From: an uncultured delta proteobacterium
GTDB taxonomy: Bacteria > Desulfobacterota > Binatia > UBA9968
Direction of reading: 5' to 3'
Length of the DNA: 64,000 bases
NCBI GenBank assembly: GCA_963737905.1
Contig: CAVTUQ010000030.1
Coordinates: 1-64,000 of the forward strand
Shown here piece by piece: positions 1 to 64,000 of this stretch. The position numbers were made by a program, and so were the translations under genes. Each line of letters begins with the position of its first letter. Within the stretch, counting starts at the first letter, position 1. The notes beneath the pieces were generated by a model, which saw only the letters and a list, made by a program, of their open reading frames with translations, was not told where the DNA came from and ran no database searches.

Positions 1-213
1 TCCCACCACGACCAACACGATCCCGCCTACAAGCACCAATCCGCCCAAGAGAGGTGAAAGCGGGATGGTCTTCTTGGTATCAACGGTGGCCTGAAGGGGG
101 CCAACGTCCATAACTTTCTCGCGGCTTGTGTAGGTGATCCCCTGGTAAGCGAAAGCCACGATCCCGAGAAGGATGAGAGCGATCCCAACAAGCGTTATCG
201 ATTTGATACCCAT
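1..213 (-). CDS. DUF3185-like small membrane protein (runs off window start)
   Basis: Manual translation MGIKSITLVGIALILLGIVAFAYQGITYTSREKVMDVGPLQATVDTKKTIPLSPLLGGLVLVGGIVLVVVG; GGAAGGAG RBS; not in ORF track. Confidence 0.8.
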   Translation of the reverse strand, partial: MGIKSITLVGIALILLGIVAFAYQGITYTSREKVMDVGPLQATVDTKKTIPLSPLLGGLVLVGGIVLVVVG

Positions 214-242
214 AAAACTCCTTCCTTTGAAAAGCGCAACGG

Positions 243-392
243 CTACCAGGGTCTCCGTCCCTGAACGAGGTTGACCACGAGAACTATCAGGGCAATCACC
301 AATAGTATGTGGACAAACCCACCCATCGTGTAAGAGGTGACCAATCCCAGTACCCACAGAATCAAAAGAATCACAAAGATCGTCCAAAGCAT
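243..392 (-). CDS. lmo0937-family small membrane protein (49 aa)
   Basis: MLWTIFVILLILWVLGLVTSYTMGGFVHILLVIALIVLVVNLVQGRRPW; AGGAG RBS. Confidence 0.85.
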   Translation of the reverse strand: MLWTIFVILLILWVLGLVTSYTMGGFVHILLVIALIVLVVNLVQGRRPW

Positions 393-434
393 GTTTCAAC
401 TCCTTTTTATAGAGAACCCACCCTGTCGGATTTC

Positions 435-724
435 CTATCCCCCCAATGTTTCTCGCCTTTCTTCCTGGTAGGCCTGCTCTCCGGCTTCCGTACCGCGTCG
501 CATTGATGGCCCATAAACTTTCTTCCTTTTTCGACCACCGCTTCGGCACTCTCGCGTAGCTTTCCCGCATGCTGATTCAGCTAATCGAGGGGCTCACTAC
601 TGCGTTCCCGCGGTAATTCCCGCGTTTCTTTACGCGCGACCAGCGCGAACATCAGCGCACCGATGGCCCCTAGACCCAGACCGATAAGCAAGTAGGAGAA
701 TTTGGATTCACCATTGGTTTTCAT
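435..724 (-). pseudogene. YtxH-like general stress protein, disrupted
   Basis: MKTNGESKFSYLLIGLGLGAIGALMFALVARKETRE...; in-frame TAG at 581-583, then a frameshift before the tail EAGEQAYQEERRETLGG*. Confidence 0.65.
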
Positions 725-771
725 ACGTCTACCCTCTCTTTTTATTACGCTCACTCTGGTGCAGTCTCGCT

Positions 772-1083
772 CTAATGCTTGATGACTTGCAGGTTATTGA
801 CTACCTGTTTGACGCCTTTCACTTCAGACGCAAGAGATCCACTGGGGGACTTCTGCTCGGCGGTCTCCACTTCGCCGGTGAGATAAACGATTCCGTTGTT
901 TGTCTCGACTCCGACGCGTGTCAGACTGACAATCTTGTCTTCGGCGAGCTTGCTCTTCACGTATGACGTAAGAGTGCCATCATCGATGTTCTGTCCCATG
1001 GTCGCACCGGTCAAGGCTTGGCAGCCGGTCATCAAGAACAGAACTACTAACGTAACAACCAACGTTTTGAATGCACGAACCAT
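772..1083 (-). CDS. BON-domain (OsmY-like) lipoprotein
   Basis: Lipobox MTGC; IDDGTLTSYVKSKL...VETNNGIVYLTGEV...GVKQVVNNL; GGAGG RBS before ATG at 1083. Confidence 0.9.
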   Translation of the reverse strand: MVRAFKTLVVTLVVLFLMTGCQALTGATMGQNIDDGTLTSYVKSKLAEDKIVSLTRVGVETNNGIVYLTGEVETAEQKSPSGSLASEVKGVKQVVNNLQVIKH

Positions 1084-1124
1084 AAACGCCTCCATACTGT
1101 TTGTTAGAGATCTCTTTCCTCTTC

Positions 1125-1811
1125 TCATCCCTGGCTTACGCCCGATTTTCTCAACGCGTCGATTCTATCTTTGGTTGCCGGGTGCGTAGACAAGAAACCG
1201 CCCCCACTGTCTCCCCCTGAGCTCTGTAGCAGCCACGTCAGCGTGTCAATCATGACCTCCTTGGAATAACCAGCCCGACGCAAGATCTCGACACCGTGAC
1301 GGTCCGCTTCGATCTCCTCTGAGCGGCTGTAGCTATTTGCAATGAGCGCGCCAGCGATCGGGGTAACCGCGCTGCTGCCCGGTATGAACTGTTCGAGCAG
1401 AATCACGCCGATGTTGAGACCTATACCCAAGGTCTGTGCTCGGGCCACATGCCCAAGGTCATCGTGAGCAATCTCGTGCGCCAGTACCCCCCTTAAGTGC
1501 TCATCGTTGGCCTTTTGAAGAAGGCCGGTCGTCACTTGAAACTCGCCGCCTCCCGCATTGGCGGCGTTGATGGTTGGATCGTCAATAACGCGGACTCGTA
1601 TCTCGTTTAAGCGGCGCGGGTTATTCATCGCACGAATCAGCGGCATCATGATTCGCCGTAATCGCTCCGTCTGCTGCGCATCCAGCGGGCGGCTGGTCGG
1701 AGAGCGTGCTGTTTCCTGTGGGGCGGGCAGGCGCGGTGAAGCGGTCTCCAGCGCGCAGCCGCTTGGCAATCCAACGAGGATCAAAATTGCTGTAGTCCGA
1801 AGGAATCTCAT
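1125..1811 (-). CDS. M48-family zinc metallopeptidase lipoprotein
   Basis: HEIAH motif, INAAN, YSRSEEIEAD, FLSTHP; lipobox PSGC. Confidence 0.9.
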   Translation of the reverse strand: MRFLRTTAILILVGLPSGCALETASPRLPAPQETARSPTSRPLDAQQTERLRRIMMPLIRAMNNPRRLNEIRVRVIDDPTINAANAGGGEFQVTTGLLQKANDEHLRGVLAHEIAHDDLGHVARAQTLGIGLNIGVILLEQFIPGSSAVTPIAGALIANSYSRSEEIEADRHGVEILRRAGYSKEVMIDTLTWLLQSSGGDSGGGFLSTHPATKDRIDALRKSGVSQG

Positions 1812-2015
1812 CGCTTCTCCGTCATCAGCCAACCAACGCCGATGGTAAATCTGTGAACTCTGACGTAATCGGCCTAAAGACGTTTAATGATACCGCTGAC
1901 GAGTTAGAGAAAACTGTCTAATAAGAGACCAATTAGAAAAGAAATGTCATGAGGCCAGAACCTGCGAAGGGGGCTCTTCCACCGATATCTTGGCCATATT
2001 TAGTTAGCATCGGCA

Positions 2016-2166
2016 CTACAATTTCTTCTTCACGGCGTCCGCCGCGTCCTGAGTCTTTTCGCCCGCCCGCTCAACGTCTTGCCCGAAACCGTGAACCGTG
2101 TTGCAAGCCACGTTCGTTCCCACGAGGACCAAACATCAATAGTGTTCCGAAGATTATTGGGCGCAT
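2016..2166 (-). pseudogene. Entericidin A/B-family lipoprotein, frameshifted
   Basis: MRPIIFGTLLMF, then a frame change to VLVGTNVACNTVHGFGQDVERAGEKTQDAADAVKKKL*; CNTxxGxGxD motif; span 151 nt; AGGAG RBS. Confidence 0.8.
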
Positions 2167-2211
2167 ATTTGTATCTCCTGTTTTCGGATTTTATTTTCTA
2201 AGTTTTGTAGA

Positions 2212-2226
2212 GCACTATCTGTGCCA
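2212..2226 (-). promoter_or_regulatory. sigma54 -24/-12 promoter for the entericidin-M48-BON cluster
   Basis: TGGCACAGATAGTGC (GG-N10-GC) about 45 nt upstream of the entericidin ATG. Confidence 0.7.
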
Positions 2227-2462
2227 GACCTTGCGATGAGGGAAAGGTTGTGTTTCCGATAGCTTCTTGAGGCTGTCAGAGTGAAATGAAGAGATGGCGC
2301 GTTAAAAGCGGCGAATCTCTCGACCAAAAGGTCGGCGGCTTAGATTCCTGAAGGTGGAACCGACTAATTTATTGCACCCATGAACCCACTTGAATTTAGG
2401 CTCTCGCGCTGCAAACTATCTTAAACAAAATCTAAAACTATCCCTTTTTCGGGTTTCCATAC

Positions 2463-2478
2463 TGGTCACACGCTTTGC
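2463..2478 (+). promoter_or_regulatory. sigma54-like promoter with one extra base
   Basis: TGGtCACACGCTTTGC is GG-N11-GC; removing one T gives the consensus; 27 nt upstream of ATG 2506. Confidence 0.4.
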
Positions 2479-2505
2479 CATTAAAGATTATCGTGGGAGG
2501 TAGTT

Positions 2506-2604
2506 ATGGTAAACGAAACTGAACTGTTCTACCTAGTGATCATGCTCTTGCTCACGCTGATCATACATCTCATTTTGAATACGAGGGATCCGCGGCGCCG
2601 TTGA
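2506..2604 (+). CDS. Small single-TM protein (32 aa)
   Basis: MVNETELFYLVIMLLLTLIIHLILNTRDPRRR; strong GGGAGGT RBS; positively charged tail. Confidence 0.55.
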   Translation: MVNETELFYLVIMLLLTLIIHLILNTRDPRRR

Positions 2605-2718
2605 GTTGACAACGGAAACAGAGCGGGTGCGATGGGAAACAGGTCCGGCCACCAGCGATGGTTGCCGTTGCAAAATTCTACGTGCGCAACGACTGTATGC
2701 AAACTCAAGGAGTAGGCT

Positions 2719-2889
2719 ATGCCCACTTATGAATTTCAATGTGAGAAATGCCGGAAGCGATTCGAACTCGCCTGTACCATCACGGAATATGAGCGGAAGG
2801 AAAAAAACATTAAGTGCCCAAAATGCGGCAGCACCAGGGTCAGGCGCCAAATTTCTGCCTTTGAAGTGAAAACGTCGAAGAAAAGCTGA
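2719..2889 (+). CDS. FmdB-family zinc ribbon protein (56 aa)
   Basis: MPTYEFQCEKC...F...CPKCGS; AAGGAG RBS. Confidence 0.9.
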   Translation: MPTYEFQCEKCRKRFELACTITEYERKEKNIKCPKCGSTRVRRQISAFEVKTSKKS

Positions 2890-2992
2890 CGTAGGCAGAA
2901 ATCCTTTCGAAGTCTAAACTCATAATTGCCCGGTTTTTCGACGAAGCATGGTAGTGGCTGCCCCAGGGATGCTAGCCTGCGCCGTTGTCGAT

Positions 2993-3390
2993 CTATAGCT
3001 CCGTGCCGCCCGTAATCAGGACTAATACACGATCAACACTTACCCGGTCTTCATCTAACAAGGCACGGTCGATGGCGATCTGACAGATGCCGAAGCGATC
3101 AATCCAGCTTACCAGCAGTAGATCACCATCGATATCGTAAAGTTCAAGATAATCCAGGTCCATTTTGGTTTGCGGATCGTCGTAGAAAACGATGATACCG
3201 CTACCTCCGGCTTCTTCATGTACTTTGGCATAGTCGGTTATCACTAATTGGCCCTTGTCTGGCGTCCATATGGCAAAAGAACATTCTCATGACGCAAATT
3301 CTCGCTGATGCGCATGGGCTCGCTTCGCGCCTCATTGTAGAGAAGCAATAACCCGGCAATCATAAACACGGGACAAAGAATTCTTCTCAT
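2993..3390 (-). pseudogene. Secreted hypothetical protein, frameshifted near 3270
   Basis: Signal peptide MRRILCPVFMIAGLLLLYNEARS; the first frame ends near 3245 and the protein continues in the 2993..3244 frame. Confidence 0.5.
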
Positions 3391-3417
3391 TTTTACGTCC
3401 CTCTATGCCCAAAATAG

Positions 3418-3432
3418 GCAAAGGACATGCCC
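3418..3432 (-). promoter_or_regulatory. sigma54 -24/-12 promoter
   Basis: GGGCATGTCCTTTGC (GG-N10-GC) 27 nt upstream of ATG 3390. Confidence 0.6.
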
Positions 3433-3624
3433 AAAGTAGATTTTAGCGCCGCGGACGTCGCGTGCTCGGGAACGCTTGAGATTTCAATCGCTAAGCTCGC
3501 AGCGAAAACGTGGTTCCTAAAGCTATCGCCTCGGGATTATCACGAATAGAAAAAATCCACGATTTTTCTTCTCAAAGATGCAAAAGAATAAGTGCTATCT
3601 CTTGCAATTGTGCGCGGAATATAT

Positions 3625-3639
3625 CGGCACATCTTTTGC
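3625..3639 (+). promoter_or_regulatory. sigma54 -24/-12 promoter
   Basis: CGGCACATCTTTTGC (GG-N10-GC) upstream of the nucleotidyltransferase. Confidence 0.7.
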
Positions 3640-3709
3640 GGATTTACATATAGAAATTTTTCTCTAGTCGTACGGCCTGACGGCGCTCAATCGACAAGGA
3701 GATAAACCC

Positions 3710-4669
3710 GTGATCGATATCACTGGTCTTGATAGATCTCTTCTTTGGGGACTCGTTTTGGCCGGAGGCGACGGCAAACGTTTACAAAACTATGTTCAGC
3801 AGCCCAAAGGGGAACAGTTACCAAAACAGTTTGTCAATTTCATCGGCCAACGTTCCATGCTCAAACACACGTTTCAGCGAGCAGAGAAGCTGATCCCTTC
3901 AAAGCAAATACTCACCATCGTCAGCAAGCAGCATCTCGCATATTTGGAAGTGCGCCGCCAACTTAACCGCCGTCCGGTAGAGACGGTCATCGTCCAGCCC
4001 ATGAACAAAGATACCGGTCCGGGGATACTTTTGCCCCTGATGTTTCTTTATAAGCGAAACCCCGAGGCAATCGTTGTGCTTTTTCCATCGGATCACTTCA
4101 TCCTTGAAGAAGAACGCTTCATAAAATATGTCTATCGTGCCGCCCAAGCAGTCAGCCATGACCCCACGCGTATGGTTCTTCTAGCGATCGAGGCCCATGA
4201 GCCGGAAACCGAGTACGGGTACGTTATGCCAACGCAAGACATGCGCAGACTCTGCCACTTCGGCACCAAATCGGTCTCGGCATTTATTGAAAAGCCGGAG
4301 CGGGACCTCGCCTTGCAACTCATGACGGCAGGCGGGCTATGGAATAGCATGACCATGGTCTTCAAACTCGATACGCTTTTGGAGCTGGTGCGAAAGGTGC
4401 ACCCCACTATCTATCTCAAGTTCTGTCGTATCCTTGAAGTTATTGGAACCACCGGCGAACAGCGAAGCATCAACGACCTGTACGAAGTGTTAGAACCGGT
4501 AAACTTTTCAAAAGCGATTATGGAGAAGATTGCTGAACGCTATCCCCAATCCGTATCAGTGCTTCCCGTCTCCGGGGTACTTTGGAGCGACTGGGGCTCC
4601 CAAGAGCGGGTCTTACAGGTACTTAGAAAACTGGGGGAGCGGCGTGGCGACGAGGCTCAAACAAACTGA
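3710..4669 (+). CDS. Sugar-phosphate nucleotidyltransferase (mannose-1-phosphate guanylyltransferase-like)
   Basis: LAGGDGKRL, PKQF, PSDH, YGY, FIEKP, WNS, WSDWG motifs; AAGGAG RBS. Confidence 0.9.
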   Translation: MIDITGLDRSLLWGLVLAGGDGKRLQNYVQQPKGEQLPKQFVNFIGQRSMLKHTFQRAEKLIPSKQILTIVSKQHLAYLEVRRQLNRRPVETVIVQPMNKDTGPGILLPLMFLYKRNPEAIVVLFPSDHFILEEERFIKYVYRAAQAVSHDPTRMVLLAIEAHEPETEYGYVMPTQDMRRLCHFGTKSVSAFIEKPERDLALQLMTAGGLWNSMTMVFKLDTLLELVRKVHPTIYLKFCRILEVIGTTGEQRSINDLYEVLEPVNFSKAIMEKIAERYPQSVSVLPVSGVLWSDWGSQERVLQVLRKLGERRGDEAQTN

Positions 4670-4853
4670 GAGCTAATGCATCATGAACAGAATGAACGAG
4701 AACCTCAAAAACAAGGTTACGTGCGGAGCGCCCTTACTTCGTCCAGCGCGGAACCAATCCCCAGAGCTTTATTTATCCCGCTAGGAAGAACCATTAGGGC
4801 CCCGCGATTGAAAACCTCAGCTGCGCATGGATTAAGTCCGACACTTAACCGAT

Positions 4854-5339
4854 TTAAGCTGCCTCCCTTTTGCCCGTTTGTACGAGGCTAGCAATCTGCG
4901 GCTCAATCAGTCGCGCGAAGTCCTTGTAAGATAACCGCACCGTTTGTACATGATTGCCGGCGTTGAAGTAGATGTGTTCGTCTTTCTCCAGCGCTGGGTC
5001 GACGAACACAGGCAGTCCAAACAAATTACCAAACGGCGGCATGGCTCCGATCTCGCATTCAGGGAACCGGGAGATGAATTCGGCCTCCGTCGCTAGCTTC
5101 ACCGCTTTGGCGCCGAGACTCGCTTTGGCCGTATTCAAGTTGATCCTCTGACTCCCCGGGATTACTCCCATGACCAAACGACCATCTACGTCGAGCACAA
5201 CGACCTTGGCCATCTCTTTGCCGGAGAAATGCTGTTGCGCAGCAATCTCCTGGGCCGTATAGGCCAACAGATGATTGTAAACCTCGTAAGAAACCCTCGC
5301 TTCATCAAGCAGTTCTTTGAGCCTTCTCAAAATCGGCAT
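4854..5339 (-). CDS. YbaK/EbsC-family aminoacyl-tRNA deacylase
   Basis: AYTAQEIA, MAKVV, CEIGAMPPFG, FNAGNH. Confidence 0.9.
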   Translation of the reverse strand: MPILRRLKELLDEARVSYEVYNHLLAYTAQEIAAQQHFSGKEMAKVVVLDVDGRLVMGVIPGSQRINLNTAKASLGAKAVKLATEAEFISRFPECEIGAMPPFGNLFGLPVFVDPALEKDEHIYFNAGNHVQTVRLSYKDFARLIEPQIASLVQTGKREAA

Positions 5340-5393
5340 ATATACCTCCTTGCCTTATGCGTGAACCATGATTTCAGTCGGATAATTTGATGT

Positions 5394-5409
5394 ACAAGAA
5401 TCATGCCGA
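5394..5409 (-). promoter_or_regulatory. sigma54-like promoter (GG-N10-GT variant)
   Basis: TCGGCATGATTCTTGT about 55 nt upstream of the YbaK ATG. Confidence 0.45.
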
Positions 5410-5587
5410 TGTTTTGTGACCCGAAATGCAGTCCATTTCCGGCATTTCGTCAAAGCTATTGTGAGACGGACAAAAGATCATTCCTCAGCCTTGCGAATCT
5501 TGTCGGCGCTGGCTTCTCACAGTTGAGAAGAGAAAAATTGCACTCGGATAGCCCACGCCGGCGTCTTTGAACCGCACAATCATCTAG

Positions 5588-5602
5588 GCAAGCAAGGTGC
5601 CA
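5588..5602 (-). promoter_or_regulatory. sigma54 -24/-12 promoter
   Basis: TGGCACCTTGCTTGC, consensus match. Confidence 0.7.
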
Positions 5603-5760
5603 CCATCTCTCGTTGTTTTGTCGCCGCGCGGAACGAGGTTATTTTGCATCATTGGGAAAAAGATTCTGCTTCGAGTTGCAGAAATAAGAGAGCCGTACCG
5701 GTGGTTCGCAAGAGAGCCGCTAGAAGCGGTTTAGTCTTGGTACTTTTTTCTGAGCGGCGG

Positions 5761-5775
5761 TGGCACTGTTCTTGC
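5761..5775 (+). promoter_or_regulatory. sigma54 -24/-12 promoter for Hsp20-DksA
   Basis: TGGCACTGTTCTTGC, consensus match 35 nt upstream of ATG 5811. Confidence 0.75.
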
Positions 5776-5810
5776 GCTCGAAGTTTAATGAAAGCTTGTG
5801 GGTTTATCTG

Positions 5811-6230
5811 ATGCCTAACGAAAAAAACTTCTTCTCCTTTCCCCTTCGACTCTCCACCGAGGTCCAGTGGCTATTCGATGAAATGATCCACCGTCCGTGG
5901 GACTGCAACCGTCAACTGCGTACCTGGAGCCCTTCGATAGATTTCTATGAGACCTTGGACGCGTTCGTCCTTGAAGCCGACCTCCCCGGAGTTAAGGCCG
6001 AAGACGTTCATGTCAAGGTCGACGGAAATGATCTCGTGGTTCAGGGATGCCGCGTGGTGGAGCTCAGCCGCAGTGACGGCCGGTTTCACACCATGGAACG
6101 TTGCGCCGGTGAATTTATGCGTCGAATAGGCCTTCCAGAGTCCGTGGATGAAGAAGGCATACATGTGCAGTTTAATGACGGTGTGCTGAAATTGGTCATT
6201 CCGAAAGTAAAGACGCTAATAGAGGCCTAA
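5811..6230 (+). CDS. Hsp20/alpha-crystallin small heat shock protein
   Basis: WSPSIDFYE, ADLPGV, ERxxGEFxRxIxLP, DGVLKLVIPK; start moved from GTG 5760, which lies in the promoter. Confidence 0.92.
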   Translation: MPNEKNFFSFPLRLSTEVQWLFDEMIHRPWDCNRQLRTWSPSIDFYETLDAFVLEADLPGVKAEDVHVKVDGNDLVVQGCRVVELSRSDGRFHTMERCAGEFMRRIGLPESVDEEGIHVQFNDGVLKLVIPKVKTLIEA

Positions 6231-6278
6231 AGCCCTCAGGCGACCGCCCCTGGCTACGTGGCGGGAAGGAGCAAAACC

Positions 6279-6629
6279 ATGGATACGAATGAAGGGATCA
6301 CATACTGGGATAAACTCCGGCTACGCGCACTCGAGGTCGAACGAACGATAAAGCATCTTGAAAAAGAGCGGCAGGAAGTCGAAGAAAACACCGAGTGGGC
6401 CGACAGAGCTGCATATGAAAGCAGGGCTAGCCTCCTTGACGGCCTAATCACGTTGTACCGCAACGAAATGGAAAAGATCGAGGATGCTCATAGCCGAGTC
6501 GAGGAGCGCAGCTACGGTCTCTGCCTAGCGTGCCATGAACCCATCGATGCCGATCGATTAGAGATCTACCCTGCGGCGCAATTCTGCATTGACTGCCAAG
6601 ACTATCGTGAAAGGCTGAGAACGGGTTGA
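6279..6629 (+). CDS. TraR/DksA C4 zinc-finger protein
   Basis: Coiled coil with EWADRA tip; SYGLCLAC...RLEIYPAAQFCIDC; AAGGAG RBS. Confidence 0.88.
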   Translation: MDTNEGITYWDKLRLRALEVERTIKHLEKERQEVEENTEWADRAAYESRASLLDGLITLYRNEMEKIEDAHSRVEERSYGLCLACHEPIDADRLEIYPAAQFCIDCQDYRERLRTG

Positions 6630-6672
6630 GTGCCTCTGTGCTGTTCTGGCCGCACGAAGCGGCGCTCCAACA

Positions 6673-8271
6673 CTACTTTTGCGCTTGCCCAAGTCGCACC
6701 CGCAGAAACTTTTCACTAGCCCGTGCGAGCTCCTCCCGCGATAGCTCCGTATTCAATTTGAGGCAGATTTGCTGAAGGCAATCTCATCGACGGGTTCGTA
6801 CGCGGTCTTCTGCTTCAAATATATCTCCCACCGACCGTCGGAGACATCCTTCCCTTCAGCTTCTCTTCGAGCCAGTCGTTTCTTCGTCGTCTCGTCAGAG
6901 GCAACGCAATGAATTAATAACAAGGGAATCCCGTGCTTCTCTGCCAACCGAACGATCTTCTCTCGATGCGCTTTTTGGCCGAAGGTGGCGTCGAGAATAG
7001 CGCCCTCGCCTTCCAGAATTTGTTTCTCCGCCTCACGTGCGATCTTTGCATAGGTTTTTTCCGTCATATCGGGACTGTAGATGTCCTCATTAAATGGAAC
7101 AGCCTGAGGGCCGTGCCTCCCGGCGATCGCTTTGCGTACCGTGTCCGAGTTGATCACCGGCATTCCGAGACGCTCCCCTAGCTCTCGCGCCAACGTGGAT
7201 TTGCCGCTGCCGGTCAAACCGCAGACAATCAAAAGAAAAGGCTTCAAGGATAACCAAGTGAACCGCGAGGCATAATGAAAATAACGCGGCGCATTGCTAT
7301 TAGGTCCGCCGGAACGAAGCGCTTCGACCTTTCCGCGCACGAGCGCGCGGTAGCATTGATAGTACGGCAGCAACACGGGCAAATCGGGATCATGCAGCAG
7401 CTCGAGATAACGAGTCAAAAAAGGCCGCACCATGGCTCCACCGCCGCGAACTTCCAAATCCATCAAGAGGAAGGCGATTTCTGAGGCGAGATCGCAGCAA
7501 CGCAACTGCTGGCTGAATTCGATACAGTCGAAGATTTGAATGCCTTCCGGCGCAAAGCATATATGCTCGCAATGCAGGTCGCCATGCACATCGCGAATCC
7601 ACCCTTCGTTGAAACGTCGCATGAACAAATCGTGATGCCCATCAATGAACTGAGCGCCGAATTTCTGCAGCGCTGCAAGGGCATCCCCGTCAATAAAGGT
7701 TCCAGAAAACGGCTGGAGCTCGCCGAGGTTTTCCTCCCACTCTTTTTGAATACTCGACGGATACTGAAAAGCCGCGCCTCTTTTGACCTGCTCCGCACCG
7801 GCATGGAACGGCGCCAGAACTTCCGCCACGGCGCGCATCATCTCCGGCGTCAACTGGCCAGAATCGAGCAGAAACGGCAACATGCGCCGCTCGGGCAATC
7901 GTCGCATGACGAGCGTATATTCCACCGGTTCGCTCAATCCGCCGAGCCGCCAACCGGTTGAATCGAAACTGATGGGCATGACCGCTAAATAAACCGACGG
8001 TGCCAATCTTCGATTGAGATGCAATTCTTCGTTGAGGAAATGGCGCCGCTTGCCCAAGGTTGAATAGTCGAGAAACGAAAAACGGACCGCTTTCTTTACC
8101 TTATAGACAAGATCGTCGAGTTAAAAATACATGCGAAATATGAGTCTCTTTGTGTGCGACTTTCGACGGTCGCTTCGGGTAAAAACCCGGCTCCAGCATT
8201 GCCGAAACAAGTTCGGACTGTGAGCCCCCACCGGGTTTCTTTTTGACACTAGTTTGCATTTCCTCACGCAT
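6673..8271 (-). pseudogene. Bifunctional aminoglycoside-phosphotransferase-like / AAA_33 kinase (Rv2004c-like), with two apparent frameshifts
   Basis: N-terminal ETHISHVFL, shift near 8118 into VYKVKK...FLDYSTL; HGDLH, FDCIEF, GLTGSGKS; shift near 6770 into CLKLNTELSREELARASEKFL. Confidence 0.8.
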
Positions 8272-8353
8272 GGCTCCTCACCCACCAGAAGTCTCTCACA
8301 ACTCAGGCTCGGGAAAAAAGAGATGCGAGAAACGGAAATAAATTTTAGAAACA

Positions 8354-8396
8354 AGCCGTTCGATCTCGCCGAATCGCATCAGAGGATCGAACGGCT
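8354..8396. terminator. Hairpin downstream of the ferritin-like gene
   Basis: 12-bp perfect inverted repeat AGCCGTTCGATC / GATCGAACGGCT. Confidence 0.5.
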
Positions 8397-8405
8397 CCGG
8401 GGTGC

Positions 8406-8921
8406 TCATGCTGCTTTTAGATTCTCCTTGAGGAATTCGAGTAGCTCTATGTGCTTTTCCGAATCTCTTATCATCGAGTCCAAAAGAATTTTAAAAACGC
8501 CATGGTAGTATCCGCTGCTCTCCTTTACAAGCGTCTTGCATTCCCGGATGCCTTCCTTTTCAAGCTGGATGAATGCATCGGTGTTGGCCCGAAGCTGGCT
8601 GTTCGTCTCGGCGAGATTGGCCGCGCCTTCAAGGCTTCCTTCCGGTTTATTCCACATGAGGCTACCTCTCAAGGTCGCAATCATCGCGTGAATGACCGCG
8701 CGATGCTTTTCCTCGTCCGAAATAATGAGCTGCAAGAGAAACCTCGTGATGGGGTTCGGCATCTCGGTCAACAGCCTCCGATACTGCTCCAGGGACTTCT
8801 CTTCTTTCGCCTCATGGCTCTCGAACTCATTGAGCAAACGCTCGACAGGAGATATTTCCGGCGACCCCCTCGGATCTATTTTGGACGCGAACAGTGCCGC
8901 CATATCAGAAATTTCTTCCAT
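8406..8921 (-). CDS. Ferritin-like (rubrerythrin-type) four-helix protein
   Basis: Duplicated helix pairs with DEEKH and DSEKH motifs; AGGAGGAG RBS before ATG 8921. Confidence 0.7.
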   Translation of the reverse strand: MEEISDMAALFASKIDPRGSPEISPVERLLNEFESHEAKEEKSLEQYRRLLTEMPNPITRFLLQLIISDEEKHRAVIHAMIATLRGSLMWNKPEGSLEGAANLAETNSQLRANTDAFIQLEKEGIRECKTLVKESSGYYHGVFKILLDSMIRDSEKHIELLEFLKENLKAA

Positions 8922-8973
8922 AGACTCCTCCTTTTTCCCTTTCCGGTTCCGTCCGTCTTGGACGGCTCGCACT

Positions 8974-9546
8974 CTAAGTACTTCTGACGGTTGGTGTCTC
9001 ATGAAATACACGGCCCGGCTTCCACGGCGTTCCAACCGCGGGCAGCAGCCAACGATCCAGCCCGATCCAGCCGGCGTTGCGCCACGCAAGCGTCAGCCAC
9101 GTTGCGATCGCAAATAACAGGGCGTTCGTTGAAGCCGATCCTGCCATGATGAAACTCCAGTTCATGAGTCCGCCAGAAAAAGCCGCTAGTCCCGTGAATG
9201 CGCCGAGAATCAGTCCCAACGCCACCAACAGCTCACCAAAAACAATGATTTTTGAAAACCAGGTATGGGCCTCTGTATTAATCAAGAACTCGATAAAAGA
9301 ACGATACCAATCGAAAGCGATCACCGGCTTCGGGATCATCTTCACGCCCCTTTTCCAATACTCCAACAGGGCTTCGCCGGTTCCCATCCACTTCGGATCA
9401 ATAAATTTATGCCAGCCTGCCTCAAACCAAGCCCAGCCCAAATAAAGGCGAAGCGGCAACCAAAGCCAACCGAACCGCGTATCTGCGAAAACAAGTCGTG
9501 CCAGTCGTGGTTCCTCTATCACTACTCGTTCTTCATTCCTTTTCAT
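8974..9546 (-). CDS. DoxX/DoxD-family membrane protein
   Basis: LRLYLGWAWFEAGWHK, WYRSF, GELLVALGLILG, AGSASTN, AGWIGLDRW; GAGGGG RBS. Confidence 0.88.
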   Translation of the reverse strand: MKRNEERVVIEEPRLARLVFADTRFGWLWLPLRLYLGWAWFEAGWHKFIDPKWMGTGEALLEYWKRGVKMIPKPVIAFDWYRSFIEFLINTEAHTWFSKIIVFGELLVALGLILGAFTGLAAFSGGLMNWSFIMAGSASTNALLFAIATWLTLAWRNAGWIGLDRWLLPAVGTPWKPGRVFHETPTVRST

Positions 9547-9598
9547 TGATCCCCTCTTTTTCTTGAACACAGATTTGCTACCCTGAAGGAGGGTTTGC

Positions 9599-9613
9599 GC
9601 AAGGCTCGTGCCA
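9599..9613 (-). promoter_or_regulatory. sigma54 -24/-12 promoter for doxX-ferritin-kinase
   Basis: TGGCACGAGCCTTGC, perfect consensus. Confidence 0.8.
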
Positions 9614-9763
9614 GAAGAAAAACTAAACTGTTTTCGGATTCTTTTCATTCTAACGAAAAAAAATTCCCAATTTTCGGGATTTAGCCGATGAGATTTCCCA
9701 ATCCTGCGAAAAAAATTTCCCGCGGCTAAGACAAGACATGAAAACTGTAAGGAAAACCATCGG

Positions 9764-9778
9764 AGGCACAGAAATAGC
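9764..9778 (+). promoter_or_regulatory. sigma54-like promoter for pfp-gap-CBS
   Basis: AGGCACAGAAATAGC (GG-N10-GC). Confidence 0.55.
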
Positions 9779-9831
9779 AAGTTGACTGGTACGATCGGAA
9801 AACATCGGCAAAGCACGGCGGAACAATAGTC

Positions 9832-11148
9832 ATGGCACAAGAACCTTCAAAAACAATGAACGATCACATTGGCATCTTGGTGGGAGGCGGTCCTGCACCC
9901 GGAATCAATGGGGTTATCAGCGCCCTCACCCTCGAGGCGCGCAGTCGCGCCCATAGAGTAATTGGTCTCTACGACGGCTTCCAGTGGCTAATAAAAGGGG
10001 ATACCAAGCACGTTAAGGAACTGGATCATGACGACGTTTCTCGGATTCACTTCCAAGGCGGGTCGTTCCTTAATACGTCGCGAGCCAATCCGACAAAAAA
10101 CACAGGCGATCTCCAAAATGTCATTACCACCCTCGATGCTCTAAAGATCGGTTATCTCGCCACGATCGGCGGTGACGATACCATGTTTGCCGCGAGCCAA
10201 GTCGCAAAGCAGGCCGCAGGCCGAATCCGCGTTTGTCACATACCGAAGACCATCGATAACGATCTGCCGCTTCCGGGAGAGATCCCCACATTCGGCTTCG
10301 AGACCGCCCGGCAACACGGCTTTGAGCTGGTACAAAATTTAATGGAGGACTCGCGGACCACCGGTCGCTGGTATTTCGTGGTCGTCATGGGACGTTCCGC
10401 GGGCCACCTGGCCCTGGGCATCGGCAAAGCCACCGGCGCAACGCTGACGATTATTCCGGAGGAGTTTCGCGGCCCGGTCCATTTGGAAACGGTCTGCGAT
10501 ATCCTTGAGGGAGCCATTTTGAAACGAAAGGCTTTGTGGAACCGCGCCGACGGCGTGGCGGTGGTTGCCGAGGGATTGCTCGAACGCGTTCCAGCAGAGG
10601 AGCTTGCCTCCATCGAGGGTGTTCGTATCACCCATGACAGCTACGGCCACTTGCGCCTCGCAGAGCTGGATTTAGCGTACATCCTAAAGACCCTGTTGGA
10701 ACAGCGCTTCGCCGCTCGCGGAGCGCCGATCACCGTAGTTCATAAGAACATCGGCTATGAACTGCGGTCCGCTTCACCCATCGCTTTTGATTGCGAATAC
10801 GTTCGTACTCTTGGCTATGGGGCGGTGGAATTTTTTCTGAATCGCAGTCAGGACGCCAAAAAGCTGAACGGCGCTTTGATCTGTCTCGTGGATGGCAAGC
10901 TGCAATTTCTGGATTTCACCCAGCTCCTCGATCCAAAAACCGGAAAATCGCGGATTCGTGTCGTGGATATCAACAAACCGTCTTACAAAATCGCCCGCGA
11001 GTATATGATCCGATTGGAACGAGAAGATCTTGAAGACAAAGAAAAACTTAGAGTCCTGGCCGAGGCAGCATCGAGCCACAGCAAGAGCTACAGCCCGGAT
11101 GAATTCCGAACCAGATTTCAACATCTGCTAGACCCAGGAGGAGGGTGA
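9832..11148 (+). CDS. pfp: Pyrophosphate-dependent phosphofructokinase
   Basis: GGGPAPG, GGDD and PKTIDND (PPi-type residues), MGR, GYELR; alternative start at 9856. Confidence 0.88.
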   Translation: MAQEPSKTMNDHIGILVGGGPAPGINGVISALTLEARSRAHRVIGLYDGFQWLIKGDTKHVKELDHDDVSRIHFQGGSFLNTSRANPTKNTGDLQNVITTLDALKIGYLATIGGDDTMFAASQVAKQAAGRIRVCHIPKTIDNDLPLPGEIPTFGFETARQHGFELVQNLMEDSRTTGRWYFVVVMGRSAGHLALGIGKATGATLTIIPEEFRGPVHLETVCDILEGAILKRKALWNRADGVAVVAEGLLERVPAEELASIEGVRITHDSYGHLRLAELDLAYILKTLLEQRFAARGAPITVVHKNIGYELRSASPIAFDCEYVRTLGYGAVEFFLNRSQDAKKLNGALICLVDGKLQFLDFTQLLDPKTGKSRIRVVDINKPSYKIAREYMIRLEREDLEDKEKLRVLAEAASSHSKSYSPDEFRTRFQHLLDPGGG

Positions 11149-12162
11149 ATGAATGCCAGAGTAGCGATCAACGGATTTGGCCGCATTGGACGATTGACCT
11201 TGCGGACTATTCTCGGGCGGCACAAGAAGAATCTGACGATCGTCGCCATTAACGACATGGCCGATCCGCAAACCAACGCGCACTTGTTTCGCTACGACTC
11301 GACGTACGGAATATTCCCGGGCAAGGTTGAAGTAGGAGAAGGGATTCTCAAAATTGACGGGCTCAACGTTGCGGTCACGAATCAGAAAGATCCTTCACGC
11401 CTGCCATGGAGACAATTGGGCATCGACATCGTTATTGAGTCCACCGGCGTCTTCACGGATGCGGCCCAGGTGCGGGCTCATCTCGAAGCTGGCGCCAAAA
11501 AGGTGATCATCACCGCTCCGGCAAAAGACGAGGATATTACGCTGGTTTTGGGAGTCAACGATGCTGCCTATGATCCCCGCAAACACCACATCGTCTCTAA
11601 TGCATCCTGCACGACCAACTGTTTGGCGCCGGTTGCGAAGGTGATCCACGACCATTTCGGCATTGAGCGCGGTTTGATGACGACCATCCACTCTTACACG
11701 AACGATCAGCGGATTTTGGATCTCATGCACACAGACCTGCGACGAGCTCGCGCTGCCGCCATGAATATCGTTCCCACCAGCACCGGCGCGGCAAAGGCCA
11801 TCGGCCTGGTCATGCCGGAACTCAAAGGAAAACTGCACGGCTTGTCTTTGAGGGTGCCGACTTCGACGGTTTCCGTGGTAGACCTCGTAGCGGATCTCAA
11901 AAAATCGGCTTCGGTGGAGGATTTAAACCATGCCCTCAAGCAAGCCGCCGAGGGCAAACTCGAGGGAATATTGGCCTATTGCGACGAGCCCTTGGTTTCC
12001 AGCGATTTTCGTGGTAATTCGGCTTCATCGATAGTGGATGGCTTATCCACCGTGGTGCTAGAGGACAAAATGGCGAAAGTTCTGTCTTGGTACGATAACG
12101 AATGGGGCTATAGTTGCCGCGTCGGCGACCTGGCGACACTGATGGCAGAAAAAGGACTCTAG
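11149..12162 (+). CDS. gap: Type I glyceraldehyde-3-phosphate dehydrogenase
   Basis: [25 protein letters not shown]. Confidence 0.97.
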
Positions 12163-12175
12163 GAGGAATCCGCAA

Positions 12176-12565
12176 ATGATTGCCAAAGATATAATGACCA
12201 GAGATATCATCACCGTGACTCCCACGATGACAGTGAAAAATTTGGCGATGACCCTGATCAAAAATCAGATCAGCGGTGCGCCGGTCTCGGCCAGGAACGG
12301 CAAGATCGTCGGGGTCGTTTCCGAAGCCGATATCGTCGCCAAGAGGGGTAAAGACGTTAAGGCGATCATGAGCAAGAAAATCATCAGCGTCAAAGAAGAG
12401 ACGCCGGTGGAGCAAATCGCCCAGCTCATGACGACCCACAAGATAAAACGGCTTCCGGTCATGCGCGACGATAAAGTCGTGGGCATCGTTAGCCGCGCCG
12501 ATATCGTCAGCGCCATCGCCTTGGGCAAACACGTCGCGCTCCATACCCCGGTTTACGATCTGTAA
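12176..12565 (+). CDS. Stand-alone CBS-pair protein
   Basis: Two CBS repeats (ISGAPV...GVVSEAD; IKRLPV...GIVSRAD). Confidence 0.9.
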   Translation: MIAKDIMTRDIITVTPTMTVKNLAMTLIKNQISGAPVSARNGKIVGVVSEADIVAKRGKDVKAIMSKKIISVKEETPVEQIAQLMTTHKIKRLPVMRDDKVVGIVSRADIVSAIALGKHVALHTPVYDL

Positions 12566-12720
12566 CTCACTTGTGGACCGAGCCGGTGAGCATCGCAGCC
12601 AGTGGCACAGAAGCGTGAAGCCATACTGACTTCTTGGCGTTCCGCTATAGACCCGCGTTTCATCTTCACTCTCGTTCCCCCACTCTAGTTTGTAGGACCA
12701 ACTTCCCAGAGCCCGAACGG

Positions 12721-13164
12721 CTACGCTGCGTCATCGCCCGTCGAAGGTGGAAACATCGACTCCAGATACTCCCCGAGAATTCGACACACGTCGATGGAGG
12801 AAAGAATGCCGGCTAACTTTCCACGCCGGACGACGATGGCCGAACCGATGTGACGCTGCGCCATACCGATAACGACTTCACTGAGCGGAGTGTCAAAGGC
12901 AACGACGTAAGGATTGAAGACCATGATATCGCGGGCATAAAACCTCGCCTTGTCCTCCGGCGAAGCGCTGCGTTTGATCAAGTGATGCAAGTCCCGCTCG
13001 GTGACGACCCCTACAACCTTTCCATTCTCCTGAACCGGCACGTGGCGAATCCGATGCTCGTCCATCAAACGTTCGATGCTCGAAACCGGCTCGTGGGTCT
13101 CGACGAAGTAAGGAAATGACGTCATAACAGCGCCGACGAGCGGCATCTTTTTGTGCGGTTTCAT
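12721..13164 (-). CDS. Stand-alone CBS-pair protein
   Basis: IRHVPV...GVVTERD; IGSAIV...GILSSID. Confidence 0.88.
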   Translation of the reverse strand: MKPHKKMPLVGAVMTSFPYFVETHEPVSSIERLMDEHRIRHVPVQENGKVVGVVTERDLHHLIKRSASPEDKARFYARDIMVFNPYVVAFDTPLSEVVIGMAQRHIGSAIVVRRGKLAGILSSIDVCRILGEYLESMFPPSTGDDAA

Positions 13165-13296
13165 GTGAGTTCATCCCTTCTGACCCGAGTCGTTTGCTCT
13201 GCTTGGCCCGCTATATGAGGAGTCGAAATCGCCGAGGGCTGGCGATAGCTTCCTACGCTAAAACGAACGCTTTCCCGGCACAGTTTCCGCATGGCG

Positions 13297-14001
13297 TCAT
13301 ACGAGATATTCTACCGGCAGTGGCACTTCCTGCACGGAACCGTAGACTGCGCGCATGGAGTAGGCCCGCGCGCCGCGCCTTGAAGAAATCACGCTGTGAA
13401 GCTCCGTGCCGATGAAGTGAATGCCTGTCCAATCCTCGATCGCAAGACCGGCGGCGATCTCGCCGTTAGCCAGGAGCCGGTGATACGAGGGGCGGCGATC
13501 GGCTTCGCCGTCGTAATGAGGACAGCAACTCCCCGGCAGAAATCCGAGACAATCAAGAGAACGCAGCTCGCCGGCCCATGAATCCGTCACCCCTTGCTCG
13601 AACCAGCAAATCGCCCCGGCGCTAACCCCTGTCAGCACGATGCCCGATTCCCATGCTTCACGGAGCATTTCCGGAAGATCCCACTCACGCCAGACCGCGA
13701 GCATGCTTTTCGTATTTCCACCACCCACAAAGATCACATCTTGGTTGAGGAGATAGCTTCGAAGATCCGGTGTTCTTTTGAAGAACGACAGATGCGAAGG
13801 ACGGCAACCGAGTTTCAAAAACGCCGTGTAGAAACTGACAAGATAACTATCCGGCTCGGCGCTGGCAGTAGGCACAAACGCTACTCTAGTCCCCGCAGTA
13901 TTCGTCTGTTGAAGAATGTAGCGCTCCAAGCCGAGATTTTGCGGATCCCGATAGAATCCGCCTCCGCCGATGGCGATGATCTGTCTCTTTCCGTCTGCCA
14001 T
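13297..14001 (-). CDS. Peptidase E (S51 family)
   Basis: FVPTAS, VGGGNT, GVSAGA, CPHYD. Confidence 0.9.
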   Translation of the reverse strand: MADGKRQIIAIGGGGFYRDPQNLGLERYILQQTNTAGTRVAFVPTASAEPDSYLVSFYTAFLKLGCRPSHLSFFKRTPDLRSYLLNQDVIFVGGGNTKSMLAVWREWDLPEMLREAWESGIVLTGVSAGAICWFEQGVTDSWAGELRSLDCLGFLPGSCCPHYDGEADRRPSYHRLLANGEIAAGLAIEDWTGIHFIGTELHSVISSRRGARAYSMRAVYGSVQEVPLPVEYLV

Positions 14002-14019
14002 GAGAGTACTATCTCCCCT

Positions 14020-14430
14020 TCATTGTTTCCTTTCCCGAGCGAGTTTACGAAGTTCCCCTCTGGCCTGTTCTGCTATTCTTTGATATCCGGCACGGATGCG
14101 ATCGAGTTCTTCCTCTTCAAGCTCTTCCAAGTCTAAAAGGGCGTTTTGTGCGCCTTTCATTACGTGAATCAATTCATCCAATTTTACCTGCATCGCTTCG
14201 GAGTCCCGGTTCTGTGTGCTCTGGATAAGGAACACCATTAAAAACGTGATAATGGTTGTGCTCGTGTTTATTATGAGTTGCCATGTATCGCTAAAGCCGA
14301 ATATTGGCCCCGTGATTGCCCACACGACGATAACAGTCACGGCCAGCATAAAAGTGACGGGTCTGCCGGTCAAACGAGCCGTCAATTTGGTAAACCGCGT
14401 AAACCATGATTTGGATTTTGTCGGTCTCAT
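14020..14430 (-). CDS. Low-affinity iron permease (Fet4) family protein
   Basis: FSDTWQLIINTSTTIITFLMVFLIQSTQNRD...KLDELI. Confidence 0.9.
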   Translation of the reverse strand: MRPTKSKSWFTRFTKLTARLTGRPVTFMLAVTVIVVWAITGPIFGFSDTWQLIINTSTTIITFLMVFLIQSTQNRDSEAMQVKLDELIHVMKGAQNALLDLEELEEEELDRIRAGYQRIAEQARGELRKLARERKQ

Positions 14431-14454
14431 GCTTTAGCTCCCGTGATTCGAAGA

Positions 14455-15396
14455 TCAGCGCTTCGGATCTTCACGACGTTCCAACGAATTGCGATCCCAT
14501 CCAGCCAAATTCGCCGCCGCCTCATACGTCGTCTGCAGGAAGTCGAGAAGTGTCTCATCGGGAGAATCGGACTGGCGGACGGCGTCGTACGCAAGGATGA
14601 ATTCGTGGAGATCCGTCGAGTAAAATGCCGCGTTCGGTTTGACTGGCGCCTTTGAGAAGCCATCAGGTTCGGGATAGGCATACGAATAGAACGCCGGATA
14701 GAGAACAGCACCGCCGCCTGGCCAGAAGCCGCAGCTACTGACTTCGTGCGAATAGGCCTCCCGTGCCACTCGGTCCGGTAGGTTGGGAACGCCGCCAGGA
14801 TGCTCGGGAGCTCTACGCCCGCAGAAACGGGTGACGGCCAGGTCGGGAGCGCCCCAGAAAAAGTGCACGGGGCTGCATTTACCGATGAAGCGCGCGCGAA
14901 ATTGTTTGAAGACACGATCTGCCTGGATCAAGATCCGCCAGAACCGGTTCGCGTAGTCAGGATCGTATGCTGCGTGAAGTTCGTCTTGGTCGAACCGGAT
15001 GGCATCGGCAATTTCATTGGGTTTCTTCTGGATCTGCACGTGTAGCTCGAGCTTCCCCATCTCCTCCGTCAAGCGTTTATAAAACACCGCCACCGATTGC
15101 GGTTGGAGCGGAACCGTGGCAACGCCGCCATCGCTAGACTGGATAGTCAACTGATGACTGATGAAGTCAAAGTCGATTTGGAACGTCCTCGTACCATAAG
15201 GAATAGGGGAAGTGGTGAGCCCTCTAGCTGTAACGTAAAGCGTTACGTGCCACGAGTGATTGATCCACGGACTTTGAGCGAGACGAATCTTCCCGACGAT
15301 CTGCGTCCACATGTGTAACGTGGCACAAGTATCGCTCCAAGCCTCGAGAGCCAGGCTTGGCCACGCCTCAGGACGCGAAGCTGTCGATATGTTCAC
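14455..15396 (-). CDS. DUF5996-family protein
   Basis: TLHMWTQIVGK, SPVHFFWG, EAYSHEVSSCGFWPG. Confidence 0.8.
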   Translation of the reverse strand: MNISTASRPEAWPSLALEAWSDTCATLHMWTQIVGKIRLAQSPWINHSWHVTLYVTARGLTTSPIPYGTRTFQIDFDFISHQLTIQSSDGGVATVPLQPQSVAVFYKRLTEEMGKLELHVQIQKKPNEIADAIRFDQDELHAAYDPDYANRFWRILIQADRVFKQFRARFIGKCSPVHFFWGAPDLAVTRFCGRRAPEHPGGVPNLPDRVAREAYSHEVSSCGFWPGGGAVLYPAFYSYAYPEPDGFSKAPVKPNAAFYSTDLHEFILAYDAVRQSDSPDETLLDFLQTTYEAAANLAGWDRNSLERREDPKR

Positions 15397-15470
15397 AAGT
15401 CCTCCTTCCGTTGCGCGCGTTAGCGTCGAAGCTGAGCGAATAAGAGTTCACCGTGCCGCCGCGGGAGCAA

Positions 15471-17390
15471 TTATGCCGGCTTCTTACTCAAGCCACCGGG
15501 ATAGCCTAACGCCGCCAAGTCTGTCGTAATTTCATCGAGAATCGCCGGATCGTCGATGGTCGGCGGGAGCCGGTAGTCGACTCCGTCGGCAATCTTCTTG
15601 ATGGTACCACGCAAAATCTTGCCCGATCGAGTCTTGGGCAGCCGCTTGACGACCATCGCGACTTTGAAGGACGCCACCGGGCCGATCCGCTCGCGTACCA
15701 TCTCGACCACTTCCGTAACGATCTCGCCGTGAGCACGACGCACGCCCGCTTTGAGCACGATCAGACCCAACGGAATTTCTCCCTTGATTGTGTCGGCTAC
15801 TCCCACAACAGCACATTCGGCGACGTCGGGATGCGCTGCCAGCACCTCCTCCATCGCACCGGTCGACAAACGATGGCCGGCGACATTGATGATGTCGTCC
15901 GTACGGCTCATGATCCAGAGGTAGCCATCCTCATCTCTATAACCTGCATCCGCAGTCAAGTAGTAGCCGGAATAACGGCTCAGATATGACTTCCGAAAAC
16001 CTTCGTCGTTGTTCCACAGAGTGGGAAGGCAACCGGGCGGCAGCGGAAGCTTGATGACGATGTTGCCGATTTGACCTCCCGAAAGCTCCTGGCCGTCATC
16101 GCTCAGCGCGCGGACGTCATACCCCGGAACGGGTTTTGTGCATGACCCGGGTTTCACCGTAAGCTTCCCCAAGCCAACGCAATTGGCTCCGATTGGCCAT
16201 CCGGTTTCGGTTTGCCACCAGTGATCAATGACCGGAACACCGAGCTGTTTCTCGGCCCAAAGGAGCGTATCGGGATCGCACCGCTCCCCAGCAAGAAAAA
16301 GGGTGCGGAAACAACTCAAATCATACTTATGCATGTAATCGCCGGTAGGATCTTCCCGTTTGATGGCCCGGAAAGCCGTCGGTGCTGTAAAGAGAACTCT
16401 CACACCGTGCTGGGAGATCAACCGCCAGAAAGCGCCGGGGTCGGGAGTGCCGACCGGTTTGCCCTCGTAGAGAATCGTCGTGTTGCCGTTGAGAAGAGGG
16501 GCATAGACGATATAGGAGTGGCCCACTACCCAACCCACGTCAGACGCGGTCCAGAACACCTCACCCGGCTCGACGCCGTAGATATTCTTCATGCTCCACT
16601 TGAGCGCAACCATGTGGCCGCCATTATCGCGGAGGATTCCTTTAGGAAGGCCCGTCGTGCCTGAGGTGTATAGGATATAGAGCGGATCGGTTGCGGCAAC
16701 TGGAACACAATCGACCGGCTTGGTGTCCGCCATCAGTTCCGACCAGTCGAGATCACGGCCGGCGATCATTGACGCCGTTGCTTGAGGACGCTGGAGAACA
16801 ATGCACCGCTCGGGCTTCACTGATGCGATCTCAATTCCCCTATCGACCAGGGGTTTATAAGGAACCACCCGGTCCACTTCGATGCCACAGGAAGCCGAGA
16901 TGATCAGTTTAGGTTGCGCATCATTGATACGACTGGCCAGCTCATGGGCGGCAAAACCTCCGAAGACGACCGAGTGAATCGCCCCAATCCGGGCACAGGC
17001 CAGCATGGCAATGACCGCCTCTGGCACCATCGGCATATAGATGATGACCCGGTCTCCTTTTTGAATCCCCTGGCGTATCAGCACTCCGGCAAAACGCGCC
17101 ACTTGATCCAACAACTCACGATAGCTGAAGGTTTTGATTGTTCTGGCAACGGGGCTGTCGTAGATGAGAGCAGGCTGGTTTCCTCGGCCCTGTTCGACCT
17201 GCCGATCGAGGGCATTGTAGCACGTGTTAACCGTGCCTCCGGTGAACCAGCGATAAAAAGGAGGACGGGAAGTATCGAGAACCCTGTCCCATCTTTTGTA
17301 CCAATGAATCGCTTCGGCTACTTCGGCCCAGAAACTCTCGGGCGCGTCGCGCCATCGGGCATAAACTTCTTCGTATGCACCCTTGATCAT
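15471..17390 (-). CDS. prpE: Propionyl-CoA synthetase
   Basis: YTSGTTGLPKG, RDNGGH, DHWWQTETG, PKTRSGKILR. Confidence 0.88.
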   Translation of the reverse strand: MIKGAYEEVYARWRDAPESFWAEVAEAIHWYKRWDRVLDTSRPPFYRWFTGGTVNTCYNALDRQVEQGRGNQPALIYDSPVARTIKTFSYRELLDQVARFAGVLIRQGIQKGDRVIIYMPMVPEAVIAMLACARIGAIHSVVFGGFAAHELASRINDAQPKLIISASCGIEVDRVVPYKPLVDRGIEIASVKPERCIVLQRPQATASMIAGRDLDWSELMADTKPVDCVPVAATDPLYILYTSGTTGLPKGILRDNGGHMVALKWSMKNIYGVEPGEVFWTASDVGWVVGHSYIVYAPLLNGNTTILYEGKPVGTPDPGAFWRLISQHGVRVLFTAPTAFRAIKREDPTGDYMHKYDLSCFRTLFLAGERCDPDTLLWAEKQLGVPVIDHWWQTETGWPIGANCVGLGKLTVKPGSCTKPVPGYDVRALSDDGQELSGGQIGNIVIKLPLPPGCLPTLWNNDEGFRKSYLSRYSGYYLTADAGYRDEDGYLWIMSRTDDIINVAGHRLSTGAMEEVLAAHPDVAECAVVGVADTIKGEIPLGLIVLKAGVRRAHGEIVTEVVEMVRERIGPVASFKVAMVVKRLPKTRSGKILRGTIKKIADGVDYRLPPTIDDPAILDEITTDLAALGYPGGLSKKPA

Positions 17391-17842
17391 CGGATGTTCC
17401 TCCTTCCTCCTAGGTTACCTATGTGACCGATTGTTCAATCGCCAGTCCTTCGAAATCGGCGTCGGCCACACGCCGGGCAGACAGCGCGACGCTAATTGGT
17501 AGCATTGAAATACGAACGCCTTGTTGGGGCGCAGGAGTTTCACTCTCGGCGTGACCCACGCGATATCATCGGGGCCATGCGATACGAATACGCTCACTGC
17601 CGTGACGCAATGCCTCCACTATTTGCGGAAACTGGGTGTCAACCAGCGACAGCAATTCTCATTGTTCTTTACTCCGCCGCCACCCTTAACTCAAATTGAA
17701 ATTGCAGAGGCTGATTAGGATTTCCCGATGCGAGTGTCCGCTAGCAAGGGCTCTCTCTACGATCCTCTTACTTTAGTGTGACATGTGCGGATTTTTTAAG
17801 TAGAGTGAAGCAACCGTCCCTCTTATTAACTTTTATCCAGCA

Positions 17843-18904
17843 ATGAAAAACTCACTCGCATGGCCTGTCTTCGCGGGGTTGCTAATCGCGATCACTTCCC
17901 TTTTCGTCAGAGCCGAAGATCCGCTTTCACGTCCACCGGTAAAAGCGCAGGAGACCCACCTACAAAACTTGACGCAGCTCACCTTTGGTGGACAGAATGC
18001 CGAAGCGTACTTTTCCTTCGACGGCACAAAACTCATCTTCCAATCCACCCGGCCTCCCTTTGAGTGCGATCAGATCTTCAGCATGAATGTCGACGGGAGC
18101 GATGTGAAACTCCTAAACAGCGGGAAAGGCCGCACGACTTGCGGGTTTTTCTTTCCGGATGGCAAGCGGTTCATCTATGCCTCCACGCATCTAGCGGGCG
18201 ATGCCTGCCCACCGGCGCCGGATCGAAGCCAGGGGTACGTCTGGCCCATTTATCCCGCGTATGAGATCTTCAGTGCCAATCTCGACGGTTCCGGATCGAT
18301 GCGATTAACGAAACCTCCGGGTTATGACGCAGAGGGAACCATCGCTGCTGATGGCAAAAAGATCGTTTTCACCTCTATGCGATCCGGAGATCTCGACATC
18401 TACACGATGAATGCCGACGGAACCGGCGCCAAGCGGCTCACCTCCGAGAAAGGATACGATGGCGGGCCCTTTTTTTCCTGGGACGGCAAAACCATTGTCT
18501 ATCGAGCCTACCACCCGAAGACCAAGGACGAGCTGAAGGAATACGAATCCCTGCTCGCGCAAAACCTGATCAAGCCAACGAGGGCAGAAATTTTCACAAT
18601 GTCTGCCAATGGGATCAACAAACGGCAAGTAACCCATAACGGGGCGGCGAACTGGGCGCCATTCCTGCACCCTAACAACCGGCAGATTATCTTTTCGTCA
18701 AATCTGCACGATCCTGAGCGGCGGACTTTTTCCCTTTACGTTATCAACGTGGATGGAAGCGGCCTGGAGCGGGTTACCCACGAGGCTCGATTCGACAGCT
18801 TCCCGATGTTCTCACGGGATGGCAAGAAATTGGTCTTCGCCTCCACGAGAAACGCCAAAGAGCCCCGGGAATTCAACATCTTTATAGCCGACTGGGTTCG
18901 GTAA
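17843..18904 (+). CDS. Periplasmic TolB-like PD40 beta-propeller protein
   Basis: Signal peptide; repeated FSxDG motifs; NAEAYFS, GYDGGPFFS. Confidence 0.85.
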   Translation: MKNSLAWPVFAGLLIAITSLFVRAEDPLSRPPVKAQETHLQNLTQLTFGGQNAEAYFSFDGTKLIFQSTRPPFECDQIFSMNVDGSDVKLLNSGKGRTTCGFFFPDGKRFIYASTHLAGDACPPAPDRSQGYVWPIYPAYEIFSANLDGSGSMRLTKPPGYDAEGTIAADGKKIVFTSMRSGDLDIYTMNADGTGAKRLTSEKGYDGGPFFSWDGKTIVYRAYHPKTKDELKEYESLLAQNLIKPTRAEIFTMSANGINKRQVTHNGAANWAPFLHPNNRQIIFSSNLHDPERRTFSLYVINVDGSGLERVTHEARFDSFPMFSRDGKKLVFASTRNAKEPREFNIFIADWVR

Positions 18905-18952
18905 GACCGACTCTTTCACTTCCACTACCTTCCCGAACCCCCGAACCAACGG

Positions 18953-20296
18953 GTGATGACATCGGGGCCTTTTTTGAGTAGAGTGGCTCGAGCCCCGAGC
19001 TCGGAGGTAATCCCTTTGGAAACTGCGGCGCGTGAATTTCAGATCATGGTGAAGACAGTCGGTGCGATCTGTAACCTCGACTGTCACTATTGCTATTACC
19101 TCAAAAAGGAGGAGCTCTATCCCAAGGGATCCAATTTTCGTCTAAACGACGAAACTTTAGAGCGATATATCATCCAGCATATCCAGGCGACGCCCAAGGA
19201 GATGGTGAGCTTCTCCTGGCACGGCGGCGAACCGACCTTGCTGGGTGTCGACTTTTTTCGCAAGGCTGTCGAACTGCAGAAAAAACATCTGCCCGACGGG
19301 AAGAAGATCATTAACGGTATCCAGACCAACGGCACAACGATCGACGAGGAATGGTGCGAGTTTCTAGCCAACGAGAATTTCTATATCGGTCTCAGCCTCG
19401 ACGGGCCAAAGGAGTTACACGATCACTATCGCGTGACCAAGGGGCAAAAGCCCACCCACAAGCAAGTCGTGCACGCTTTCCAGATGCTGCGGCGGGCCAA
19501 GGTGCACGTCGATCTCCTCTGTGTGGTGCACGACGTTAACGTCAGGCATCCCACGCAGGTGTATCGTTACTTGAAAGAGATCGGCGGGCAGTATCTGCAG
19601 TTCCTCCCCCTTGTCGAAATCAACGACGATGCCGCGAGGTCGATCAATCCGCGCTCCGTCCCCGCCGCTGCCTATGGTGAATTTCTATGCACGATTTTCG
19701 ACGAATGGGTACGAAACGACATAGGCAAGATCTTCATCCAGCTCTTTGACGAGTCCGTGCGCCCGTTTTTAGGAATGGAACACGCGCTTTGCATTTATCG
19801 CGAGACCTGCGGCGATGTCCCGGTCATCGAGCACAACGGTGATTTTTACTCCTGCGACCATTACGTGTTGCCGGAATACAAGATCGGCAATATTTACGAG
19901 CAAACCGTGGCGGAAATGGTTGAGGACCCGCGGCAGCGTGACTTCGGACAGAAAAAATGGACGAGTTTGCCGCGCTACTGCAGGGAGTGCGAGGTCCTCA
20001 GCATGTGCAATGGCGGCTGTCCAAAGGATCGCGTGATCAAGACACCGGAAGGTGAAGAAGGGCTGAATTATCTGTGCGCGGGCTTAAAACAGTTCTTTAC
20101 CCATAGCAAGCCCTATTTTAGAAAGTTCGCTGAGTTGACGGACACCGGGGAGCCTACGGAAAAACTCATGGAAATCGTGCGCGCGACAGACGCCAAGACG
20201 TTTGTCCGTCAAGCCGGTCGCAACGATCCGTGCCCATGCGGCAGCGGGAAGAAATACAAGAGGTGCTGCTTGGGAAAGCAAACCTACGCGAGATAG
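18953..20296 (+). CDS. Anaerobic sulfatase maturase (radical SAM/SPASM) with C-terminal SEC-C motif
   Basis: CNLDCHYC, WHGGEP, YSCDHYV, CxxC...CNGGCPK, GRNDPCPCGSGKKYKRCC. Confidence 0.9.
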   Translation: MMTSGPFLSRVARAPSSEVIPLETAAREFQIMVKTVGAICNLDCHYCYYLKKEELYPKGSNFRLNDETLERYIIQHIQATPKEMVSFSWHGGEPTLLGVDFFRKAVELQKKHLPDGKKIINGIQTNGTTIDEEWCEFLANENFYIGLSLDGPKELHDHYRVTKGQKPTHKQVVHAFQMLRRAKVHVDLLCVVHDVNVRHPTQVYRYLKEIGGQYLQFLPLVEINDDAARSINPRSVPAAAYGEFLCTIFDEWVRNDIGKIFIQLFDESVRPFLGMEHALCIYRETCGDVPVIEHNGDFYSCDHYVLPEYKIGNIYEQTVAEMVEDPRQRDFGQKKWTSLPRYCRECEVLSMCNGGCPKDRVIKTPEGEEGLNYLCAGLKQFFTHSKPYFRKFAELTDTGEPTEKLMEIVRATDAKTFVRQAGRNDPCPCGSGKKYKRCCLGKQTYAR

Positions 20297-20444
20297 AGGC
20301 GCTGCTAGTGAACGGACGGAAACAGGTTGAAACGATCTATAACATCCGTTCGGGCTGAGGTTCTCGAGATACGATTCCGCTTTTTTCAGCACCTGCCTAT
20401 CGACGGTACAAACCATAGGGAGTGAAAGAAAGGGAGCCAACTCG

Positions 20445-21332
20445 ATGACGATCTATGACGACATGATGAAAGACGCCATTGACATCCATTGTCATATCGA
20501 TTTCGAGTTTTCGGCCAAAGAACGAAAACGGGAGCCAGAGTTTCAATGGCTGCCGAAGGCCGAGGCCATGGGCATGCGCGGCGTGGTTTTGAAATCCCAC
20601 TGGTGGCCTACGGTCAACGTTGTTCCTTATATTCTGGCGCCGGTACAAACCAAGATCGCGCTCTGGTCGAGCGTCGCACTCAATATCACCGCCGGTGGTC
20701 CCAACCCTTGCGTCGTCGAGGCCTGCGCCGAGCTGGGCGGCAAGATGGTCTTTCTCCCGACTTGGAGCGCTCGCAACGACGTCGAACGGAAGGGCTTTAG
20801 CAACCGGATCAAATCGTACTACGAGCACCACGCCCAACTAGAGAATCCCAATTACTATTTTCTCGACGACAAGGGAAAGCTGATTTCTCGCGGCCGTGAA
20901 ATCATCGAGTGTTGCAAAGCGCATGACCTTACGCTTGGCATGGGTCATGTATCGTGGCAAGAATCCCTGGCCTTTATCGAAGCGGCGCGCGACATGGGCT
21001 TTGACCGGATCGTCATTAACCATGCGCACAGTCACATCATCGCGATGCCGCTGGATGCCATGAAACGCGCCGCCGATATGGGAGCCTTCGTCGAAGTCTG
21101 CTGGAACGCGCTGGCCCCCGGCCGCATGGACTCTCCGGAGCTAGTCCAGCAATTGCGCGCCGTCGGATTGCGGCAAGTCATTGCGAGCACCGACTACTTC
21201 CGTCCTTATAGCCCGAACCCGGCGGAACTCTTTCGAATGTTCTTAGGTATGCTGCACGAGGGCGGCTTGAGCAAAGAAGAGGTGAAACAAGTCGCCGCCA
21301 CCAATCCAGCTCGGCTGATGGGACTAGAATGA
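20445..21332 (+). CDS. DUF6282-like metal-dependent amidohydrolase-fold protein
   Basis: DIHCH, VLKSH, LGMGH, INH, STD, NPARL. Confidence 0.75.
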   Translation: MTIYDDMMKDAIDIHCHIDFEFSAKERKREPEFQWLPKAEAMGMRGVVLKSHWWPTVNVVPYILAPVQTKIALWSSVALNITAGGPNPCVVEACAELGGKMVFLPTWSARNDVERKGFSNRIKSYYEHHAQLENPNYYFLDDKGKLISRGREIIECCKAHDLTLGMGHVSWQESLAFIEAARDMGFDRIVINHAHSHIIAMPLDAMKRAADMGAFVEVCWNALAPGRMDSPELVQQLRAVGLRQVIASTDYFRPYSPNPAELFRMFLGMLHEGGLSKEEVKQVAATNPARLMGLE

Positions 21333-21365
21333 CTTGGAATCTGGCGCTCGCCCACCGCTGCTCGG

Positions 21366-21707
21366 CTAGAGTCTTTCTTCGTCCGGCATTGTATCGGTCA
21401 CCAAATCGCGAATCAGAGGCCGCTTGGGCAGGGGTTCGACGGTTATGACAGTGGGGGTTAGCTTCGCGATGCAGGTGTATTCCACCTCGCCGTTAACCAG
21501 GGCCATACAGGTTTTGCACGCGTTGGCGTTGATACAGCTGTAGCGGATCGCCAGCGAGCTATCGAGATTTATGCGGATCCAGCGAAGCGCATCGAGCACC
21601 GACATCCCTTCTTCGAAGGGGACTTCGAAGTCGTCATAATGGCTCGCTTCGTTCATGGTGCCGCGCCGTACGCGGAGAACCGCTTTCCTAATTGATCGCT
21701 CAGTCAT
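21366..21707 (-). CDS. Small 2Fe-2S protein resembling only the N-terminal domain of SdhB/FrdB
   Basis: SVLDAL...YSCINANACKTC...YTC...VEPL...IRDL; overlaps the flavoprotein stop. Confidence 0.85.
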   Translation of the reverse strand: MTERSIRKAVLRVRRGTMNEASHYDDFEVPFEEGMSVLDALRWIRINLDSSLAIRYSCINANACKTCMALVNGEVEYTCIAKLTPTVITVEPLPKRPLIRDLVTDTMPDEERL

Positions 21708-23406
21708 GACTTTCATCGCGGCGATTCAACTGAACCGGCGCCGTCCAGCGAGAAAGGATCTCACCGCCCCGCATTTCAATTACTTGGTTCTTGAGCAACG
21801 ACTCATTGGCATCCGGAAAGTCTTCCCGCTGATGCGCGCCGCGGCTTTCGTTGCGCGCCAGTGCCGATCCAACAAGCGTTTCTGCGGTCGCCAACATAGC
21901 GCGCAACTCGAACCAATCCTGCAGATCAAGGTTGTACGAAGTTTCATCCGTTACTGAGGCATTCGGCAGGTCATCCCTTTGCATCTGCTGGATCCGCGCT
22001 AGTGCCGCGGCAAGCTTTTCTCCGGTACGAAACGGCCCTGCCTTTTCCCACATGAGATTCTGCAGCTCCGCTTGAAGCACGACTGGCGGAATACCGCCCT
22101 TCGAACACCTATTTTTCAATGCTCTCACGCGCTCCAATGCAGCTGCAGTTAACTCGCTCTTCCAATCACTGTGTGTGTGTTTCACTGCTTCGGCCGCGGA
22201 CGAACCGGCGCGCTCGCCGAACACAAATGCTTCCGTAATTGCATTACCTGACAGTCGGTTCGCGCCGTTGGCCCCACCCACCGCCTCGCCCGCGGCGTAG
22301 AGCCCATGAATGCATGTCTTCATGTGGCTGTTCACTCGCACCCCGCCCATATGATAATGGGCCATAGGACCCACCTCCACCGGCGTTTTCGTCAGATCAA
22401 TACCGTTCAGGAGCAAGCGATCAATCACCGGCCCAAAGGCAGCCCGTAGCCGGTTCTCAGAGATATGGCGAAAGTCGAGGTAGGCGCCGCCGTGCGGTGA
22501 CCCTCGGCCCGCTTCGGCTTCCTTTAGAATCGAATACGATGCCAAGTCTCGCGTGGCAGTGTACTGACCAAAGTCCGTGCCGCCGTAGTGATCGACGAAT
22601 TCTTCGAACTGGCCGTTGAGCAATTTCCCACCGAGCTTGTAGCGGAACGGGTCCCACATGATCGGATCCATGCCCACCAGCCGGGGCGCCAGATGACCGA
22701 TGGGAAAAAATTGGACGAATTCCATATCCACCAACTCGGCGCCGGCCCACAAGGCCAACGCGTAGCCCTCGCCGCCCATATTTACCGATGCGCTGCTGCG
22801 AGCATAGAGCTTGGTCAAACCGCCGGCGGCCAGAATAACAGCCTTGGCTTGAAACGTAATGAACTCACCGTCGATCACGTTGAGGCCCACAGCCCCGACG
22901 GCGCGACCGTCCTTGGTGACAATCTCGATGATGGTTACATTACTAAGACGACGAATGTCACTGATCTCGCTGACCTTGCGTCGCAACGTCGCCGCCACGG
23001 CCGGACCGGTGTTGAGAAAATCGACGTAGCAGCAGCGACGCCGGCCGTGGCCCGGCGCCATTTCTTGCTTGATGTGGCCGTTCTCCCGCGCCCAGCGTGT
23101 GCCCCACTGCTCCATCTCGAGAATACGCCTGGGACCGTCGTCGCAGAGAAGCGCGGACAACTCCTCGTTGCAAAGGCCTCGACCGGCTCTTAGAGTATCT
23201 TCAAAATGAATGGTCCAGTCGTCCGGCTCTTGCTGCCCAATGGCTGCGGCCACGGTCATTTGAGCCATGACCGTGGCGCCACCGCGACCCACGAGACTCT
23301 TGTCGAGCAGAATGACAGACGCGCCCTTTCGAGACGCTGCGATGGCAGCGTACATCCCGGCCCCTCCGGCGCCTATGATTAGCACGTCAGTGATAAGATG
23401 GGACAT
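21700..23406 (-). CDS. SdhA/FrdA/NadB-family flavoprotein, divergent
   Basis: GAGGAG, MEFVQF, HYHMGG, GANRLSGN, RNESRGAH. Confidence 0.88.
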   Translation of the reverse strand: MSHLITDVLIIGAGGAGMYAAIAASRKGASVILLDKSLVGRGGATVMAQMTVAAAIGQQEPDDWTIHFEDTLRAGRGLCNEELSALLCDDGPRRILEMEQWGTRWARENGHIKQEMAPGHGRRRCCYVDFLNTGPAVAATLRRKVSEISDIRRLSNVTIIEIVTKDGRAVGAVGLNVIDGEFITFQAKAVILAAGGLTKLYARSSASVNMGGEGYALALWAGAELVDMEFVQFFPIGHLAPRLVGMDPIMWDPFRYKLGGKLLNGQFEEFVDHYGGTDFGQYTATRDLASYSILKEAEAGRGSPHGGAYLDFRHISENRLRAAFGPVIDRLLLNGIDLTKTPVEVGPMAHYHMGGVRVNSHMKTCIHGLYAAGEAVGGANGANRLSGNAITEAFVFGERAGSSAAEAVKHTHSDWKSELTAAALERVRALKNRCSKGGIPPVVLQAELQNLMWEKAGPFRTGEKLAAALARIQQMQRDDLPNASVTDETSYNLDLQDWFELRAMLATAETLVGSALARNESRGAHQREDFPDANESLLKNQVIEMRGGEILSRWTAPVQLNRRDESHD

Positions 23407-23442
23407 CGGTTCTCACCGATACTTGAACTGGGCAGAATGTAG

Positions 23443-24180
23443 TTAGTGTTTGGCGTCTGGCAAACCTGTCTGTTGCAGTTCGTGTAGCGCCTGCTTCGCG
23501 GCTTCCTGCTCCGACTGTTTTTTGGTTTTTCCTTCTCCCTGGCCGAGCATTTTGCCACCTACGGCTATTTCTGTAACGAAGCATTTGTCATGGTCCGGGC
23601 CGCTCTCAGAAACCAGGCGATAGCTTGGCGGAGCATGAAACAGCATCTGACTGATCTCTTGCAACCGGGTTTTATAATCCTGCTGCCCGAGGCTTTTCCC
23701 TTTAACATCGGTAGTAAAATACTTTTCCACCAGACGGCGGGCAGCTTCATAACCCCCGTCCCGGTAGACTGCGCCGAGCAGCGCTTCGAAAGCACCGGCC
23801 AAGATGGAAGGCTTGTCCCTGCCACCGCTGCGCTCTTCACCTTTGCCTAAGCGAAGCAACGGACCAAGATTGAGCAGAGCCGCCTTTTCAGGAAGCACCG
23901 TGGAATTCACCAGGGCCGCACGCATTCTGGACAGGTCTCCTTCGCTTTTTTCCGGAAAGGTACGGATCAAGAAATCACTGATGGCAAGATCCAGGACCGC
24001 GTCGCCGAGAAACTCCAGCACTTCGTTGTGCCCTGCGCTTTTTTCACGGTCATAAGAAACGTGGGTCAGAGCACGAACAAGCAAAGAAGCATCCGTGAAG
24101 GAGTATTCCAACTCCTTCTCGAGTTCCGCTAACTGTGGTTCTTTTTTCAACCTAGCCTGCGTTAGAAGCGAGCGCGTCAT
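23443..24180 (-). CDS. rnc: Ribonuclease III
   Basis: LEFLGDAVL, FEALLGAVY, dsRBD DYKTRLQE. Confidence 0.95.
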   Translation of the reverse strand: MTRSLLTQARLKKEPQLAELEKELEYSFTDASLLVRALTHVSYDREKSAGHNEVLEFLGDAVLDLAISDFLIRTFPEKSEGDLSRMRAALVNSTVLPEKAALLNLGPLLRLGKGEERSGGRDKPSILAGAFEALLGAVYRDGGYEAARRLVEKYFTTDVKGKSLGQQDYKTRLQEISQMLFHAPPSYRLVSESGPDHDKCFVTEIAVGGKMLGQGEGKTKKQSEQEAAKQALHELQQTGLPDAKH

Positions 24181-25526
24181 GTCACTGAACACCGGGCCGA
24201 AACAGTCTCCAACGGAGCCCCCCGCAGCCATCCCTCCTCAAGGCCGTCGATTTCAACCTCGATTTCACGATTAACAAGGTCTCCGCAATCAGATACTACG
24301 ACCGGTAAATAGTTTCGGCTGAAGCCGCAATGCCTGCCAGTCGCGCGATCAATTTTTCCTTCGACGAGCACCAACACCCTCCGGCCCCGGAAGCGAAGAC
24401 AAAAATCTCTCTTCTTTATCGCGCCCAGCTCGCGCATTCTGCGGGCACGAGTCTTCTTAACTTCACCACCCACATGGTCCGGCAATGAGGCTGCGATCGT
24501 TCCACGCCGCAAAGAATAGGGAAATACGTGAAAATAGGTGAGCGGTAAAGCGGCAAAGAATTCCAGCTCACGTTCGAATGCTTCGTCCGTCTCGCCGGGA
24601 AAGCCAACGATAATATCACTCCCCAGGGCGGCCTCCGGTAAGCGCTCGCGAACTTTCATCAAGAGCTCGCGGTAATACGCTCGGTCGTAGTTTCGCCGCA
24701 TCGATTTCAAGATTTCGTCATCACCGGCTTGCGCGCAGATATGCAGGTGCGGACAGATGACGTCGGAACTTGCCATGAGGTCGAGCAAACGATCCGGTAC
24801 TTCGCGCGGATCCAATGAGCTCAGCCTGACGCGCGGGATCAATCGGCTCTGGCCGATCATTTCCAATAGAGCGGTGAGATCGATCTTGGGCATGCGATCC
24901 TGCCCGTAACCCCCGAGATGGATTCCCGTCAGAACGATTTCCGTGTAGCCGGCATCGGCAAGCATGCGGACCTGCTCCAGGACTTCTCGAGGTGATACAC
25001 TGCGGCTCAAGCCCCGGGCCCTGGGAATGATGCAGTAGGTACAGGAATAATTGCAGCCTTCCTGAATCTTCAGAAACGCACGTGTATGCCCCGGCAGCGC
25101 TCTCGTCCCTAGAACCGGGACTCCGCGCTCTCTTTTCACATCGCTGACCGCAACTCTGACATCGGGATCTTTGGGAAGGTCAACGAATTGAAGTAGATCG
25201 TCCAGACGATTGAGCCCGACAACATAGTCAACCCCAGGCACACGCGCGACCTCCGCCGGGTTAACCTGCGCGTAACAACCGGTGACCAGCACTTTTGCAC
25301 CTGGACTTAACCGTTTCGCACGCCGCACCAGCTGTCGCGCCTCCCAATCGGCGCGGTCGGTTACTGTGCAGGTATTGATAATGTAGCAATCCGCCTCCGC
25401 GTCGAAGGGCACAAATGAATGCTGGCCTTCCAAACGGTCCTGGATCACCGCGGAATCGTATTGGTTGATTTTGCAACCTAGAGTTGTAATGGCTATCTTC
25501 ACTTCGTCCAGACCATCAAGTTTCAA
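24177..25526 (-). CDS. mtaB: tRNA t6A37 methylthiotransferase
   Basis: TLGCKINQYD, NTCTVT, QEGCNYSCTYC, HVFPYS. Confidence 0.93.
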   Translation of the reverse strand: MKLDGLDEVKIAITTLGCKINQYDSAVIQDRLEGQHSFVPFDAEADCYIINTCTVTDRADWEARQLVRRAKRLSPGAKVLVTGCYAQVNPAEVARVPGVDYVVGLNRLDDLLQFVDLPKDPDVRVAVSDVKRERGVPVLGTRALPGHTRAFLKIQEGCNYSCTYCIIPRARGLSRSVSPREVLEQVRMLADAGYTEIVLTGIHLGGYGQDRMPKIDLTALLEMIGQSRLIPRVRLSSLDPREVPDRLLDLMASSDVICPHLHICAQAGDDEILKSMRRNYDRAYYRELLMKVRERLPEAALGSDIIVGFPGETDEAFERELEFFAALPLTYFHVFPYSLRRGTIAASLPDHVGGEVKKTRARRMRELGAIKKRDFCLRFRGRRVLVLVEGKIDRATGRHCGFSRNYLPVVVSDCGDLVNREIEVEIDGLEEGWLRGAPLETVSARCSVT

Positions 25527-25576
25527 ATCTCAGAACATCGTCGAACTTTGAGATCTGGCATTTGAGATTTGCAATC
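25521..25576. repeat. TGAGAT/ATCTCA unit inverted-repeat element
   Basis: ttcaaatctcag...tttgagatctggcatttgagatttgcaat at the mnmA-mtaB junction. Confidence 0.55.
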
Positions 25577-25589
25577 GCGCCGCCGCGCG

Positions 25590-26639
25590 CTAGCGGATCG
25601 CTTGCGTGATCCACCCACCCCCCAAGACGCGATCGCCACTATAAAAGACTGCCGCCTGCCCAGGTGTTACCGCTAAAGAATCTTCTGTGAAGCGAACTTC
25701 GGCGGTTCCTTCAACCGTTCTCCGAACAACACACGGAATCGCCGGTGACCGGTAGCGGATCTGTACTTCCGCTGCAATCTCGGCTTCAGAGAACGGCTCG
25801 ATCCAGTTGATGTTTGCAGCAATAAGGCCCTTACAAACAAGCTCTTCCTTCGTGCCCACCACCACCCGCTTCGACTCCCCTTCGATATCGACCACATAGA
25901 GCGGCCGAGATGCGGAAATTCCCAACCCCCTTCGCTGCCCGATGGTAACGCCATGAATGCCACTGTGCCGGCCCAGCACCTTTCCCGACCGATCCACCAC
26001 GTCACCACCGCTACGCTCGTTCTCAGGCGCATAGGATTCCACCAGGGCCTTATAATCGCCAAAACAGACATCCTGGCTTTCCGGACGCTCCGCGGCCGAC
26101 AATCTTAGTCGCCGGGCAAGCGCGCGTACCTCGCTCTTCTGCATCTCTCCTAGTGGAAACAGCGTATGCGCCAACTGCTGTTGGGAGAGCGAAAAGAGAA
26201 AATAAGACTGGTCTTTGCCGCGGTCGGCACCGCGCAATAGCGAACTTCGCCCCCCGCCCGCATCGCACCCGACGCGCGCATAGTGGCCCGTGGCAACATA
26301 ATCAAGCCGACGTTCTATCGCCCATTGGAGCAACGTACCGAACTTGAAATCTCGGTTGCAGGCAACGCAGGGATTTGGCGTGTGCCCGCGGAGGTAATCT
26401 TCTGCGAACGGCCTCACCACCGTGTCGGCAAATGGCCTGCGCAAATCGATCAGCGTGTGAGATATGCCTAACTCGGCCGCGATCTCCTTAGCGCCACGGT
26501 GGTCGGAGCAGACGCGCGGCCCGGCACTGCCTTCCCACATGCGCAAAGAAACTCCCTGGACGTCGTAGCCCTGCTCCACGAGCAAACCGGCAGCGACCGA
26601 ACTATCAACGCCGCCACTCATCGCGACAGCAACCTTCAT
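25590..26639 (-). CDS. mnmA: tRNA 2-thiouridine synthase
   Basis: AMSGGVDS, TPNPCVACN, ATGHY, KDQSYFL, ESQDVCF, TPGQ. Confidence 0.96.
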   Translation of the reverse strand: MKVAVAMSGGVDSSVAAGLLVEQGYDVQGVSLRMWEGSAGPRVCSDHRGAKEIAAELGISHTLIDLRRPFADTVVRPFAEDYLRGHTPNPCVACNRDFKFGTLLQWAIERRLDYVATGHYARVGCDAGGGRSSLLRGADRGKDQSYFLFSLSQQQLAHTLFPLGEMQKSEVRALARRLRLSAAERPESQDVCFGDYKALVESYAPENERSGGDVVDRSGKVLGRHSGIHGVTIGQRRGLGISASRPLYVVDIEGESKRVVVGTKEELVCKGLIAANINWIEPFSEAEIAAEVQIRYRSPAIPCVVRRTVEGTAEVRFTEDSLAVTPGQAAVFYSGDRVLGGGWITQAIR

Positions 26640-26664
26640 CGTTCGCGACCTCATACTTGTCTTC

Positions 26665-26752
26665 TTAAACGGCTGGAACGTGGAACGGTTGGAACAACTG
26701 GAACGAAAATCTTTGGCGGTTCCAAGCGTTCCATAAGTTCCAGGCGTTCAAA
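26665..26752. repeat. TGGAAC/GTTCCA tandem-unit inverted element
   Basis: tggaac x4, then gttcca x3 and gttcaa, period about 7-9 nt, between cysE and mnmA. Confidence 0.8.
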
Positions 26753-26773
26753 TCATCGCTGTCAGTTTTCGAG

Positions 26774-27508
26774 TCAGCTTCCCGTATTTCTGAGCAGCTC
26801 CTTCACTTTGTTGAGAACTTCGCTCTCCTCGGCGGTTTTTTCCTCAAGGCCGCCTTGCCGGGCATTCAATTCATCGATCTTCTTCTCCAATCTTTCAACG
26901 TACTCGGCCAAGCTCCCGATCGCTTTAGCGATTGGGTCGGGCAGGTCGGCCGAGTTGAGGTCAATAATCGCTTTGCCTGCAGGCGTATGCTGGGCCTCGA
27001 TCTTTACGACCTTGCCCGGGATGCCGACCACAGTGGAGTGTGGCGGAACCGAAGTCACCAGGACGGAGCCGGCTCCCACCCGGCTGTGGCGACCGACGGT
27101 CACGGGACCCAGGACCGCCGCGCCGCTGAAGATCGTGACGGAGTCCTCGATGGTGGGATGACGCTTGGTACGCTGCGTCGACGTACCACCGAGCGTGACA
27201 CCCTGGTAGATCGTAACATCATCGCCGATTTCGGTTGTCTCGCCGACAACGACACCCATGCCGTGGTCGATAAAAAAACGCCGGCCGATTTTTGCGCCGG
27301 GATGGATCTCGATGCCTGTAAGAAAGCGCCCGATATGGCTCACGAAACGCGCCAGGGTCGTGAGTTGGCGTTGCCATAACCAGTGTGCCAGCCGGTGCAA
27401 CAGGATCGCGTGAAATCCAGGATAAGCAAGCGCGATTTCCCACACCGACCGCAATGCCGGGTCGCGCTGGGAAATAACCTGGATATCTTCTTTAATGGTT
27501 TGCCACAT
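26774..27508 (-). CDS. cysE: Serine O-acetyltransferase
   Basis: [25 protein letters not shown] hexapeptide repeats. Confidence 0.96.
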
Positions 27509-27525
27509 GGCGGAGAACTTGCGGC

Positions 27526-27602
27526 GTTGGAGTGTTGGAGTATTCGAACACGGGTCGGATTGCCCCTCCGATCACTCCTTTACTCCGTTGCTCCATCTCT
27601 CC
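27526..27602. repeat. TGGAGT/ACTCC 8-nt-period inverted element
   Basis: gttggagt gttggagt ... cactcc tttactcc gttgctcc atctctcc between cimA and cysE. Confidence 0.7.
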
Positions 27603-27606
27603 TTTT

Positions 27607-29187
27607 CTACGAGCTGGCCCGTCGCCGCGAATCTTTGTAAAGCTTATAATCAATACTATCCACCAACGCTTGCCAGCTCGCTTCGATGACGTTATGTGAC
27701 ACGCCCACCGTTCCCCAGCGCTCTTTGCCGTCGCCCGATTCGATCAACACACGCACCACCGCGCCGGTCCCTTCGCCCGTCGAGAGAACCCGTACTTTGT
27801 AATCCAACAATTCCACTTGCTTGAGCGACGGATAGAACTTCGTCAACGCCCGGCGCAAGGCTTGATCGAGAGCGTTCACCGGGCCGTTGCCCATCGCCGC
27901 GGCGTGCTCCATCACACCATCGACTTGCACCATAATGGTCGCCTCGGAAATCGGCGGCTCGCCCTCCTTGCGCTTCTCGTCGATGACCCGAAAGCCGACG
28001 AGATTGAAATTTTTCTTTTTCCGGCCGAGCGCTTCCTGGATCAACAATTCGAACGACGCTTCGGCGGCTTGGAATTCGTATCCCTGGCCCTCAAGCTCTT
28101 TGGTGCGGCGCAGTATCTCCTTAACCGCATCACTATGGTTCAGATCGATACCGTACTCTTTGCCTTTGTAGACGATATTGCTCCGGCCCGAGAGGTCGGA
28201 GACGAGAACCCGCTGGCGATTGCCGACCAGTTCCGGGTCGATGTGCTCGTAGGTCTCGCGGTTCTTGAGCACGCCCGAAACATGCAACCCGCCCTTATGC
28301 GCAAAGGCGCTATCGCCGACATACGCTTGATGCTTGTTCGGTTGAATATTTGCCAGCTCGTAAAACAGTTGTGAAACATCGCGCAGCTTTTTCAACTGCG
28401 CCGGCGTGACGCACTTCTTGCCCAGCTTCAGTTGCAAGTTGGCGATCACGGAAATCAAATTGACGTTGCCGCAACGCTCGCCAAAACCATTGATCGTGCC
28501 TTGAACTTGGGTGGCTCCGGTCTCGACACCGGCGAGCGTATTGGCGACCGCCAGCTCGCCGTCATTGTGGCAGTGGATGCCGAGCGGTGTTTTGATCATC
28601 CGGTTCACGTGGATGAGCGCCTGGTGAATATCGCCCGGCAGTCGCCCACCGTTAGTTTCGCAGAGCACGATCCAATCCGCCCCGCCGTCCTGTGCCGCTT
28701 TGAGGCATTCCAAGGCGTACTCCGGATTGTCGCGAAAGCCGTCAAAGAAATGCTCGGCGTCAAAAATCACTTCATCGACGCGCTTTTTCATGAAGGCAAT
28801 CGAATCGGCAATGAGCTCCAGATTCGCCTTTTGGCTGATGCGCAAATCATCGCGCACGTGCAGATCCCAAGCCTTGCCGACTAACGTCACCACCGGGGTG
28901 TCCGCGGCGAGAAGCACTTTGAGATTGATGTCCTGCGACGGCTTGGCACCAAACTTTCGGGTGGTGCCGAAGGACGCGATCTTGGCATTCTTCAACTTGA
29001 GCTTCTTCACCTGCTTGAAGAAATCCGCGTCCCTTGCATTTGACCCCGGATAGCCGCCTTCGATGTAGTCAATCCCCAACTCCTCCAGCTTCTCGGCAAT
29101 GCGCAGTTTATCTTCAAGAGTGAAGGAGATGTCTTCCGCCTGACAGCCGTCCCTCAACGTCGTGTCATAAAGCAAAACGTCTTTCAT
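27607..29187 (-). CDS. cimA: Citramalate synthase
   Basis: [30 protein letters not shown]-terminal regulatory domain. Confidence 0.92.
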
Positions 29188-30407
29188 ACATGCCCCTGCT
29201 TACCGATAAATGCATCGTGCAACACGCGCACCGCTAGTTCGGTATATTTGGCGTCGATGACGACGGAAATCTTGATCTCCGAGGTTGAAATCATCTCGAT
29301 GTTGATTCCTTCCCGCGCCAGCACTTCAAACATTTTGGCCGCCACCCCCGCATGGGTGCGCATTCCCACTCCGACCACGGAAACTTTGGCGATGTCGGTG
29401 TCGACTTTTACCCCTTTGGCTTTCAACGCGGGCAATGTTTGCTCGACGATGGCCAGCGCCTTTTTATGATCCGCTTTGGAGATGGTAAAAGTCAAATCGG
29501 TGGTGCCGTCTTCGCTGGCGTTCTGTATAATCATGTCGACGACGATATGGGCATCCGCAATGGGGCCAAAAATCTGCGCGGCGAGCCCCGGGCGGTCCGG
29601 AACTCGCACCAGCGTGATCTTCGCTTCATTCTTGTCGTAACTGACGCCGGAAACCAACACGTCGTCCATGCTTTCATCCTCCTTGACCAGCCACGTCCCT
29701 TCGACATCGGCAAAAGTGGAACGGACATGCACCGGAACCGAAAACTTCTTGGCAAACTCGACGGAGCGAATCTCCAGGACTTTGGCTCCCGTGCTGGCAA
29801 GCTCGATCATCTCGTCATAAGAAATGCGAGGCAATTTTTTTGCCTGCGGACAGATCCCCGGGTCCGTGGTGAAAACACCATCGACGTCGGTGTAGATCTC
29901 ACAGGCGGCGGCCTTGAGAAATGCCGCCAAGGCGACCGCACTGGTATCCGACCCGCCCCGCCCCAGGGTGGTGATATTGTCCTCCTCATCGACGCCCTGA
30001 AAGCCGGCCACCACGACGACCTCCCCCGCTCGCAACGAGTGTACGATTTTCGTGGAATCGATGTTTCTGATGCGCGCCTTACCGTACGCCTTGTCGGTTC
30101 CGATCCTCACCTGATGACCCAGGAAGGACCGCGCCGGCTGCCCCAGTTCTTTCAAGGCGAGGCTCAATAAAGCGATGGAGACTTGCTCCCCGGACGCGAG
30201 CAAGACATCCTTCTCGCGCTCGTCCGGCGTGTCTGAGATTTCGTGCGCCAGGGCTACCAGCCGGTTGGTCTCGCCGGCCATAGCGGAAACTACCACTACA
30301 ACATCATTGCCGGCCCGCTTCGCGGCGCGAATTTTCTCCGCCACATGCTTGATGCGCTCCACCGTTCCCACCGACGTTCCGCCATATTTTTGTACCAGCA
30401 ACGACAT
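29184..30407 (-). CDS. lysC: Aspartate kinase
   Basis: [17 protein letters not shown], two ACT domains, internal beta-subunit-like ESMDD. Confidence 0.96.
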
Positions 30408-30414
30408 TGCTATT

Positions 30415-30882
30415 TTAAAGCCTTAAACCTTCGATGATTTCTCCGTACCGTTGACCATGCGAGCTAAACGTTAATCGCCGTCGATTACCATCGACATGCG
30501 CCACCCTGAGTTCGAGATATTCATCCACTTCGTCGGCGGGAAGATGTTCGAACCATTCAATCAAACTCACCCCGTCCGCAAACAAGTACTCGCGAAGGTT
30601 AAGTCCGTCCAGTTGAGGTCGAGTCTCGATCCGATAAAGATCGATGTGATAAACCGGCAACCGGCCCTGGTATTCGTTTATCAAAGTAAAGCTCGGGCTT
30701 CGAATCCAGGCTGCTTTGTCCACTTCGAGGCCCTGTGTCACACCCCGAACAAAACACGTCTTGCCGGCTCCCAACTCGCCAATAAGAGCAATGATTTCAC
30801 CGCCTTGCAACAATTTACCGAGCCGGCTTCCCAAACTCATCGTCTGGCGAGGCGAACGGGTCAAGACACTCCACGTAGCCAT
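30415..30882 (-). CDS. tsaE: t6A biosynthesis ATPase
   Basis: [21 protein letters not shown]. Confidence 0.95.
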
Positions 30883-30936
30883 CAGGCAATGCGCCCCACA
30901 AGCACAACTAATATATTTTTGTTGAGATTTCGAGGA

Positions 30937-32493
30937 CTAAGGCGCCGCCATTGACAACGCGCGAATTCCCGACGGCAGGCCCTCGATAATATCTGATGCT
31001 ATCAGCCCTATTTGACCCTTCGCCGCCGCCACACGATCACCCACAAAACCGTGCAGATAGACTCCAAGCTTCATCGCATCCTCGGGACTAAATCCTTGGC
31101 CCAAAAGGGCCGCTAATATCCCGGCGAGAACATCGCCCATACCGCCGCTGGCCATTCCAGGATTACCGGTGGGATTGATGAATACCTTTCCCTCCGCTGT
31201 CGCGATCACCGTTCTCGCCCCCTTGAGCACCACGTGACAGTGGCGCTCAAGCGCAAAGGAGCGAGCGGTGCCGACGCGGTCTCCATTTACGGCCACGGTG
31301 TCCTTGCCGATTAATCGCGCCATCTCTCCCGGGTGGGGTGTGATAACAGGAGGCGTCTTGGCCATGCGTAATCGATCCGCTTCCAGCGCTAGATTGTTGA
31401 GGCCGTCCGCGTCGACAACCCACGGAATCTCTAGATTCCGCAGCAACCAGCGGAGCGCACTCCGCGTCGAGTCGTTGACTCCGATGCCCGGACCAAACAG
31501 CAACGAACTCTTTCGCTCCAGCAAACGGCGCCATTCTTCATCGCCAAGCGGTTCCATCTCCTCAGACTCGTTGTAACGCAGTGGCTCAGTCATCACTTCG
31601 ACCAGGGAGCCGGCGAAAATATCGTTCAGCGATCGCGCCGCGGCAAGGGTCACCAAACCCGCCCCACTCCGCATGGCTGCGCGGCAGGCCAACATCGCTG
31701 CGCCCGTTTTGCCACGGGAACCCGCCATCACCAGCAGGTGGCCGTAAGTGCCTTTGTGCGTGTCTGACTCTCTGACGGGAACAAGCCAACGGATCTCTTC
31801 TCTTTCCAAAAGCTCGATGTACGGAGACACTTCCTGAACCGCGCGGCAATCGATACCAATATCGGCAATCGCCAAGTCGCCGGCATAGTTCAAGCCGGGA
31901 TAAATAACCTCACCGAGCTTTGGATAGGCCAAGGCCACGGTCATTTCCGCCTGAACAGCGACGCCAAGCGGCGTTCCACTATCCGTATCGAGACCCGATG
32001 GAATATCGACGGCGACCATCGGAACCCCGCATGCGTTCATGACTGTTATTGCTTCAGCGTAAAGACTGCCCACGGCGTTTTTTATCCCCGTTCCAAGAAT
32101 CGCGTCCACGATCAATCCCTTCCCGCGCATCCGTTCGCTGAGCAGGCTCCGAGATCCTTCGGTAATCTCGGTGACTTTTCCACCGACTTTTACATAGGCC
32201 CCGCGATTGTGAGCGGCGTCCGGTGACACCTCGTTTTTCCGCGCTAGGAGTGCAACCTCGGAAGAAATCCGTTTTTTCTTGAGCAATCGCGCGACGACGA
32301 ATCCATCCCCGCCATTATTGCCTTTGCCGGCAACTACCAAAACCCCTTTTTTGGCGGCTCCTCCAAAACGTTCGAGAATCGCCTTTGCTATCCCCTCTCC
32401 GGCTTGCTCCATCAAGGCGAGACTGGGCACCCCGTACTTCTGGATCGTTAACCGATCCATCTCGCGCATCTGCGCAGCGGTAACGACAAGCAT
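30937..32493 (-). CDS. nnr: Bifunctional NAD(P)HX epimerase/dehydratase
   Basis: GKGNNGGDG, DIPSG, HKGTYG, DADGL, TPHPGE, GGMGDVLAG. Confidence 0.95.
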   Translation of the reverse strand: MLVVTAAQMREMDRLTIQKYGVPSLALMEQAGEGIAKAILERFGGAAKKGVLVVAGKGNNGGDGFVVARLLKKKRISSEVALLARKNEVSPDAAHNRGAYVKVGGKVTEITEGSRSLLSERMRGKGLIVDAILGTGIKNAVGSLYAEAITVMNACGVPMVAVDIPSGLDTDSGTPLGVAVQAEMTVALAYPKLGEVIYPGLNYAGDLAIADIGIDCRAVQEVSPYIELLEREEIRWLVPVRESDTHKGTYGHLLVMAGSRGKTGAAMLACRAAMRSGAGLVTLAAARSLNDIFAGSLVEVMTEPLRYNESEEMEPLGDEEWRRLLERKSSLLFGPGIGVNDSTRSALRWLLRNLEIPWVVDADGLNNLALEADRLRMAKTPPVITPHPGEMARLIGKDTVAVNGDRVGTARSFALERHCHVVLKGARTVIATAEGKVFINPTGNPGMASGGMGDVLAGILAALLGQGFSPEDAMKLGVYLHGFVGDRVAAAKGQIGLIASDIIEGLPSGIRALSMAAP

Positions 32494-32500
32494 GGTTGAA

Positions 32501-32581
32501 AACGTTCAAGCGTTCAAATCGTTCAACCGCTCCGCTCCGATCAAAACGGTCTTGAACCATTTGAACGTTGAATTTGAACGG
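32501..32581. repeat. GTTCAA/TTGAAC tandem-unit inverted element
   Basis: cgttcaa x3, then ttgaac/ttgaat x4; fills the pdxJ-nnr gap. Confidence 0.8.
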
Positions 32582-33304
32582 CTATTCTCTCGCTTTGTCG
32601 AGCACTGCCCTCATCTCGCGCACAGCTTGTTCGATCCCGACGATAACCGCGCGGGCGATAATACTGTGGCCGATGTTGAGTTCGACGATTTCCGGGATGG
32701 TGGCGATGGGTGGAACATTATTGTAATCGAGGCCGTGCCCCCCGTGAACTTCCAAACCGAGGCTGCGGGCAAGAGCCGCCGCTGCGGCAACTGCATCACG
32801 CTCCCTGATCCGTTCGGTTTCGGCAGCGTTGCAGTACGCTCCTGTGTGGATCTCTATTGCATGAGCACCAACCGACTGACTCGCTTCTATCTGACTCTTT
32901 TCGGGATCAATGAACAGGCTTACGTGGATGCCTCGTTGCTCGAGACGTCCGACGGCCTCCAGAATTTTTTGCTTGTTTGCCGCGACATCGAGACCACCTT
33001 CGGTGGTGAGCTCCTCCCGCTTTTCCGGCACGAAACACGCATCATCCGGTCGCAACCTCTCCGCAAATGCAACCATGGCTGGAGTCACAGCCATTTCTAA
33101 ATTAAGCTTTGTTCTTAGCCGTTGGCGCATGAGCTCCACGTCACGCTCCTGGATATGCCGTCGATCTTCCCGGAGATGCACGGTGATGCCATCTGCGCCG
33201 GCCTTCTCGGCCAACAACGCCGCCTCCACCGGATCCGGGACCTGGGCACGGCGCGCCTGTCGCACCGTCGCCACATGATCGACGTTGACGCCTAAACGAA
33301 TCAC
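32582..33304 (-). CDS. pdxJ: Pyridoxine 5'-phosphate synthase
   Basis: [26 protein letters not shown]. Confidence 0.97.
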
Positions 33305-33307
33305 GGA

Positions 33308-34765
33308 CTATGCCCCTACTTCTGCGCGAATCGCGTCGGCAATCTCGCCCGCCATCTGCTTGACCTTGTCTTCGTTTTCGCCTTCCAGCATCACTCGCGC
33401 TAGTAACTCGGTGCCGGAATAGCGGACCAGCATTCTACCCCGTTCCTTGAGATCCTCTTGTATCTTTGCCATCGTCTGCTGGACGCGCGGCATGGTTGCC
33501 AAAGCTTTCTTATCTTTCACTCGGACATTAATCAGCACTTGAGGCAGTCGGGTCATGACTTTTTTGAGCTCGCTCAGCCGTTTTCCTTTTTCCATCAACA
33601 GCGCCAGGACTTGCAGGCAGGTAATTGCGCCGTCACCAGTGGTATTGTGATCCAAAAAAACGATGTGGCCCGACTGCTCACCGCCCAGGTTGTGTCCGCC
33701 AGCCAGCATCCGTTCGACCACGTAACGGTCCCCGACTTCGGTGCGCAGCAGTGTAATCCCGAGATCTTTTAGCGCGAGCTCCAGGCCAAGATTGCTCATC
33801 ACCGTAGCCACAACGGTTTTCTGCTTGAGGGTTCCCTTCTCTTGCATGTCTTTCGCACACATAGCTAGAACTTGATCGCCGTCCAATATTTCACCGGTTT
33901 CATCGACGAACAGCGCGCGATCCGCGTCCCCGTCCAAAGACACCGCGAAATCCGCATGTTCGTGCAACAGAACGTCTCGCGCGGTCTCCGGATGGAGGGC
34001 CCCGCAACGGCGGTTGATATTTTCGCCGTCGGGCTGAACCCCCAGCGGAATCACCTCGGCGCCCAACTCCGATAAAACCTCCGGCACAACCCGATAGGCG
34101 GCGCCATGGCCGCAATCGGTGACGATGCGTAGCCCCTCTAAAGTGAGATGACGTGGAAAACTGTTTTTTAGGAACACGATATACCGACCCACCGCATCGC
34201 TGATCCGAACGGCCTTACCGATCTTAGAAGCGGTGGGTCGGTCATGTTCCGTCTCGCCGTTGAAAATCATCTCCTCCATCCGTGCTTCGACTTCGTCCGG
34301 CAACTTAAATCCATCCCACGAGAAGAATTTGATGCCGTTATCCTGATAAGGGTTGTGGGAAGCCGAAATCACCACACCCGCATCCGCTCTCATGCTGCGG
34401 GTGAGAAAGGCGACACCTGGCGTGGGCATGGGACCCACGAGTTGCACATCCGCTCCCATGGAACAAATACCTGAAGCCAGCGCCGTTTCCAGCATGTAAC
34501 CAGATAACCGGGTGTCTTTGCCGATAAGGATTTTGTAGCGATGCCCCGTGTCCCCGCCGAGTATTTTCGTTAGAGACGGTGGGCTGCGGCGCCCCGATCC
34601 GTTATCGGGTTGCGCTACCGGATCCTGCAGGACCCGGGCAATCGCTCGTCCCAACTTGAGCGCCATTTCCGATGTCATCGGCTCCTGGTTCGCGACTCCT
34701 CTGACGCCGTCGGTTCCGAAAAGGCGGCGCTCGGGTTTCTTTTTTTTCTCTTCTGCTTGGGCCAT
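33308..34765 (-). CDS. glmM: Phosphoglucosamine mutase
   Basis: [34 protein letters not shown]. Confidence 0.96.
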
Positions 34766-34784
34766 CGATCTCAACTCCTTCTTG

Positions 34785-35723
34785 CTAAGAGGACCTCGGC
34801 TCTGCTTTCGTGATTCGAACTTTAAATCGCTGTGGCTTTTGCTCCGTCACTTTAACCTCAGGCGGTAAACTAATGCTCAGCGGAACGGAATGTTCCCCGG
34901 GTGCCAACCCCTTTAGGTTCAGATAAACTTGATCCGTTCCTAGTTCAAGCTTTTCAATGACGTCCCTGGGACCCGAGAGCCGCAAATAGACCGATCGCGG
35001 GCTTACGATATATTTCCCCGAAAACCCTTTCGCTTCCACGTCAATATCGGTGAAAGCTCGGCTGACTTCCTCTTCTTCCATGGTTATCGCAACCTCTACC
35101 TGGTCCGGAGAGAACGAAAACGGTTTTCCATCCGTCGAGAGTCGAACCTTGCGCCTGATAGTACTACGGCTGTCCTCGAGATCGATGGGAAGAGTCTCCA
35201 CGGATGCGAGGCGACGTACTTCTTCCGCGGGTCCGAGAACCGAAATACGTGCAGGATCCACTAACGTCTCTGCGATCTTGTGCCCCGCGGCCGGCCTGTT
35301 GACAAAGCGCACCACCACCGGCAGCACCCGCCTCAGGACCGGTTCCAAACGCAAATGAATGACCGGCGGAGTAATCCGTGCAATCGTCACGCCGCGGGGA
35401 ATGTTAAAAAAACTGGGTCCCAGTGGATAACTTACGGACCCTGGCTTCGCGCCATCAAGATCCAAGCCGAGCTTCAAGTCCCCCGCATCCAAGGTGGACA
35501 CTAAAGTCCGAGGCCCGGTTAAGCGTAAAACCACGTAGTCCACGCGATTATCCATAACCATGAGGTCGGAGGGAATGCTGCGGAATTCGACCGGCACCTC
35601 AACGGCTCGCTCGACGTCCCGATGGCCCGCCACCCAAAGTCCCACAGCGATAACGATCGCAAGGACCTTGAGTCCGAAATTGCTCCCCGCAAGCGAAACG
35701 ATTTTGTCCCACACAAACTTCAT
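34785..35723 (-). CDS. cdaR: CdaR/YbbR-domain protein
   Basis: N-terminal TM plus YbbR-like repeats; lies between cdaA and glmM. Confidence 0.85.
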
Positions 35724-36475
35724 GAACCGACCAACTCGCGCAGGGCGTTTCTCAGCCTCGGACCGTCGATGTTCTCTGTAACGTTGCCACCGACCACGAG
35801 GGCGACCGTCCCTTCTTGCTCCGAAATGACAATCGCGACGGCATCCGTTTCTTCAGTGACACCGATGGCGGCGCGATGCCGCGTTCCCCAACTTTTTCTC
35901 AAGTTTGGATTGGTGCTGAGTGGCAGCAGGCAGCGAACCGCAGTGATTTTACCCCTTTGGATGACGAGAGCGCCATCGTGAATCGGCGAATGGGGTTGAA
36001 AAACGCTTTCCATTAACTCGCGGCTGACCCGGGCATCCAGACGCGTACCGATTTCCATATACTCATTTAGCCCCACCTCACGTTGCCAAACGATCAAAGC
36101 GCCAAAGCGTTTCTCAGCCAGCACCATCGCCGCCGGGACCACGTCTTCGATAATATCGTCCCGTCGTTGAACCATCCGCTCGGCGGCGAAAAGCGGCGCC
36201 GTGCCTACCCGCGTCAGCGCTCGGCGGATATCACTTTGAAAGATAACGATGATGACTAAGATGATCGATCCAAGAAAATTATCCAGAATCCAATTCAAGG
36301 TGAACAGCCCCAAGGCACGCGAAAGAACAAAAGCCGTCATGATCACTGCCAAACCAGTGACCATCTGCATCGCGCGGCTCCCTCGCAAGATTTGCAGCAA
36401 GCGGTAGATCAGAAACGTGATAATCCCGAGATCGACCCCGTCCTGCCAGCGTAGTTGACCGATCATCTCAAGCAC
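35720..36475 (-). CDS. cdaA: Diadenylate cyclase
   Basis: Three N-terminal TMs, HDGA and GTRHRAA motifs; start GTG 36475 or ATG 36466. Confidence 0.93.
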   Translation of the reverse strand: MLEMIGQLRWQDGVDLGIITFLIYRLLQILRGSRAMQMVTGLAVIMTAFVLSRALGLFTLNWILDNFLGSIILVIIVIFQSDIRRALTRVGTAPLFAAERMVQRRDDIIEDVVPAAMVLAEKRFGALIVWQREVGLNEYMEIGTRLDARVSRELMESVFQPHSPIHDGALVIQRGKITAVRCLLPLSTNPNLRKSWGTRHRAAIGVTEETDAVAIVISEQEGTVALVVGGNVTENIDGPRLRNALRELVGS

Positions 36476-36479
36476 GGGA

Positions 36480-37412
36480 TTACCTTTCCGGTCCCGGAAC
36501 ACCGAAGCGGATTGCATCGGCGACACGAATGGCCTTGCGCGTTTCCTTCACATCATGCACGCGAAGAATAACAGCGCCACCGAACACAGCAGCGATGGCG
36601 GCAGCGAGACTGCCTTCCAATCGTTCATCAGGCTCAACCCCGAGGATCCTCCCGATAAACGTTTTGCGTGATGCTCCGACCAGCAGCGGTTGTCCCAGGG
36701 AGGCGAGTGTGGGCAGCCCTCTGAGCAAAGTCAGATTGTGATCGAGGGTCTTTCCGAAACCGATGCCAGGATCGATGATGATATTCTCCCGTTCTATGCC
36801 TGCCTCAACAGCAAAGCGAACTTGAGCCGTCAAAAAATCCTGCACCTCTTGAAGCACGTTATTATAGCAAGGTTCTGTTTGCATTGTCTGCGGTGTTCCC
36901 TGCATGTGCATGAGCACAACCGGAACTTTTTCTGCGGCGAGCAGGACCGGCATCCGGGAGTCAGCCCTCAGCGCGCTGATATCGTTGACGATATCAGAAC
37001 CTTCATTCAAAGCCGCCTGGGCCACCCGCGCTTTGTACGTGTCAATCGAGATCGGCACCTGCACCGACCGGCGGAGTCCTCGTATAACGGGCAGAACCCG
37101 TTGCAGTTCTTCCTCCACGGATACCGGGCCTGCCCCGGGGCGCGTCGACTCTCCCCCGATGTCGATCATGTCAGCGCCCGCCTCGACCAGGTCTATCCCA
37201 TCCGCCACCGCTCTCTCGGGATCCAGCCGTTTTCCGCCATCATAAAAAGAATCGGGAGTAACATTGATAATGCCCATCAAAAGGGTCCGCCGCTTCGGGT
37301 CCATCGCACCGTGGCGGGTTTTAATCACGCAACGGCTGGCGTGCATCGAGTCCAAGCCTTCGTCAAAATCCCCGACTGAGAGCTTGGCGTTATGAATCTT
37401 GGCTTCGGACAT
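36480..37412 (-). CDS. folP: Dihydropteroate synthase
   Basis: NVTPDSF, GGESTRPG, DPGIGFGK, SRK, RVHDV. Confidence 0.96.
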   Translation of the reverse strand: MSEAKIHNAKLSVGDFDEGLDSMHASRCVIKTRHGAMDPKRRTLLMGIINVTPDSFYDGGKRLDPERAVADGIDLVEAGADMIDIGGESTRPGAGPVSVEEELQRVLPVIRGLRRSVQVPISIDTYKARVAQAALNEGSDIVNDISALRADSRMPVLLAAEKVPVVLMHMQGTPQTMQTEPCYNNVLQEVQDFLTAQVRFAVEAGIERENIIIDPGIGFGKTLDHNLTLLRGLPTLASLGQPLLVGASRKTFIGRILGVEPDERLEGSLAAAIAAVFGGAVILRVHDVKETRKAIRVADAIRFGVPGPER

Positions 37413-37561
37413 CGTCAATTTTAACCGATTTTTTCAACCGGAAATTAAAGTGTTCGCAACCCGCTTGCTGTGAAACGGCTCGCGGCAGGCACCAGAGAGA
37501 TTTTCGGGATGGAGAGTGGAGCTCCGAGGGGCTACTGGCTCAATCCAGCTAAAATGCAAAT

Positions 37562-39400
37562 CTATGCAATGGCCGCGGCGGTTGAAGAGGCGAGCGGGTC
37601 TCCACCGTTCCCGCCAAACTCTCTAACGATGGCGTCGATCTCCGAGCCGTCCAGGACCTCTTTTTCGAGCAGCATCTCCGCTACCTTGTGCAGCAATCGG
37701 AGGTTGGTCTTCAACAGATCCTTTGCTCGATGGTAGCTCTCTTGGATAATGCGTCTGACCTCGGCGTCGATCTCGATAGCGGTGTTCTCGGAGTAATCGA
37801 CTTTTTGAGTAAAATCTCTTCCCAGAAAAATCTCTTCCTCCTTCTTACCGAAAGTCATGGGCCCCAGTTTTTCGCTCATGCCCCATTCGCACACCATCCG
37901 GCGCGCTAGATCCGTTGCCTTTTCGATATCGTTGCCCGCGCCGGTGGTCATGTGCTCGAGCACCAATTCTTCCGCCACCCGGCCGCCAAAAAGAATCACG
38001 AGGTTGTTGAGAAGATATTCCCTGGGATAAGTATGTTTCTCGTCCATGGGAAGCTGCTGCGTCAAGCCCAGCGCCATACCACGCGGAATAATGGTGACCT
38101 TATGGATCGGATCGGCTCCCGGAAGTAGTTTCGCTACCAAAGCGTGGCCGGCTTCATGATAAGCTGTATTGCGCTTCTCTTCATCGCTGATAATCATGCT
38201 GCGCCGCTCCGCGCCCATCATCACCTTGTCTTTAGCGAGCTCGAAGTCGCCCATGTCGACTTTTTCTTTGTTATTGCGTGCTGCCAGCAGCGCCGCTTCG
38301 TTCACGAGATTCTCCAGGTCGGCGCCGGCGAACCCCGGTGTAGCCCGCGCCAGCACGCTGACATCCACATCGGTCGCCAACGGAACCTTACGGGTGTGAA
38401 CCTGCAGGATACCTTCCCGACCTTTGACGTCCGGGCGCGGTACCACGACTCTTCGATCGAATCGCCCTGGACGCAGCAGCGCCGGATCCAAAACATCGGG
38501 ACGGTTAGTCGCTGCGATAAGAATAACGCCCTCGTTGGCTTCGAAACCGTCCATCTCAACTAACAATTGATTCAACGTTTGTTCACGTTCGTCATGGCCC
38601 CCGCCAAGCCCGGCTCCGCGGTGACGACCGACAGCATCAATCTCGTCGATGAAGATAATGCACGGCGCGTTCTTTTTGCCTTGAACAAACAGATCGCGCA
38701 CGCGGGATGCACCTACGCCCACGAACATTTCAACGAAGTCGGAGCCGCTAATGCTAAAAAACGGCACTCCGGCCTCGCCAGCAATGGCTCGCGCCAGCAG
38801 GGTCTTACCCGTTCCCGGAGGCCCCACCAGAAGGCATCCTTTAGGGATTCGCCCGCCAAGTTTGGTAAATTTCTTAGGGTCTTTTAGAAAAGCGATGATT
38901 TCTTGTAGGTCGTCTTTGGCTTCGTCTACGCCGGCAACATCGCTAAAAGTCACGCGATGTTGATTCTCGGTGAGCAGCTTCGCACGGCTCTTGCCAAAGG
39001 ACATCGCTTTGCCGCCGCCCACTTGCATCTGTCGCATGAAGAAAATCCAAACGCCGATCAGAAGCAACATGGGGAACCAGTTGAGCAACAACACCATATA
39101 CCAGGGCGATTCGTCTTCGGGCTTTGCCGCGATCTTGACATTCTTATCCCGCAGCGATTTCACCAACTCCGGGTCATTGGGTGCAAAGGTTCGAAATCGT
39201 TCGCCGTTTTTGTATTTGCCCTGAATGTTGTGGCCTTGGATGATGACTTCCTGGATGTCCCCTCGATCGACCGAACTCATGAAGTCGCTAAAAACAATCT
39301 CTGGCTCGCGGCCATGCTGTTTACTGAAAACGCTGAAGATCACCAGAAAAATCAGCGCCAGAACCAACCAGAGGGCAATGTGTTTTGATGACTGGCTCAA
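37562..39400 (-). CDS. ftsH: ATP-dependent zinc metalloprotease FtsH
   Basis: Two TMs, [12 protein letters not shown], second region of homology, HEAGH; TTG start with GAGGA RBS. Confidence 0.98.
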
Positions 39401-39455
39401 CCCAATCCTCCGTATCTGAAAAACATGAAAAGCCTAACACACCCAAGCAGTTAGA

Positions 39456-40892
39456 TCAACATACTAAAGTCCGAACAGGAACTGCTTTGAGATGCAAAAT
39501 CGCCTTGGTTGCGGGAGTCACCTTGCCGACTTCGCTTCTAGCGTATCCAGGGATCCAGATAACCTCGTTGCCAAGCACCAGAAGCGGCAAACTCGCGCGA
39601 ACCGATAGCGGCACTTTTTTGTCAATGAAGAGTTCCTTCACTTTCTTATGGCCGGTCATACCGAGGGGCTGGAAGCGGTCGCCGTAACGAAAGTTGCGTA
39701 ATGTCAAATCCGCGGCCAGAGAGGCGATATCAAACACAGCTTCCATGAAATTATCAGGTAGCCTTGGAAGCGGCGGTAAAATCTCTCGCGCCTGAATCGT
39801 CAAGCCGGCTTCGTCAATGTGCAAATCCTCACCGACCTGTAGGTCATAGCTATAACACGCGCACTCTTGCTTCAGCCTTCGAGACCGTTTTTCGAGTCTT
39901 ACTTTCTCATACTCCTTAACCAATTCCCAGCCGCCGGGAATTGAAAGGCGCCCCTGAGGAGGTCCATCCGTTACCAGATCCAACAGCGCCTCGATATGCT
40001 GAAAATCCAGACCCCGCAAGTGACCCCGAGCGGCTTCGATCCAGAGACGCAAGAGTCGCCGCTGCACGGCTTTGTTGCACTTGAGCAATGCCCCACGACT
40101 GATTCCTTCGGGTGTCCCAATTCGGTCAAGCTCAGCACGCGCGAGCCCCTCCAGGAACTCCTCTTCATCTCGAATTAACTCCGCCTGCTGCGCCAATCTC
40201 ACAGGCAAATTCCGATCCATTCTTTCTTTCAATTGAGGAATCAATTTTAGGCGAATCCAGTTGCGCAAGAAGCTGGGATCCTGATTACTGCGATCGAGCC
40301 GGAAGGTCAGGTGGTTTTCATTCAAGTACTGTACGATCTGGGCTTCGGACACGTCGAGCAATGGACGAATCACGATGAGACGGCTAGCCGACTCGATGTT
40401 CGCTCCATCGAGCTCATAGCTGGACGGCATCCCACCTAAACCCTTCAAGCCAGAGCCGCGCAGGAACCACATCAGCACGGTTTCCGCTTGGTCGTCCTCT
40501 GTATGCGCGGTGGCGATTTTATTAAGCCTGCGCTCCCGAGCCACGTCGGCAAAAAAACGATATCGTTCCGCCCGCGCCAGCGCCTCGAGATTGCCTTTTC
40601 CGGCCGCAACTTTGATCCGGGGCAGATCGACCTCCTTGAGATGAAACGGCAACCCTAACTTTTCCGCCAACTCCGCCACAAACCGTGCGTCCTCTTGAGC
40701 CTCCGCCCCGCGAATCCCATGCTGCAAATGCGCCACTTCGAGGCGCAAGCTGAGATCTTGGCGAAGGCCGGCGAGAAGATGTAGCAGCGCGACCGAATCG
40801 GGTCCGCCGGAAACCGCAACCAGCAAATCGTCGCCCCGCGAGATCATTTGATGCTTATCGATGTTTCTTTTGACTTGGTCGTTAAGTGTCAT
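39456..40892 (-). CDS. tilS: tRNA(Ile)-lysidine synthetase
   Basis: AVSGGPDS, AHTEDDQAET, RPLL, DRSN...RNWIR, TilS_C domain. Confidence 0.95.
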   Translation of the reverse strand: MTLNDQVKRNIDKHQMISRGDDLLVAVSGGPDSVALLHLLAGLRQDLSLRLEVAHLQHGIRGAEAQEDARFVAELAEKLGLPFHLKEVDLPRIKVAAGKGNLEALARAERYRFFADVARERRLNKIATAHTEDDQAETVLMWFLRGSGLKGLGGMPSSYELDGANIESASRLIVIRPLLDVSEAQIVQYLNENHLTFRLDRSNQDPSFLRNWIRLKLIPQLKERMDRNLPVRLAQQAELIRDEEEFLEGLARAELDRIGTPEGISRGALLKCNKAVQRRLLRLWIEAARGHLRGLDFQHIEALLDLVTDGPPQGRLSIPGGWELVKEYEKVRLEKRSRRLKQECACYSYDLQVGEDLHIDEAGLTIQAREILPPLPRLPDNFMEAVFDIASLAADLTLRNFRYGDRFQPLGMTGHKKVKELFIDKKVPLSVRASLPLLVLGNEVIWIPGYARSEVGKVTPATKAILHLKAVPVRTLVC

Positions 40893-40948
40893 CACCAAAT
40901 CCTTGAGGCTTTTGCACGGGCAAATCAAATGCGGCGAAGGTAGTAACG

Positions 40949-42088
40949 TTAAATGTTTGGCTTCCCGACATAGCCGGTCATTTCCACATACCCTGAGCCG
41001 ACAATCGGCTTGTTTCGGATCATCCCGTTGACACGTGCCGCGCCTTCCCAATACGTCACCCGCGTGCTTCTGTTGGTGATGAGTTCCTGGTCCGTAAACT
41101 CCGGCGCGATTGCTAACTCAATACCCTCTGAAGGAATCGTTACTTTCCACTTCATGGGGTAATTTCCGCCGCTCTTCGCACTCTTCCATCGTTCCAACAC
41201 CTCAATTTGGAAATCTTCCAACCTCAGATGTTTCGTCGTACCGTCCGCTTTTACCAGGGTGCCGCTGGAGTAAGGATCGGGCGATCCGTCCTTTCGGCGA
41301 ATCAAATAGAGCATGATCTCAGTTTCATTATCGAGCTGAAGGCTGAACCAGTCCCAGCCCACCTGATCTTCTCGCAATTGATTGCTGCCAAATTCATGGT
41401 CCATCCAACTCAATCCGTGGACTTTTTCTTTTTGGCCGCCAATCGTAATCTCCCCTTCGGTTTTCATGCGCGTCAACGAATAATAGTAAGAAGCCCGTCC
41501 TTCGCCTTGCCCCTTTTGGCTGAGACCGTTGTCACCATGAAGAACCGGCGGCTTGAGCGAAACCAACCGGAGCCGCAGCTCCGTTCCCCGGTCGCTTGCC
41601 TGGATCTGGTGATTTTTTTCATCGCCCTCCACTTTCCAATCTTCGTTCCAAACCCGGTAACGATCCGTCTCGGCGCCGGCCTTTCCTTGATAGCCGCGAT
41701 TGATTCTCTCTCGAAATAGGAATTTCTTCCGGTCGATATCCGATACGGCGAAATGAGCCATGTAGAGATCAGTGAAATACGGTGGCTTGCCTTTGACCTC
41801 ACCCTGTCGGTCGCGCAGGCCGAACCGGAAAAAAGTAACCTGGTAACCATAATGATTGCCGGTCTCGGACTCCAGGTGACCTGTGTAGTACCACCACTCG
41901 GTTTTGAAATCCGGGTGGGAATAGTGATCGGCCGGGAAGGAAAGCTTGCGTCCGGGTAACGCCAGCTGGTACGTAAAGCCACCCTCACCCTCCCCTCTCC
42001 CTGGCAGGGAGAGGGTTGAAACGAGGACGAATAGAAAAAGCCGCAAAGAGATTGTGAACAACACTTTTAGGTTCTTCCTAGATCCCAT
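40949..42088 (-). CDS. AttH/CrtC-like lipocalin-domain secreted protein
   Basis: FPADH..HP...EWWY.TG, YYYS, SWMDHEF, GWDWF, YWEG, GYVEMTGY. Confidence 0.88.
   Translation of the reverse strand: MGSRKNLKVLFTISLRLFLFVLVSTLSLPGRGEGEGGFTYQLALPGRKLSFPADHYSHPDFKTEWWYYTGHLESETGNHYGYQVTFFRFGLRDRQGEVKGKPPYFTDLYMAHFAVSDIDRKKFLFRERINRGYQGKAGAETDRYRVWNEDWKVEGDEKNHQIQASDRGTELRLRLVSLKPPVLHGDNGLSQKGQGEGRASYYYSLTRMKTEGEITIGGQKEKVHGLSWMDHEFGSNQLREDQVGWDWFSLQLDNETEIMLYLIRRKDGSPDPYSSGTLVKADGTTKHLRLEDFQIEVLERWKSAKSGGNYPMKWKVTIPSEGIELAIAPEFTDQELITNRSTRVTYWEGAARVNGMIRNKPIVGSGYVEMTGYVGKPNI
41982..42016. repeat. CCCTCTCCC/GGGAGAGGG palindromic element inside a CDS
   Basis: ccctcaccctcccctctccctggcagggagagggt; 10-bp stem 41993-42002 / 42006-42015. 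Confidence 0.75.
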
Positions 42089-42090
42089 AT

Positions 42091-42120
42091 TTGCAGAGGC
42101 AATTTGACTAATGCTATAGG
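42091..42120 (+). promoter_or_regulatory. sigma70-like promoter, probably leaderless transcript
   Basis: TTGCAG-N18-TATAGG with TGn extension; ATG 6 nt downstream; no SD. Confidence 0.4.
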
Positions 42121-42126
42121 GTGTCT

Positions 42127-42960
42127 ATGGAAAAACAATACATGCGCGAAACGTTGCTCACAACACCGGCTGAATTACAGAAAAAACTCGGTTCACCTGA
42201 TCTCTGCCTCGTCGACGTTCGGCCGGCGGAGCAATTTGCTCAAGGTCACATCCCGGGCGCGGTTCATTTTGATCTTTTTGGTCTCAGCTTAGTCGACACC
42301 AGCGAAGCGCCGCTCAGGGCATTCATGTATATGATCCATCATGTGCTCGAGCTACGCGGCGTGAGCGAAACCAAGGAAGTTGTCTTTTACGAAAGCAACT
42401 CCGGCATGCGCGCGGCACGGGGACTGTGGTTTTTGGAATATTTCGGCCACCCTAATGCGCGCATGCTCGACGGGGGCTTCGACGCATGGAAGAGAGCGGG
42501 CGGGACGATCACGACGGAATCAGTCGTTCCGAAGGCAGCGACTTTCAAAACCACCGAGCGCCGGGAAGTCCTGGCTACGGCGGACGACGTTCTTAAATCA
42601 CTCCAGAAGAAAGAGTTTTCCATACTCGATACCCGCAGCGATGGCGAATATCTTGGCACCCACGTCCGCGCCGCCCGCGGTGGAGCCATCCCGGGCGCCA
42701 TTCACATCGAGTGGACCGACAATCTCGACGCCAGTGGCAAATTCAAATCCAACGCGGAGCTAAAAGCCATGTACGACAAAGCCGGCATCAGCCCGGACAA
42801 AGAAGTACTCTCCTACTGCCAGGGTGGTTATCGCGCGGCGCATAGCTATGTTGCGCTGCGCCTGCTCAGCTTCCCAAAAGTCAGAAACTATATCGGCTCC
42901 TGGAAAGAATGGGGCGACCGCGCCGACCTGCCGATTGAAATCCCGAGAGCAAAGCAGTGA
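42127..42960 (+). CDS. Tandem-domain rhodanese / sulfurtransferase
   Basis: GHIPGA, LDGG, GAIPGA, active site YCQGGYRA, GSWKEW. Confidence 0.93.
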   Translation: MEKQYMRETLLTTPAELQKKLGSPDLCLVDVRPAEQFAQGHIPGAVHFDLFGLSLVDTSEAPLRAFMYMIHHVLELRGVSETKEVVFYESNSGMRAARGLWFLEYFGHPNARMLDGGFDAWKRAGGTITTESVVPKAATFKTTERREVLATADDVLKSLQKKEFSILDTRSDGEYLGTHVRAARGGAIPGAIHIEWTDNLDASGKFKSNAELKAMYDKAGISPDKEVLSYCQGGYRAAHSYVALRLLSFPKVRNYIGSWKEWGDRADLPIEIPRAKQ

Positions 42961-43246
42961 CTTCGACGCTTTCCACATTTAACAACGCTCTATTACTATG
43001 CCTGCTGGCCTCGCTTGCACAGACTGACTTATCATTCGCCACGGAAGCTAGAAAAGTGACTCTGTCTTATTCTGCGGTGAGCATGACCTGGTTTCCGGTG
43101 AAGGTAGCCGTGGAGAAGGGGTTTTTCCGGAATGAAGCATCGAGTGGAGTTTCATCCAACAACAAACGAAAAAAACCACCGTGCCAGTTTCCATCGCTCA
43201 TGATATGACTTTACTCAAAGAAGTGCAGCGTGACCTTGGCATGTAG
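42957..43246 (+). pseudogene. ABC substrate-binding protein (NMT1/SsuA-like) with a large internal deletion
   Basis: N-terminus ...VTLSYSAVS...VAVEKGFFRNE joined out of frame to a C-terminus IEWSFIQQQTKKTTVPVSIAHDMTLLKEVQRDLGM*. Confidence 0.7.
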
Positions 43247-43291
43247 CAACCGGCCGCAAAATCAAACCACTTAAGAATAAGGAGTAATTCC

Positions 43292-44242
43292 ATGCTTAGA
43301 ACACTCGATCTTCTGGCCAGTGATCCCTCCCATCTGCCCTTCCTCTTTGTATTCAAGGAGTCCGGCGTGATGGAAAAATACGGCTTCGAAATCGACCTCC
43401 ACATAGTCGGCGGGGCCAAAGCGCCGACTATGGCGCATCGCGCGAAACTCGCTTTGGCCGGCGAAATCGACTTTCTGAGCGGTTTACATCACGAGACTTA
43501 TCGAGAGCGCGCCAAGGGTGAGAAACGGCTCACCTACCTCGCTCAAGCCCAAAACAACTGGGATGACCGGCTCGTCGCGCTGCCAAAGATCCAAACCGTC
43601 CAGGACCTGAAAAACCAAAAGATCATCTGTCACGGCAAAGCGCCCTGCGTCGCCGGGAACCTGCGCGCAGTATTGGAAATCTGCGGTCTCAAACCGGAGG
43701 AGATAAACATCCAAGCCATCGAAGATTCGTCGGGCAAGTTTCTGCAATTTGTCGACCGCCTGACCTCCGGCGAAGCCGCGGCGGCGTTGGTGGACATGCC
43801 CTTCGATCTCTACGGCATCAAAAAGGGACTGAAGATCGTCGATCTGCCGGATCGGCCGGTCATCCACAATACAACTCTTTTAGCGACGACGGATTACATC
43901 AAACAAAACGAAGAAACCGTTTATGCCTTTATCAAGGGTTTCATCGAAGCCCTCCATTTCTTCAAGACCGAACCCGATAAAGTGGTCCCGATCCTCAAGA
44001 AAAACTTGGCAAAGCGCTACGGACTCGAGGAGGACGAGTATTATATTTACCTGCAGCGCGAGTGGGCGCGACTGTTATCCAAGAAACCTTATCCCCTGGC
44101 CAGCGCCATTCAAAATGTCTATGACCTCGATGTCGGCAAAGATCCCGCGATGAGAAACATCGGTCCGATGGAGCCGTGGGATTTGCATTATCTTCGCGCC
44201 ATCGACGACAGCGGCTTCATCGACAAGCTGTATGCGGCCTAG
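43292..44242 (+). CDS. NMT1/SsuA-like substrate-binding-fold protein without a signal peptide
   Basis: GVMEKYG, DLKNQKI, FIKGFIEA, IDDSGFIDKLY; AAGGAG RBS. Confidence 0.8.
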   Translation: MLRTLDLLASDPSHLPFLFVFKESGVMEKYGFEIDLHIVGGAKAPTMAHRAKLALAGEIDFLSGLHHETYRERAKGEKRLTYLAQAQNNWDDRLVALPKIQTVQDLKNQKIICHGKAPCVAGNLRAVLEICGLKPEEINIQAIEDSSGKFLQFVDRLTSGEAAAALVDMPFDLYGIKKGLKIVDLPDRPVIHNTTLLATTDYIKQNEETVYAFIKGFIEALHFFKTEPDKVVPILKKNLAKRYGLEEDEYYIYLQREWARLLSKKPYPLASAIQNVYDLDVGKDPAMRNIGPMEPWDLHYLRAIDDSGFIDKLYAA

Positions 44243-44364
44243 GATCGGACATCTAGCCGATCTCAGTTTTCGGCTTTCGATCATGTGCGCCGGCATGAGG
44301 GGAGCGTAGAGGCATGACCCGATCCCACACAGCCTCGTTGCTGAACATTTTTGAGTGACAACTT

Positions 44365-44843
44365 GTGCCGATCCAACTGTACCTCGACACCAACGTACTT
44401 TGTCGTCGTTCGATGATCAGGGGATCAGCAGGGTGCGCGTTGAAACTGATGCGTTCGAGCGGATTTTGGAGAAAGTAAGACGAGCCGATGCCACCCTAAT
44501 ATAGTTAGCTCCGAAATCCTAGTTTTTGAGATTCAAAGAATTATCGAACCGGCCAAGAGAGCGAAGGCTTCTGTCTATCTCCGTATGGCGCGCACTTATC
44601 ATGCCATGACGGATGAAACGCTTACCATAGCCAGAACAGTTGAAGACAGATTCAAATTGAGCTACGCGATGCACTACAATGCAGTAAGCGCGCTTTTGGA
44701 CGGGAGCGAATATTTTCTAACGTGCGACGATGGAATAACAAAGAGGTTTAAGTGATGTTCCCTTTCTGCTACCATTGGAATGCATCGCTGGATCTTGGGA
44801 GTAATGAATCCGGCAGCATTTTGTCGACACTGTGCGATGGTGA
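44365..44843 (+). pseudogene. PIN-domain (VapC-like) toxin, multiply disrupted
   Basis: Fragments LYLDTNVLCR, FDDQ...RVETDA, SSEILVFE, RDAL, YFLTCDD, VMNP across several frames with stops. Confidence 0.75.
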
Positions 44844-44846
44844 TCT

Positions 44847-45056
44847 ATGAGCAAAGCCGCTACGAAGGTCGAGGAAGCAGTGATTAGAGAAGCTGGGATA
44901 CTCTTGTGAAAAAGATGGGTGCAGCCAAGGCAACCACTTCCTAGTAGCTTTGAGCGTGGTGAAGGAGACTCTGTCAAAGAAATCAAGCGTTTCTGGCGCG
45001 GAAAGTCTCTCGATGAGATTTATCGCCAGGTAAAGCGAGCGAAGATCGCTTTCTAA
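44847..45056 (+). pseudogene. Putative antitoxin partner of the PIN toxin, frameshifted
   Basis: MSKAATKVEEAVIREA / DTLVKKMGAAKAT / FLVAFERGEGDSVKEIKRFWRGKSLDEIYRQVKR*; starts 3 nt after the toxin. Confidence 0.55.
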
Positions 45057-45073
45057 GTTTCCCTCCATCATCA

Positions 45074-48000
45074 ATGGCCAGCGAAACTGGCAAACTCTTT
45101 CCGTCTAACAACGTCGGTCTCTTCTCTGACTATTTCCTGAGCAAGAGACTACCCGCCGAGTCCCGCTATGGAGTAGCGAAAAACTAGCTGCCGAGAACTG
45201 CCTCGCAAAGATCCTCGCCCAGTACAAGAAGTTCACCGCCACCTACAAATCCCCCAACGAGGCGCAAACGGAAGATGATTTTATCCGTCCCGTTTTGGCG
45301 CTACTTGGCTATTCCTACATCGTACAGACCTCGCTCAAACATAAAGGAAAAAGCAACCAGCCTGACTACGCTCTCTTCCCCGACGACAGGACGAAGAAAG
45401 AGGCCGGTTCTTTCAAAGTCAAAGAACAAGAAGCTTTCTACGGGAAGGCATTGGCCATTTGTGACGCTAAGTATTGGGGGCGCCCGTTAGATATCAAGCT
45501 TAGCGACAAAAAGGACACTTTCACGAATATCAATCCCAGTTTCCAGATCGTCAATTACCTCGTCGGCGCCAACGTCGATTGGGGCATCCTAACCAACGGT
45601 AGACTCTGGCGTCTTTACTACCAAAAGGCATCGTCGCGCTCATCGACTTTCTACGAGGTTGACCTAGAAGAGCTCCTCCTGAAGGGTGACTCGGAACGAT
45701 TTCTTTACTTCTATCTCTTCTTCCGTAAAGAGGCGTTGCTCAAAGATAGCCAGGGCAAAACTTTTTTAGAAAATGTCCTCGAAGGTTCGACCAATTATGC
45801 CTCCGAGTTAAGCGACAGCTTAAAAGACAAAGTCTTTGACAAAATTTTCCCCCACCTAGCGCGCGGCTTCGTACACTATCGCAAGAAAGAACTAGGCGTG
45901 CAGACGGAGACTGATGAGTCACTGAAGGAGACTTACAGCGCCACCCTAACCCTTCTGTATCGACTTCTCTTCATTCTCTATGCCGAGGCCCGCGACCTGC
46001 TGCCAGTAGAAGAACAAGCATACCACCATTATAGCCTAACCAGATTTAAGCAAAGAGTGGCGGAATTACGCGACAAAAGATCAACATTGACTGAGCTTTC
46101 AACTGATCTTTGGAGCGATTTGGACACTCTGTTTAAGATCATTGATGTCGGTGACGCTAAACTGAACGTTCCCACTTACAACGGAGGTCTTTTTAGCCAA
46201 AAGAATCCGAAAAATGATTTCCTGAAGAAAAACAGGGTGCCTGACCCATGGCTCGCTGAGGCACTCGATTATCTCACTCGCGACATTGACAAGGAAAGCA
46301 GCAAGCCACACTTCATCGACTACAGCGAGTTAGAGGTACGCCACCTGGGAAGCATCTATGAAGGCCTGCTGGAATTTCACCTGATGATGGCCCAGGAGGA
46401 CAAAGGTGTCGTCAAAGAGAAAGGGCGAGAAGTTTATAAGCCGGTCAGTGATGTCCAGAATCCAAAGGAGATCGTTAAGAAAGGAGAACTTTACCTAGAG
46501 AATGACAAGCATCAAAGGAAAAGTACCGGCAGCTATTACACGCCTGACTACATCGTCAAATACATTGTTCAGAATACCGTCGGGCCGGTTCTGGAAGAGA
46601 AAATGAAGAAGGGCGAGAAGCTCTTCGGGGAGATCGCGTTGTTAAGAGCCAAGGCCAAGCGAGCCACCGGCGCAAAGAGAATCTTGGCTCAGGAGCAACA
46701 AAAAGAGGGAAGCAGCCGATGAGCTGTTCTCTTTAAAGATTCTCGACCCGGCGATGGGCAGCGGCCATTTTCTAGTGGAAACCGTTGATTTCCTGTCCGA
46801 CCACATCATCAAGTTTTTGACGGATCACCCCGACAACCCGGTTTTGGAAGAGATTGAAAATCTTCGTTCTACGATTCTAATAGACCTCAAGAAAAAAGGC
46901 ATCGATATAGACGAGCAAAGGCTTACCCCTACCAATCTCGTCAGGCGCATGGTTATGAAGCGTTGCATTTATGGCGTGGATCTAAATCCAATGGCTGTCG
47001 AGCTTGCCAAGCTCTCTCTGTGGCTTCACTCCTTCACCCTTGGTGCCCCGCTCTCCTTCCTCGACCATCATTTGAAATGCGGAAACAGTTTGATAGGGAC
47101 AACTGTAAACAGGGTCAAAACATCCATGCAGGAAAAAAAGGAGAGCGAGGAAACGACTATAGCGGACTGGGAAGGCCAAGAGCGAACCTACTCTGGTCAA
47201 TCATCTCTTTTCCTCTTTGGATCGCACTTCGCTGGGCTTCTGTCGGCCACAGAGTTGATGCAACAAGTGGGGGAACTAACAGACTCTACGTTCGAAGAGG
47301 TTCAAGAGAGCCAACAGAAATACGAAAAAGCCGCCGAGGCCCTGAAGCCTTTCAAACTCATGCTTAACCTCTGGACTAGCGAATATTTCGGCAACAAAGA
47401 CGCCCAACGCTTTCTCACCCATGGTGGCGACATAGAGGCTTTTCAAAAGAGCACGAATCGACTACCGGAAAAGACAAAAGCTCTTCGAGAAATCAGTGAC
47501 ACCCTCTCTGAGAGCAGAAGCTTCTTTCACTGGGAGCTGGAATTCCCGGAGGTCTTCTATAAAGGGACACGTGAAAAGGAAAACGCCGGCTTCGATGTAA
47601 TCATTGGCAATCCACCCTGGGGAGCTGCGTTGGAAAACAATGAGAAGAAATATCTTGGATCGGTTTATCCAACAACCGCTAAGAATTTTGACACCTACGT
47701 GGCCATGATCGAGAAGAACGTGGGAATACTGAGGAGCGCAGGCACGTTAGGGTTTATTATACCTAATGCTTGGCTAACCGGGGTTTCATACATCCCACTT
47801 AGAAGATTTTTGCTTATAAACGGAGTCCTGCTTGATTTTGTGAATCTTCCGTATGACGTTTTCTCCGACGCTTACGTCGACAGTGCCACCATAGTCTTTG
47901 AAAAGCGCGATCCCAGCGCGAATCCAATCTTTGGCAAAGTAAGAGTTATCAATTTCGGTAAACGAGATCGTGTCACAGACATTAATCTCCACGTGTCGAA

Positions 48001-49150
48001 ACGAGTCTATTTAGACTATGGTGTTTGGGCAAACGACCCGTACCTTGCTTTCCGAATATCTCTCTCCTCAGGCGACTACTCGATTGAGAAGAAGCTATCG
48101 GACAACGTTGTCCCGCTACAAAGCATCGCGGAAATTGACCGCGGGTTAGAGGCCTACAGCAAGTATCGGCAGTCTCCGGATGAAATAGGACGAAAAATAT
48201 ACCATTCCGCCTCTAAAATTGGAGAGTCCTACATTAAACAATTTCAAGGCACTCTACGGAGATATATACTCTCCGAAGATGGAGAACTCTGGGTGAAGTG
48301 GGGATCACATCTTGCGGAGTCTCCGGCAATCGAATTCTTTGAGAAACCAAGAATTCTGCTTCGGCGCCTAATCAGCAGACAGTTTCGTATAATGGCGACA
48401 TTTACCGAGGACAAATTTGCCAACGATTCCTCGACCTTTGATATAATTCTAAGAGACGAACGCTACAACTTGTTCTTTGTTCTCGCTATACTTAATTCAA
48501 CTCTTTTTTCCCATTTCCAAGTCAAAAGATCTCAACTCGCCCAGAGAGATGATTTCCCAAAACTCTCCCTTGAAGAGGCTCGAACCTTCCCCATCCGGAA
48601 CATCACGTTTCAAACATCGTCAAAGCAACGAGCGAATCTTTTGGAAAAAAGCAAATCTCTTTACGGGCGTTGCATGGCCAAGAGTGATTTTCTCTGTGTG
48701 ACCGGGTTCGTGGAGCATTGTTTAAAACAAAAGCCGGAACAGACAGACGTGGTGCATGACCTCTTAGCGTTTTTGGCACAGCGAATGATAGAGCTAAACA
48801 AACAGGTCCTGACAGAGACGAAAGGATTCTTGCATTGGCTGGAGATAACGATCGGCGCAAAGGTCGATGCGCTTAAAAACAAGACCAAACTCTTCGCTTA
48901 TCACGACGGGAGCCTAGAGGAACTGCTGGAGGTAGTAAAGGAAAACCGAAGGATCCTCAAAATCAATCCTGCTAGCAAAGAGTTTTTTGATCCACTTAAA
49001 GATGCCTTTGAAAAAAGTTTGGCGAAACTTTCGCCCCTTAAAAAGAGCATTACTACAACCGACCACCTCATTGACCTGATTGTTTACAGACTCTACGGCT
49101 TAACTGACGAGGAAGCTAAGCTAGTGAAAAATGAAGCTGAATCGCCATGA
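45074..49150 (+). CDS. Type IIG/IIL fused restriction endonuclease - N6-adenine methyltransferase (about 1350 aa), split by two frameshifts
   Basis: NEAQTE, PDYALF...CDAK nuclease, ILTNG, YNGGLF, LGSIYEGLL, GSYYTP, DPAMGSGHF, NPPW, TaqI_C-like TRD; shifts near 45163 and 46705. Confidence 0.88.
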
Positions 49151-49698
49151 TCCATAGAGCGTCTCTGACCTTCGCTATTGTTGCTCTTTTTGTGGCCAAT
49201 TTGATTGGGTCGCTCTTCGCAGCCGAAAACAAGGGGGCTCATATGGAACTGAAAAGCTCCGCTTTCACGGAGAGCGCCAACATCCCGCGCAAGCACACCT
49301 GCGATGCTGAAGATGTCTCTCCCCTACTCAGATGGGACGACGTTCCGGCGGGGACTAAAGCCTTTGCCCTGATTGCCGACGATCCGGACGCGCCGGGCGG
49401 CACCTGGGTTCACTGGGTTATTTACGATCTACCGGCAGAAACGAAAGAGCTGGCAGAAGGCACAGCCAAAACTGAGACGTTAGAGCGCGGAGCTAAACAG
49501 GGAATAAACGACTTCCGGCGAGTCGGCTACAGTGGACCATGCCCTCCGCCGGGCTTACCGCATCGTTATTTCTTCAAACTTTATGCTTTGGACGCACCGA
49601 CTAATTTAAAACCGCGCGCGACAAAGCAGCAGCTACTCGACGCCATGAAAGGACACATTCTGGGCGAAGCCCAACTCATGGGGGGCTACGGTCGATGA
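49147..49698 (+). CDS. YbhB/YbcL (PEBP/Raf kinase inhibitor-like) protein
   Basis: SPLLRW, DDPDAP, WVHW, YSGPCPP, HRYFF. Confidence 0.93.
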   Translation: MIHRASLTFAIVALFVANLIGSLFAAENKGAHMELKSSAFTESANIPRKHTCDAEDVSPLLRWDDVPAGTKAFALIADDPDAPGGTWVHWVIYDLPAETKELAEGTAKTETLERGAKQGINDFRRVGYSGPCPPPGLPHRYFFKLYALDAPTNLKPRATKQQLLDAMKGHILGEAQLMGGYGR

Positions 49699-50085
49699 CC
49701 GACTTCCGCGAAAACACCCGTTGTGAAGGCCGCTTTTCTATTTACACAGCTGGAGAGCAATGTCGTTGAATGCGATTGGCTCCGACATTTACCAGAGGTA
49801 AAGAAGATGTGAGTCGGCGCTCATGAATAGCGTACCGAACGAAAGATATCTGAAATTTAGGTGTCGAAGAGAAGAAAAAGTTCCAAGTCGAAACCGTCGC
49901 GCTAAGGCATCAACGTCGCTTTTCTCCGTGCAGAGTGGTCGAATCGTCCACCGCGATTGATCCCTTGTGAGGCATACATCTTTCTACGAATTTGGCTATG
50001 GACACACTTGACAGCGACAGCACGGCGGGGGAGCGGAGTTGAAGGGTTCGGTGGATGAAAAATCTAAAACTCGGCTAGGCGCTGG

Positions 50086-50943
50086 TTAGTTCGTTTTAGC
50101 GACGAACGTCACATCATCCCGGCGAACATAGCCGGTGGGATTGCTGCGCCTCGACCTCACTTCCAGCCAATCACCGAGGGAGCGGACGACATTGACCCGG
50201 GTTCCTTTGGTGATCTGAGACAAGACGCGTGAAGATGCAGAGGGCCCTTCGTAAACCGAGGTTGCGCGGAGGGTTTGGTAAACTCCCAGCTCAGCCGCAC
50301 TGCGCGCGCCCTCGGACCGACTCGATGACGGGCTCGGCTCTGCCGGACGCGGCGAAGCCTTTGCTGCCGGCGCTACCTTGGTCGCCGCCAATCGCTCCGT
50401 CTCCCGCACCGTGCGAGTCAATTTTTGCTGGGTTGACGCTAGATTCTTTTGGCTTTCCTGGAGCTTTTTTTTGAGCTCGACAAGCTGAGTCGAATTCTGG
50501 GCCAGCTCCTTTCGCGCTTGAGCCAGTTCAGCTTCCAAGGTTTGAATCTTTTGGTCCTTGTCCCTGAGCTGCGCTAGTTTCTCTTCGAGCAACGATTGCG
50601 ATTCACTGCGCTGGCGCTGTCCACCGATCAAAAAGACGCCGATACCGAAAACCAGCAAACCCGCGATCAAGATCGCTTTCGACGTGATCGAGGTCTTGGG
50701 CTTCTTGGACCTTAGACGCGCTTCCATAATATCGGATTCTCGCGTCGGCCATTCTGGAGCGACAGTTGAGCTCAGATCTGCTTTGCAGTACGGACACCTT
50801 AGGGCGTCCTCGGCAATGCTATTGGCGCAGTGGGGACATAGCTTCGTACGAATTCCTCCCTTGGTGACTAAAGATTTGCCGTCCTTTGGGCAAACACTCA
50901 TTTTGTCGTCGTATTCGGTGAAGCATTGCGGGCACCGCTTCAT
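50086..50943 (-). CDS. Double zinc ribbon - TM - coiled coil - SH3b protein
   Basis: CPQC..CPKD, CPHC..CPYC, TM helix, coiled coil, C-terminal VYEGPS...DWLEV...GYV. Confidence 0.78.
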   Translation of the reverse strand: MKRCPQCFTEYDDKMSVCPKDGKSLVTKGGIRTKLCPHCANSIAEDALRCPYCKADLSSTVAPEWPTRESDIMEARLRSKKPKTSITSKAILIAGLLVFGIGVFLIGGQRQRSESQSLLEEKLAQLRDKDQKIQTLEAELAQARKELAQNSTQLVELKKKLQESQKNLASTQQKLTRTVRETERLAATKVAPAAKASPRPAEPSPSSSRSEGARSAAELGVYQTLRATSVYEGPSASSRVLSQITKGTRVNVVRSLGDWLEVRSRRSNPTGYVRRDDVTFVAKTN

Positions 50944-50950
50944 GGGAATT

Positions 50951-50979
50951 ATTCTGAATATAATACGTTTGTCCGTCAA
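50951..50979 (-). promoter_or_regulatory. sigma70-like promoter, probably leaderless transcript
   Basis: TTGACG-N17-CAGAAT, ATG 7 nt downstream, no SD. Confidence 0.5.
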
Positions 50980-51037
50980 GAGGAATCGCCGACGTCAAGT
51001 CGACTTTCGAATGAAACTTGCTCAGGCCATCCGCAAC

Positions 51038-51066
51038 TTGCCCTACCAGCACCCTTAAGCTATAGA
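51038..51066 (+). promoter_or_regulatory. sigma70-like promoter
   Basis: TTGCCC-N17-TATAGA, then GGAGG RBS. Confidence 0.45.
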
Positions 51067-51086
51067 ACCCTGGGAGGAAAAAAATC

Positions 51087-52028
51087 ATGGCTCTCATCAT
51101 AAGCGAAGCGCAGACCAGAAAACTCATCGACATGCAGGTGGCCTTAAAGCTCGTCGACGGAATGTTTCGTGCCCGCGCCGCCGGAAAGGTGCGCAGTGTA
51201 CCGCGGCGCCGGCTCAAAGGAAGCGAAAAACAGCTCAACATGATGGCGGCATGGCAAGCCGACTGGGACTGGATTTGCTTGCGTGCTTACGCCGGAGCCT
51301 CTAATACCATCACCCTTTACAACGGACGCACGGGCCAGATCCAAGCCATCATCGACATGGGCTATCTCAGTAGCCTCCGCACAGGCGCGGCCACCGGAGT
51401 CGCGGCGAAATATCTCGCCCCGCCCACGGCAAAAACACTAGGCGTGATCGGACCCGGCTGGCAGGCGACCTTTCAAGTCGAAGCGGTTGCGAACTCATGT
51501 CCCATTAAGGAGATTGTGGTCTATGGCCGAAATTCGAAGAGACGAAAAGAATTCATCCGGCAGATGAACAAAGTGATCAAAGCCGATTGGAAGGAAGCGG
51601 ACACGGTCGACGAAGTGGAAGCCGCGTCGGATATTTTAGTCGTGTCGACGGACTCGTCGACGCCGGTGGCCACGGGCGCGACCCTAAGAGACGAAGCCTT
51701 GGTCGCATCTATTGGCGCCAACGCAATGGTGAAGCATGAGGTTTCGAACAATCTCATTCGCCACATGGATTTGATCGTGACCGACGACCTTGCCGCCGCC
51801 AGAGCCGACAGCGGCGATCTCGTCGAGGCTTGCCAAACCCGCATTGCCCGGTGGGAAGACATCGTCCCCCTGGAGAAAATCGTCGCCGAAGGCGTGCCCC
51901 AACCAAGACCCAAACGGATCTTCTTTCAATCCAACGGCATCGCCGATGAGGATCTGGCCGTGGGCCGCTATGTACTGGAACAAGCAAAGAAGAAAAAACT
52001 CAAAATGAAACGCATCACAGAGATCTAG
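51087..52028 (+). CDS. Ornithine cyclodeaminase / mu-crystallin family protein
   Basis: [31 protein letters not shown]. Confidence 0.88.
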
Positions 52029-52039
52029 AGGCGCCACGC

Positions 52040-53116
52040 ATGCCTATCTTCGATGGCGAACTCGGGCTTCAATTCGTCACGCACCTTGCCAATCAGTACA
52101 CCGTGCCGGATCTCGTTCGTTTAGCCCAGCTGGCAACAGATAGGGGTTTCGAACAGATCTGGGTTAACGACAACATTCGTTACCGCGGACAGATGGTCGT
52201 TCTCACCGCCATCGCGTCTCATGTGCCCATACGCGTGGGTACCGCCATCATGGTACCTTATTTTCACAATCCCCTGGACGTCGCGGATTCCTTAGCGGCG
52301 CTGTCCGAGTTATGCGAGGGAAAGGAAATTAGCATCGGCATCGCGCGCGGCGATCTGGGACAATCGCCGCAACATGTTCAGGCGTTGAAGCCCGTGGCCA
52401 TGGTGGACGAAACAGTTCGTTTCCTGCGCCGGGCGCTGGCGGGCGAGGAAATCGCCTACGGAGACTATCCGTTCTTGCAGGACTTCTACCGTCTCAATCC
52501 AAACGGAAAATTCCGACTCGCTTTCGAGCCGAAAGCTGCGTTCAAGTTTTACGGCGGCGGCAACGGCCCGCAAGCGCTCCGCATGTGCGGCCGTGTGATG
52601 GACGGGTTGATCAGCTCGGGGACCTACATTCCTATGCTCAAAGCTGGCAGGCTTCCGGGAATGCTCGCAGCCGCGGACAAAGCAGCGACGGAACTCGATC
52701 CGACCAAGCGCCTGCGTAAAATTTGCGAACTGAATGTCTCAATATCACGGAACCGCGAGCAAGCGATCGAATTCCCCAAGCGTCAGGTTTCCCACTCGAT
52801 CTTGCAATGGGAAGCTTTGGGGTTCACGGCCAAAGAGTATGCGCAATTAGGCGTGGACCGCGAGAAGGTCTTAAAGCTAAAAGAGGCTTATGCCGCGGGA
52901 GCGACCGTCGAAGAGGCATCTAAGCTCGTTACCGAACATATGGTGAAAACATATTACGCGGCCGGCACCCCGGAGGAAGTCAAAGACCAGATCATCGAAT
53001 TAGTGGGCGCCGCGGGCCGCCTCGGCTACCATCACGTCGCGTTCGCCAAGCTCGGCCCCGATTATGAAGAGGCGATCGAACTGCTCGCAAATGAAGTCGT
53101 CCCTGCGTTGAAGTAG
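52040..53116 (+). CDS. LLM-class (luciferase-like, Mer-type) flavin/F420 oxidoreductase
   Basis: GFEQIWVND, VGTAI..P..HNP, IGIARG, GNGPQAL, AGTPEEV. Confidence 0.85.
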   Translation: MPIFDGELGLQFVTHLANQYTVPDLVRLAQLATDRGFEQIWVNDNIRYRGQMVVLTAIASHVPIRVGTAIMVPYFHNPLDVADSLAALSELCEGKEISIGIARGDLGQSPQHVQALKPVAMVDETVRFLRRALAGEEIAYGDYPFLQDFYRLNPNGKFRLAFEPKAAFKFYGGGNGPQALRMCGRVMDGLISSGTYIPMLKAGRLPGMLAAADKAATELDPTKRLRKICELNVSISRNREQAIEFPKRQVSHSILQWEALGFTAKEYAQLGVDREKVLKLKEAYAAGATVEEASKLVTEHMVKTYYAAGTPEEVKDQIIELVGAAGRLGYHHVAFAKLGPDYEEAIELLANEVVPALK

Positions 53117-53163
53117 GTGACACTCCCCCGCGATGACCCACTCACGCAGGCACGGTGCCCTCC

Positions 53164-53904
53164 CTAGGTTTTCTGAAACGCCAATACAAAGCGATCGTCT
53201 TGGTTCCGCTGCTTGTTGACGTTGAAATCGCGCGTATCCCCAGGTTTGCGCAGCATTGTCCCTTCCTTGGCTAGGGTAAAACCTGAACCCGTGACTTCTT
53301 TGATCACTAATGCTTTGTCGATACGATGGAGCGTTTTTACCGCTTCATTGCCGGTGCCGTCTTTAGCCGAGTGATCCACGACGCCGTAAATCCCGCCACG
53401 TTTCAGAGCACCGTAAATTCTTTTGTTCATCGCGATTCGAACGTCGGGAGCTAGGTCATGGTAGTTTAAATGAATGATCACGAAGTCGAGCGATCCGTCT
53501 TGAGGCAGCGCGATCTTTTCGAAAGGACCATCGACAATCCGTACATTTGCGTAAATCGGTTGTTTCCAGCGGTCAGTGAATTCTGGCCGCGAACCGGGGT
53601 TCGTGGAATAGACCACTCCCTCTGGTCCGACCACCTGCGAAAGAATTGCGGTGTAGTATCCGCGGGCCGCCCAGATATCGGCCACCTTGTCGCCTTTCTT
53701 GACGCCGTAAAAAGCCAATACTTCGCTCGGTTTCCGCGCCGCGTCTAGGGCACGTTCCGTGTCGGGCCTTTCCGAATTTGTCAGAGCGGCTGTATAATCC
53801 TGCGATCTATTTTCCGATCTCTCGGCAGTCGAACAAGCAGCTACAAACAAAATCGATGAGATTCCTATCCACGCATAGATTCTGATCAGACCCTGTTTGC
53901 CCAT
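53164..53904 (-). CDS. Predicted SAM-dependent methyltransferase-fold lipoprotein (COG4798-like)
   Basis: Lipobox VAAC; RKPSEVLAF, GYYT, NYHD, VVDH, LHRID, DRF. Confidence 0.8.
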   Translation of the reverse strand: MGKQGLIRIYAWIGISSILFVAACSTAERSENRSQDYTAALTNSERPDTERALDAARKPSEVLAFYGVKKGDKVADIWAARGYYTAILSQVVGPEGVVYSTNPGSRPEFTDRWKQPIYANVRIVDGPFEKIALPQDGSLDFVIIHLNYHDLAPDVRIAMNKRIYGALKRGGIYGVVDHSAKDGTGNEAVKTLHRIDKALVIKEVTGSGFTLAKEGTMLRKPGDTRDFNVNKQRNQDDRFVLAFQKT

Positions 53905-53969
53905 AGATGACTCCTTCATTAGTCGTTAGACCCGGACTAGATTCTCTCTACTCAAACATAAGGTTCTGT

Positions 53970-54806
53970 CTACTCCCACCAACTGAACAACGGCTTCCGC
54001 CGCATGCCTTTTTCCTGTTCCGGTGTCTGTGATGGATGACTTTCACGCATCGCCTTATCAACGTCGTACCTCAGCATCTCCCAGATCTTATCCACGCAGC
54101 GGCCAAAGTCGGGGTCCCTCATGCTCTTGAAGTTGCGCGGCCGGGGTACGTCCACGGTGACGATGCTCTTCACCACGCTTGGCGCCGCGCTCAGGACGGC
54201 AATGCGATCACAGAGCATCACCGCCTCTTCGATATTGTGGGTAACCAGGACCACCGTCTTTTTATCTCGTTCCCAAATGCGCAAAAGTTCTTCACGCAGG
54301 AGCAGGCGCGTCTGGGCGTCGAGACTCGCAAACGGTTCGTCCATCAAGATCACCTCGGGATCGTTAGCCAAAGCACGGGCAATGGCTACTTTCTGCTTCA
54401 TGCCGCCGGACAATTCCCCCGGCCGCGCGCCGCTGAAATCCAGCAACCGCACCATTTCCAAAAAGAATTGGCTGATACGCTTGTAAGTGTAGCGTTGCTC
54501 TTTACGAAACTCCGCACCCAAGGGGACGTTCTCCTCCACCGTCCGCCAGGGCATCAGCGCGGAGTCCTGGAAGACCATCGATACCAGCGACTGGGTTCTT
54601 TTTTCCCCGACAAATTCCACGCTCCCCTGCGTCGATTTTTCAAGGCCCGCCATGATGTGCAGCAACGTCGTCTTGCCGCAGCCCGTCGGCCCGATGATGC
54701 CGAAGAACTCTCGATCGCGCACTTCGATATCGACGCCGCCCAAGGCGCGGTTTTTTCCCTTTCCCGTCGTGAACTCTTTGGTTAAACCGTGAACAACAAC
54801 TTTCAT
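53970..54806 (-). CDS. NitT/TauT-family ABC transporter ATP-binding protein
   Basis: GPTGCGKT, LSGGMKQ, MDEPF, VTH. Confidence 0.93.
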   Translation of the reverse strand: MKVVVHGLTKEFTTGKGKNRALGGVDIEVRDREFFGIIGPTGCGKTTLLHIMAGLEKSTQGSVEFVGEKRTQSLVSMVFQDSALMPWRTVEENVPLGAEFRKEQRYTYKRISQFFLEMVRLLDFSGARPGELSGGMKQKVAIARALANDPEVILMDEPFASLDAQTRLLLREELLRIWERDKKTVVLVTHNIEEAVMLCDRIAVLSAAPSVVKSIVTVDVPRPRNFKSMRDPDFGRCVDKIWEMLRYDVDKAMRESHPSQTPEQEKGMRRKPLFSWWE

Positions 54807-54819
54807 CTCTAATACTCGG

Positions 54820-54924
54820 AGATCTAAACCGCAAAGAACGCAAAGATCACATAGCTTCAATAAGGCTCTCACCCTCCTGTGCGCCGGGTACTCTTTGCGT
54901 CCTGCGTTCTGTGCGGTTAGATCT
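54820..54924. repeat. CGCAAAGAA-unit inverted element (MITE-like, about 105 nt)
   Basis: agatctaaaccgcaaagaacgcaaag ... ctttgcgtcctgcgttctgtgcggttagatct imperfect terminal inverted repeats. Confidence 0.75.
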
Positions 54925-54969
54925 TTTGTTCTTTTAATCTAAGAATCTTCTCCGACAATCACGCCCCTT

Positions 54970-55992
54970 CTACCTCGCGCTAAACATTTCATCGAACAGC
55001 TTGGCGTAGCGTTCGAAATTATCAAGAACTTCCGTGGGCGCAAAGGCGGGCCGAATCCCTTCCATTAAACGCGCATGTTCGGGCGGGACATCGATCCGAT
55101 CGGGAATTCGGCTCATGCCGCGGATGAGTTCTTGTCCTCGCTTCGACAGCACGAAATCCATGAACAGCCGGGCCGCATTTGGGTGAGGCGCCTTGGCAAA
55201 AATACCGGTAGGGTGAATATTGGCGAAAACCGGATTTAGATAAACCCAATCAACCGGCGCGCCCGCGGGTTTCAATGTTTCGAATGTCTGGGAGTAAGCC
55301 GTTAACCCGCCTTTGAACTCTCCCGCCGCAACGAGCTGTGCGACCAGATTCCGGCCGGCCCGAAGCTGCGCCTGCTTGGCCAGCTCGCGCATAAAACTCA
55401 TCCCCTTTTCATCACCCATCGCTTTGATCAGTGTGCCGAACCACTCGTAAGGCCTGCTGTCCATGCCAATCTGACCTTTCCACTCCGGCTTCAATAGATC
55501 GTCGTAAGACTTCGGCACGCTCGTCTTGGGCACGGTTCGAGTGTTGTAGCCGAACGCGGCATAGTTCGTATAGATCGACGTCCAGGTCGCCTGCGGGTCC
55601 TTGTATCCTTCTCTAAAGTATTTACGCTCCGGCGAATCGTAGGACGCAAACACCCCGCGCTTTTTTAAATTGTGTCCGTAGAAACTCGTCGTCATCGCTA
55701 CATCCCAAAGATATTGGCCGGCGCGGGCTTCGGTTAGAATTCTCTCCATGAGCGCGGCGTCGGTGGTCCGATAAAATACCGCGTCAATCTTCGGGTATAG
55801 CTGCTTGAATCCGTCGGTGAGCGTCTTAGAATCGGCCGCGTTGAAGGAAGCGTAGAACATGAATTTCCCTTCCGCTTCCGCGCGGTCTTTGACTTCCGCC
55901 GCGCCAGTGAAGATCGGCGATATCCACGCCCAGGCGGTGAAAAGGACCAATGCAATGCAGCCAACTTGCTTCACAGAACTAGCTCTCTCCAT
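54970..55992 (-). CDS. ABC substrate-binding protein, AfuA/FbpA-like family
   Basis: AEAEG, YNT...PKSYDDLLKPEWKG, VAAGE, APHPNAARLFMDF; start uncertain. Confidence 0.85.
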   Translation of the reverse strand: MERASSVKQVGCIALVLFTAWAWISPIFTGAAEVKDRAEAEGKFMFYASFNAADSKTLTDGFKQLYPKIDAVFYRTTDAALMERILTEARAGQYLWDVAMTTSFYGHNLKKRGVFASYDSPERKYFREGYKDPQATWTSIYTNYAAFGYNTRTVPKTSVPKSYDDLLKPEWKGQIGMDSRPYEWFGTLIKAMGDEKGMSFMRELAKQAQLRAGRNLVAQLVAAGEFKGGLTAYSQTFETLKPAGAPVDWVYLNPVFANIHPTGIFAKAPHPNAARLFMDFVLSKRGQELIRGMSRIPDRIDVPPEHARLMEGIRPAFAPTEVLDNFERYAKLFDEMFSAR

Positions 55993-56021
55993 GAGTTTGC
56001 TTCTCGATGCCGGGTTGATCC

Positions 56022-56050
56022 CGAGACTCGAAACCCGAAACGCGAAACCC
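56022..56050. repeat. 7-nt tandem repeat CGAAACN x4
   Basis: cgagact cgaaacc cgaaacg cgaaacc immediately after the 56055 stop. Confidence 0.65.
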
Positions 56051-56054
56051 AACG

Positions 56055-56777
56055 TCATGGCATTTCGGCAAGCAAGCGTCCGTAACCCATCACCGGCTCG
56101 TTTAGTTGGAGGATCTTCTTCGTAGCCCAAACTTGTGCCGGGATACTCGAAACCACCGTGGTTTTCAGATCCTTTTCTAGCATCTCGAGAACCGGCAAGT
56201 TGTGCCAGCCGGCGCCCAACATGTAGATCCCGTCGGCCGGACCATGCTCAAGGAAGACTTTCTTGGCAAAACCGTAGATCGCCTCTGGAGAAAGCTTCCC
56301 GGCATCTTTGAACGGCACTTCGATTCCCTTCATCGCTTTCACTTCGAAGCCATCATCCTCCAAAAATTTGGCGAAGCGGCGGTTCATGTCGTCTTGGAAG
56401 TAAGTAATACCTACCAGTTTTTTCATTCCCAAAGCACGAAAAGCATCGACTTGCGCCATCGTCGCCACCAGCACCGGAATACCGTATCTTTTCGATAGCC
56501 GGTCAGAGATCTCACGGTCCGCACCGTGGCCGCGCACCATCGTTGGAGGCGCCCCCATGATCATGACGACATCGGCGCCCAGCTCGGCCAAACGTGCTAC
56601 TTTTTTTTCGGCCACCGACAACGCTTCCTGAAGCTCTTGCTCATTGCCGGCTCGGATGCCGGCGTGGCACGGTATGAACCCCACGCCCTCCGGCATGAGC
56701 TTGATAAAACTTTCCATCGAACCCGGTCGATAAGTGGGCTTAACCAATCCGACAACTCCTCGCGCGCCGTAATACAT
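56055..56777 (-). CDS. Maleate isomerase / arylmalonate decarboxylase family protein
   Basis: PEGV, LGMKKL, DGFEV, ADGIY, LEKDL..TVVSS...W, GYGRLL. Confidence 0.8.
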   Translation of the reverse strand: MYYGARGVVGLVKPTYRPGSMESFIKLMPEGVGFIPCHAGIRAGNEQELQEALSVAEKKVARLAELGADVVMIMGAPPTMVRGHGADREISDRLSKRYGIPVLVATMAQVDAFRALGMKKLVGITYFQDDMNRRFAKFLEDDGFEVKAMKGIEVPFKDAGKLSPEAIYGFAKKVFLEHGPADGIYMLGAGWHNLPVLEMLEKDLKTTVVSSIPAQVWATKKILQLNEPVMGYGRLLAEMP

Positions 56778-56806
56778 CTCTCTTCTTCTCCTGCCACGAT
56801 AATAGA

Positions 56807-56835
56807 GTAGGGGCGGGTTTCAAACCCGCCCCTAC
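56807..56835. repeat. GTAG-family REP palindrome
   Basis: GTAGGGGCGGGTTT-C-AAACCCGCCCCTAC, perfect 14-bp arms. Confidence 0.85.
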
Positions 56836-56839
56836 GGAT

Positions 56840-56865
56840 CTGCGTTCTATGCGTTCTTTGCGGTC
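56840..56865. repeat. Half copy of the CGCAAAGAA-unit element
   Basis: ctgcgttctatgcgttctttgcggt matches the right arm of 54820-54924. Confidence 0.7.
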
Positions 56866-56881
56866 AAAAATATACTTTCCG

Positions 56882-58597
56882 TTATGCTGCGGCCCTCAGC
56901 CCTGCACCGTTGCCGTTGCCCAGGACCTTACCCGGAAGAGCGCCGGTGTGATTGCCCTTTTCGACCAGCACTTCGCCGTTGACGAGAGTCATCTCGATGC
57001 CCACCGCTTTTTGAATGAAGCGTCTTTCGTTGGCCGGCAAGTCCTGCACCATCTCTGGCTCGCACTCGCGGATCGTTGACGGATCGAAGAGCACCAGATC
57101 CGCCGCCATGCCGCGCCTGATTAAACCACGATCGTGCAAACCGAAGATCGAGGCGACCATGAAAGTCAGCTTGCGCACGCCCTCTTCCAGGCTCATGACG
57201 TTTTTCTCGCGGATCCAGTAGCCCAATAGCCGCGTCGCATAGCCGAAACCGGCGTCGTAAATCAGATGGGCACCGGCGTCGGACTGGCCGACGAGAGTAA
57301 ACGGGCTCCGGATGATCTCCGCCACCGCTTCTTCGTCGCCGTTGGTGCTGGAAGTTTGAAATTCTGTATCCAATCCCTCTTCCAAGGACAGATCCAGGAA
57401 GGCGTCGATGACGTCCTGGCCGCGAATTTTGGCGATCTCCGCCACACTTTTTTTCTCCAGATGTTTATTTGCCGGCGTCGCGGCCTTGATGAGATACACG
57501 AGATCCCAGCGCCGCGAGAACCGCGAAGATTTTTTCTCCTCCACCGCTTCGTAGCGCATCTTGCGCCGCGTCTCCGGATCGCGGATCGCTGCGATCCGAG
57601 CGTCAAGCGGTAAGAAGAGAATCGTTTTCCAAGTCGGCAGATCGTCGAACACCTGGGCGTTTTTCATGGTGAGACGGTTATTGAACAGCCGCGCGTTGCA
57701 CAGCGGATAGGATTGCACGCCGCGCTCCAAGGATTCCTTCGCCAGATCCAGCAGCTGGCGCCATTCATTCGGTTTATCCCAACGATGCGCGATGCTCTGC
57801 CAGATCACCGGCCGCCCGGATCGGGACGAGATCTCATCGAACAATTGCACCGTCTCGCGCATCGGCACCGAGACTCCAAGCGAACCCCGGGAAATCTGCA
57901 CCGCGCCTTGATTGATCTCGCCCAGCGCGCAGGCCAACTCGATGATTTCTTCATCGGTGGCGAATCGGCTTTGGATGGGCGTCCCGTCAGCAAACATGTG
58001 CACCGGATTTTGATTGGTCGAGAAGCCCATGGCGCCCGCGCGCACGCCGGCTTTAAGAATCTCTTTCATCTGGTGGATTTCCGTCGGAGTGGCGGCTCGT
58101 TCCGTGGCGGCATTGCCCATCACGAACTGCCTGAGCGCGCAGTGCCCCATCAAGGCGGCGACGTTGACGCCAAGATGACCGCGCAGCTTATCCAAATATT
58201 GCGGAAACGTCGTCCAACCCCACTCGACGCCGGCCCGCAAAGCCGGCAGCGAGATCGCTTCGACTCTTTCGAAGCTCTTGAGAATCGTGTCCCGGTCCTC
58301 CTCCTTACAGGGTGCGAGCGCAAGCGCGCAGTTTCCCGGAATAACCGTCGTCACACCGTGAAAGCAGGAGGATGTTGCCAGCGGATCCCATAATAACTGC
58401 GCATCGAGATGAGTATGAAAATCGATAAAGCCCGGTGATACCGCAAGCCCGTCGGCTTGGACCACGCGCTTCGCCTCGCCGCCGATCCGCCCCGTTTCAA
58501 CGATCCGCCCATCTTTAACCGCCACATCGCCAAGGTACGAGGGCATTCCGCTGCCGTCGTAGATCCGACCGCCTTTGATAACCAGGTCATAAGCCAT
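56882..58597 (-). CDS. N-acyl-D-amino-acid deacylase family amidohydrolase
   Basis: PGFIDFHTHLD, GNC, SDAGAH, RGLIRRGMAADLVLFDP. Confidence 0.88.
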   Translation of the reverse strand: MAYDLVIKGGRIYDGSGMPSYLGDVAVKDGRIVETGRIGGEAKRVVQADGLAVSPGFIDFHTHLDAQLLWDPLATSSCFHGVTTVIPGNCALALAPCKEEDRDTILKSFERVEAISLPALRAGVEWGWTTFPQYLDKLRGHLGVNVAALMGHCALRQFVMGNAATERAATPTEIHQMKEILKAGVRAGAMGFSTNQNPVHMFADGTPIQSRFATDEEIIELACALGEINQGAVQISRGSLGVSVPMRETVQLFDEISSRSGRPVIWQSIAHRWDKPNEWRQLLDLAKESLERGVQSYPLCNARLFNNRLTMKNAQVFDDLPTWKTILFLPLDARIAAIRDPETRRKMRYEAVEEKKSSRFSRRWDLVYLIKAATPANKHLEKKSVAEIAKIRGQDVIDAFLDLSLEEGLDTEFQTSSTNGDEEAVAEIIRSPFTLVGQSDAGAHLIYDAGFGYATRLLGYWIREKNVMSLEEGVRKLTFMVASIFGLHDRGLIRRGMAADLVLFDPSTIRECEPEMVQDLPANERRFIQKAVGIEMTLVNGEVLVEKGNHTGALPGKVLGNGNGAGLRAAA

Positions 58598-58632
58598 ACG
58601 CCACCCTCCTCGTTTTCGGTAACATTACACCG

Positions 58633-58662
58633 AGCTTATCGACAGACCTACATTGATGTCAA
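58633..58662 (-). promoter_or_regulatory. sigma70-like promoter
   Basis: TTGACA-N18-TAAGCT upstream of a GAGGAGG RBS. Confidence 0.45.
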
Positions 58663-58723
58663 CCAACGAGACTTATCGTCTGCACGCCGAGGCTCTTTGT
58701 TTCACAAGATCGGGCCCAAAGCC

Positions 58724-61700
58724 TCAGGAAAGCAGAAGCTCCAGGTCCTCGCGAGTCAAATTGTGAAGCAGGCTGTTGTCGGCGGTAATGATGGCGTCGG
58801 CCAGGTCACGCTTGGTTTGCTGCAACTCGATCACCTTTTCCTCCACCGTGTCGCGAGCGATGAGCCGATAAGCAAACACCTGACGCGTCTGTCCGATTCG
58901 GTGTGCCCGGTCGATGGCCTGAGTCTCAACCGCAGGGTTCCACCAGGGGTCGAGAAGATAGACGTATTCGGCCGCGTGCAGGTTGAGCCCCAGGCCGCCC
59001 GCCTTCAAGCTGATGAGAAACAGCTTCAAATTCGGATCATTTTGGAATTGCTCGACCGGCCACTCGCGGTCGCGCGTTCGTCCGTCCAGGTAGGCATAGG
59101 GAATCTTGGCCCCATCGAGCCGGCTCCTCAAAATTGCGAGCAGGCTCGTAAATTGAGAAAAAACCAAAATTTTATGCCCCTCATCGAGCACCTGATCGAG
59201 CTGCGCCAAGAGCGTGTCGATCTTGGCGCTCGGCTCCCCGGCCTTCTTTTTATCGATCAGGCCGGGATGGCAGGCCGCCTGGCGGAGGCGCAGCAGCGCT
59301 TCGAGCACCTGGAACTTTATCTGGCTTATGCCGTTACCACCGGCGTTTTTCAACAGCCGTCCGCGGTAATAGTCACGCAGCTCGTCATAGAGTTTTCTAT
59401 CCCGGGGCTCGAGATCGCAATAAATCGTCTGCTCGGTTTTCGGCGGCAGCTCCCGCGCGACCTCGTCCTTCGTCCGCCGCAGGATAAAAGGCCTCAAGGC
59501 CCGTGCCAGCACACTCCTTGTGGCAGGGTCGGGATTTCTCCCCGCGCGGCCAAACACCGACGCGCTCCCGAGCATTCCCGGGTTGAGAAACTCGAAAAGG
59601 CTCCAGAGCTCGCCCAGATGGTTTTCCACCGGCGTACCGCTCAAAGCCAGCCGATGATCAGCGCTGAGCAGACGAGCGGCTTTGGCGGAGAGAGTCCCGG
59701 CATTCTTGATGGCTTGGGCTTCATCGAGAATGCAGTAGTCGAAACGCAGGTCTTTGAACTGCAGCGCATCCCGCCGCAGCGTACCGTAGGTCGTAAGCAC
59801 CACGTCGTACTCATCGAAATGATCGCCGGGTTTGAGACGGGCCCCTCCCGTGTGATCGAGAACGCGCAGCTTGGGTGCAAATTGAAGCGCCTCCTTCTTC
59901 CAGTGAAAGACCAGCGAACGCGGCACAACGACGAGCGATGGACGGCGAGATTGATTGTCAACTTGAACGCGGAGATCGCGTCGCGATTCCAAAAGCGCGA
60001 GGACCTGAATCGTCTTGCCCAACCCCATGTCGTCGGCCAAACACCCACCGAAGCCGAAGCGCTGGAGAAAATAGAGCCAGCCTAATCCCTCCCGTTGGTA
60101 ACCGCGCAAACGGCCGGAAAACTCAGTCGGCGGGTCGGCAGATCTGATCCCGACAAAGGTCCTGAGCTCCTGGCGCACCTGCTCGAAGGTTGCGTCGGCG
60201 CTCACCGCCGGTTCCGAAGCCAGTAAAGCATCTAAGAGGCCCGCCTGCGGTCGCGTAAAGCGGATGTAATTTTTCTCGACGCTTCCAAGGCCGGCGAGAA
60301 AGCCGTATTTTTTCATCCACTCTTCGGGAATAATCCCCAAGGTGCCGTCGTCGAGGGGTACAGTTTGCTCGCCTTGCTTGATCGCACGCAACAGCCGTGG
60401 CAACGCCACCTTCGTATCGCCGAATTGCGCGCCGCCCTCGAGCTCGAACCAATCGACGCCGGAGCTGATGTCCATCGTCAGCGCACCCGCGTTCCGGTAA
60501 AGCTTGCCTTCGGCTTCGACATGCCAGCCTTCATTTGTCAAGGTGCGCACGACTTTGGGAAGCTGGTCGGGTGACAATCCGAGGTCAGAATCTTTGCTGG
60601 AATAACCGCTACGAAAACCGAGCTGCACAAGTCGCTTTTCGGCTGCGTTTTCAACCTCAGGGTCACGCCGTATCAGCCGGCGTCGCTCTTTTTGAAAGAT
60701 CCCGCCGCCCTCGTGATCGTGCTGGACCCTCTCGCCTTCATAATCAAAGGACAGCTTTCCCAGCAGATGGGGCCGGGCCCAAGGATGACGCTCTCCGGGC
60801 TTGATGATCAAGTTGGGTTTCGGGCGCGGCGTAAGCAGTTCGAATTTGAGTTCCTCGGGAAGGTCCAGATTGGGCTGTCGTGAGAAGCGCAGCAGCTCCG
60901 CAAGAAAAGTCTCGCCCTCTTCGTTGGGAATCGACAGAGCGCCCTGCGCGCGCAGCAGGGAAATCCAGGCAAAGGCGCCGTGGTCGTTAAGACGCGCAAT
61001 CCAACTGTCCCAGAACACCAAACCACCAGCGAGGAGCAAGACCGGTTTCGCCAGCTCCATCTCCGCCTCGCCGCGCCGTAGCACGCCTTTGACGGAATAG
61101 TTCCCAGTGTTGCTTTCACGCGTGACTTTAAGGCACAAATCCCACGCATCCCCATCATCCCAATAGACTGCCGGATGTTCTTTGGCAAGGATAGACACCC
61201 GCAAAAAACAACGCGCCGTCGCGCACATGAGCGGCAGCACGACATCCCATAGAGGCCGGGGCACGACAAACTCGGGATATACCGATTCGCTATAGTAAGG
61301 CGAGTAGCCATACGCGGCCCCCGGCCGCGAGCCGAAGAGAATCGCCAGAATTCGCCGGTCCCTCGGATCCACCAGGTCATTGATCTCATGGAGGCCGAGC
61401 TTTTTTGTCTTGAGCTTCCCCCATTCACCGTTAATCTTTTTGTCGCGCTGGGCCACTTCAACGGTAAGCCGCTCTTGGGCCAACGTTGCCCCCGCATTGA
61501 TGATGTACACGAATTCGCGCTCCGGTGCCGTCGTGAATCGCAAGCGACCTTCATCGGCCCCCATCTTCGCCAGCAGCGGCTGCAGTTGCTTTCTCCAACC
61601 CGGCGGCGGCGCCGGCTTCTTCACCAACGCTGGTCTTGGATAATGCCTCTCGGGGAACACTTCCGGAATCGCTTCGGAAAAGTCGGGCGCCGCGAAATCG

Positions 61701-61987
61701 CCGGCTCCCTTTAGATAGCCTTTCTGCTCCGCCGCGAGACAGGCCGCCCAGATGTGCTTGCAAGGCTCGAAATCTCTCTCGAAGTACGGGCAGGTGCATG
61801 AGTAATCCAAGAAGCCGTCCACACTGGAAATGGTGACGTCATATTGGATCGTCCCTTGAACAACGGCGTTTATGGACAACGCATCGCCTTTAATACGCTT
61901 CACTGCGCCGCTCAAGAAATACTGCCGGCCCCGCTGCTGGGAGAGTCTACCCACTTCGTCGGACAACTCTTCTGTGAGATAACCCAT
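58724..61987 (-). CDS. SWIM zinc finger - SNF2-family helicase
   Basis: CTCP...CKH, LADDMGLGKT, DEAQ, SGTP, LLRLRQ, QAIDRAHRIGQ. Confidence 0.95.
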   Translation of the reverse strand: MGYLTEELSDEVGRLSQQRGRQYFLSGAVKRIKGDALSINAVVQGTIQYDVTISSVDGFLDYSCTCPYFERDFEPCKHIWAACLAAEQKGYLKGAGDFAAPDFSEAIPEVFPERHYPRPALVKKPAPPPGWRKQLQPLLAKMGADEGRLRFTTAPEREFVYIINAGATLAQERLTVEVAQRDKKINGEWGKLKTKKLGLHEINDLVDPRDRRILAILFGSRPGAAYGYSPYYSESVYPEFVVPRPLWDVVLPLMCATARCFLRVSILAKEHPAVYWDDGDAWDLCLKVTRESNTGNYSVKGVLRRGEAEMELAKPVLLLAGGLVFWDSWIARLNDHGAFAWISLLRAQGALSIPNEEGETFLAELLRFSRQPNLDLPEELKFELLTPRPKPNLIIKPGERHPWARPHLLGKLSFDYEGERVQHDHEGGGIFQKERRRLIRRDPEVENAAEKRLVQLGFRSGYSSKDSDLGLSPDQLPKVVRTLTNEGWHVEAEGKLYRNAGALTMDISSGVDWFELEGGAQFGDTKVALPRLLRAIKQGEQTVPLDDGTLGIIPEEWMKKYGFLAGLGSVEKNYIRFTRPQAGLLDALLASEPAVSADATFEQVRQELRTFVGIRSADPPTEFSGRLRGYQREGLGWLYFLQRFGFGGCLADDMGLGKTIQVLALLESRRDLRVQVDNQSRRPSLVVVPRSLVFHWKKEALQFAPKLRVLDHTGGARLKPGDHFDEYDVVLTTYGTLRRDALQFKDLRFDYCILDEAQAIKNAGTLSAKAARLLSADHRLALSGTPVENHLGELWSLFEFLNPGMLGSASVFGRAGRNPDPATRSVLARALRPFILRRTKDEVARELPPKTEQTIYCDLEPRDRKLYDELRDYYRGRLLKNAGGNGISQIKFQVLEALLRLRQAACHPGLIDKKKAGEPSAKIDTLLAQLDQVLDEGHKILVFSQFTSLLAILRSRLDGAKIPYAYLDGRTRDREWPVEQFQNDPNLKLFLISLKAGGLGLNLHAAEYVYLLDPWWNPAVETQAIDRAHRIGQTRQVFAYRLIARDTVEEKVIELQQTKRDLADAIITADNSLLHNLTREDLELLLS

Positions 61988-62047
61988 ACAAAAAACTGAG
62001 TAACTTACTGGGACGAAAAAGTCTATGACCCGATCCCTAACAAGATT

Positions 62048-62086
62048 CGTTCAAGCCGTTCCAGTGTTCAGTCGTTCAAAACGTTC
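62048..62086. repeat. GTTC(A/C)A tandem units, one-armed copy
   Basis: cgttcaag ccgttccag tgttcag tcgttcaaa acgttc. Confidence 0.65.
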
Positions 62087-62087
62087 G

Positions 62088-62115
62088 TTGACAATCCGAT
62101 TCGCTCTGTGAGAAT
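62088..62115 (+). promoter_or_regulatory. sigma70-like promoter
   Basis: TTGACA-N16-GAGAAT upstream of a GGAGG RBS. Confidence 0.4.
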
Positions 62116-62146
62116 AAGCGCAAAGCAAAAACGTGGAGGTAATGTC

Positions 62147-63217
62147 ATGAAAACAAACTCGCACCGGAAATCAAACGGCTATAACAGAGGAGGCGCAAGG
62201 CGCATCATCGATGCCGACGGCCACGTGCGCGAGACCGATGAGCAAATCATGGACTATATGTCCGCTGGCTACCGCTCACGACGCGACGCCATGCTCTATT
62301 TTCCTCTGGTGCCGCACCATGGCTGGCACCGATCGATTCCCTCGAATGATTATCGCCACCAAGACTTTCGCGTGCCGGACTGGCGCGAGTGGGCGGCCAA
62401 GCTCGACGAGGGCAATATTGAGCTAACCGTTCTCTATCCGACGCGCTTCATGCACATCGGTCAGATCGGCAATCCAAAATACGCCGTGGAGCTATGCCGA
62501 GCCTATAACGATTTTCTCCACGAGCAATTTCTCATGCAAGATCGCCGCTTCCGCGGCATGGCGCTGCTGCCTCTCCAGGATGTCCCAGCGGCAGTAAACG
62601 AACTGCGCCGCGCAGTAAACCGGCATGGCATGGTGGGCGGTATCCTGCCGGCGGAAGGGTTGCCCCTGCCCCTCGGCCACGCGCTCTATCGCCCGATTTT
62701 CGTCGAGGCCGACCGTCTAGGCTGCGTCCTCTCGGTGCACTCCTGCACGTCGCTCAGAGACAACGACCGTTTTTTGCAGCCCAACGAAGTCGCCACGCTC
62801 GCCCATGTGATTCCCCAGATGCGCCAGTTTACGAATATCGTCTTCGCCGGGGTGATGAACAAACTGAAGAAACTCCGACTCGGCTTTCTCGAAGCGGGAT
62901 GTGGCTGGGCTCCCTTTCTGATCAGTAAAATCGAAGAACGATTGGAGCGAGTTTCACCCAACGAGCGACCGGTGCTGCCAAGCGAGCTGCTTGCCCGGAA
63001 GCAGTTTTTCTTTCAATGCGGCGAAGAGAACACGACGGAGCGGGATGTCGAACTGCTCGGGGACGATTGCCTCCTTTGGGCCTCGGACTTTCCCCACGAA
63101 GCAACGCGCACCAACTTGCATGAGTTGGTGAAAGAATTTTTTGACCGCAAAGATTTGTCGGCCACCGCGAAGAACAAAATCGCCCACGCCAACCCAAAGC
63201 ATTTCTATGACTTGTGA
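62147..63217 (+). CDS. Amidohydrolase_2-family protein
   Basis: IDADGH, LYPT, AYND, SVH, LEAGCGW, ASDFPH. Confidence 0.9.
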   Translation: MKTNSHRKSNGYNRGGARRIIDADGHVRETDEQIMDYMSAGYRSRRDAMLYFPLVPHHGWHRSIPSNDYRHQDFRVPDWREWAAKLDEGNIELTVLYPTRFMHIGQIGNPKYAVELCRAYNDFLHEQFLMQDRRFRGMALLPLQDVPAAVNELRRAVNRHGMVGGILPAEGLPLPLGHALYRPIFVEADRLGCVLSVHSCTSLRDNDRFLQPNEVATLAHVIPQMRQFTNIVFAGVMNKLKKLRLGFLEAGCGWAPFLISKIEERLERVSPNERPVLPSELLARKQFFFQCGEENTTERDVELLGDDCLLWASDFPHEATRTNLHELVKEFFDRKDLSATAKNKIAHANPKHFYDL

Positions 63218-63286
63218 AAAAAGGGAGAGTTATATCTGCCCCCGTCAAAACGGAAAAAACTGTCATCTTCTTAGTTTTTCCTCCAG

Positions 63287-63331
63287 CGGCTTGAAGACTT
63301 GAACGTTTTGAACGGCTTCAACCGATTCAAC
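63287..63331. repeat. TTGAA/TTCAA tandem-unit element
   Basis: cttgaaga cttgaacg ttttgaacg gcttcaac cgattcaac between convergent genes. Confidence 0.6.
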
Positions 63332-64000
63332 GCTCTGAGAGGACCGATTTGATAAATCCGCTCTGATCTAGCTCTTTTACCAACCGGCTGTCGGCGAAAT
63401 CTTCGGGTTTAGCGCCTCGGGCCTTGGGATTCTGTTTTTCCAGCCCCTGAAGCAAACTGGCGATGCCCGGGATCGAAGGATAGGGCGGGATCGAAAAATT
63501 AGATTTGATCGTGGTTTCGTAACTTTCCTCAAGAATCTCCTTGTCATCGGTCCTGAAATATCTGCCCATGACCTTTAACGCAAAATTCTTGTCCTTCTTT
63601 CCGCGAGCCGCTCCTTCGATATAAGCCTTGAGAAAGCGCCGGACAATATCTTCCTGAGTCTTCAAGAATCTTCGCGTGGTCACCACGCCGTTAATGTGAT
63701 ACTCGGCCTCCAGCTTGGACATATCGAGTAGCTCTCTTAATTTGAACTTCCTCGCATTTAGCGTTGACGGCGGGCTCAAGGCTGCGGCATCGATTTTGCC
63801 TGCAACCATAGCGGTAATCGCTTCCGTCGGACCGCCGGTCTGGACCATCGTGATATCTCTTTCCGGATCTATGCCGTGTGATCGCAAAGCAAACCTGGCG
63901 GCAAGATCGGACAACGTCCCGAAGCGAGTGGTGCCGAACACCTTTCCCCTTAAGTCCTCCATTCGCTCGAAACCCGGACGCGCAAAAATCCAGAAAAGAA
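63327..64000 (-). CDS. NMT1/SsuA-family ABC substrate-binding protein (5' end outside window)
   Basis: DLRGK..GTTRFG, GIDPERD, FLKAYIEG, LDQSGFI. Confidence 0.85.
   Translation of the reverse strand, partial: LFWIFARPGFERMEDLRGKVFGTTRFGTLSDLAARFALRSHGIDPERDITMVQTGGPTEAITAMVAGKIDAAALSPPSTLNARKFKLRELLDMSKLEAEYHINGVVTTRRFLKTQEDIVRRFLKAYIEGAARGKKDKNFALKVMGRYFRTDDKEILEESYETTIKSNFSIPPYPSIPGIASLLQGLEKQNPKARGAKPEDFADSRLVKELDQSGFIKSVLSER

Follow-up and report, generated by a model that had tools for sequence, protein, structure and literature searches.

A tandem-palindrome enhancer marks a probable low-oxygen sigma54 regulon in uncultured soil Binatia

Results

Seven of the nine -24/-12 boxes that crowd positions 2,212 to 9,778 of the window (the whole 64,000-nucleotide stretch of DNA analysed here) are identified, from their sequence and their conservation in related genomes, as putative sigma54 promoters of one family-wide regulon marked by a tandem palindrome. 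The regulon is probably a low-oxygen gene programme of uncultured soil Binatia. The most likely readers of its enhancer are two related enhancer-binding proteins (bEBPs), EbpX and EbpY, judging from their position, autoregulatory placement and co-occurrence with it among related genomes; both the enhancer sequence and the two activators are new. The account as a whole, in which EbpX and EbpY operate a family-wide low-oxygen switch and have been lost at both of their loci in this genome, is in our opinion rather probable. Features of the region are listed in Table 1.

Table 1. Promoters, enhancers and genes of the sigma54 island (scores are matrix scores)
Feature	Position	Strand	Evidence
Sigma54 box, entericidin-M48-BON-small membrane protein block (second regulon)	2212..2226	-	Score 14.2; same position in relatives' entericidin promoters
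Second enhancer, TCGACC-N4-GGTCGA-type palindrome pair, 21-bp period	2299..2335	.	Score 22.1; at most 3.7 in other gaps
Sigma54 box with one extra base	2463..2478	+	Fails, 14.5 with one base ignored; precedes 32-aa membrane peptide (2506-2604) and FmdB zinc ribbon (2719-2889)
Sigma54 box, gene 3390-2993	3418..3432	-	Score 12.4; orthologs with box and enhancer
Main enhancer tandem common to 3418(-) and 3625(+)	3537..3584	.	Tandem score 24.0; 128.5 and 64.5 bp to boxes
Sigma54 box, mannose-1-P guanylyltransferase-like gene 3710-4669	3625..3639	+	Score 17.3; Pfam PF00483
YbaK-type aminoacyl-tRNA deacylase gene (target)	4854..5339	-	PF04073
Sigma54 box, conserved ybaK promoter ('ninth variant' of the first-pass annotation)	5394..5408	-	Score 9.5; same box before ybaK orthologs; matches G001
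Main enhancer tandem, genome's top score	5482..5529	.	35.3, relatives-only matrix
Sigma54 box without own gene, left member of hsp20/dksA pair	5588..5602	-	Score 15.3; G001 alignment; gene order at L262
Main enhancer, one strong and one weak palindrome	5643..5690	.	13.6 + 0.7; 64.5 and 94.5 bp to 5602 and 5761
Sigma54 box, hsp20 (5811-6230) and DksA/TraR zinc-finger gene (6279-6629)	5761..5775	+	Score 18.5; Pfam
APH/AAA_33 kinase gene, own sigma54 promoter deleted	6753..8271	-	Pfam; promoter present in G001
Deletion junction	8260..8275	.	blastn vs G001 L158; short motif common to both ends
Remnant (codons 1-37) of second ferritin-like gene	8296..8409	-	86% identity to G001 protein over 37 aa; precedes receiver-less bEBP in relatives
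First ferritin-like gene of doxX operon	8406..8921	-	Orthologs 45-84% in same operon
DoxX/DoxD-family membrane protein, first gene of relatives' activator operon	8974..9546	-	Pfam; relatives' gene order
Sigma54 box of doxX operon	9599..9613	-	Score 19.1; kept before doxX orthologs
Main enhancer tandem common to doxX and pfk promoters	9664..9710	.	Score 20.2; pattern match; 74 and 77 bp to boxes
Variant sigma54 box of pfk-gap-CBS	9764..9778	+	Score -1.7; GG-N10-GC variant
PPi-dependent phosphofructokinase, GAPDH, CBS-domain gene (targets)	9832..12565	+	NF041103 over cut-off; Pfam

Sigma54 boxes

All nine motifs of the first-pass annotation are present where it placed them, the minus-strand ones listed by their low coordinate. 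The scoring matrix was trained on 188 sites of the same genome, with the genes of window positions 1-12.5 kb left out. Six boxes reach 12 or more, all within the four gaps (1410 bases), where 500 dinucleotide shuffles gave a mean of 0.09 and a maximum of 2. The three weak ones (5394, 9764 and 2463) are backed by the orthologous promoters of relatives, and rpoN was found on contig C37, together with 31 full PF00158 domains (bEBPs) in the genome. Matrix scores, orthologs and rpoN thus support the reading as sigma54 promoters. Their hallmarks are a -24/-12 box above background that faces a gene and an upstream activating sequence at looping distance; here the latter is a phased tandem palindrome 64-129 bp from seven boxes and the second enhancer 90 bp from 2226, and none was found for the 2463 box.

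The density of boxes is real when measured against shuffled DNA but not unique, as four other 7.6-kb stretches hold six to eight sites each; the whole genome has 376 non-coding sites scoring at least 12 and 26 divergent pairs. The remainder of the window is poor in sigma54 promoters, as had been remarked: after 12.6 kb none of the 29 upstream regions scores 9 or more. A box at 44606(-) scores 14.3 and has no called gene in front.

The main enhancer

Footprinting of ybaK orthologs revealed the main enhancer, which was then scored with a matrix built from relatives, our own genome excluded. It is a 16-bp palindrome, TTC[TGC]CA-N4-TG[AGC]GAA, repeated in tandem with a helically phased period of 31 bp (31-32 bp over all tandems), and it flanks the boxes at 3418, 3625, 5394, 5588, 5761, 9599 and 9764. 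Distances to boxes peak at 54, 64, 74-76, 84-86, 94-96 and 104-108. The four gaps hold three tandems scoring at least 18, where shuffled sequence gave 0.002, and 12 of the 15 tandems genome-wide have a box of at least 11 nearby, compared with 4.6% of random non-coding places. Eight further tandems with boxes are located on contig C12, so the regulon extends beyond the island. The strict pattern occurs in 65 of 89 family genomes (reversed-pattern control, 0) and in two of 299 genomes outside the family.

A shared enhancer for divergent pairs, proposed earlier, is borne out by 43 of 126 tandems that are flanked by a box on both sides; the placement shows the palindrome to lie usually between two divergent promoters, both of which it would serve. 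The ybaK enhancer scores 35 here and 37 in the same-genus genome G001. The variant pfk box has the form GGCAY-N8-GC in 10 of 12 enhancer-bearing pfk promoters of relatives, 66 or 75-79 bp from the enhancer.

Candidate activators in relatives

EbpX is an NtrC-type response regulator whose gene directly follows that of a FixL-type heme-PAS kinase in 20 of 22 loci, and in 12 of the 22 the enhancer lies at or over its own 5' end. The PAS domain of the kinase matches the heme domain of B. japonicum FixL (E 1e-27) and comes nearest to FixL and DosP, which are oxygen sensors. The positions of the FixL proximal His and distal Arg are kept in the aligned PAS (His in 21 of 22 domains); we take them to have their FixL roles, the His being the heme ligand.

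EbpY is a receiver-less twin comprising AAA+ and Fis-type HTH domains only, without an N-terminal regulatory domain, and is 314 aa long in nearly all of the 120 matches listed. Its loop reads GSFTGA in 19 of 20 loci and GAFTGA in one; two of the 20 keep receiver-like sequence in frame. The gene ends the doxX-ferritin-ferritin operon of relatives, with the second ferritin gene directly upstream in 17 of 20 loci, and this operon is under enhancer and box in 12 of 20. The recognition helices of the two proteins are near-identical (S[LI]S[ST]LYRK), and a quick tree groups both, without any protein of our own genome, in a single clade (SH-aLRT 99). A third subgroup of this clade has a different helix, and its loci a different palindrome.

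Of 69 genomes encoding EbpX or EbpY, 59 have the strict enhancer pattern and 10 lack it, versus six with it among 20 that encode neither, though kin are not independent. G049 (7 contigs, 98% complete) has strong enhancers and neither protein. Enhancers there and in the six genomes fit recurrent orphaning and also a different reader. We consider it unlikely that the enhancer is read by another bEBP still encoded in this genome, with EbpX and EbpY as mere targets or neighbours. The intact enhancers without either protein here, in G049 and in G074 would be so explained, and the genome has 31 full bEBP domains, that of C22:51399 having the nearest helix. However, none of the genome's own bEBPs carries S[LI]S[ST]LYRK, the C22:51399 gene sits among unrelated genes, and the enhancer both overlies the EbpX 5' end and tracks EbpX and EbpY across genomes.

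Targets and signal

The putative targets of the regulon are genes for USP, CBS, hemerythrin and Hsp20 proteins, formate dehydrogenase with a formate/nitrite transporter, an MtrB/PioB porin cluster, and 2-hydroxyacyl-CoA dehydratase-type genes with BcrAD-type activators. Dehydratase-type enzymes of this kind are oxygen-sensitive. The USP, CBS, Hsp20, hemerythrin and PPi-Pfk/GAPDH targets suggest low oxygen as the signal. Heme-PAS sensors respond to NO and CO too, and the same wiring might answer to these, to redox or to energy stress as a general dormancy regulon. That reading is unlikely: USP, CBS, Hsp20, YbaK and DksA/TraR belong to general stress responses and the formate/nitrite transporter and ferritin-like proteins would suit it, but the kinase PAS is nearest to FixL and DosP, one relative's island holds a protoglobin kinase, and hemerythrin and dehydratase-type genes are among the targets.

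Activator loss in this genome

No EbpX or EbpY orthologs were found in this assembly (~87.5% complete). The window has lost EbpY by deletion, and contig C2 has lost the kinase-EbpX unit from the position it normally occupies; deletion scars mark both loci and the promoters are intact. At the window junction ~1.6 kb of relatives' DNA is gone, namely the remainder of the second ferritin-like gene (placed by ESM Atlas in a rubrerythrin-like family), the receiver-less bEBP gene and the kinase promoter. The first ferritin-like protein has no Pfam hit, and its ExxH motifs point to a ferritin-like fold. The island of this genome indeed encodes no bEBP, as annotated; the comparison indicates that this lack is secondary, relatives encoding one inside the doxX operon at the point of the deletion.

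An assembly artefact at the two loci is very unlikely. Single-base indels at 3265, 6765, 6774 and 8119 are missing from related short-read contigs (two of them, near 3265 and at 8119, being frameshifts in gene 3390-2993 and the APH/AAA_33 kinase gene that kin do not share) and the assembly is incomplete, yet an independent contig (record 23, run X3, 8206-8862) spans the junction without insert. Likewise, among 32 related metagenome contigs at the C2 locus, 22 are without the unit, four are intact and six too short, and at least seven carry a 3' remnant.

That the regulon is now orphaned in this genome is a real possibility, somewhat short of an even chance, although enhancers without decay fit poorly with long orphaning. 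Service by an activator copy in the unassembled part is less likely, and takeover by another bEBP rather unlikely.

Composite gaps and a second enhancer

Boxes do face outward in all four gaps, but the four divergent pairs of the first-pass annotation stand only in part. At 2212/2463 two unrelated blocks meet: similarity to G001 begins at 2418 and the DNA to the left differs. The 5588 box is not ybaK's own promoter, since gap 5340-5810 joins the ybaK block (G001 match to 5550) to the hsp20/dksA block (match from 5586); in G061 this left member of the hsp20/dksA pair faces a USP gene. As assembled, 11 bases separate GG from GC in the 2463 box; the orthologous G001 box lacks the additional base and is perfect.

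The second enhancer is kept in the entericidin promoters of eight relatives and in our genome's own paralog at C32:75725, and by this conservation the 2212 promoter is assigned to a second, small regulon, predicted to be distinct from the main one and to use this enhancer. The earlier idea of one trans-acting activator for the whole island is scarcely tenable: it accords with the outward boxes and with the main enhancer in three of four gaps, but a matrix scan found no main enhancer in gap 2226-2463 (-1.3), where this other palindrome pair lies, and in G001 the block to the left of 2418 does not adjoin the rest.

Comparison with known systems

The system had been put forward as undescribed; its enhancer and activators are new, but regulons of this general kind, in which sigma54 promoters answer to low oxygen through a tandem palindromic enhancer, are known (NmpR, PMC11841059). 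According to excerpts of PMC11841059 and PMC6211767, the NmpRSTU system of Myxococcus xanthus is hypoxia-induced and autoregulated, with a heme sensor kinase acting on an NtrC-type sigma54 activator; NmpR sites are two palindromes ~14-15 bp apart with the consensus GCGCA-N5-TGCGC, and CBS, USP and hemerythrin genes are among those controlled. The Binatia regulon, as read from DNA, resembles what these excerpts describe in its heme kinase and NtrC-type activator, paired palindromes, autoregulation (here by placement) and CBS, USP and hemerythrin targets. It differs in its site, with a 4-base centre and TT/AA ends, and in its sensor: in the excerpts the protoglobin kinase NmpU forms a phosphorelay with NmpT and NmpS, whereas here a mostly FixL-type heme-PAS kinase adjoins EbpX. 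The protoglobin kinase of the G013 island stands at 23% to NmpU over the globin. The excerpts describe no receiver-less twin for Nmp. EbpX was rejected as an NmpR ortholog (43% identity, other recognition helix, separate branch).

FixL/FixJ of rhizobia shares the heme-PAS histidine kinase, but its regulator is FixJ/LuxR-type rather than a sigma54 bEBP; the EbpX kinase stays below the FixL equivalog cut-off (244 bits against 850). PspF, with its partner PspA, is a receiver-less bEBP, and EbpY resembles it in having AAA+ and HTH domains only and a fixed small neighbour gene. The EbpY neighbour, however, is ferritin-like, and EbpY sits inside the regulon that it probably reads, beside a phosphorylated twin; at 252 bits it falls below the PspF cut-off of 443.55. 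The DosR dormancy regulon of mycobacteria includes USP, CBS, Hsp20, phosphofructokinase and APH/AAA kinase genes, overlapping target kinds by its general description, but it has a NarL-type regulator and sigma70-family promoters. In the sigma54 regulome of Desulfovibrio vulgaris, many bEBPs each have their own UAS, divergent operons share upstream sites, two bEBPs can use one motif and GSFTGA counts as an active variant; the excerpted text contains no motif or low-oxygen regulon like that of Binatia (PMC4641369).

Discussion

In the account that we favour, low oxygen would alter the heme kinase, and phosphorylated EbpX would then fire the enhancer-bearing promoters. EbpY, made from the enhancer-driven doxX operon, may amplify or sustain the response, possibly as a feedback loop, and is perhaps gated by the adjacent ferritin-like protein encoded in front. 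More tentatively, and on balance improbably, the design could be a two-tier switch in which the kinase and EbpX fire the sensor-less twin and so set up a self-sustaining hypoxia memory, with a di-iron ferritin-like protein as its gate; several soil lineages, the present one among them, would then have deleted both activators repeatedly, and their regulons would persist undamaged, either silent or re-captured.

Together, the enhancer sequence, the targets, the sensor and the activators offer a testable account of how an abundant uncultured soil group may respond to falling oxygen, with a FixL-type sensor coupled to sigma54 rather than to FixJ. A feedback design of the suggested sort, in which a phosphorylated activator induces its own sensor-less twin, was not found in the literature searched. 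The window would represent a regulon of this kind whose two activator genes have been excised from their usual positions, so that what becomes of orphaned sigma54 promoters can be put to the test.

A sigma54 regulon with a new enhancer

The window takes part in a sigma54 regulon with a new enhancer, which is real and well supported. It forms the start of contig C30 in an assembly of 6.7 Mb (87.5% complete), from a group whose other members have proteins labelled Candidatus Binatia. The gene rpoN, on which the first-pass annotation's reading of nine boxes (2212 to 9778) as an island under one activator depended, is present, together with 31 full sigma54-activator domains, and sigma54 promoters are therefore expected to be common in this genome. 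With genes called by a simple codon model and a sigma54 matrix trained on 188 sites from outside the box region of the window, 177 of 4251 upstream regions scored at least 12 on the gene strand; the opposite strand gave 56 and shuffled sequence 15. Of the nine boxes, six scored 12.4-19.1, and the four intergenic gaps exceeded shuffled background as proposed (6 sites vs 0.09 expected in 500 shuffles). Box 5394(-) reached 9.5, while 9764(+) and 2463(+) failed. All three weak boxes are upheld by relatives: the first is the usual ybaK promoter in orthologs, the second is a conserved variant found in 10 of the 12 pfk promoters that have the main enhancer described below, and the extra base of the third is missing from the ortholog in the related genome G001. 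The IHF consensus had no match in any of the four gaps.

The density of boxes is not unique to the island, since four other 7.6-kb stretches hold 6-8 sites and 26 divergent pairs occur genome-wide. Dense clusters lie at C9:43-63 kb, C29:3-23 kb, C11:50-63 kb and C19:161-170 kb, in front of general-stress genes (CsbD, DUF4142, YihY, Hsp20 and a second pfk-gap pair); two identical genes for bacterial enhancer-binding proteins (bEBPs), C11:53502 and C19:168506, adjoin such genes. The main enhancer was not found in these clusters on C9, C29, C11 and C19. A lone intergenic sigma54-like box (score 14.3) at 44592-44606 on the minus strand of the window has no called gene downstream.

Unguided dyad counting over 313 sigma54 upstream regions of this genome brought no enhancer to light; footprinting of orthologs succeeded. 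The upstream regions of 29 ybaK orthologs revealed a tandem palindrome with the consensus TTC[TGC]CA-N4-TG[AGC]GAA, present twice with a period of 31-32 bp. A matrix was built from 23 relatives, leaving out the genome under study, five box-less loci and one near-duplicate, and its matches in the window are listed in the table. Genome-wide, 15 tandems score at least 18 (eight on C12, three on C30, two on C39 and two in coding DNA). A box scoring at least 11 lies near 12 of them, compared with 4.6% of random non-coding places; the two on C39 are located in a copper cluster and fit the enhancer less well. Of 89 family genomes, 65 carry the pattern (reversed control, 0), as do 2 of 299 genomes outside the family. 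Among the 126 tandems at the loci retrieved, 103 are accompanied by a box and 43 are flanked by boxes on both sides, which bears out the earlier proposal that divergent promoters share an enhancer. Enhancer-to-box distances are phased, with peaks about every ten bases among these loci, whose kinship inflates the significance of the p-values. This arrangement is that of a bEBP enhancer. A search of the accessible literature found no account of the main enhancer or of sigma54 regulation in Binatia.

Main enhancer copies and single-base frameshifts in the window
Feature	Window stretch containing it	Enhancer score
Main enhancer	3432-3625	24.0
Main enhancer	5408-5588	35.3
Main enhancer	5602-5761	14.2
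Main enhancer	9613-9764	20.2
Single-base frameshifts	2016-2164	
Single-base frameshifts	2993-3390	
Single-base frameshifts	6753-8271	

In its details, the idea of one activator for the whole island does not hold. A different palindrome pair (2299-2335) serves the entericidin promoter (2212), and the main enhancer is missing from 2226-2463 (score -1.3). This second enhancer is kept in eight relatives and in the genome's own paralog on C32, and the other gaps lack it. Its matrix is unspecific genome-wide, with a box at only 5 of 77 non-coding hits, and the claim is therefore limited to the two entericidin promoters. Boxes 2212(-) and 2463(+) form a junction, not a pair, because similarity between the window and G001 begins only at 2418. 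Two blocks likewise meet in the gap 5340-5810; 5588(-) makes up the left side of the hsp20/dksA pair, with no gene of its own here, whereas in the related genome G061 it faces a USP gene.

The frameshifts at 3265, 6765, 6774 and 8119 do not occur in related short-read contigs and are thus probably single-base errors of the assembly. A low-GC gene at 45295-49150, by the look of its sequence a putative restriction-modification methylase/endonuclease, is broken into two frames near 46720-46754.

Candidate activators in related genomes

Two related proteins are the candidate readers of the main enhancer. EbpX, an NtrC-type response regulator, was found in 48 of 89 genomes (at least 67% identity, and a fragment in G001). 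In 20 of 22 loci the gene directly upstream encodes a kinase whose PAS domain is FixL-like, and in 12 of 22 the 5' end of EbpX carries the enhancer. With E 1e-27 this kinase domain matches the heme domain of B. japonicum FixL, and it retains the positions of the proximal His and distal Arg. Genes for an alternative RpoD-like sigma factor and a primase-like (PriCT) protein accompany the kinase-EbpX unit (C2:621462-623328 of the genome under study, L104, L107, L111), often under one and the same enhancer. A protoglobin-PAS histidine kinase (L017:10444-12120) lies within an enhancer-controlled island of the related genome G013; the protoglobin of the genome under study (C7:451157-451675, L337) has a reading frame that includes no kinase domain.

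EbpY, of 314 aa, consists of AAA+ and HTH domains only and was counted in 58 of 89 genomes (at least 60% over the last 112 residues), leaving out two hits with stops. In 17 of 20 loci a ferritin-like gene comes before it, and in 12 of 20 it is placed under enhancer and box; at the doxX loci it is intact in 9 of 20 and split in one. The recognition helices of EbpY (ISLSSLYRK) and EbpX (LSLSTLYRK) are nearly equal. The GSFTGA loop of EbpY also occurs in NmpR, and one study (PMC4641369) lists it among active variants. Receiver-like sequence lies in frame upstream of two EbpY genes (L333, L335), which suggests that EbpY may have derived from a response regulator through receiver loss.

The enhancer pattern is present in 59 of 69 genomes having EbpX or EbpY and in 6 of 20 having neither, including 15 of 21 EbpY-only and 10 of 11 EbpX-only genomes. 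Both proteins form one clade with a third subgroup, whose helix and palindrome differ. That subgroup (59-65% identity to EbpX; helix LSRSSLYRK; L121, L160-L169, L173, L174) was rejected as a reader: its loci, which lie among genes for BON, M48 and small membrane proteins, lack the main enhancer and are enriched for TGTCCC-N6-GGGACA-type palindromes. The bEBPs that this genome encodes close to its remaining promoter clusters (C9, C11/C19, C39, C22, C43) were also rejected, as none has a matching helix or enhancer.

Loss of the candidate activators from their usual loci

The missing local activator is the outcome of deletion. Alignment with G001 shows about 1.6 kb missing from the window at 8260-8275, comprising most of a second ferritin-like gene (37 codons left, 86% identical), EbpY and the own promoter of the APH/AAA_33 kinase; one independent contig (run X3) bridges the junction. 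On contig C2 the primase-like gene is truncated after about 87 codons and joined to the RpoD-like gene, between which the related genome G004 has the kinase and EbpX. Among 32 related metagenome contigs at this locus, 22 have no such unit, 4 keep it and 6 are not long enough to show it; those with the intact unit nest among those lacking it, which points to repeated loss. Remnants of EbpX reduced to the 3' HTH end lie beside the RpoD-like gene in L176, L178, L179, L184, L185, L187, L249 and G074:C8:319313.

No EbpX or EbpY orthologs were found in the 87.5%-complete assembly, nor did its six frames contain a helix of their type. Its best match to the EbpY profile is 318 bits, compared with more than 650 for members, and its matches to the C-terminal third of EbpX are at 36-38%. 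The regulon might simply have been orphaned in this genome, but against this stand its undecayed enhancers, the incompleteness of the assembly, and a relative in the same state, G049 (98% complete), which is equally compatible with another reader of the enhancer.

Predicted targets and proposed mode of action

Predicted targets in the window are a nucleotidyltransferase-like gene, YbaK, Hsp20, DksA/TraR, DoxX, a ferritin-like gene, the APH/AAA_33 kinase, PPi-Pfk, GAPDH and CBS. Those on C12 are USP, CBS, hemerythrin, formate dehydrogenase together with a formate/nitrite transporter, dehydratase-type genes with BcrAD-type activators, glucan phosphorylase and an MtrB/PioB porin cluster. In RNA run X10 several target genes are covered by close contigs, with none listed at 401-2400, but these contigs stem from one study, may be DNA and were given no weight as evidence. 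The target set overlaps the DosR regulon. It also overlaps NmpR targets (PMC11841059).

The present system works like NmpRSTU but is not a member of it. NmpRSTU likewise combines a heme sensor, a bEBP, paired palindromes 14-15 bp apart and hypoxia targets (PMC11841059, PMC6211767). M. xanthus NmpR (L142), in contrast, is only 43% identical and differs in helix, site and sensor, and was ruled out as an ortholog of the activator.

EbpX and EbpY would bind the enhancer, with oxygen as the probable signal; EbpY would then provide positive feedback, and the ferritin-like protein may gate it. We infer that the targets make up a low-oxygen set, and a two-activator oxygen switch is a plausible candidate mechanism.
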